DNA from: Pseudodesulfovibrio mercurii
GTDB taxonomy: Bacteria; Desulfobacterota; Desulfovibrionia; Desulfovibrionales; Desulfovibrionaceae
Reading direction: 5' to 3'
NCBI RefSeq assembly: GCF_000189295.2
Contig: NC_016803.1
Coordinates: 3,210,001-3,242,000, forward strand
Length of the DNA: 32,000 nt
The notes beneath the pieces were generated by a model. That model did no database searches and was not told the DNA's origin. It saw only the letters and a program-made list of their open reading frames with translations. Every line of letters begins with the position of its first letter. Position 1 is the stretch's first letter. A program made the position numbers and the translations under genes. This document shows, one piece after another, positions 1-32,000 of this stretch.

Positions 1-425
1 TCCGGGGCCTTGATGTCTTCGAGGTTGATGCCGCCGAAGGTCGGCTCCAGGGCCTTGACGATGTCGCACAGCTTGTCCGGGTCGCTGACGTCCAGGTCGA
101 TGTCGTAGACGTCCACGTCGCCGAAGACCTTGAACAGCACGCCCTTGCCCTCCATGACCGGCTTGCCCGCCAGGGGCCCGATGTTGCCCAGGCCGAGCAC
201 GGCGGTGCCGTTGGAAACCACGCCGACCAGGTTGCCCTTGCCGGTGTATTCGTAGACCAGTTCGGGATCGGCGTGGATGGCCTTGCACGCCTCGGCCACG
301 CCGGGGCTGTACGCCATGGACAGATGTTTCTGGGTCTTGCACGGCTTGACCGGGACGACCTCGACCTTCCCCTTGCGGCCGATGGAATGATAGTCCAGGG
401 CCTCTTGTTTGGTGAATAATGCCAT
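1..425 (-). CDS. NAD(P)-dependent malic enzyme, first 141 codons (3' end lies beyond the window)
   Basis: Own translation of the minus strand from ATG 425-423: [50 protein letters not shown]...[37 protein letters not shown]...[12 protein letters not shown]. This is the typical malic-enzyme N-terminus. It is absent from the ORF track because no stop falls in the window. Confidence 0.9.
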
Positions 426-452
426 TGTGTTATCTCCTTGAAGGTTTGTGCG

Positions 453-1010
453 TTATTCGATGCCCGCGGCCTTCAGGTCGGGCACGGCGTACAGTTCGCC
501 GCCGTGGGAATCGTTGATGACGAGCAGGGGGAAGTCCTCGACGGTCATCTCGCGGATGGCCTCGGGACCGAGTTCGTCGAAGGCGATGACCTTGGACGCC
601 ACGATGGAGTTGGACAGCAGCGCGCCCGCGCCGCCCGTGGCGCCGAAGTACACGGCGGTGTAGTCCTGCATGGCCTGCCGGGTGGCGGCGTCGCGCTTGC
701 CCTTGCCGATGGTCGCCTTGAGGCCCAGGGAGTAGAGGCGCGGGGCGTAGGAGTCCATGCGGTAGCTGGTGGTCGGACCGGCGGCGCCGATGGGGCGGCC
801 CGGAGGCGCCGGGGAGGGGCCGACGTAGTAGATGGCCGCGCCTTCGAGCTTGAAGGGCAGCTCCTTGCCCGCGTCGAGCAGGTCCACGAGCTTCTTGTGG
901 GCCGCGTCGCGCGCGGAGTAGATGGTCCCGGTCAGGAAGACCACGTCGCCCGCCTTGAGCTGGGCGATGTCCTCGTCGGTCAGCGGGGTGTTCAGTTTGT
1001 ATTCAGCCAT
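453..1010 (-). CDS. Class I (Fe-S) fumarate hydratase, beta subunit / C-terminal domain
   Basis: 185-aa ORF (…GTIYSARDAAHKKL…IYYVGPSPAPPGRPIGAAGPTTSYRMD…GKGKR…) matches the Fe-S hydro-lyase beta type. ATG confirmed at 1010-1008. It overlaps the stop of the alpha subunit by 1 nt (TAATG). Confidence 0.9.
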   Translation of the reverse strand: MAEYKLNTPLTDEDIAQLKAGDVVFLTGTIYSARDAAHKKLVDLLDAGKELPFKLEGAAIYYVGPSPAPPGRPIGAAGPTTSYRMDSYAPRLYSLGLKATIGKGKRDAATRQAMQDYTAVYFGATGGAGALLSNSIVASKVIAFDELGPEAIREMTVEDFPLLVINDSHGGELYAVPDLKAAGIE

Positions 1011-1849
1011 TAGAGTATGACCTCCTCATGCCGCTGGGAGTGGCATTGCACGTTGACGGCCAGAGGCAGGCTCGCCAGGTGGCAGGGCTCCATGGTGATC
1101 TTCACGCTGAGCACGGTGGTCTTGCCGCCGAGCCCCATGGGGCCGATGCCGAGGGCGTTGATGGCGTCCTCGAGCTCCTTTTCCTTGGCCGCGATGTCCG
1201 GATCGGGATGGGTGTCGTCGAGCTTGCGCAGCAGACCGCGCTTGGCGATCTTGGCCGCGTGCTCGAAGGTCCCGCCGATGCCCACGCCGATGACCGTGGG
1301 CGGGCAGGGGTTGGGACCGGCCTCGGCCACGCGGTTGACCACGAACTTCTTGATTCCTTCCCAGCCCTGGGCCGGGGCGAGCATGGTCACGCGGGACATG
1401 TTCTCGGCGCCGCCGCCCTTGGCCATGAAGGAGATCTTGAGCTTGTCGCCGGGCACGAAGTCGAAGTGGATGACGGCCGGGGTGCCGTCGCCGGTGTTGG
1501 CCCGGGTCAGCGGGTCGCAGGCGGACTTGCGCAGGTACCCTTCCTTGTAGCCCTTGCGCGTGCCCTCGTTGATGGCCTCGCGCAGGTTGCCGCCCTCGAT
1601 GCGCACGTCGTCGCCGACCTCCACGAAGAAGACGGCCAGTCCGGTGTCCTGGCACAGGGGCAGCTTGGTGTTGTGGGCCAGGTCCGCGTTTTCCAGGAGC
1701 TGGCGGAGCACTTCCTTGGCGGAAGGGCTGGTTTCCTCTGCCATGGCCTTTTCCAGTCTTGCGCGCACGTCGGCGGGCAGTTCGGTGTTGGCGCTGACGC
1801 ACATCCTGGCGACGGCGTCGATAATGTCGCTGGTCTGAATGGTACGCAT
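1010..1849 (-). CDS. Class I (Fe-S) fumarate hydratase, alpha subunit / N-terminal domain
   Basis: 279-aa ORF with …LPLCQDTGLAVFFVEVG…FMAKGGGAENMS…CPPTVIGVGIGGTFE…, typical of FumA/TtdA-type hydro-lyases. ATG at 1849-1847, 1 nt after the frdB stop. Confidence 0.9.
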   Translation of the reverse strand: MRTIQTSDIIDAVARMCVSANTELPADVRARLEKAMAEETSPSAKEVLRQLLENADLAHNTKLPLCQDTGLAVFFVEVGDDVRIEGGNLREAINEGTRKGYKEGYLRKSACDPLTRANTGDGTPAVIHFDFVPGDKLKISFMAKGGGAENMSRVTMLAPAQGWEGIKKFVVNRVAEAGPNPCPPTVIGVGIGGTFEHAAKIAKRGLLRKLDDTHPDPDIAAKEKELEDAINALGIGPMGLGGKTTVLSVKITMEPCHLASLPLAVNVQCHSQRHEEVIL

Positions 1850-1850
1850 G

Positions 1851-2591
1851 TTATTTCTTCCTGAAGATCTGCTTCATTGCGGTGATGCCCATCTTGCGGC
1901 GCAGGAAGCCGAGCTGGTTCTGCAGGGGCAGCCCCTTGGGACAGACGTCTTCGCAGGCGAGAAGGCCCATGCAGCCGAAGATGCCGTTGTCGTTGCCGAT
2001 GACCTCGAAGTACTGTCTGTCCGTCCGCTCGTCGCGGGGGTCGACCACGAAGCGGGCGATGCGGTTCAGGGCGGCGGCCCCCATGAAGTCGTCGCGCAGG
2101 CGGGCGGTGCCGCAGGCCGCGATGCAGCAGCCGCACTCGATGCACCGCTCAAGCTCGTAGATCTGCTCGGCCACGCCGTTGTCCATGCGTTCTTCGTGGG
2201 CGGCGGGATCGAAGACCTTCTTGGTGTGGATCCACGACTCGGTCTTGGCGTACATCTCGCGGAACCAGACGCCCGTGTCCACGGACAGGTCGCCGACGAG
2301 CTTGAAGACCGGCAGGGGGTGGAGGATGATGTGGCCGGGCAGGTCCTTGGTCTTGGTCTGGCAGGCCAGGCCCGGACGGCCGTTGATGACCATGGCGCAC
2401 GCCCCGCAGATGCCCGCGCGGCAGCAGAAGTCGAAGATGAGGCTCGGGTCCTGCTCCTCGCGCAGCCTGTTCAGGGCGATGAACAGGGTCATGTTCGGGT
2501 GTTCGTCCAGGATGTACTCCTGCATGTGCGGGACGTCACCCTTCCTCTCGGGATTATATCGGAATATCTCGAATTTGATTTGTCTACCCAT
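1851..2591 (-). CDS. frdB: Fumarate reductase / succinate dehydrogenase iron-sulfur subunit
   Basis: 246 aa with three Cys clusters (CRAGICGACAM; CIECGCCIAAC; CMGLLACEDVCPKG), the 2Fe-2S/4Fe-4S/3Fe-4S pattern of SdhB/FrdB. ATG at 2591-2589. Confidence 0.93.
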   Translation of the reverse strand: MGRQIKFEIFRYNPERKGDVPHMQEYILDEHPNMTLFIALNRLREEQDPSLIFDFCCRAGICGACAMVINGRPGLACQTKTKDLPGHIILHPLPVFKLVGDLSVDTGVWFREMYAKTESWIHTKKVFDPAAHEERMDNGVAEQIYELERCIECGCCIAACGTARLRDDFMGAAALNRIARFVVDPRDERTDRQYFEVIGNDNGIFGCMGLLACEDVCPKGLPLQNQLGFLRRKMGITAMKQIFRKK

Positions 2592-2615
2592 GATGCATTC
2601 CTTTCTTGATCCGGG

Positions 2616-4496
2616 TTACTTCTTCTTGCCGATTTCGGTGACGGGGCTCGCGATGGTGCGGTCCTTCACGTACTTTTCGTCCGCCGGGATGATCTTGCCG
2701 CCGCCGTAGCCGCGGTCGCCCGGAGGCAACTCGAAGAGCGGGGTGGTGTCCTCGTACTTGAGGTCGGGCATGTCCGCGCCGATGGGCCAGTAGGCCAGGG
2801 TGCGGTTGAGCCATTCCTTGTCGTTGCGCTCGGGGAAGTCCTCGCGGTTGTGGGAACCGCGCGACTCGGTGCGCATGAGGGCGGCCTGGGCGATGCACAT
2901 GGCCAGACGGACCTGGCCCTCGATCTTCAGCGCGGCGGCCAACTCGTGGTTGCAGCCCACGCCGTCCGAGACCAGGCCGACCTTGCGGGCCTTCTCCATG
3001 GTCCCCTGGAGGGTGGAGACGCACTCTTCGAGGCCGTCCTTGTTGCGGAAGACGAAGCAGCCCTTCATGAGGGCCTCCTGCATCTCGTTGCGCACCTCGT
3101 AGACGTTCAGCTTGCCGTTGCGGCCGTGGATGACGTCGTGGATGCGCTCCTGCTGGCGCTTGACCTCGGCCTCGATGACCGCGGTGTCGAAGGTGGTCTC
3201 GTATCCCTTGAGGAACTCGACGATCTTGGCGCCGATGATGCCGCCCGCGACCACGGTCTCGGCCAGGGAGTTGCCGCCCAGCCGGTTGAAGCCGTGCATG
3301 TCCCAGCAGGCCGCCTCGCCGGCGGAGTAGAGGCCCTTGAGGCCGTAGACCGCGCCGTCCTTGTTGGTCCGGATGCCGGCCATGGTGTAGTGCTGGGTGG
3401 GGCGCACCGGGATGAGCTGGGTGCGCGGGTCGATGCCCAGGAAGTGATGGCAGATCTCGTCCACTTCGCGCAGCTTGGTGGAGATGTGCTTGTCGCCGAG
3501 GTGGCGGATGTCCAGCCAGAGGTGTTCGCCGTAGGGGGACTTCACGCCCTTGCCCGCGCGCATGTGCTCGGTCATCCGGCGGGAGACCACGTCGCGGGAG
3601 GCCAGCTCGGCCTTTTCCGGCTCGTAGATGTGCATGAACCGCTCTTCGTTGACGTCGAGCAGGGTTCCGCCGTCGCCTCGACAGCCCTCGGTGACCAGGA
3701 TGTCGGTGGGCACGATGCCGGTGGGGTGGAACTGGATGGATTCGGGGTTGCCGATGGGCACCAGGCCGGTCTCGTGGGCCAGGATGTGTCCCGCGCCGTC
3801 GCAGATGACCGCGTTGGTGGTGGCCTTGTAGATGCGTCCGAAACCGCCGGTGCAGATGGCCGTGGCCTTGGCCAGGTGTACCTCCAGCTGGCCGTTGCGC
3901 AGGTCGCGGACCACCGCGCCCATGCACTTGTCGCCGTCATGGATCAGCGAGATGGCTTCCTTCTTGTCGAAGACGTCGATGCCCAGCTCGGCGCAGCGGT
4001 TGTCCATGGTGCACATGACCGCGTGGCCGGTGCCGTCCGAGGTGTAGCAGGTGCGCCACTTGGCAGTGCCGCCGAAGGAGCGGGCGGTGATCAGCCCCTC
4101 GTTCTCCTCCTTCTCGTATTTCTCGAACTTCTCGCCGCCCTTGAAGTAGAAGGACTGGCCTGGGACCACGCGGTTCCAGGGCACGCCCCAGTGGGCCAGG
4201 CGGCGCATCTCGATGGGCGCGGCGTCGGCGAACAGGCGGGCGACCTCCTGATCGCAGCCCCAGTCCGAGCCCTTGACGGTGTCGATGAAATGGACGTCCG
4301 GGTTGTCGCCCTCGCCCTTGGCACAGTTGCCGAGGGCGGCCTGCATGCCGCCCTGGGCCGCAGAGGAGTGGGACCGCCGGGCCGGGACGATGGACAGGCA
4401 GGTGGCTTTGAAGCCGTTCTGGGCGGCCTCGCAGGCCACGCGTTCGCCGGACAGTCCGGCGCCGATGACGAGCAGGTCGGAATAGTATGTCTGCAT
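2616..4496 (-). CDS. frdA: Fumarate reductase flavoprotein subunit
   Basis: Contains the SDLLVIGAGLSG dinucleotide fold and RSHSSAAQGG, the histidyl-FAD attachment motif. It matches SdhA/FrdA over its full length. I prefer ATG 4496 (GAGGTG 7 nt upstream) over the GTG at 4505 used by the ORF track. Confidence 0.95.
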   Translation of the reverse strand: MQTYYSDLLVIGAGLSGERVACEAAQNGFKATCLSIVPARRSHSSAAQGGMQAALGNCAKGEGDNPDVHFIDTVKGSDWGCDQEVARLFADAAPIEMRRLAHWGVPWNRVVPGQSFYFKGGEKFEKYEKEENEGLITARSFGGTAKWRTCYTSDGTGHAVMCTMDNRCAELGIDVFDKKEAISLIHDGDKCMGAVVRDLRNGQLEVHLAKATAICTGGFGRIYKATTNAVICDGAGHILAHETGLVPIGNPESIQFHPTGIVPTDILVTEGCRGDGGTLLDVNEERFMHIYEPEKAELASRDVVSRRMTEHMRAGKGVKSPYGEHLWLDIRHLGDKHISTKLREVDEICHHFLGIDPRTQLIPVRPTQHYTMAGIRTNKDGAVYGLKGLYSAGEAACWDMHGFNRLGGNSLAETVVAGGIIGAKIVEFLKGYETTFDTAVIEAEVKRQQERIHDVIHGRNGKLNVYEVRNEMQEALMKGCFVFRNKDGLEECVSTLQGTMEKARKVGLVSDGVGCNHELAAALKIEGQVRLAMCIAQAALMRTESRGSHNREDFPERNDKEWLNRTLAYWPIGADMPDLKYEDTTPLFELPPGDRGYGGGKIIPADEKYVKDRTIASPVTEIGKKK

Positions 4497-4509
4497 GGTG
4501 TTCACCTCG

Positions 4510-5157
4510 TTAGCTCAGCGTTATGAAGCGGATCAGGGTGATGACGCCGATGACCATGAAGATGGTGAACAGGGTCGTCTCGAAGCGCTTGAAGCCCTTC
4601 CGCTGCTCGGATTTCACGAAACCCCACTTCACGGCGATGCGGTAGAAGCCGACGCTGACGTGAAGCTCCACGCTGGGAAGGAGGATCATGTAGAAGAGGA
4701 ACCACCAGAAATGCTGCATGCGCGCGGCGGACTTGGCGGCGGTGATGGGCAGGTCGTTGAGCACGACCCACATGTGGATGGCGCCCAGGATCAGGATGAT
4801 CATGGCGGTCACGGCCTGGACCACCCACAGCCAGGTGTCGCGGTGCTTGAGCATCCGGGCGTGGGCCACGATGGTGGCCTGTCCCTCGGCGCGGAAGGGG
4901 ATCTTGCGCGCGGCCAGGGCGAAGTGGACCAGGAAGGTCAGGAAGATCAGCGGACCGCCCACCTGGGCCATGTAGGTGGCCTCGAAGAAGTGGGCGATGG
5001 CGTTCATCACGCCGGGGGAGATGACCACCGAGGACACGAGCAGCATGTGACACCACATGAAAAGGATCAGGCTTGCTCCCGTCAGCATCTGCAGCCAGTC
5101 GAGGGCGGCATCGGTGAGGGATACGCCTGGGACGGATGTCGTAAAGGTTTTCATCAT
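4510..5157 (-). CDS. frdC: Fumarate reductase cytochrome b membrane subunit (single-anchor, Wolinella/Desulfovibrio type)
   Basis: 215 aa with five hydrophobic segments carrying conserved His residues. It sits directly upstream of frdA (4-nt gap). Tandem ATG ATG at 5157-5152 with AGGTGA upstream. Confidence 0.85.
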   Translation of the reverse strand: MMKTFTTSVPGVSLTDAALDWLQMLTGASLILFMWCHMLLVSSVVISPGVMNAIAHFFEATYMAQVGGPLIFLTFLVHFALAARKIPFRAEGQATIVAHARMLKHRDTWLWVVQAVTAMIILILGAIHMWVVLNDLPITAAKSAARMQHFWWFLFYMILLPSVELHVSVGFYRIAVKWGFVKSEQRKGFKRFETTLFTIFMVIGVITLIRFITLS

Positions 5158-5345
5158 TCTTCACCTGTTGTTCTTGATTGATACGAATAGACCCTGCCTC
5201 TGGAATCGCCTCGTCCGCGCGGGGGGCCCGTCCCTCCGGACCGGGTCCGGCGGGCGCGTCCCGCGCGCGGTTCGATGCGCTTGCCGAGATCCTCCTACGG
5301 AACCTCCTCTATACATCGGATATGGATCGCAACGGTTTCGGAAAA

Positions 5346-5360
5346 GCAACAGGCATGCCA
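5346..5360 (-). promoter_or_regulatory. Sigma-54 (-24/-12) promoter for frdCAB-fumarase-malic enzyme
   Basis: The minus strand reads CTGGCATGCCTGTTGCTTT: TGGCAT-N5-TTGCT with GG-N10-GC spacing and one mismatch to TGGCAC-N5-TTGCW. It lies 189 nt upstream of the frdC ATG and downstream of a GAFTGA-containing activator gene. Confidence 0.7.
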
Positions 5361-5366
5361 GAACGC

Positions 5367-5382
5367 GTGACAAAAAAGTCAC
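5367..5382. promoter_or_regulatory. GTGAC-A6-GTCAC palindrome just upstream of the -24 box (possible bending or operator site)
   Basis: Perfect 5+6+5 palindrome with an A6/T6 tract, read directly from the sequence. Its function is unknown. Confidence 0.3.
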
Positions 5383-5422
5383 GGGATTACACGGCTATAA
5401 TGGGTCGTGGGAAAGGGAATGA

Positions 5423-5466
5423 GCGGATTCTTGCCGATGGGGCGCATTCGGTAGGCAAGAATCCGC
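5423..5466. promoter_or_regulatory. 13-bp perfect inverted repeat GCGGATTCTTGCC-N18-GGCAAGAATCCGC (candidate enhancer/UAS and/or dctD terminator hairpin)
   Basis: Arms at 5423-5435 and 5454-5466 are exact reverse complements. The centre is about 86 bp upstream of the -24 GG and begins 7 nt after the dctD stop. Confidence 0.6.
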
Positions 5467-5472
5467 CGATGA

Positions 5473-6818
<1,346 letters not shown>

Positions 6819-6822
<4 letters not shown>

Positions 6823-8663
6823 GATTCTTCTTCTTGTTTTTGCTTGGAACGGGGCAGGATGACGAAGAATTCCGCCCCGTGCGGGTCGCGGTTGCCCACC
6901 CGGAAGTCGCCCTTCATGTCCTTGACGATCTTGTAGGAAATGGACAGGCCCAGGCCCACGCCGATGCCCTCCTTCTTGGTGGTCACGAAGGGCTCGAAGA
7001 TCTTCTTGCCGACCTCCTCGGCGATGCCCGGCCCGTTGTCCCAGACGTGGATGGTCGCCCGGTCGCCGTCCTCGGACAGGCGCACGCCGATGAGCGGCGA
7101 GGCGGTCTCCTGGAGGGCGTCCAGGCCGTTGCGGAAGAGGTTGATGAGGACCTGTTCCATGCGCATGCGGTCGCCCCGGATGAGCACGGGCTGGCCGGGC
7201 ATGGACAGCTTGAGGTCGCAGTTCTCTACCAGGAACTGGTGCTTCATCAGGTTCAGCGCCTCCTTGATGGCCAGGCGCAGGTCGAATTCGATGTCCTTGT
7301 CCGTGGATCGCCGGGCAAAGGACTTGAGCTGGCCCGTGACCTTGGCCATGCGGTCGCCCAGCTCCGAGACCTTGATCAGGGTCGGGTCGAGGTCGTCGAG
7401 CTTGTCGCGCTTGAGCATCAGGCGGCAGGAGGCCACGTAGGTCTTGGTGGCCGCGATGGGCTGGTTGAGCTCGTGGGCGATGGCCGTGGCCATCTCGCCC
7501 AGGGCGGCCAGCTTGCCCGCCTGGACCAGCTCCTCCTGGGCCGCGCGCAGCTCGTGCTCCGTGCGCTTGCGCTCCTCCACCTCCTGGGCCAGCTGGCGGT
7601 TGATGTCCCGGATGCGGTTGGCCTCCACGGCCTGCTGGCGGGAGATCTGGCGCTGCCGGCGCTCGCGCAGGAAGAGCCGGGTCAGCACGGCCAGGCCGAG
7701 AACCACGAAGGTGGTCAGGGAGACGCCCAGGGTCCGCTCCCAGAGGGGCCCCTGGGGGGTGAGGTAGCTGATCTTCCAGTCCGTGCCGGGGATGCCCCGG
7801 GTGTTCAGCAGGAAGCGTTCGGTGCCGATGGTCGTCTCCTGGACGAAGCCGAAGCGGGTCCGTGTGTGCCAGGGCAGGTGCTTGAGCTGGAACTTGGGGT
7901 AGTGCTCGCGGTCGTGGATCTCCTGGATCAGGCCCGCGTCCAGGGGGGTCAGGGTCATGTACTTCCATGAGGGGCGGCTGGTCAGGACGATGACCCCGTT
8001 GGAGTCGGTCACGATCAGGGTCTCGCCGCCCTCCTTCCAGAGGTGCTCCAGGGGGGACAGGGCGATCTTGGCCACGGCCACGCCGATGACCTCGTCCCTG
8101 TCCTTGATGGGATGGGAGATGTAGATGCCGGGCTCGCCCCGGGTGATGCCCACGCCGAAGAAGGTCCCCTGGCGTCCGGCCATGGCGTCCTTGAAGTAGG
8201 GCCGGAAGCCGAGGTCCAGGCCGATGAAGGCGTTGGGGCGGTCCCAGTTGGAGGCCGCCTTGACGATGCCGTCCGTGCCGATGATGTAGACCACCGACGA
8301 TTCGGCGATGGTGTTGACCCGCTTGAGGAAGCGGTTGATGGGCACGCCCTCGCCGCCCTTGGTCAGGAAGGCCGTGACCATGCCGTTCTCGGAGATGAGG
8401 TAGGGCAGGTACTCGTACTTGCGCAGCTCGGAATCGAGCGTCATCTCGTACAGGGTCAGCCGCTCGTCGGATACCTGCTCCAGGTCCTGGAGGTAGTCGT
8501 ACTGCACCAGCAGGCCGACGATGAACGGCAGGCCGATGAGCAGGAAGATGCCAGCGTCACGGCCGGGGTGTTGAATCGCGTCTCGTTGAAGGCTTTCATG
8601 CTTTGCCTGTGCTCCCCGCCGCACGGGCGGGGGTTGGGTCTGTTTCGGTCCGTTTCCCAGCAA
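6819..8663 (-). CDS. dctB: Sensor histidine kinase with periplasmic double-PDC/Cache region, DctB type (start codon uncertain)
   Basis: TM (IFLLIGLPFIVGLLV), then a ~270-aa periplasmic region beginning …RLTLYEMTLDSELRKYEYLPYLIS…, a second TM, an H-box AIAHELNQPIAA and HATPase (…DNGPGI…GIGVGL…). The track start at 8663 is TTG; GTG at 8624 is an alternative. Confidence 0.85.
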
Positions 8664-8666
8664 TAG

Positions 8667-8690
8667 GCGGAAATCCGCCGATGGGGCAAG
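8667..8690. promoter_or_regulatory. GGCGGA-AA-TCCGCC palindrome plus GCCGATGGGGCAAG, a compacted copy of the frd-proximal inverted repeat
   Basis: Shares the exact 12-mer AATCCGCCGATG (8672-8683 = 5460-5471) and the exact 11-mer GCCGATGGGGC (8677-8687 = 5433-5443) with the repeat at 5423-5472. Confidence 0.35.
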
Positions 8691-8863
8691 GGCAAAAGCG
8701 GGCCCCCTGGGGGACGTTTGCGTTCAACTTCCCTGAATTGTTTGCCTTGTGTCGATTATTGAGCGGAGCCATGCCCGTAACCTAGCAAATAGGATACCGA
8801 CATGCGGACCAAGGCGCATGTTTCGGGCCGCCCGTTCGCAGACCGTGGGGCAACCGGGCGGGA

Positions 8864-11026
8864 TCAGTGCGGGAAATTCTCGGTGTAGGCCACGGTCCGG
8901 TCGGGCAGGAACCAGATGCAGGCGCTGTCGGGCGAGTAGCTTTCGAGGAAGGCGGCGCCCTTGGCCGGGCCCATGATGAACAGAGTGGTGGCCAGGGCGT
9001 CGGCCAGCTCGGCGGTGTCGGCGATGACCGTCACGCCGATGGACTCGTGGGCCGAATCCATGGTCTTGGGGTCGATGATGTGGTGGTGCTCGATGGGCCC
9101 GTCCTGCTTGTCCGGGGTGACGAACTGGCGGTAGTCGCCGGAGCCGCATACGCCCTTGCCGCGCACGGCGATGGTCTGGAACACCGCGTCGTTGCGCGGG
9201 TGGCGGATGCCCACGTGCCAGTCGCGGTCGCCGAAGCAGCGGAAGTCGCCGCCCGCCTCGACGATGCCCGCGGGCACGCCGTGCTTTTGCAGCAGGGCCA
9301 CGGCCTCGTCCACGATGGACCCCTTGGCGATGCCGCCGAGGTCCAGCGCCATGCCCGGTTTCTTGAGCCGGACCCGGTCGCCGGGCCGGTCCAGGAGGAC
9401 CATGCGGTAGTCCACCAGCCCGGACTTGGCCCGGGCCACGGACTCGTCCATGGCGTAGTAGAAGGGCGAGGTGGTCAGGGCCCCCACAGTGGGATCGAAG
9501 ACCCCGCCCGTGGCCGCGCTGAATTGCAGCGCCCTGTCGAGCAGGGCGAAGGCGCGCGGCGTGACCTTGACCCAGGACTGCCCGGCCGCGCGGTTGATCC
9601 GGCCGATGGAGCCGCGCGGGTTGCGGTGGTCGAAGTCCTGCTGCAGGGCGCGCATGGCGGTCATGGTCAGGCGGGCCGCCAGGGCCGCGGACTTGCGGCT
9701 CGGGGCCTCGATGGTCAGCTTGACCACGGTGCCCATGGCCACGTCGGTGAAGCGGTAGAAATCCTCGTCTCCGCCGTCCGGGCGCAGGTTCGGGGAGAGG
9801 GTCACGGCCAGGAGCAGGCCGAGCAGGCAGGCGGCCAGGCCGGTGGCGGTCCGGGCCATGCCCGCGCCCCAGTGGAACTGGTCGCGGAAGACGTGGGTCA
9901 GCAGGGGCAGGCAGGTCAGTGCACCGATGACGGCCGCGGCCTTGAGCCCGGCCTCCGGGGCGTGCAGTGAGTGGACGATGAACCCGCCGAGCAGGGGGCC
10001 CAGGAGAAAACCGAGGCCGGAGGCGAGGTTGGCCGCGCCGAAGACCGCGCCCTGGCGGCGGCTCAGGGTCGAGGCGAAGAACATGGAGGCCGGGATGGAC
10101 AGGGCCGCGCCCAGTCCCAGGATCACGCCGAAGGCGGCGAACTGCCAGAGCATCCGGCACTCGCCCAGGGCGTAGAGCCCCCCGGCGCTGACGAGCATGC
10201 CCAGGACCACGCGGTCCATGTTCGGCGACTTGTTGTCGAACCGCCCGGTGAGCAGCAGGCCGAGGAAGGTGGCCAGGCCGGGCGCGGCGAAGGTGGCCGC
10301 GATGACCGGGCCGTGCCGCCCGAGGATTTCGGCCAGGACGATGGGGTAGAAGGCGGTGGTCAGGCCGATGCCCAGGCTGCGCCCGCCGATGGCCAGGAGC
10401 AGGGCCCCGGCGCGGCTTTTGGAGCGGACCGGCTCGGCCTGGGGCGAGGGCGGGCGGCTGGTGGTCGCCTCGCCGGGCAGGAGCAGCAGGGTGGCGGCCA
10501 GGGCCAGGCCGAGGCAGACGGACAGGCCGACCAGCACCGGACCCATGACCCCGGTGGTGTAGAGCAGGCTGCCGAGGATGGGCCCGGCGAAGGCGGCCGC
10601 GTTGAACAGGGCCGCGTGGACCGCGAAGCGCCGGGACAGGGCCGCGCCCGTGGCCGATCCGCCCAGGGCGGCCAGGCCCACGGGCCGGACCAGGCCCGTG
10701 ACCAGCCCCATGGCCACCTGGACCAGGTACAGGGCGGCCAGGCCGGGGGACAGGAAATAGGCCAGGGGGATGAGGCAGCCGGCACCCATGGCCAGGACCA
10801 GGACCGGCTTGGGCCCGTAGCGGTCGGCGGCCAGGCCGGACAGGGGCGAGACCAGGAGCTTGGCCAGGTAGTATCCGGCGAAGGCCGTGCCGAGCCACGC
10901 CCCGCTGACCCGTTCGTCCAGGGTCAGGAGCGGGATGGTGAAGGCGAACAGCCCCACCCCCAGGGTGGTGAACAGACCGCCGGTCAGGACGGCGGCGAGG
11001 GTGCGGTTGTTCCCGTTGGCGTGCAT
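8864..11026 (-). CDS. Fusion protein: MFS-type 12-TM transporter, a 13th TM, then an ApbE/Ftp FAD:protein FMN transferase domain
   Basis: 720 codons from ATG 11026-11024. The N-terminal ~380 aa have 12 hydrophobic segments with a central charged loop. The C-terminal ~300 aa carry ApbE signatures (ALDLGGIAKG, HHIIDPKT, ADTAELADALATTLF). There is no stop between the two parts. Confidence 0.85.
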   Translation of the reverse strand: MHANGNNRTLAAVLTGGLFTTLGVGLFAFTIPLLTLDERVSGAWLGTAFAGYYLAKLLVSPLSGLAADRYGPKPVLVLAMGAGCLIPLAYFLSPGLAALYLVQVAMGLVTGLVRPVGLAALGGSATGAALSRRFAVHAALFNAAAFAGPILGSLLYTTGVMGPVLVGLSVCLGLALAATLLLLPGEATTSRPPSPQAEPVRSKSRAGALLLAIGGRSLGIGLTTAFYPIVLAEILGRHGPVIAATFAAPGLATFLGLLLTGRFDNKSPNMDRVVLGMLVSAGGLYALGECRMLWQFAAFGVILGLGAALSIPASMFFASTLSRRQGAVFGAANLASGLGFLLGPLLGGFIVHSLHAPEAGLKAAAVIGALTCLPLLTHVFRDQFHWGAGMARTATGLAACLLGLLLAVTLSPNLRPDGGDEDFYRFTDVAMGTVVKLTIEAPSRKSAALAARLTMTAMRALQQDFDHRNPRGSIGRINRAAGQSWVKVTPRAFALLDRALQFSAATGGVFDPTVGALTTSPFYYAMDESVARAKSGLVDYRMVLLDRPGDRVRLKKPGMALDLGGIAKGSIVDEAVALLQKHGVPAGIVEAGGDFRCFGDRDWHVGIRHPRNDAVFQTIAVRGKGVCGSGDYRQFVTPDKQDGPIEHHHIIDPKTMDSAHESIGVTVIADTAELADALATTLFIMGPAKGAAFLESYSPDSACIWFLPDRTVAYTENFPH

Positions 11027-11143
11027 GTCGGTTAACGGTTTGCCGGGCAGGCGGTTCTCGGCGGGGGGGCCGGTTCCTCGGGAGGCCCATCCTGACCGCA
11101 ATCGGCGGGGTTGTCCACCCCCGCGACCCCGGGCCGCCCGCAA

Positions 11144-11929
11144 TCAGTGCACGAATTGCTCGTTGAAGATGCGCTCCTCCAGGGAGTGGTCCGGGGCGAA
11201 GAGGATGCGCGCCGGGCGCGCGTGGTCCTCGTGGACCAGGATGTGGGCCACGTCGCGGACCTCCAGGAAGTCCGCCGTGACGCTGACCGGCCGCCGCTTC
11301 GGGTCGAGGACCTCGAATTCCACGTCGGCCGTGTCCGGCAGCAGGGCCCCGTTCCAGCGCCGGGGCCGGAAGGGGCAGATGGGGGTCAGGGCCATGACGT
11401 TGGAGCCCAGCGGGATGATCGGCCCGTGGGCGGACAGGTTGTAGGCCGTGGAGCCCGCCGGGGTGGCGATCATGACCCCGTCGCAGACCATGTTGTCCAG
11501 CCGCTCGCGCCCGTTGATGAACAATCGGATGTGGGCCGACTGCTGGGAGATGCGCAGCATGGCCACCTCGTTGAAGGCCAGGGCCGAGACGCGGTCGCCG
11601 TCCACGGTGGTGGCGGCCATGGCCAGGGGGCTCAGGAGGTGTTCCTGGGCCGCGTCGATGCGCTCGAAGAGGTCGTCCGGGGAATACTGGTTGAGCAGGA
11701 AGCCGATGGTCCCGCAGTTCATGCCGTAGATGGGCAGGTCGCGGTCCATGACCCGGTGCATGGTCCGGAGCATGAACCCGTCGCCGCCGAGCGCCACCAG
11801 GGCGTCGGCCTCGTCCAGGGGGACCAGGGGATAGCGCGCCTCCAGTTCGGCCAGGCGTTTCCGGGCGGTGGGGGTCTGCGAGGCGACGCAGGCGATACGG
11901 CGTACGGCGGTGTCCATGGTGTGTCCCAT
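11144..11929 (-). CDS. nadK: NAD(+) kinase
   Basis: …ALVALGGDGFMLRT…GMNCGTIGFL…DGVMIATPAGSTAYNLSAHGPI… (GGDG and NAD-kinase motifs). ATG at 11929 or 11917. The 408-aa track ORF is an unsupported upstream extension. Confidence 0.9.
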   Translation of the reverse strand: MGHTMDTAVRRIACVASQTPTARKRLAELEARYPLVPLDEADALVALGGDGFMLRTMHRVMDRDLPIYGMNCGTIGFLLNQYSPDDLFERIDAAQEHLLSPLAMAATTVDGDRVSALAFNEVAMLRISQQSAHIRLFINGRERLDNMVCDGVMIATPAGSTAYNLSAHGPIIPLGSNVMALTPICPFRPRRWNGALLPDTADVEFEVLDPKRRPVSVTADFLEVRDVAHILVHEDHARPARILFAPDHSLEERIFNEQFVH

Positions 11930-12164
11930 CCTGTTGGTGCGTTTGTCGGTCCCACTACCTTGCATGGAGCGTGCCGTAAAGAGGGGCGGCGCGTTTGCCC
12001 CGCAGGCGCGAACAACGTCGCCCGGCTCCCCGCCGGTCATTTTCGGGGCACATTTCCCGACCCGGCGGGTATGGAGCGCATTGCCTCCCGCCGGGAAATG
12101 CACTACGGAAGAAGAGGGCCGGGACCCGGGTTCCGGCCTCCCCATCCACGAGGTGCATGCTCCC

Positions 12165-12836
12165 ATGAAAGACATACAGAAGTTCATTGCCGGTTTCCGG
12201 AATTTCCGGAAAGAGTATTTCAGCCGCGAGGACGCCCCCTTCGAGATTCTGCTCAAGGGGCAGAACCCGACCACCATGGTCATCGCGTGCAGCGATTCGC
12301 GGACCGATCCGTCGTTCATCCTGCAATGCGAGCCCGGCGACATCTTCGTGGTCCGCAACGTGGCCAACATCGTCCCGCCCTACGAGAGCGACGAGGGCTT
12401 CCACGGCGTGTCCTCGGCCATCGAGTACGCGGTCAAGGTCCTCAAGGTGGAGCACCTGATCGTGCTCGGCCACTCCCTGTGCGGCGGCATCGACGCGCTC
12501 ATGCACGACGACAAGGTCCGGCACACCGAGTTCCTGTACAAGTGGCTGTCGGTCATGGCCCCGGTGCGCGACGAGGTCGTGGGCCACTTCGGCGAGGTCA
12601 ACAAGAAGTCCTGCACCGCCTGCGAGATGGCGGGCATCCTGCGCTCGGTGCGCAACCTGATGACCTTCCCCTGGATCAAGCGGCGCGTGGACGAGGGCTC
12701 CCTGAGCCTGCACGGCTGGTATTTCGAGATGGAGTCGGGCCAGCTCCTGAGCTACATGCGGGAGACCGAGTCCTTCGAACCCTTAAGCATGTGCTGCCCC
12801 ATCCTCAAGCGCGAACAGCGGGAGGACGCGGACTAG
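12165..12836 (+). CDS. Beta-class carbonic anhydrase
   Basis: 223 aa: …VIACSDSR…, …VVRNVANIV…, …LGHSLCGGI… (Cys-Asp-Arg / His-x-x-Cys zinc ligands). ATG at 12165 with GAGGTG 9 nt upstream. Confidence 0.9.
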   Translation: MKDIQKFIAGFRNFRKEYFSREDAPFEILLKGQNPTTMVIACSDSRTDPSFILQCEPGDIFVVRNVANIVPPYESDEGFHGVSSAIEYAVKVLKVEHLIVLGHSLCGGIDALMHDDKVRHTEFLYKWLSVMAPVRDEVVGHFGEVNKKSCTACEMAGILRSVRNLMTFPWIKRRVDEGSLSLHGWYFEMESGQLLSYMRETESFEPLSMCCPILKREQREDAD

Positions 12837-13036
12837 GCTCCCGTCCCTTGCGCGCCGCGCCGATCCCGCGTATACACGGGGCCGGTCGGCAGTTCACCCA
12901 GGCGTCGCCGCCCCTCACCGGGGAGCTAAACCTGCCATCATTCCCCTCCGCTCGACACCTTGCAGCGTGCCGGGCCGGAAGTCGGCGGCCACCGGCAGTC
13001 CCTCATCCGCGACAGGCGCGCAAGCGAGGATATGTC

Positions 13037-13567
13037 ATGTCCAGAGTTCCCATGCCCTTCTACGCGGGGGACGTCTCCGCACTGGCCCAGGCCCTGCGGC
13101 GCGGGCTCCGCGAAGCCGAGACCGTGCCCGGCCACGTGGAGATGCTCAACCTGCTGGTCAAATCCGTGGGCTACCGCAACTTCCAGCACTTCAAGGCCGA
13201 GTTCGACGCCCGCCGGACCATGGAGCCGCCCGAGACCCAAACCGCCGAGGTCGACGCCAAGCGCGTGAAGCGGGTGGTCCGCCTGTTCGACGAGCAGGCC
13301 CGCCTGACCCGCTGGCCCAAGAAGTACTCCGAACGGCTGCTCTGCCTGTGGGTCCTGTGGTCGCGCATCGCGCCGCGCCGGGACTACAACGAGGCAGAGA
13401 TCGGCGCGCTTCTCGAACAACACCACCTGTTCGCGGACCACGCCCTGCTCCGACGCGAACTGGCCGACCACCACATGGTCGAGCGGACCAGCGACGGCAG
13501 CCGCTACCGGCGCATGGAAACCCCGCCGCCCGCCGAGGCCGTGGAGGTCTTCCGCCACCTGCGCTGA
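13037..13567 (+). CDS. Hypothetical protein with C-terminal DUF2087-like region
   Basis: 176 aa; ATG 13037 with GAGGA 7 nt upstream. The C-terminal …RLTRWPKKYSERLLCLWVLWSRI…YNEAEIGALLEQHH.FADHALLRRELADHHMVERTSDGSRYRR resembles DUF2087 from memory. A strong terminator follows. Confidence 0.6.
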   Translation: MSRVPMPFYAGDVSALAQALRRGLREAETVPGHVEMLNLLVKSVGYRNFQHFKAEFDARRTMEPPETQTAEVDAKRVKRVVRLFDEQARLTRWPKKYSERLLCLWVLWSRIAPRRDYNEAEIGALLEQHHLFADHALLRRELADHHMVERTSDGSRYRRMETPPPAEAVEVFRHLR

Positions 13568-13593
13568 CCGCTTCCGCGCAACGACAAACCCAG

Positions 13594-13624
13594 AGACCCC
13601 GGCTTCGGCCGGGGTCTTCTTTTG
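13594..13624 (+). terminator. Rho-independent terminator after the DUF2087-like gene
   Basis: Perfect 10-bp stem AGACCCCGGC / GCCGGGGTCT with a TTCG loop (13594-13617), followed by TCTTTT. Confidence 0.8.
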
Positions 13625-13685
13625 GGGGAAGAGGAGAAATCAGAGGCGCATGCCGCTGCGCGTCGATGGACAGGCGGTTTGATTC

Positions 13686-13815
13686 GCCCCGTCCCGGGGC
13701 TCACCCCTTCGGGGTCGCGCCCTGTCAGGTGCGGTCCAAATCCGCTGTCCTGCGGATTTGTCGCCCCCGGCGGGCAAGGGTTCGCACCCTTGCACCCCGT
13801 TTCGCGCCTTCGGCG
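13686..13815. repeat. Cluster of GC-rich stem-loops upstream of the lactate dehydrogenase gene
   Basis: Hairpins read directly: GCCCC-N5-GGGGC (13686-13700), ACCCC-TTC-GGGGT (13703-13715), CAAATCCGC-N6-GCGGATTTG (13737-13760, 9 bp), GCAAGGGT-TCGC-ACCCTTGC (13774-13793, 8 bp), CGCC-TTC-GGCG (13805-13815). Confidence 0.5.
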
Positions 13816-13939
13816 GGGGCCGGTTTCCTCCCGGTACGAGTGGGAAAATAATGGCACAGGGTTGTTATGAGAAGGATAACTATGGTAGGTTTACGCCTCG
13901 GGTCCGTCCGGACCGGATTTCATACCAAGGAGATAGAAA

Positions 13940-16762
<2,823 letters not shown>

Positions 16763-16794
16763 GGGAATGTCCCCGGCCGGGGCCGTCGGGGGAT

Positions 16795-16904
16795 GCCTCC
16801 GGCGGGCCCTCGCCGGGCGGGCGTCTCCGACGGGGCCTCGCCGGCAGGGCGCCTCCGGCGGGCAGGGCGCCGCCCTGCACCCGCTCAAGGCCGAGGGCCT
16901 TGAG
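16795..16904. repeat. Short GC-rich direct repeats and palindromes downstream of the lactate dehydrogenase gene
   Basis: GCCTCCGGCGGG occurs twice (16795-16806, 16851-16862) and GGCAGGGCGCC twice (16843-16853, 16861-16871). Palindrome GCAGGGCG-C-CGCCCTGC at 16862-16878. 9-bp hairpin CTCAAGGCC-GAG-GGCCTTGAG at 16884-16904. Confidence 0.5.
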
Positions 16905-17154
16905 AATCCCGTTGCCTCGCTGCGCTCGGGGCTGGACGCGGGGAGGCGGTGCTTGGCGCGGGGGGATCGGCGGGGTGCGGCCAGGCGGTGTCCCGAAGGG
17001 TTCGCGCCGGAAGGGACGGGGACAAGAGGAATCGTCAGGGCGGCGTGTTGGAACTGTGGGGAAAAGAGGGGCCTCTTGCGCGCTGTGACCCCGCGAAGCG
17101 GCGACAAAAAGTTTAGGAGGGAGAAGGGGATGGGGGGCCGGAGGCAACAAAAAA

Positions 17155-17186
17155 AGTCCCCCCGCGCATAACGCGGGGGGACTTTT
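17155..17186. terminator. Bidirectional intrinsic terminator (strongest for yceI on the minus strand)
   Basis: 12-bp perfect stem AGTCCCCCCGCG / CGCGGGGGGACT with loop CATAA. An A7 run precedes it (T7 on the minus strand) and TTTT follows on the plus strand. It lies 10 nt past the yceI stop. Confidence 0.85.
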
Positions 17187-17195
17187 CATTGATCG

Positions 17196-17798
17196 TTACT
17201 TCGGTTGGATGGCTTCGAGGTCCACGGCGATGTGGACGGTGTTGCCGACCATGAAGCCGCCGCCGTCCAGGGGGGCGTTCCAGTCAACGCCGTAGTCGCG
17301 GCGGTCGATGGTGAACAGGGCGGTGGCGCCCCGGCGGGTGTTGCCCCAGGGGTCCACGCGCGGGTCGTTCAGGCCGGTGACGGTCAGCTGTATCTCGTGG
17401 GACGCGCCCTTGATGGTCAGCAGGCCCGCCACGGAGAAGCCGTTTTCGGCCGGGAAGACCCGGGTGCTCTTGAAGGTCATGGTCGGGTGGATTTCGGCCG
17501 CGAAGAAGTCGCCGCTCTTGAGGTGCGCGTCGCGCGCCTCCACGCCGGTGTCGATGCTGTTGACGCCGACGGTGATGTCGAGGGCGGTGGGCTTGTCGTG
17601 GTCGAAGTCTATGGTTCCGGTGACGTCCGGGAACATGCCGCGCACCTGGGCGATCATCATGTGCCGGATGGAGAAGTGGGCGGCGGAGTGGTCCGGGTCC
17701 ACCTTCCAGGCCTGGGCGCCGGCCGGGACGGCCAGGGCCAGGACCGACAGCAGGATGAGCGGCAGGAGCAGGGCGCGGAGGTATCTGGTCTGTGTCAT
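17196..17798 (-). CDS. YceI-family periplasmic (polyisoprenoid-binding) protein
   Basis: 200 aa with signal peptide MTQTRYLRALLLPLILLSVLALAVPAGAQA, then …WKVDPDHSAAHFSIRHMMIAQVRGMF…, typical of YceI. ATG at 17798 with AAGGA upstream. Confidence 0.85.
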   Translation of the reverse strand: MTQTRYLRALLLPLILLSVLALAVPAGAQAWKVDPDHSAAHFSIRHMMIAQVRGMFPDVTGTIDFDHDKPTALDITVGVNSIDTGVEARDAHLKSGDFFAAEIHPTMTFKSTRVFPAENGFSVAGLLTIKGASHEIQLTVTGLNDPRVDPWGNTRRGATALFTIDRRDYGVDWNAPLDGGGFMVGNTVHIAVDLEAIQPK

Positions 17799-17884
17799 GG
17801 CTTGAGTCCTTGGTTTGTCGGGTTCGTTGTTTTCATCCATGATACCCGGTTTTTCCCGGACCGCAAGGCCGGGGTCGGCGGGCA

Positions 17885-18175
17885 TCAGGAGAACGAGGGC
17901 GGTTTGGTCTGCGATTTCCTGTTCCGGACGCACAGCCGGTAGGTCAGGAACGCGCCGACCAGGGCGCCGATGACCAGGGTGCCGAGCAGGAGCAGGATGC
18001 GCGAGGTGGCGAAGGTGAACCACAGGAACGAGACCTGGGTCTGTTCGGTGTTCTGGAGCAGGAAGACGATCCACAGGACCACCAGGGTGGTGATGGTCGC
18101 CAGGCGGACCTTTTGCCAGGTGGTCGGGCCGGTCTTGGGCTGGTCCTGGGTCGCGGGGGAAGTGGTCTTGTCCAT
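17885..18175 (-). CDS. Small two-TM membrane protein, LapA/DUF1049-like
   Basis: 96 aa. AAGGAGG lies 7 nt before ATG 18175. Two hydrophobic segments (ITTLVVLWIVFLL; ILLLLGTLVIGALVGAFL) flank …QVSFLWF…. Only the last 96 codons of the 496-aa track ORF are credible. Confidence 0.55.
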   Translation of the reverse strand: MDKTTSPATQDQPKTGPTTWQKVRLATITTLVVLWIVFLLQNTEQTQVSFLWFTFATSRILLLLGTLVIGALVGAFLTYRLCVRNRKSQTKPPSFS

Positions 18176-18198
18176 CAGGGGCCTCCTTTTCGGGGGGA

Positions 18199-19263
18199 CT
18201 AGATCCATTTGCGTTTTTTGAAATAGAGCAGCATGCCCACGGCCACCGCGCCCATGCCGCCGAGGAGCACGAAGTAGCCGTAGCGGAACTTCAGCTCGGG
18301 CATGAAGTCGAAGTTCATGCCGTAGAGGCCCGCCAGGAAGGACAGGGGGATGAAGATGGTGGCGAAGATGGTCAGGAACTTCATCACGTCGTTCAGGCGG
18401 TTGCTCACGGCCATGTTGTAGCTGTTCAGGTGGTCGTTGAGCATCTCGCGGTAGGTCTCCACGGCCTCTGCGGTCTGCTCGGCCATGTCGGTCAGGTCGC
18501 GCAGGTACGGGGTGATCTCCTCGGCCACCAGCTCGTTCTCGGTCCTGGCCAGCTTGAGGGCGATCTCCCGGGCCGGGCGCACGGCCCTGCGGATGAAGGC
18601 CATCTCCCGGCGGTAGGTGTTGATCTCCTCGAGCAGTTCCGGGGAGGGGTCGTCCAGGACCTCCTCGTCGAAGGCCTCGATGCGTTCGCCCATGATCTCG
18701 ATGACCTTGAGGTAGTTTTCGAACACGCGGTCGAGCAGGGCGTAGAGCAGGTAGTCCGGGCCGCGCCGCCGCAGCCTGCCGGACTGGTGGCGGATGCGGT
18801 CGCGCACGGGCTCGAACACGTCGCCGGGCTGTTCCTGGAAGGTGATCAGGCAACGGCCGGTGAGCACGCAGGAGAGCTGTTCCGAGATGATCCGGTCGCG
18901 GTCCTCGTTGATGGACAGCATCTTCAGGGTGATGAAGATGAGGTTCGGGTACTCGTCCATCTTGGGCCGGTGCCCGGTGTTGACGATGTCCTCGAGGATG
19001 AGCTCGGGGATGGAGAAGGCCGCGCCCACGCGCCCCATGACCTCGGGCTCGTGCAGACCGTCCACGTTGAGCCAGGAGGTGGTCCTGCTGGTCAGGCAGG
19101 GGGCGAGCACGTCCACGTCGCGGATGATTTCGTCGCGCAGGGTCTCCTCGTCGTAGTCGATGATCCGCAGGCGCGGTTCGGTGACCTTCTGCTGGCCGAC
19201 GAAGATGAGCGATCCCGGCGGCTTGCCTGCCGTCATGTCGTTCTTTTTCAGGAATCTGGCCAT
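18199..19263 (-). CDS. corA: CorA-family magnesium/cobalt transporter
   Basis: 354 aa with C-terminal …FLAGLYGMNF…, the GMN motif between two TM segments. ATG at 19263 with GGAGGAG upstream. The rest of the 619-aa track ORF is antisense to the MscS-family gene. Confidence 0.92.
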   Translation of the reverse strand: MARFLKKNDMTAGKPPGSLIFVGQQKVTEPRLRIIDYDEETLRDEIIRDVDVLAPCLTSRTTSWLNVDGLHEPEVMGRVGAAFSIPELILEDIVNTGHRPKMDEYPNLIFITLKMLSINEDRDRIISEQLSCVLTGRCLITFQEQPGDVFEPVRDRIRHQSGRLRRRGPDYLLYALLDRVFENYLKVIEIMGERIEAFDEEVLDDPSPELLEEINTYRREMAFIRRAVRPAREIALKLARTENELVAEEITPYLRDLTDMAEQTAEAVETYREMLNDHLNSYNMAVSNRLNDVMKFLTIFATIFIPLSFLAGLYGMNFDFMPELKFRYGYFVLLGGMGAVAVGMLLYFKKRKWI

Positions 19264-19402
19264 GGGCTCCTCCGGTTTCCCCTCCGTGCGGACACGGGGA
19301 GCGGTGCATGCTGTCGTTGCCGGGAACGCAAAATATGATATATCGTATCGGCAACGGATGAAACCGTTTTTGCACGGGAAAAAGTCAGGCAGGGAGGATT
19401 GC

Positions 19403-20467
19403 ATGGAGTTCACGGAGACGGCGGGCTGGATCATCCGGGTCCTGCTGGCCCTGGCGGTCGGGGCGGCGGCGTTCACCCTTATCCGGCTGTTCAGCGGAGG
19501 CCGGGCCCGGCGGTGGCGCGACCTGCGCGAGCTGCTTTCCCGGTCCACGAAGCGGCGGGTAATCCTGTTTCTGGCGGTTTTCGCCACGGCCCTGGGCCTG
19601 TCCATCCTGGTGCCGCCGTCCCATCTGCCCGAGGGCTGGTCCGGGCCCGCCGTGACGGCCATGAACACGGCCTGGGTGGTGCTGGCGGCCTGGGCCGCGA
19701 CCCTGGCCCTGTCGGCCATGACCGGCGTGGTCAGCTGGAAGTACGACATGGACATGGAGGACAACCTGGGCGCGCGCGAGGTCCAGACCAAGGTGCGCAT
19801 CCTGCACCGGATCGTCGTGGTCGTGGTCTGGTTCGCGGCGGCCGCGGCCGTGCTCATGCAGTTCGAGCGCTTCCGTCTGCTGGGCGGGACCATGCTGGCC
19901 TCGGCCGGAGTGCTCAGCATCGTGCTCGGCATCTCGGCCCAGAAGACCTTCGGGGCGATCATCGCGGGCATCCAGATCGCCCTGGCCCACCCCGTCAACC
20001 TGGACGACGTGGTCATCGTGGAGGGCGAGTGGGGGCGCATCGAGGAGATCACCTTCACCTACGTGGTGGTCAAGCTCTGGGACCAGCGCCGTCTGGTGGT
20101 GCCGATCACCTATTTCACGGACACCGTGTTCCAGAACTGGACCAAGAAGTCCGCGGAGATCATCGGCTCGGTCTTTCTGCACGTGGACTACGCCACCCCG
20201 CTCGAACCCCTGCGCGCGGAGCTGACCCGGCTGTGCGAGACCTCGGGCGGGCTGTGGAACGGCAAGACCTGCGTGCTCCAGGTGACCGACGCCGGGCCGG
20301 AGACAATGACCCTGCGGGCCATCGTCAGCGCGGCGGACGCGTCCAGGGCGTGGGACCTGCGCTGCCTGGTGCGCGAGGGGCTGATCGGATACCTCAACGG
20401 GCACTATCCCGAGTGTCTGCCCAGGCGGCGGGTGCTGTTGCAGGGCGGCCCGGACCGGGAGGCGTGA
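19403..20467 (+). CDS. Mechanosensitive ion channel, MscS family
   Basis: 354 aa from ATG 19403 (AGGGAGGA upstream). N-terminal TM segments, then the MscS core …LSIVLGISAQKTFGAIIAGIQIALAHPVNLDDVVIVEGEWGRIEEITFTYVVVKLWDQRRLVVP…. Confidence 0.85.
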   Translation: MEFTETAGWIIRVLLALAVGAAAFTLIRLFSGGRARRWRDLRELLSRSTKRRVILFLAVFATALGLSILVPPSHLPEGWSGPAVTAMNTAWVVLAAWAATLALSAMTGVVSWKYDMDMEDNLGAREVQTKVRILHRIVVVVVWFAAAAAVLMQFERFRLLGGTMLASAGVLSIVLGISAQKTFGAIIAGIQIALAHPVNLDDVVIVEGEWGRIEEITFTYVVVKLWDQRRLVVPITYFTDTVFQNWTKKSAEIIGSVFLHVDYATPLEPLRAELTRLCETSGGLWNGKTCVLQVTDAGPETMTLRAIVSAADASRAWDLRCLVREGLIGYLNGHYPECLPRRRVLLQGGPDREA

Positions 20468-20579
20468 CCCGGCGGCCCGGTTGTGGGCCGGGGAAAAAAC
20501 GTGCTACGGTAGCATCGCGTCTTTCCTGGAGAACGGCTCCGGGGAAGGCGGCGCACCGCAAATTCGAACACTGGAGTGA

Positions 20580-20762
20580 ATGGCTATGATGGGATTCGGC
20601 GGATTGCTCGGATTGCTCGTTCTCGTGCTGGACGTGTACGCCCTGGTCAAGATTTTCCAGAGCACGGCGGGCACCGGCTCCAAGGTCCTGTGGATCGTGC
20701 TGGTGCTGATCTTCCCGGTGCTCGGCTTCCTGTTCTGGTTCCTGATGGGGCCCAAGGGATAG
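20580..20762 (+). CDS. Small membrane protein, PLD_N (cardiolipin-synthase N-terminal-like) family
   Basis: 60 aa with two TM segments and the …LDVYALVKIFQS…KVLWIVLVLIFPVLGFLFWFL.G… pattern. The start may be ATG 20586 or 20589 given the position of the GGAG. Confidence 0.6.
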   Translation: MAMMGFGGLLGLLVLVLDVYALVKIFQSTAGTGSKVLWIVLVLIFPVLGFLFWFLMGPKG

Positions 20763-20790
20763 GCCCGGGCGCTCCCGCACCCCCTTCCGG

Positions 20791-21816
20791 TCAGCGCGCC
20801 ATCCGGGCGTCCATGACCATTTCCGAATACTCGTCCACCGAGGCCTGGGCCTGGCGCGGCGCGTCGAATCGGGCGATGTGCATGACCGCGTCGCCCTTGT
20901 AGACCGAGGCCAGGGACTGGTCGCCGATGATCACGCCGTCCTGGGGCGCGGTCAGGTCCGTGGACCGGCCGCCGAAGGGATCATAGATGGTCCCCAGGAC
21001 CTCGCCCCGGGCGACATGCTGGCCGAGCTTGGCCGAGGCCCGGAACAGCCCGCTGGCCGGGGCCCGGCACCAGGTCCGGTCCGTGGCGATCTGGAGCGGC
21101 ACCCGCCCGCGCCTGCGCTTGCCCGCCGGGAGCATGTCCAGGGCCTCGAGCACCGAGGTGATGCCGCGCAGCCCGGCGCGGATGGAAAACTCGTCGAAGC
21201 GCAGGGGTTCGCCCGCCTCGAAGAGCAGGACGCGCACCCCGTTCTCCTTGGCCGCCGCCCGCAGGGACCCCTCCATGCCGGACAGGTCCAGGGCGAGCGG
21301 CGCGCCGAAGGCCTCGGCCATGGCCAGGACCGTCGGGTCCTCCATGTCGCCCCGGATATGCGGCAGGTTCCGGCGGTGGTTGGAGCCGGTGTGCAGGTCG
21401 ATGCCGTAGTCGCAGTGCCGGACCACGTTCTCGAAGAAGACCGAGGCCAGCTCCGAGGCCAGGGAGCCGCCCTCCCGGCCGGGGAAGAACCGGTTCAGGT
21501 CGCGGCGGTCCGGCAGGTAGCGGGTGTTGGCCATGAACCCGTAGATGTTCACGATGGGGATGGCGTACAGGGTCCCGGCCAGGCGGTCCAGCCGCTTCAG
21601 GCGCAGTAGCCGCCGGATGATCTCCACTCCGTTGAGCTCGTCGCCGTGGATGGCCGCGCAGACGAAGAGGGACGGGCCTTGGCGGCGGCCGTGGAAGACG
21701 TGGACCGGCATGACCGAGCCCTGGCGCAGGAAGGTGTCGGGCACGGGCAGGTGCACCGTGGCGCGGGTTCCGGGGAGTACGGTCCTGCCGCCGATGGTCA
21801 CGGATGGTCTGGTCAT
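20791..21816 (-). CDS. Succinylglutamate desuccinylase/aspartoacylase (AstE/AspA, M14-like) family zinc deacylase
   Basis: 341 aa: …VCAAIHGDELNGVEI… (the HxxE zinc motif context), …IDLHTGS…, and a C-terminal beta-domain. GGGGAGGA precedes ATG 21816. It sits directly downstream of rimK. Confidence 0.8.
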   Translation of the reverse strand: MTRPSVTIGGRTVLPGTRATVHLPVPDTFLRQGSVMPVHVFHGRRQGPSLFVCAAIHGDELNGVEIIRRLLRLKRLDRLAGTLYAIPIVNIYGFMANTRYLPDRRDLNRFFPGREGGSLASELASVFFENVVRHCDYGIDLHTGSNHRRNLPHIRGDMEDPTVLAMAEAFGAPLALDLSGMEGSLRAAAKENGVRVLLFEAGEPLRFDEFSIRAGLRGITSVLEALDMLPAGKRRRGRVPLQIATDRTWCRAPASGLFRASAKLGQHVARGEVLGTIYDPFGGRSTDLTAPQDGVIIGDQSLASVYKGDAVMHIARFDAPRQAQASVDEYSEMVMDARMAR

Positions 21817-21848
21817 GGTCTGTCCTCCCCGATTGTTCGCGCGGCGGC

Positions 21849-22754
21849 CTAGCCCTTGCCGCGCGTCTTGGTCTTGCCGGGCTTGGCGTTCTTCTCGATG
21901 AATTCGATGATCTTGCCCGCGATGTCGATGCCCGTGGCCTTTTCGATGCCCTCCAGGCCCGGCGAGGAGTTGACCTCCATGACCACCGGGCCGTGGTTGG
22001 AGCGCAGCAGGTCCACGCCGCAGACGTTCAGCCCCATGATCCGGGCGGCCCGCACGGCCGTGGAGCGCTCCTCCGGGGTGATCTTGATGGGCGCGGCCGA
22101 GCCCCCGCGATGGATGTTCGAGCGGAACTCGCCCTTGCCCGCGGTGCGCCGCATGGCCGCCACCACCTTGCCGCCGACCACCAGACAGCGGATGTCCGTG
22201 CCGCGCGACTCCTTGATGTACTCCTGGACCAGGATGTTGGCGTTGAGCCCCTGGAAGGCCTGGATGACGCTCTCTGCCGCGTGCCGGGTCTCGGCCAGGA
22301 CCACGCCGATGCCCTGGGTGCCCTCCAGCAGCTTGACCACCAGGGGCGCGCCGCCCACCAGGTCGATGAGGTCGCCGGTGAACTTGGTGGAGCTGGCGAA
22401 GCCGGTGACCGGCAGCCCGATGCCCTTGCGCGACAGCAGTTGCAGGCTGCGCAGCTTGTCGCGGGAGCGGGTGATGGCGATGGACTCGTTCAGGCTGTAT
22501 ACGCCCATCATCTCGAACTGGCGCACCACGGCGCAGCCGAAGAAGGTGATGGACGCGCCGATGCGCGGGATGACCGCGTCCACGGCCTCCACCCGCTCGC
22601 CCTTGTAGTGGATGGACGGGCTGTGGGAGGTGATGTTCATGTAGCAGCGCAGGGGATTGATGACCTCCACGACGTGGCCTCGGGTCCGGCCCGCCTCGGC
22701 CAGGGCCGTGGTGGAATAGAGGCTCGCCTTGCGCGACAGGATCACGATTTTCAT
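21849..22754 (-). CDS. rimK: ATP-grasp alpha-L-glutamate ligase RimK (ribosomal protein S6 modification type)
   Basis: 301 aa MKIVILSR…[21 protein letters not shown]…[19 protein letters not shown]…[25 protein letters not shown]…[13 protein letters not shown]…[22 protein letters not shown], a very close RimK pattern. Confidence 0.92.
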
Positions 22755-23242
22755 GTGGGCAGATGTCCTTTGTTTCGTTTTGCGTACGCGTTCCTGCCGT
22801 GGGCGCTCCCGGCCTGCATGGACAGGGACGGGTCCACCAGCAGCCGCCCGGACATGGCGTTGCGTCCGAGGAGCATGCGGAACTTCATTTCGTCCCGGTT
22901 GGTCAGGGTCAGTTCGATGGGCCAGGTTCGCCCGGCCAGCAGCAGGGTGGTGGCTATGACATAGCGGTTCTGGCTTTGTCCACCCGAATTGGTGACTTTT
23001 CTGCGGTCCACCAGGGGGGCGGTGCAGGGGATGACCAGGTCGTCGTTTCCCTGCACGGGGTGGACGTTGAAGGCCACGCAGGGCACGCCGTCGCGCTCGA
23101 AGGGCACGACGTCGAAGGCGTGCAGGGCCGAGGTCCGGGCCCCGGTGTCCACCTTGGCCTTGATGGCGGGCACGTCCAGGTCGGGCAGACCGACCCACTC
23201 CCGCCAGCCGATGATCATCTTCGGTTCTTTCGTTTTCTTCAT
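22751..23242 (-). CDS. RimK-associated putative protease (ATP-dependent zinc protease / retropepsin-like DUF785, RimB type)
   Basis: 163 aa: …[31 protein letters not shown]…LGR.A…. Its stop overlaps the rimK ATG (ATGA at 22751-22754). Confidence 0.8.
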
Positions 23243-23322
23243 GGGCGTCGATTTCGGTTGTCGGCCCGGCCGGAGGGGCGGACCGGTTATGGTTGGAGGC
23301 TCCCCGTATGCGCCAGGATGCG

Positions 23323-25158
23323 TCACAGGTAGAACAAAGGCAACAGGAACGTGTACGCCCCCCACATGATCAGGAGCAGGGGCACGCCCACCTTGAGAAA
23401 GTCCGAGAAGGCGTACTCGCCCGCGTTCATGACCAGCAGGTTGGTCTTGTAGGCCATGGGCGTGGCGTAGCTCATGTTCGCCCCGAAGAGCACGGCCAGG
23501 ACGAAGGGCTCCGGGGGTAGCCCCATCTGTCGGGCGATGGATACGGCGATGGGCGTGCCGATGACCGCCGTGGCGTTGTTGGAGATGATGTTGGTCAGCC
23601 CGGCCATGAGCAGCATCAGGCCGCTCAGGACCATGGTCGGCGAGGCGTTGCCGGACAGGGCCACGAAGACCGAGCCGAGGTATTGGGCACCGCCGGTCCG
23701 GATCATGGCCGTGCCCAGGGCCAGGCTGGTGACCACGATGAGGACGACCTGGACGCTGAGGGCCCGGGTGGCGTCGCGCCAGGTCAGGCAACCGGTCAGG
23801 ATCATGAGCAGGGCGCCCGCCGTGGCGCTGATGGCGATGGGCAGGAGGCCCGCGGCCGCGGCGACGATCACGGCCAGCATGATGGCGACGGCCAGGGGGG
23901 CCTTGCTCGAGTAGGGCAGGTCCATGGTCGAGTCGAGAACCAGCATGTCCGTGTTCCGCTTGAGTTCGGCGATGTTCGGGCGCGGCCCCTGGACGAGCAG
24001 GATGTCGCCCACGCGCAGCAGGATGTCGCCGACGTGGTCCTCGATGCGTTCGTAGCGCTTGCCCGAGCGGTGGATGGCCAGGGCGACGAGCCCAGTGCGG
24101 TCGAAGAAATGGTAGTCGTTCAGGGTGGTCCCCCGGAGCCCGGACCCCTGGAACACGGCGATCTCGGTGATCTGCTGGTCCGCATCGCTGAAGGGGTTGT
24201 CGTCGCTGATGGGCTCGTCCACGGAACCGGCCGGGAACAGGGTGCCGCTCAGCACCCGCTCGAATTCCTTCAGTCTCTCCGGCGTGTCGCTGACCACAAG
24301 GTGGTCGCCGGCGGCCAGCTTCACGTCGGGCAGGAGCATGAGCTTGTTGCCCTCGCCCCGCTCCAGGGCGTCGATTCTCATCTTGTTGCCGGTCAGCTCC
24401 AGGGCCTTGTGCAGGGGGTGGGCGTCCAGGGGGCCGCCCTGGGTCACGGCCAGGTGCGCGGTGAATATCCGGGGCGAGGAGTCGGTCAGGCATATCCTGC
24501 GGTCGGGCAGCAGGCGCGGGGCCACGAGCCAGAGGTAGGCCGCGCCGAGCAGCCCCGCGAGCACGGCCGGTACGGCGAAGTCGAACATGCCGAACGGGGC
24601 CAGCCCCATCTCCATGGCCACGGCCACCACCAGGAGGTTGGTGGAGGTGCCGATGGTCGTGGTCGTGCCGCCGAGCAGGGTGGAGAAGCCCATGGGCATG
24701 AGCACCTTGGCCGCCGGAGTGTCGGTCTTGAGCGACACGCTGATGAGCACCGGCAGGAGCAGGACCACCACGGGCACGTTGTTGATGAAGGCGCTGATGA
24801 ACCCGCCGAGCAGCAGGGTCAGGAGCAGGGACAGGCCCGGACTGACCCGCCAGAACCGGGCCAGGGAGCGGCCCACGGGGTCGAGCGCGCCGGTGCGCAG
24901 GATGCCCTGGCCCGCGATCATCAATGCGCAGACCGCGACCAGGGCCTCGTTGCCGAACCCGAGGAAGAAGTCCACGGCCCGCAGGCGCACGCCGTCCGTC
25001 TCGAAGGGCACGGCCTCGAAGCCCACGGCCAGGCAGACGAGGACGACCAGGCTGGAGGTCTCCAGGGGGAGCCTGTCGCGGCTGAACAGGACCAGGGCCA
25101 GGCCCGTGAGCAGGAGGACGGCGACGGCGTGGGGATTGGGCGGGAGGGGAATGGTCAT
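23323..25158 (-). CDS. SLC13/DASS-family anion permease with two central TrkA_C domains
   Basis: 611 aa from ATG 25158 (AGGAA upstream; a longer ATG at 25221 lacks an SD). Hydrophobic N- and C-terminal halves. The middle holds two RCK_C-like repeats (…[16 protein letters not shown]… and …[16 protein letters not shown]…). Confidence 0.85.
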
Positions 25159-25298
25159 GGCGGTTCCTGGGCGTCGGGGGCTGGAGGTGGATATCGTTTT
25201 TTCGTCCGTTCGGCCGAGCATAGCAGATTTCGCGGCGTCCGGTAACGGGCCACCGGAGGCCGATTCTAATCGTATTCCGCCCCTCCCCGTTTCATGCT

Positions 25299-28200
25299 AT
25301 GGCGATAGTGCGGCGGCCTCATTTCGCCCCCCTCAGCCCCGGAGCCCCTGGAGGAATGGTGGAATTCACGAATCTTGATCAGTGCATACGGCGCATCGAG
25401 GAACTCGAACACCGCTTGGCGGATTCGGAACGGCGCTGGCGCGGCGTCCTCGAATACATGCCCCACATCGTCCTCAGCCTGGATTCGGAGGGACGGGTGG
25501 TCTTCGCCAACCGGCACCTCCTGGACATGACCGGGTGGACCTTCGAGGAAATACGGGGCAAGAGTTGGTTCGAGCTCTTCCTGCCCGAGGACGTGCGCGA
25601 GGGCATCCGCGAGGTCTTTCTGGCGACCATGGCCCGCCGGGACGTGGGACCGCATTCCTGCCACACCAACGAGATCGTCACCCGCGACGGGCGTCGGCGG
25701 AACGTGTCCTGGTTCAACGTCCTCATCTCGGCCCCGGAGGGCGGCGTGGCCAACGTGACCAGCCTGGGCATCGACCTGTCCGCCCGGGAGGAGGCCAGGG
25801 AGGCCGTCGAGGCTAGCGAGGAACAGCTCAAGCTCGCCCTGGACGCGGCCAAGGACGCGGTCTGGGATCTCGACTGCGACACCAGCGAGGTCTTCGTCAG
25901 CCCGCAGCTGGCCGCCCTGCTGGGCTATGGGTCGGACGCCGTGCCGGGCACCCACGACGGTTGGTTGGGGCTGGTCCATCCATCGGACAGGCCCGGATTC
26001 GAGGAGGCCCTGTGGGGGGCGGTGGAGCGCCGGGGGGCCTTCGACCGCGAGCTGCGCATCCTGGACCGCGACGGGATCTGGAGGTGGGTCCTGGTCCGGG
26101 GCAAGACGGCCGAGTCCGACGACGGCAAGGCCCCGGCGCGCATGGTCGGAACCATCCAGGACGTCCATGCCCGCAAGACCGCCGAAGAGGAGCTGCGCCG
26201 GGCCAAGATGGCCGCCGACCTGGCCAACAGCGCGCTCAAGGTCAACATGGCACACCTGCGCACCCTGATGGAGACCATGCCGGAGCTGGTCTGGGTCAAG
26301 GACGAGGAAGGGGTCTTCCTGTTCTGCAACCACCGCTTCGAGCGGTTGTACGGGGCCAGCGAGGCGGAGATCGTCGGGCGCACGGACTACGACTTCGTGG
26401 ACGCCGACCTGGCGGACTTTTTTCGCGGTCACGACCTGCGGGCCATGAACTCGGGCAGGCCGTGCATCAACGAGGAACAGGTCACCTACCGGGACGACGG
26501 CCACGTGGAGTACCTGGAGACGATCAAGACGCCGCTCTTCGACGACGACGGCAAGCTCATCGGCGTGCTCGGCGTGGCCCGCGACATCACCGAGCGCAAG
26601 CGCATCGCGGACGAGCTCAAGGAGAGCGAACTGCGCTTCAAGGTCCTGCACAACGCCTCCTTCGGCGGCATATTTCTCCACGACCAGGGCGTCCTGCTCG
26701 ACTGCAACCAGGGCCTTTCGGACATCACCGGCTATACCCAGGAGGAGCTGAGCGGCATGGAGGCGCTCGACCTGTTGGCCCCGTCCGCGCGCGACGACGT
26801 CCGGGAAAAGATCCGCGCCCGGTTCGAGCGGCCCTACGAGACCGTGGGGTTGCGCAGGGACGGGACGTGCTATCCCCTCCAGATCGCGGCCAAGAGCATC
26901 CCCTACAAGGGCCGCGTGGTCCGGGTGGTGGAGTTTCGGGACATCACCGAGCGCAAGCGGGCCGAGGACGAGCTCAAGGACAGCGAACGCCGTCACCGGG
27001 TCATCTTCGAGAACTCCCCGCTCGGCATGATCCGCTTCAGCCGGGACGGGCGCATCCTGGACTGCAACGATCGCTTCGTGGAGATGATGGGTTCGAGCCG
27101 GGAGGCGCTCATCGGCTTCCCCATGCTGCGCGCGAGCAACCCGGACATGCGCCGGGCCCTGGCCACGGCCATCGCGGGCAGCCCCTCCGCCTACGAGGAC
27201 TACTACAGCTCGGAGACCGGGCGGCGGGAAACCTTCCTGCACGTCCAGTTCAACCCGGTCAATCCGGGCCAGTCGCCCACCGAGGTCATCGCCACCCTGG
27301 AGGACTTCAGCGAGCGCAAGCGGGACCAGGACGCCCTGCGCCGGGCCAAGGAGCAGGCCGAGGCCTTCAGCCGCTCCAAGACGGAATTTCTGACCAACAT
27401 GAGCCACGAGATACGGACCCCGCTCAACGGGATCATGGGCATGCTCCAGCTCCTGCATTCCACCGGCCTGAGCCGGGAGCAGGCCGAATACAGCGGGGCC
27501 GCCCTGCAATCCTCACGGCGGCTGATGAACCTGCTGACCGACATCCTGGACCTGTCGAGGGTGGAGGCGGGAAAGCTGGTGGTTCGCGCGGTCCCCTTCG
27601 ATCTGGTGGAGACCTGTCGGCAGGTCTGCGACCTGTTCAAGCTGACCTCGGCCCAGTCCGGGGTGACCCTGATCTGCGAACTGGGCGAGAACGTCCCGCG
27701 CCGCGTGATCGGGGACGCCATCCGGCTGCAACAGGTCCTGACCAACCTCCTGGGCAACGCCTTCAAGTTCACGGCCACGGGCTCCATCGTCATGGCCGCG
27801 CACCGGCTGCCGGACGGGCCGTCGAAGGGCTACCGCATCCTTTTTTCCGTGGCCGACACCGGGGAGGGCATCCCGGACGAGAAGGTCGATACCCTGTTCG
27901 ACGCCTTCACCCAGGTCAGCGAGGGGTACACCCGGCGGCACCAGGGGGCCGGGCTGGGGTTGTCCATCTGCCGGAATCTGGTCCGGCTCATGGGGGGGAC
28001 CATGTCCATCGAGAGCGAGGAGGGGGCGGGCACCACCCTGTACGTGGCCCTGCCCTTCGGGGCCGGGGACGACGAGGCTCCCACCGCGGACCGGACCCGG
28101 CCGCGCGCCGGGGGCGCGCTCAGACCCCTGTCCATCCTCCTGGCCGAGGACGAGCGGGTCAACAGCCTGGTCATGAAGCGCCTCCTGGAAAAGGGCGGGC

Positions 28201-28508
28201 ACACCGTGGTCGCCGTGGAGAATGGCGCAGAGGTCCTGGAAACCCTGCGGACCGCCTCCTTCGACGTGATCCTCATGGACATCCAGATGCCGGTCATGGA
28301 CGGAGTGGAGACCGCCCGCGCCATCCGGGCCGGACGGGTCGGCGCGGACCTAACCGACATCCCCATCGTGGCCGTGACCGCCTACGCCATGGTCGGGGAC
28401 CGCGAGAAGTTCCTCAAGGCGGGCATGGACGGCTACGTGGTCAAGCCCATCGAGATGGAGAAGCTGGAACAGGCCCTGGCCGAGGTCTGCCCGGAGTCCG
28501 CCCCATGA
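25299..28508 (+). CDS. Soluble hybrid sensor histidine kinase: five PAS-like repeats, HisKA, HATPase_c and a receiver
   Basis: 1069 aa with no hydrophobic segment. It has repeated PAS units, an H-box NMSHEIRTPLNG, N/G boxes (NLLGNAFKFT; DTGEGI; GAGLGLSI) and a receiver …ILLAEDERVN…ILMDIQMPVMDG…. Alternative start at ATG 25356. Confidence 0.9.
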   Translation: MAIVRRPHFAPLSPGAPGGMVEFTNLDQCIRRIEELEHRLADSERRWRGVLEYMPHIVLSLDSEGRVVFANRHLLDMTGWTFEEIRGKSWFELFLPEDVREGIREVFLATMARRDVGPHSCHTNEIVTRDGRRRNVSWFNVLISAPEGGVANVTSLGIDLSAREEAREAVEASEEQLKLALDAAKDAVWDLDCDTSEVFVSPQLAALLGYGSDAVPGTHDGWLGLVHPSDRPGFEEALWGAVERRGAFDRELRILDRDGIWRWVLVRGKTAESDDGKAPARMVGTIQDVHARKTAEEELRRAKMAADLANSALKVNMAHLRTLMETMPELVWVKDEEGVFLFCNHRFERLYGASEAEIVGRTDYDFVDADLADFFRGHDLRAMNSGRPCINEEQVTYRDDGHVEYLETIKTPLFDDDGKLIGVLGVARDITERKRIADELKESELRFKVLHNASFGGIFLHDQGVLLDCNQGLSDITGYTQEELSGMEALDLLAPSARDDVREKIRARFERPYETVGLRRDGTCYPLQIAAKSIPYKGRVVRVVEFRDITERKRAEDELKDSERRHRVIFENSPLGMIRFSRDGRILDCNDRFVEMMGSSREALIGFPMLRASNPDMRRALATAIAGSPSAYEDYYSSETGRRETFLHVQFNPVNPGQSPTEVIATLEDFSERKRDQDALRRAKEQAEAFSRSKTEFLTNMSHEIRTPLNGIMGMLQLLHSTGLSREQAEYSGAALQSSRRLMNLLTDILDLSRVEAGKLVVRAVPFDLVETCRQVCDLFKLTSAQSGVTLICELGENVPRRVIGDAIRLQQVLTNLLGNAFKFTATGSIVMAAHRLPDGPSKGYRILFSVADTGEGIPDEKVDTLFDAFTQVSEGYTRRHQGAGLGLSICRNLVRLMGGTMSIESEEGAGTTLYVALPFGAGDDEAPTADRTRPRAGGALRPLSILLAEDERVNSLVMKRLLEKGGHTVVAVENGAEVLETLRTASFDVILMDIQMPVMDGVETARAIRAGRVGADLTDIPIVAVTAYAMVGDREKFLKAGMDGYVVKPIEMEKLEQALAEVCPESAP

Positions 28509-29668
28509 CCCGGCGGATACCCCGGAGGGCCGCCGTGCTCGCGGCGGGCGCGCTGGCGCTGGCCCTGTGCCTGGCGGCCGTCCCGGCCCCGGGCGCGGAC
28601 GACGTCCCCTGGTGGCCCATCCAGGTCAAGAGCTGGTACGGCATCTACGATCCGGGCGGCAAGCAGCCGGGCCGCGCCGCGGTCAGCCTGGACCGCCCCA
28701 GGCTCGAGGAGTGGACCCCGCCCAGGCCCCCTTCGGGCCGGTACACCGTGGGCGTGTGTGTGCCCCACCTCAAGGACCCGTACTGGGTCGCCGTGAACTA
28801 CGGGGTCATCGAAGAGGCCCGGCGGCTGGGCCTGGGCGTGGACATGACCATGGCCGGGGGCTACGGCGGGGGGGACGTCCAGGCGGACCACCTGCGCGGC
28901 CACCTTCGGGACGGGGTGGACGGCGTCATCCTGGCGGCCGTGGACTACGCGGGCAATGACCAGGTCATTGCCGAACTGCGCGAGGCGGGCGTGCCGGTGG
29001 TGGAGATGATCACCGACGTCCTGGCCCCGGCCGTGTCCGCCAAGGCCCTGGTCTCCTACCACGAGGTCGGCGGCCTGGTGGGCGAATACGTGGCCGGGCA
29101 CGCCGAGAGGGCCGGGCTCGACACCGTGCGCATCGTCTTTTTCCCCGGTCCGCGCAACGCGGGCTGGGCCCCGGAGACCCTGGCCGGGTTCATGGAGGCC
29201 ATGGACTCCTATCCGGGCAGCGTGGACCTGGCGGACGTGGCCTGGGGCGACACCGGGCGCGAGGAGCAGGCCGGGCTTTTGCGCCGGGTCCTGGCCGCGC
29301 ACCCGGATGTCGACTACGTGGTCGGCAACGCCGTGGCCGCCGAGGCCGCGCCGGATATCCTCCGGGAGCTGGGGCTGGCCGACAGGGTCTCGGTGGTCTC
29401 GTCCTACATCATGCCCTCCCTGTACCGGCGCATCCGGTCGGGCGAGGTCCTGGCCGCGGCCGCCGACCTGAACGTCTACCAGGGGCGCATGGCCGTGGAC
29501 ATGATGGCCCGCATCTTCAACGGCGAGGTGCCGGGCCGGGATTTCCCCTTCCGCTCCGGGCCGTTCATCCCCATGATCACCGTGGACAACATCGGGGACC
29601 ATCTTTTCAAGGGGCTGTTCGGGCCGCGCGACTACCTGCCGGTCTTCCACCTGGAGCCGGGGGAATAG
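28505..29668 (+). CDS. Periplasmic binding protein, TorT-like (type I PBP)
   Basis: 387 aa with signal peptide MTRRIPRRAAVLAAGALALALCLAAVPAPGA. …VCVPHLKDPYWVAVNYGVIEEARRLG…AGGY… and …VVSSYIMPSLYRRIRSGEVLAAAADLNVYQG… match my recollection of TorT-family blocks. The ATG overlaps the upstream stop (ATGA). Confidence 0.75.
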   Translation: MTRRIPRRAAVLAAGALALALCLAAVPAPGADDVPWWPIQVKSWYGIYDPGGKQPGRAAVSLDRPRLEEWTPPRPPSGRYTVGVCVPHLKDPYWVAVNYGVIEEARRLGLGVDMTMAGGYGGGDVQADHLRGHLRDGVDGVILAAVDYAGNDQVIAELREAGVPVVEMITDVLAPAVSAKALVSYHEVGGLVGEYVAGHAERAGLDTVRIVFFPGPRNAGWAPETLAGFMEAMDSYPGSVDLADVAWGDTGREEQAGLLRRVLAAHPDVDYVVGNAVAAEAAPDILRELGLADRVSVVSSYIMPSLYRRIRSGEVLAAAADLNVYQGRMAVDMMARIFNGEVPGRDFPFRSGPFIPMITVDNIGDHLFKGLFGPRDYLPVFHLEPGE

Positions 29669-29671
29669 ACC

Positions 29672-31621
29672 ATGCTCCGCCCGGCCGACTCGCGCATACG
29701 GACCAAGCTCTACGTGGCCTACGCCGGTGCGTTCCTGGTCATCTTCCTGGTGGCCGGGGGGATCATCCACGCCCAGGTCCGGGACATGCTGCGCCGGAAC
29801 ATCGAAACCGAGCTGGACCGGACCACCGAGGCGCTGCGGACCCTGGTCCGTTCCTCGGTGGACGTGTCCATCCGCAACTACATGCGGGCCGTGGCCGAGA
29901 AGTGCCTGGACGAGGCCCGGAGCCTGCACCGCCAGGTCCGGCGGGGGCGGCTGACCGAGGCCGAGGCCAAGGACCGGGCCAGGCGGGCCTTCCTGAGCAT
30001 GACCATCGGCCGCACCGGCCGGGTCTACTGCCTGGACAGCCAGGGCATCATGGTCGTGCACCACAAGCGCAGTCTGGTGGGCGTGGACATGTCCGGCATG
30101 GCCTTCGTGCGCGAGCAGATCCGGCGCAGGCAGGGATACATGACCTACGAGTGGAAGGAGCCCCTGGAGGCCGAGACGCGGCCCAAGGCCGTGTACATGA
30201 CCTATTTCGAGCCGTGGGACTGGATCATCTCGGCCTCGGCCTACCGCGAGGAGTTCGGCCAGCTGGTCAACATGGAGGACTTCCGCCAGCGCTTCTTCGA
30301 GCTCCGCTCGGGCGAGTCGGGCTATCCCTTCGTCCTCGACTACAGCGGGTACCTGCTCCTGCACCCCTACCTGCTCGGGGTGCACTACAACGACTATGAC
30401 TCGCCGGGGCTGCGGACCACGGCCGAGCGCATCGTGGCCGAGCGCAACGGGCACTTCGACTACATGTGGCGCAACCCGGGTGAGACCGCGCTGAAGAAGA
30501 AGGTGGTCTATTTCAAGGACATCCCGGAACTGGGCTGGGTGGTGGCCTCGTCCAGCTACTACGAGGACTTCCAGAAGCCCCTCGACACCATCGGCTACGT
30601 CATGCTCACGGCCCTGGCCGTGGCCGTGCTGCTCATGATCCCGGTCTCCTTCGGCATCGGCGCCCTGATCACCCGGCCCATCGCGACCCTTCAGGAGAGC
30701 TTTTCCAGGGCCGCCGACGGCGACTTCTCCGTGCGCATGGAGCAGCACTCCCGCGACGAGCTCGGCCTCATGGCGGGCTATTTCAACGCCTTCATGGAGC
30801 GGCTGACCGCCTACAGCAACGACCTGGAAAACGAGATCGCCCACCGCCGGGAGACCGAAAGGGAGCTCATCGCCATGGACCGGACCAAGACCATGTTCTT
30901 GGCCTCGGCCTCCCACGAGCTGCGCACGCCGCTGACCTCCATCATCGGCTTCCTGCACCTCATGGAGAAGAATTTTAGGACCCGCTTCCTGCCCGTGCTC
31001 GGCCCCCTGGACCCGGTGGGCCGCCAGGCGCGCACCTTCGAGAAGAACTTGGCCGTCGTCCGCGTGGAGGCGGACCGGCTGGGCCGACTGGTCAACGACC
31101 TCCTGGACCTGAGCAAGATCGAGGCCGGGCGCATGGAGTGGCGCGAGAACATCCTGTCCGTGGACCTGGTCCTGCAACGGGCGGGCGAGGCCTCGGCCTC
31201 CCTGGCCGAGGACCGGCCCGGCGTGCGGCTGGTGGTCGAGCCCCTGACCGAACCCATGGGCATCCTGGCCGACGCGGACAGGGTCCACCAGGTGCTCATC
31301 AACCTGCTCAGCAACGCCTTCAAGAACACCGAGGCGGGCAGCGTGACCCTGTCCGCGGTGAGGACCGGGGCGGGCGCGACCTTTTCGGTCCGCGACACGG
31401 GCCGGGGCATCTCCGAGGACGAGCGGGAGAAGATCTTCGACCTCTTCTACCAGGGGCGGGACGAGAACAACCGCTCCACCCAGGTCCTGGGCACCGGGCT
31501 CGGGCTGTCCATCTGCCGACGGATAGTGGCCCACTACGGCAGTCGGCTGGAGGTGGATTCCGTGGTCGGGGAGGGGAGCTGTTTCCGCTTCACCATCCCT
31601 TTCGGGGAGCGCGAGCTCTAG
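29672..31621 (+). CDS. Membrane sensor histidine kinase: TM, double Cache-like periplasmic region, TM, HAMP, HisKA, HATPase_c
   Basis: 649 aa. Two TM segments (aa ~13-34 and ~307-333) flank two Cache-like units (…YMTYEWKEP…VYMTYFEPWDWIISASAYREEF…; …FDYMWRNPGE…VVYFKDIPELGWVVASSSYYEDF…). HAMP is present, the H-box is SASHELRTPL, and there is no receiver. Confidence 0.9.
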   Translation: MLRPADSRIRTKLYVAYAGAFLVIFLVAGGIIHAQVRDMLRRNIETELDRTTEALRTLVRSSVDVSIRNYMRAVAEKCLDEARSLHRQVRRGRLTEAEAKDRARRAFLSMTIGRTGRVYCLDSQGIMVVHHKRSLVGVDMSGMAFVREQIRRRQGYMTYEWKEPLEAETRPKAVYMTYFEPWDWIISASAYREEFGQLVNMEDFRQRFFELRSGESGYPFVLDYSGYLLLHPYLLGVHYNDYDSPGLRTTAERIVAERNGHFDYMWRNPGETALKKKVVYFKDIPELGWVVASSSYYEDFQKPLDTIGYVMLTALAVAVLLMIPVSFGIGALITRPIATLQESFSRAADGDFSVRMEQHSRDELGLMAGYFNAFMERLTAYSNDLENEIAHRRETERELIAMDRTKTMFLASASHELRTPLTSIIGFLHLMEKNFRTRFLPVLGPLDPVGRQARTFEKNLAVVRVEADRLGRLVNDLLDLSKIEAGRMEWRENILSVDLVLQRAGEASASLAEDRPGVRLVVEPLTEPMGILADADRVHQVLINLLSNAFKNTEAGSVTLSAVRTGAGATFSVRDTGRGISEDEREKIFDLFYQGRDENNRSTQVLGTGLGLSICRRIVAHYGSRLEVDSVVGEGSCFRFTIPFGEREL

Positions 31622-32000
31622 GCCGGTCCGGGTGCGGGCTCCTCGGCGGCCTCGGGGGTCAGGGCGAAGGGCAGGGCCACGAAGAAGGTGCTGCCCTTGC
31701 CGAGCGCGCTTTCCACCCATATCTTCCCGTGCAGCTTTTCGATCAGGTACTTGGAGATGGTCAAGCCCACGCCGGGTCCCGACAGCCGCTTGGTCATGAC
31801 CTTTTCCCCGATCTCGAAGCTGTGGAAGATGGTCTCCATCCGGTCGGCCGGAATGCCCACGCCCGTGTCCGAGACCTCGAAGCGGATCATGACCCGGTCG
31901 CTGTCCGCCCCGGCGAAGTGCTCGGGGTCGATGCGCACGTGCAGGGTGACCTTGCCCTTTTCGGTGTAGCGGAAGGCGTTGAGCAGGATGTTGTGCAGGG
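31618..32000 (-). CDS. Histidine kinase, C-terminal HATPase_c part (5' end beyond the window)
   Basis: The minus frame reads …LHNILLNAFRYTEKGKVTLHVRIDPEHF…SDTGVGIP…GPGVGLTISKYLIEKLHGKIWVES..GKGSTFF… (N, G1 and G2 boxes). The frame stays open to the window edge. Confidence 0.8.
   Translation of the reverse strand, partial: LHNILLNAFRYTEKGKVTLHVRIDPEHFAGADSDRVMIRFEVSDTGVGIPADRMETIFHSFEIGEKVMTKRLSGPGVGLTISKYLIEKLHGKIWVESALGKGSTFFVALPFALTPEAAEEPAPGPA

What the first reader, a model, noticed from the sequence alone, without database searches (positions are those of the whole stretch)
8864..11026. In-frame fusion of a 12-TM MFS transporter to an ApbE flavin transferase via a 13th membrane segment
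This is one uninterrupted 720-codon frame. Residues ~10-380 show 12 hydrophobic stretches with a charged central loop (MFS layout). Residues ~420-720 are an ApbE/Ftp FAD:protein FMN transferase (ALDLGGIAKG, HHIIDPKT, ADTAELADALATTLF). Between them lies …GAG-MARTATGLAACLLGLLLAVTLSP… (Met codon at 9859-9857). That stretch looks like the fossil start plus signal/lipobox-like (LAAC) anchor of a once-separate ApbE. It now provides an odd 13th TM, which would place the ApbE domain on the periplasmic face. ApbE acts outside the cytoplasm and consumes FAD there. Dedicated FAD exporters are known in only a few organisms, for example the MATE-family Bfe of Shewanella. A covalent transporter-transferase fusion suggests an export-and-flavinylate device, which I am not aware of being described. 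The alternative is internal initiation at 9859 giving an ordinary stand-alone ApbE.
Basis: partly seen in the sequence, partly recalled or inferred. Interest (0 to 1): 0.7.

Follow-up and report, generated by a model that had tools for sequence, protein, structure and literature searches.

The report
MFS transporter fused to ApbE flavin transferase
This is a real, conserved single gene in sulfate-reducing bacteria that joins a 12-helix efflux-type membrane transporter to the periplasmic enzyme that attaches flavin to proteins, and comparative genomics points to this transporter family as a candidate for the poorly understood step that brings FAD across the membrane to that enzyme.

Summary
Window 8864-11026 (-) is one 720-codon gene of Pseudodesulfovibrio mercurii (WP_014323511.1) with Pfam MFS_1 at the N-terminus and ApbE at the C-terminus. 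AlphaFold gives 12 MFS helices, a 13th helix (residues 388-410), then an ApbE fold. K+R counts (15 inside, 2 outside) put ApbE in the periplasm.

The fusion is not an artefact. There are 53 full-length fused homologues (42-87% identity), forming 16 clusters at 50% identity. The "fossil start/lipobox" idea fails: Met390 is kept in 12 of 53 sequences and Cys400 in 1 of 53.

This MFS subfamily is tied to ApbE in three ways:
- It is fused to ApbE.
- In a deep fused clade, a secreted protein with two FMN_bind domains (an ApbE substrate type) is encoded immediately upstream.
- Its stand-alone sister clade always sits in an MFS-nqrABCDEF-apbE block (10 loci with the whole block; 3 more end inside nqr).

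The MFS half is DHA1/NorA-like and carries the exporter motif C. The ApbE catalytic Ser/His/Asp are invariant.

Best reading: an FAD-export-plus-flavinylation device, functionally analogous to the Listeria EetB/FmnA-FmnB system but built on a different transporter superfamily and fused. FAD transport is inferred, not shown. I found no description in the searched literature.

The parts
8864..11026 (-). Complete CDS of the MFS::ApbE fusion protein (720 aa plus stop codon at 8864-8866)
   Evidence: ORF list. 100% match to WP_014323511.1. Homologue N-termini support the ATG at 11026.
9875..11005 (-). MFS domain, residues 8-384: 12 transmembrane helices, DHA1/NorA-like
   Evidence: Pfam MFS_1 E=1.4e-28. 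NorA is the best solved relative by sequence, E=1.1e-10, and by fold, Foldseek E=8.8e-12, TM 0.78. AlphaFold shows 12 helices.
10802..10837 (-). MFS motif A (G64-L-A-A-D68-R-Y-G71-P-K-P-V) in the cytoplasmic TM2-TM3 loop
   Evidence: Read from the sequence. G64 and D68 are invariant and G71 is at least 90% conserved in 40 fused homologues.
10559..10597 (-). MFS motif C ('antiporter motif') in TM5: A-A-F-A-G148-P149-I-L-G152-S-L-L-Y
   Evidence: Read from the sequence. G148, P149 and G152 are at least 90% conserved. That this motif marks MFS exporters is established knowledge, not tested here.
9794..9856 (-). 13th transmembrane helix (residues 391-411), which carries the chain from the cytoplasm to the periplasm
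   Evidence: Hydropathy 1.94. AlphaFold helix 388-410 with pLDDT about 90. A hydrophobic segment is present in all 53 homologues (lowest best-window KD 1.58), but sequence identity is only 37%.
9857..9859 (-).
   Evidence: Met in only 12 of 53 homologues. The 'lipobox' Cys400 occurs in 1 of 53.
9761..9793 (-). Short variable linker (residues 412-422) between TM13 and the ApbE fold
   Evidence: 16% mean identity. pLDDT below 50 for residues 413-419.
8867..9760 (-). ApbE / Ftp FAD:protein FMN transferase domain (residues 423-720)
   Evidence: Pfam ApbE E=1.3e-66. Solved relatives by sequence: TM1553 E=2.5e-34, T. pallidum Ftp E=5.7e-29, Listeria FmnB E=9.6e-28. Foldseek: FmnB E=2.1e-17, TM 0.84.
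9140..9142 (-). Ser629 (SGDY), equivalent to V. cholerae ApbE Ser241 / FmnB Ser257
   Evidence: Invariant in 40 homologues. Aligns with SGAY of Ftp. The catalytic triad is described in PMC12052999.
9083..9085 (-). His648 (HHIIDP), equivalent to the catalytic His257 of V. cholerae ApbE
   Evidence: Invariant. Aligns with HHIIDP of Ftp and TM1553. The 28-residue spacing to D676 matches His257-Asp285.
8987..9001 (-). Asp676-x-x-x-Thr680 (ADALATT), the metal-binding/catalytic Asp motif
   Evidence: D676 and T680 are invariant. Aligns with ADALAT of Ftp.
11144..11992 (-). Upstream neighbour on the same strand: NAD kinase (context only, not shown to belong to the system)
   Evidence: Pfam NAD_kinase and NAD_kinase_C. 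Same order in P. methanolicus.
6819..8663 (-). Downstream neighbour: dCache histidine kinase, followed by a sigma-54 response regulator (5473-~6830) and frdCAB/fumarase (1-5160). Context only.
   Evidence: Gene order and Pfam hits in the syntenic P. methanolicus locus. ORFs in the window.

Best explanation
The gene makes one roughly 77-kDa inner-membrane protein.

Its N-terminal 12-helix MFS domain belongs to the proton-coupled efflux type (DHA1, NorA-like). I propose that it carries FAD from the cytoplasm, where FAD is made, to the periplasmic face.

A 13th helix takes the chain across the membrane once more. A linker of about 11 residues then holds an ApbE/Ftp domain against the outer face of the membrane, next to the transporter's exit.

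That domain uses the exported FAD and Mg2+ to transfer FMN onto a Thr/Ser of extracytoplasmic FMN_bind-type proteins, releasing AMP. Likely targets are Rnf/Nqr subunits or PplA-like double FMN_bind proteins.

Shown here:
- The fusion, its conservation and its domain identities.
- Intact catalytic and transporter motifs.
- The predicted topology.
- A three-fold genomic linkage of this MFS subfamily with ApbE and ApbE substrates.

Inferred: that the solute is FAD, the direction of transport, hand-over between the two halves, and the identity of the targets in P. mercurii.
For: 1. The fusion is real and under selection. There are 53 full-length homologues at 42-87% identity, from complete genomes and many independent assemblies, all carrying both Pfam domains. 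Among 1.84 billion cluster representatives there are 16 full-length clusters at 50% identity. Both halves are conserved: mean identity to the query is 58% for MFS and 68% for ApbE.

2. Topology. AlphaFold gives 12+1 helices followed by ApbE. K+R counts are 15 inside versus 2 outside.

3. The ApbE half is catalytically intact. S629, H648, D676 and T680 are invariant. The fold matches FmnB, Ftp and TM1553 with TM 0.81-0.84.

4. The MFS half looks like a working exporter. Motifs A and C are conserved. The nearest solved relatives are NorA and VMAT/VAChT, which are substrate/H+ antiporters.

5. Linkage A: fusion. In scans seeded only with MFS-half motifs, 15 of 24 genome loci and 19 of 30 metagenome loci have MFS and ApbE in one ORF. 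In 3 more metagenome loci the MFS and ApbE frames are contiguous but broken by frameshifts.

6. Linkage B: substrate next door. In the deep fused clade (14 loci, including L017, L021, L022, L032, L050, L053 and L056), the gene immediately upstream on the same strand encodes a protein of about 230 aa. The gap is 15-35 nt in the four loci measured. The protein has a signal peptide and two FMN_bind domains, each ending D-x-x-A-[KRG]-A-[ST]. The same gene precedes the closest stand-alone lipoprotein ApbE, P0080.

7. Linkage C: the stand-alone sister clade. This clade (30-36% identity; NJ tree) always heads the block MFS-nqrABCDEF-apbE. The whole block is seen in 10 distinct loci (L023-L030, L066, L067), and 3 further contigs (L007, L058, L060) end inside nqr. 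It persists even where the upstream flank differs.

8. The subfamily is discrete. Members score at least 345 bits against the MFS-half profile, and the next full-length MFS scores 113 bits.

9. The need is real. [quoted passage not shown] In Listeria a dedicated FAD exporter (EetB/FmnA) colocalises with apbE (PMC9973259), so there is precedent for the logic.
Against: - No transport or flavinylation assay exists; the substrate is inferred only from association.
- FAD is a large dianion, whereas characterised DHA1 pumps mostly move cationic or neutral drugs.
- No known MFS FAD exporter was found to compare with.
- In P. mercurii itself, no FMN_bind target lies within the 32-kb window. Neighbours are not conserved with the most distant fused homologue.
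- The double FMN_bind protein family has no Pseudodesulfovibrio-named member among the 120 listed of 130 hits.
- One stand-alone MFS (P0083, on contigs under 2 kb) nests inside the fused clade and has no ApbE in the 240 nt downstream.
- The relative orientation of the two halves in the model is only moderately confident (pTM 0.62), and no error map was available.
- The nqr-linked ApbE is only about 27% identical to the fused ApbE half, so the two arrangements are not one operon collapsed into a gene.
Confidence: 0.55

Rival explanations
1. The transporter half moves a different flavin-related solute. One version is a salvage device: the periplasmic ApbE/Ftp domain hydrolyses FAD to FMN plus AMP, as T. 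pallidum Ftp can, and the MFS takes up FMN, riboflavin or AMP. Another version is export of riboflavin or FMN, for example for the riboflavin cofactor of NqrB.
For: The fused ApbE half is closest to the Ftp_Tp / FmnB / TM1553 group. It has no Tyr at the isoalloxazine-stacking position: residues 466-469 are D-H-R-N. That is the 'non-yellow' class, which shows FAD pyrophosphatase activity in vitro (PMC4767422). AMP inhibits ApbE (PMC12052999), so removing it could be useful. The nqr linkage would also fit riboflavin supply.
Against: Both Ftp classes transfer FMN when a protein substrate is present (PMC4767422). FmnB, of the same class, is a proven transferase fed by an FAD exporter. A secreted double FMN_bind substrate gene sits directly upstream of many fused genes, which argues for transfer rather than salvage. 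The MFS carries motif C, which is typical of exporters/antiporters.
Confidence: 0.15
2. The MFS half is an ordinary efflux pump for an unrelated solute (a drug or metabolite). Its fusion or adjacency to ApbE has no mechanistic meaning beyond membrane anchoring, or is inherited synteny within one bacterial family.
For: All members found belong to Desulfovibrionaceae and related Thermodesulfobacteriota, so shared ancestry inflates the number of 'independent' observations. NCBIfam gives only weak Tet/multidrug-type matches. A TetR regulator lies upstream in L008 and L016, as is common for drug pumps.
Against: Three structurally different arrangements all pair this MFS with ApbE: the fusion, the fusion plus a substrate gene, and the head of nqr-apbE. 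Flanking genes change while the pairing stays. One MAG carries both arrangements (L018 and L024). A simple anchor needs one helix, as in P0076, not a 12-helix domain kept at 58% identity with transporter motifs intact.
Confidence: 0.15
3. Two proteins are made from one frame. Translation also, or mainly, starts at Met390 (9859), giving an ordinary signal-anchored or lipoprotein ApbE, so the full-length fusion is not the functional form.
For: An in-frame ATG followed by a hydrophobic stretch with L-A-A-C exists in P. mercurii. Close stand-alone relatives of the ApbE half with a TM anchor (P0076) or a lipoprotein-type signal (P0080) exist.
Against: Met is present in 12 of 53 homologues and Cys in 1 of 53. 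The Cys would lie only 11 residues from that Met, which is short for a lipoprotein signal peptide. No promoter-like site was found in 8500-11400. All 53 full-length fused sequences from the homologue search keep the junction in frame despite indels in the linker; a few low-quality metagenome contigs are frameshifted there.
Confidence: 0.05
4. The fusion is a sequencing or assembly artefact: a missed stop or frameshift between two adjacent genes.
For: A few low-quality metagenome contigs do show the two halves in different frames (L001, L008, L046, L051, L062).
Against: The same single ORF occurs in several complete genomes and dozens of independent assemblies across 42-87% identity. GC3 is uniform across the junction.
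Confidence: 0.01

Closest known systems
Listeria monocytogenes EET flavinylation module: the EetB/FmnA ECF FAD exporter, FmnB (ApbE-like) and PplA (double FMN_bind lipoprotein) (PMC9973259)
   Same: The logic is the same: a dedicated membrane transporter supplies FAD to an extracytoplasmic ApbE-family transferase, which flavinylates a protein with two FMN_bind domains. The transporter gene colocalises with apbE. The fused ApbE half resembles FmnB in fold (Foldseek TM 0.84). The deep fused clade has a PplA-like double FMN_bind gene next door.
   Different: The transporter is an ATP-driven ECF system there and a secondary MFS carrier here. The parts are separate polypeptides there and covalently fused through a 13th helix here. 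The host is a Gram-positive there and a Gram-negative sulfate reducer here. FAD export is demonstrated genetically there and only inferred here.
Bfe (Shewanella oneidensis) and YeeO (E. coli), MATE-family FAD/flavin exporters (PMC3551548; PMC5655446)
   Same: Secondary transporters proposed to bring cytoplasmic FAD into the periplasm of Gram-negative bacteria, where ApbE can use it.
   Different: They belong to a different superfamily (MATE, not MFS). They are not fused to apbE and, according to PMC9973259, do not typically colocalise with it. Bfe mainly feeds extracellular flavin shuttles.
Canonical ApbE/Ftp lipoproteins (V. cholerae ApbE, E. coli/Salmonella ApbE, T. pallidum Ftp, T. maritima TM1553)
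   Same: Same Pfam family and fold. Conserved Ser/His/Asp and the DALxT metal motif. Predicted extracytoplasmic location.
   Different: Those proteins are about 330-350 aa with a cleaved lipoprotein signal peptide. Here the signal peptide is replaced by a 12-helix transporter plus an uncleaved 13th helix.
DHA1-type MFS drug/H+ antiporters (NorA, MdfA, TetA) and VMAT/VAChT
   Same: 12-helix MFS fold. Motif A in loop 2-3, a basic residue in TM4 (R114), and motif C in TM5. These are the best sequence and structure matches.
   Different: Only 17-19% identity. The NorA proton-coupling acids were not checked here. There is an extra 13th helix and an enzyme domain. The subfamily is sharply separated from other MFS (at least 345 bits versus 113 bits).
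Trypanosomatid fumarate reductase with an N-terminal ApbE domain (bioRxiv 10.1101/2020.12.30.424822; PMC12052999)
   Same: Another natural fusion of an ApbE domain to a functional partner.
   Different: There ApbE is fused to its flavinylation target and acts inside a compartment. Here it is fused to a transporter, the presumed supplier of its co-substrate.

Membership tests
ApbE / Ftp FAD:protein FMN transferase (PF02424) | Significant match to the family profile over its full length | tested here: met
   E=1.3e-66, 225 bits against a cut-off of 25.6, profile positions 1-265 of 266.
ApbE / Ftp FAD:protein FMN transferase (PF02424) | ApbE fold | tested here: met
   The AlphaFold model (ApbE half mostly pLDDT above 85) matches FmnB, Ftp and TM1553 with target TM 0.81-0.84 and rmsd 2.4-3.0 A.
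ApbE / Ftp FAD:protein FMN transferase (PF02424) | Conserved catalytic Ser-His-Asp (V. cholerae S241/H257/D285) and the metal-binding D-x-x-x-T motif | tested here: met
   S629, H648, D676 and T680 are invariant in 40 homologues. They align with the Ftp and TM1553 motifs. Residue roles are taken from PMC12052999.
ApbE / Ftp FAD:protein FMN transferase (PF02424) | Extracytoplasmic location | tested here: inconclusive
   Predicted only: 13 helices with the N-terminus inside and K+R 15 inside versus 2 outside. No experimental topology.
ApbE / Ftp FAD:protein FMN transferase (PF02424) | N-terminal lipoprotein signal peptide with a lipobox Cys (typical, not universal) | tested here: not met
   No N-terminal signal. 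The internal 'LAAC' Cys is present in 1 of 53 homologues. Anchoring is by TM13 instead.
ApbE / Ftp FAD:protein FMN transferase (PF02424) | Mg2+-dependent transfer of FMN from FAD to Thr/Ser of a target protein | not testable with these tools
   Needs an enzyme assay. Indirect support comes from a double FMN_bind substrate-type gene directly upstream in many fused loci.
Major facilitator superfamily, DHA1-like exporters (PF07690) | Match to MFS_1 and a 12-helix 6+6 architecture with a central cytoplasmic loop | tested here: met
   MFS_1 E=1.4e-28. 12 helices with a K/R-rich loop at 183-213. NorA and VMAT are the structural matches.
Major facilitator superfamily, DHA1-like exporters (PF07690) | Motif A (GxLaDrxGrkp) in loop TM2-3 and motif C (gxxxGPxxGG) in TM5 | tested here: met
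   G64...D68...G71 and G148-P149...G152 are conserved at 90% or more. The link between motif C and exporters is from established literature, not tested here.
Major facilitator superfamily, DHA1-like exporters (PF07690) | Proton-coupled efflux of a defined substrate | not testable with these tools
   No assay. The substrate is inferred from genomic association only.
Known bacterial FAD exporters (MATE Bfe/YeeO; ECF EetB-FmnA) | Homology to MatE, or to EetB (PF07456) / ECF-T | tested here: not met
   Only MFS_1 and ApbE are found by Pfam and NCBIfam. It may work like these exporters but is not a member of either family.

The most novel reading that the evidence does not exclude
This discrete MFS subfamily is a dedicated FAD exporter that feeds periplasmic ApbE in Desulfovibrionaceae and related sulfate reducers. 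It occurs fused to ApbE, or stand-alone at the head of nqrABCDEF-apbE. In the fused form, FAD passes directly from the transporter's exit to the tethered transferase without entering the bulk periplasm. That would make it the first MFS-type FAD exporter and the first transporter-enzyme fusion for a protein cofactor-attachment step.
Probability: 0.45. Interest if true: 0.8.

Novelty: new variant of a known kind. Interest (0 to 1): 0.68.

Why it matters
ApbE-dependent flavinylation matures Rnf, Nqr, NosR, extracellular electron-transfer proteins and many uncharacterised extracytoplasmic redox systems across bacteria. It needs FAD outside the cytoplasm. Apart from the MATE exporter Bfe in Shewanella and the ECF exporter EetB/FmnA in Listeria, how FAD gets there is unknown; a 2025 review calls these pathways 'still obscure' (PMC12052999).

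A transporter physically fused to ApbE, with stand-alone relatives locked to nqr-apbE operons, names a concrete candidate that can be tested directly. Possible tests are gene splitting, motif mutants, rescue by external FAD, vesicle transport, and complementation of Shewanella bfe or Listeria eetB mutants.

It would also be a compact two-in-one part for engineering periplasmic flavoproteins. P. mercurii ND132 is a cultured isolate widely used to study mercury methylation (my own knowledge), so such experiments should be feasible.

Tried and rejected
- Exact-sequence context look-ups for P0001 and P0027 found nothing. I used P0002 and P0055 instead.
- The promoter/terminator scan of 8500-11400 found no site, so it says nothing on internal or upstream transcription starts. 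No Shine-Dalgarno-like sequence is evident before ATG 11026.
- I looked for a flavinylation target in the window. There is no FMN_bind hit among the window proteins scanned with Pfam, and no hit to the double FMN_bind profile.
- I searched for the double FMN_bind protein in Pseudodesulfovibrio. None of the 120 listed hits (of 130) is named as such. The P. mercurii targets remain unidentified, and I could not scan the rest of its genome for rnf, nqr or a second apbE.
- I tried to classify the N-terminal polytopic domain of another ApbE fusion, P0187. Pfam gave nothing even at E up to 10, and the single-sequence AlphaFold model was unusable at pLDDT 43. My guess that it is a MOP/MATE-like flippase is therefore unsupported and dropped.
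- I checked whether the closest stand-alone ApbE relatives (P0076, P0080) sit next to an MFS, as split orthologues would. They do not.
- I considered a functional link to the neighbouring frdCAB/fumarase genes. FrdA carries histidyl-FAD attached by a different route, so I treat the recurrence as inherited synteny.
- I considered that the elevated G+C of the gene (0.72-0.74 against about 0.66) signals horizontal transfer. It is more simply explained by the Ala/Gly/Leu-rich membrane protein composition, so I did not pursue it.
- The assignment of the Ftp N55 / E. coli Y60 position is ambiguous by one residue (R468 or N469). I conclude only that it is not Tyr.


Full report
**1. The observation**

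On the minus strand the frame 8864..11143 is open for 759 codons. The ATG at 11026 gives a 720-aa protein. It is identical to Pseudodesulfovibrio mercurii WP_014323511.1 / EGB16087.1 / UniProt F0JJI8. Different sources name it 'ApbE family lipoprotein', 'FAD:protein FMN transferase' or 'MFS transporter'.

Pfam finds MFS_1 (E=1.4e-28, from residue 14) and ApbE (E=1.3e-66, residues 431-704, essentially the whole profile). NCBIfam adds only weak Tet/multidrug MFS matches and a sub-threshold ApbE equivalog match. GC3 is 0.95 over the whole frame.

**2. The fusion is real and conserved**

A search of 5.8 billion proteins returned 53 full-length homologues of 708-821 aa at 42-87% identity. All carry both Pfam domains. 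They come mostly from Pseudodesulfovibrio isolates, including several complete genomes, and from metagenomes.

An exhaustive HMMER search of 1.84 billion cluster representatives found 16 full-length fused clusters at 50% identity, down to 38% identity to the query. An assembly artefact is therefore excluded.

A few low-quality metagenome contigs show the halves in different frames, but the halves remain contiguous (L001, L008, L046, L051, L062).

**3. Anatomy and topology**

AlphaFold2 with a 40-sequence alignment (mean pLDDT 83.8, pTM 0.62) gives 12 helices up to residue 382, a further helix at 388-410, a low-confidence linker at 413-419, then an alpha/beta domain. Foldseek matches the C-terminal half to Listeria FmnB, T. 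pallidum Ftp and T. maritima TM1553 (E about 1e-17, target TM 0.81-0.84). It matches the N-terminal half to NorA and VMAT1/2 (E about 1e-11 to 1e-10, TM 0.72-0.84). Sequence searches of the PDB agree.

Using these helices, loops on the side of the N-terminus hold 15 Lys+Arg and loops on the other side hold 2. MFS motif A (G64..D68..G71) lies in the TM2-3 loop. So the N-terminus and the end of TM12 are cytoplasmic, and TM13 delivers the ApbE domain to the periplasm. This is a prediction, not an experiment.

**4. The 'fossil start plus lipobox' idea**

In the alignment of 53 fused proteins, the column of Met390 holds Met in 12 sequences and L, V, A, T, Y, I, F and others elsewhere. The column of Cys400 holds Cys only in P. 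mercurii. TM13 is always hydrophobic (lowest best 19-residue window 1.58) but only 37% identical on average. The linker is 16% identical, against 58% for the MFS half and 68% for the ApbE half.

TM13 is therefore a generic membrane-crossing anchor. The Met/LAAC resemblance in this species is coincidental, and conserved internal initiation is unlikely. Close stand-alone relatives of the ApbE half do exist: P0076 has an N-terminal TM anchor and P0080 has a lipoprotein-type signal, both at 49% identity. So a once-separate ApbE is a reasonable history, but this stretch is not its fossil.

**5. Are both halves functional?**

*ApbE half.* Ser629 (SGDY), His648 (HHIIDP), Asp676 and Thr680 (ADALATT) are invariant in 40 homologues and align with the same motifs of Ftp and TM1553. 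A 2025 review names Ser241/His257/Asp285 of V. cholerae ApbE as the only conserved catalytic-centre residues (PMC12052999). The His-to-Asp spacing of 28 residues matches.

The position that is Tyr in the 'yellow' FAD-binding Ftps is not Tyr here (residues 466-469 are D-H-R-N). This places the domain with the Ftp_Tp/FmnB class, which shows FAD pyrophosphatase activity alone but transfers FMN when a substrate protein is present (PMC4767422). This assignment is tentative.

*MFS half.* Motif A, a basic residue in TM4 (R114, R or K throughout) and motif C in TM5 (G148-P149..G152) are conserved. From established MFS literature, motif C marks antiporter/exporter families. The nearest solved relatives are all substrate/H+ antiporters.

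**6. Related loci: the key evidence**

I scanned one genome per species (GTDB) and JGI metagenomes with patterns taken only from the MFS half. Then I searched every ORF of the returned loci with profiles of the two halves and with Nqr proteins.

*Genomes (24 loci, all Desulfovibrionaceae or other Thermodesulfobacteriota):*
- 15 have MFS and ApbE in one ORF.
- 8 have a stand-alone MFS.
- 1 is cut by the contig end.

*Metagenomes (30 loci):*
- 19 are fused.
- 3 have contiguous MFS and ApbE frames broken by frameshifts.
- 3 have a stand-alone MFS followed by nqr.
- 5 end at or just after the MFS.

*The stand-alone MFS loci.* Every stand-alone MFS with readable flanks heads the same co-directional block: MFS-nqrA-nqrB-nqrC-nqrD-nqrE-nqrF-apbE. 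I verified this with Pfam on L023 and by tblastn on L024-L030, L057, L058 and L060. I then confirmed it in Desulfovibrio gilichinskyi and in another contig whose upstream genes are different. L007 shows nqrA after the MFS.

*Tree and separation.* A neighbour-joining tree of the MFS domains places the nqr-linked proteins as one clade, sister to all fused ones. The subfamily is sharply delimited: members score at least 345 bits against the MFS-half profile, and the next full-length MFS scores 113 bits. One MAG carries both arrangements (L018 and L024).

**7. A substrate gene next to the fusion**

In the deep-branching fused clade, the gene immediately upstream on the same strand encodes a protein of about 230 aa. 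The gap is 15-35 nt in the four loci measured. The loci are L017, L021=L059, L022=L061, L032, L043, L047, L048, L050-L053, L055, L056 and L063.

The protein has a signal peptide and two Pfam FMN_bind domains. Each domain ends in a conserved D-[VSN]-[VI]-[AT]-[KRG]-A-[ST], a variant of the D-x-x-[ST]-G-A-[ST] flavinylation motif (motif definition from PMC12052999).

The same protein precedes the closest stand-alone lipoprotein ApbE, P0080. This layout mirrors Listeria PplA (two FMN_bind domains) plus FmnB. It argues that the fused ApbE acts as a transferase on a secreted substrate.

The family is found in Desulfovibrio, Desulfobulbus and Desulfuromonas MAGs, Ignavibacteria and Syntrophales. No listed hit is named Pseudodesulfovibrio, and it is absent from the window.

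**8. Context in the window**

The order on the minus strand is:
- NAD kinase (11144-~11990)
- the fusion
- a dCache histidine kinase (6819-8663)
- a sigma-54 response regulator (5473-~6830)
- frdCAB and a two-subunit fumarase (1-5160)

P. methanolicus has the same order. The most distant fused homologue has entirely different neighbours. No flavinylation target lies in the 32 kb, so the targets in P. mercurii (most plausibly Rnf and/or Nqr subunits) are not identified here.

**9. Mechanism**

The most economical reading of sections 2-7 is as follows. The MFS half exports FAD. The tethered periplasmic ApbE half uses that FAD to flavinylate extracytoplasmic FMN_bind proteins.

- *Shown:* architecture, conservation, intact motifs, predicted topology and three kinds of genomic linkage.
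- *Inferred:* the solute, the direction of transport and any direct hand-over between the halves.

I put 0.55 on this reading. The rivals are:
- A different flavin-related solute, or a salvage role (0.15).
- An unrelated efflux pump, with the association reflecting lineage-restricted synteny or mere anchoring (0.15).
- Internal initiation (0.05).
- Artefact (0.01).

The main weakness is that all members come from one bacterial lineage, so the many loci are not independent events. Against that, three structurally different arrangements keep the pairing while the flanking genes change.

**10. Comparison with what is known**

The closest functional analogue is the Listeria EetB/FmnA ECF exporter, which supplies FAD to FmnB and whose gene colocalises with apbE in 2,169 genomes (PMC9973259). 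MATE exporters (Bfe, YeeO) are the other known flavin exporters (PMC3551548; PMC5655446). The protein here belongs to neither family; it belongs to ApbE and to MFS.

Neither the large survey of flavinylation gene clusters (PMC8238504) nor the 2025 ApbE review (PMC12052999) mentions MFS. Searches combining ApbE with MFS, 'major facilitator', fusion or nqr found nothing relevant. [quoted passage not shown]

The sequences themselves are in public databases with automatic names, so the protein is not new. The interpretation appears to be.

**11. Verdict**

This is a genuine, conserved MFS::ApbE fusion with a predicted periplasmic transferase domain. It is a new variant (different transporter superfamily, covalently fused) of a known kind of system, transporter-fed ApbE flavinylation. 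Interest is 0.68: it gives a concrete, testable candidate for an acknowledged gap, but the functional claim rests on comparative genomics within one lineage.

Noticed in passing
L023 9905-18414; also L024-L030, L057, L058, L060, L066, L067, L007: In Maridesulfovibrio, Desulfovibrio gilichinskyi and related MAGs, a stand-alone MFS of this subfamily always heads a co-directional MFS-nqrABCDEF-apbE block. In L066 and L067 a conserved 66-67-aa ORF and a 152-aa ORF follow apbE; the small one may be NqrM-like, but I did not test this. I found no description of an MFS gene as part of nqr loci.
   Followed up: yes
L017 9224-9910, L021 9195-9938, L053 5111-5818, L056 9206-9889 and 10 further loci; L035 7160-7828: A secreted protein of about 230 aa made of two tandem FMN_bind domains (PplA-like). 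It carries a variant flavinylation motif, D-x-x-A-[KRG]-A-[ST], instead of D-x-x-[ST]-G-A-[ST]. It is encoded directly upstream of the fused gene, and also upstream of a related stand-alone lipoprotein ApbE. Its redox partner and function are unknown.
   Followed up: partly
P0187 (685 aa), P0101 (495 aa), P0057 (943 aa): Other polytopic membrane proteins fused to ApbE exist outside this family. P0187 and P0101 have an unclassified multi-helix N-terminal domain of about 360 aa with no Pfam hit. P0057, from Planctomycetes, has a PMT/PMT_2 glycosyltransferase-like domain. So ApbE has been joined to membrane proteins more than once.
   Followed up: partly
window 1-8663 (-); L018 4855-8139; L008 57-677: frdCAB (with fumarase, plus a DctB/DctD-like dCache kinase and sigma-54 regulator in Pseudodesulfovibrio) lies near the fused gene in three different arrangements, in members as distant as 36-38% identity. 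This is probably inherited synteny, but a link to fumarate respiration was not excluded.
   Followed up: partly
L002-L004 (P0083, 387-391 aa): A stand-alone MFS that nests inside the fused clade in the tree. It ends with a stop after TM12, and no ApbE frame is present in the 240 nt downstream. A small Cys-rich ORF lies on the opposite strand. All six contigs are under 2 kb, so its context is unknown. It is the only apparent exception to the ApbE association.
   Followed up: partly
L001 1790-1811 and L008 3591-3621: Two Logan contigs from sister samples (SRR22103810 and SRR22103809) both shift frame just before the conserved A-M-G-T at the start of the ApbE domain, so gene callers split the protein there. 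This could be a recurrent assembly error or a real frameshift; it is unresolved.
   Followed up: no
window 11027-11146: There are 117 nt between the NAD kinase stop (11144-11146) and ATG 11026, against 7 nt in P. methanolicus (L005). No Shine-Dalgarno-like sequence is seen before the ATG. An in-frame TTG at 11143 abuts the NAD kinase stop codon and would add an Arg-rich 39-aa extension, which homologues do not support.
   Followed up: partly
L018 and L024 (MAG SRR6201695_bin.5): One Desulfovibrio MAG carries both the fused MFS::ApbE gene and the MFS-nqrABCDEF-apbE block. The two forms therefore coexist as paralogues, and the fusion is not necessarily the only ApbE in a genome.
   Followed up: partly
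window 13937-16762 (+): A 941-aa protein joins an FAD-linked oxidase (FAD_binding_4 + FAD-oxidase_C) to a 4Fe-4S dicluster and a CCG domain, resembling a fused D-lactate/glycolate dehydrogenase. Nearby are DUF2087, beta-carbonic anhydrase, YceI, CorA, RimK, a CitMHS/TrkA_C transporter and two large sensor kinases.
   Followed up: no
window 9001-11000: G+C is 0.72-0.74 in the fused gene against about 0.65-0.68 in most of the window. The Ala/Gly/Leu-rich membrane protein composition probably explains it.
   Followed up: no
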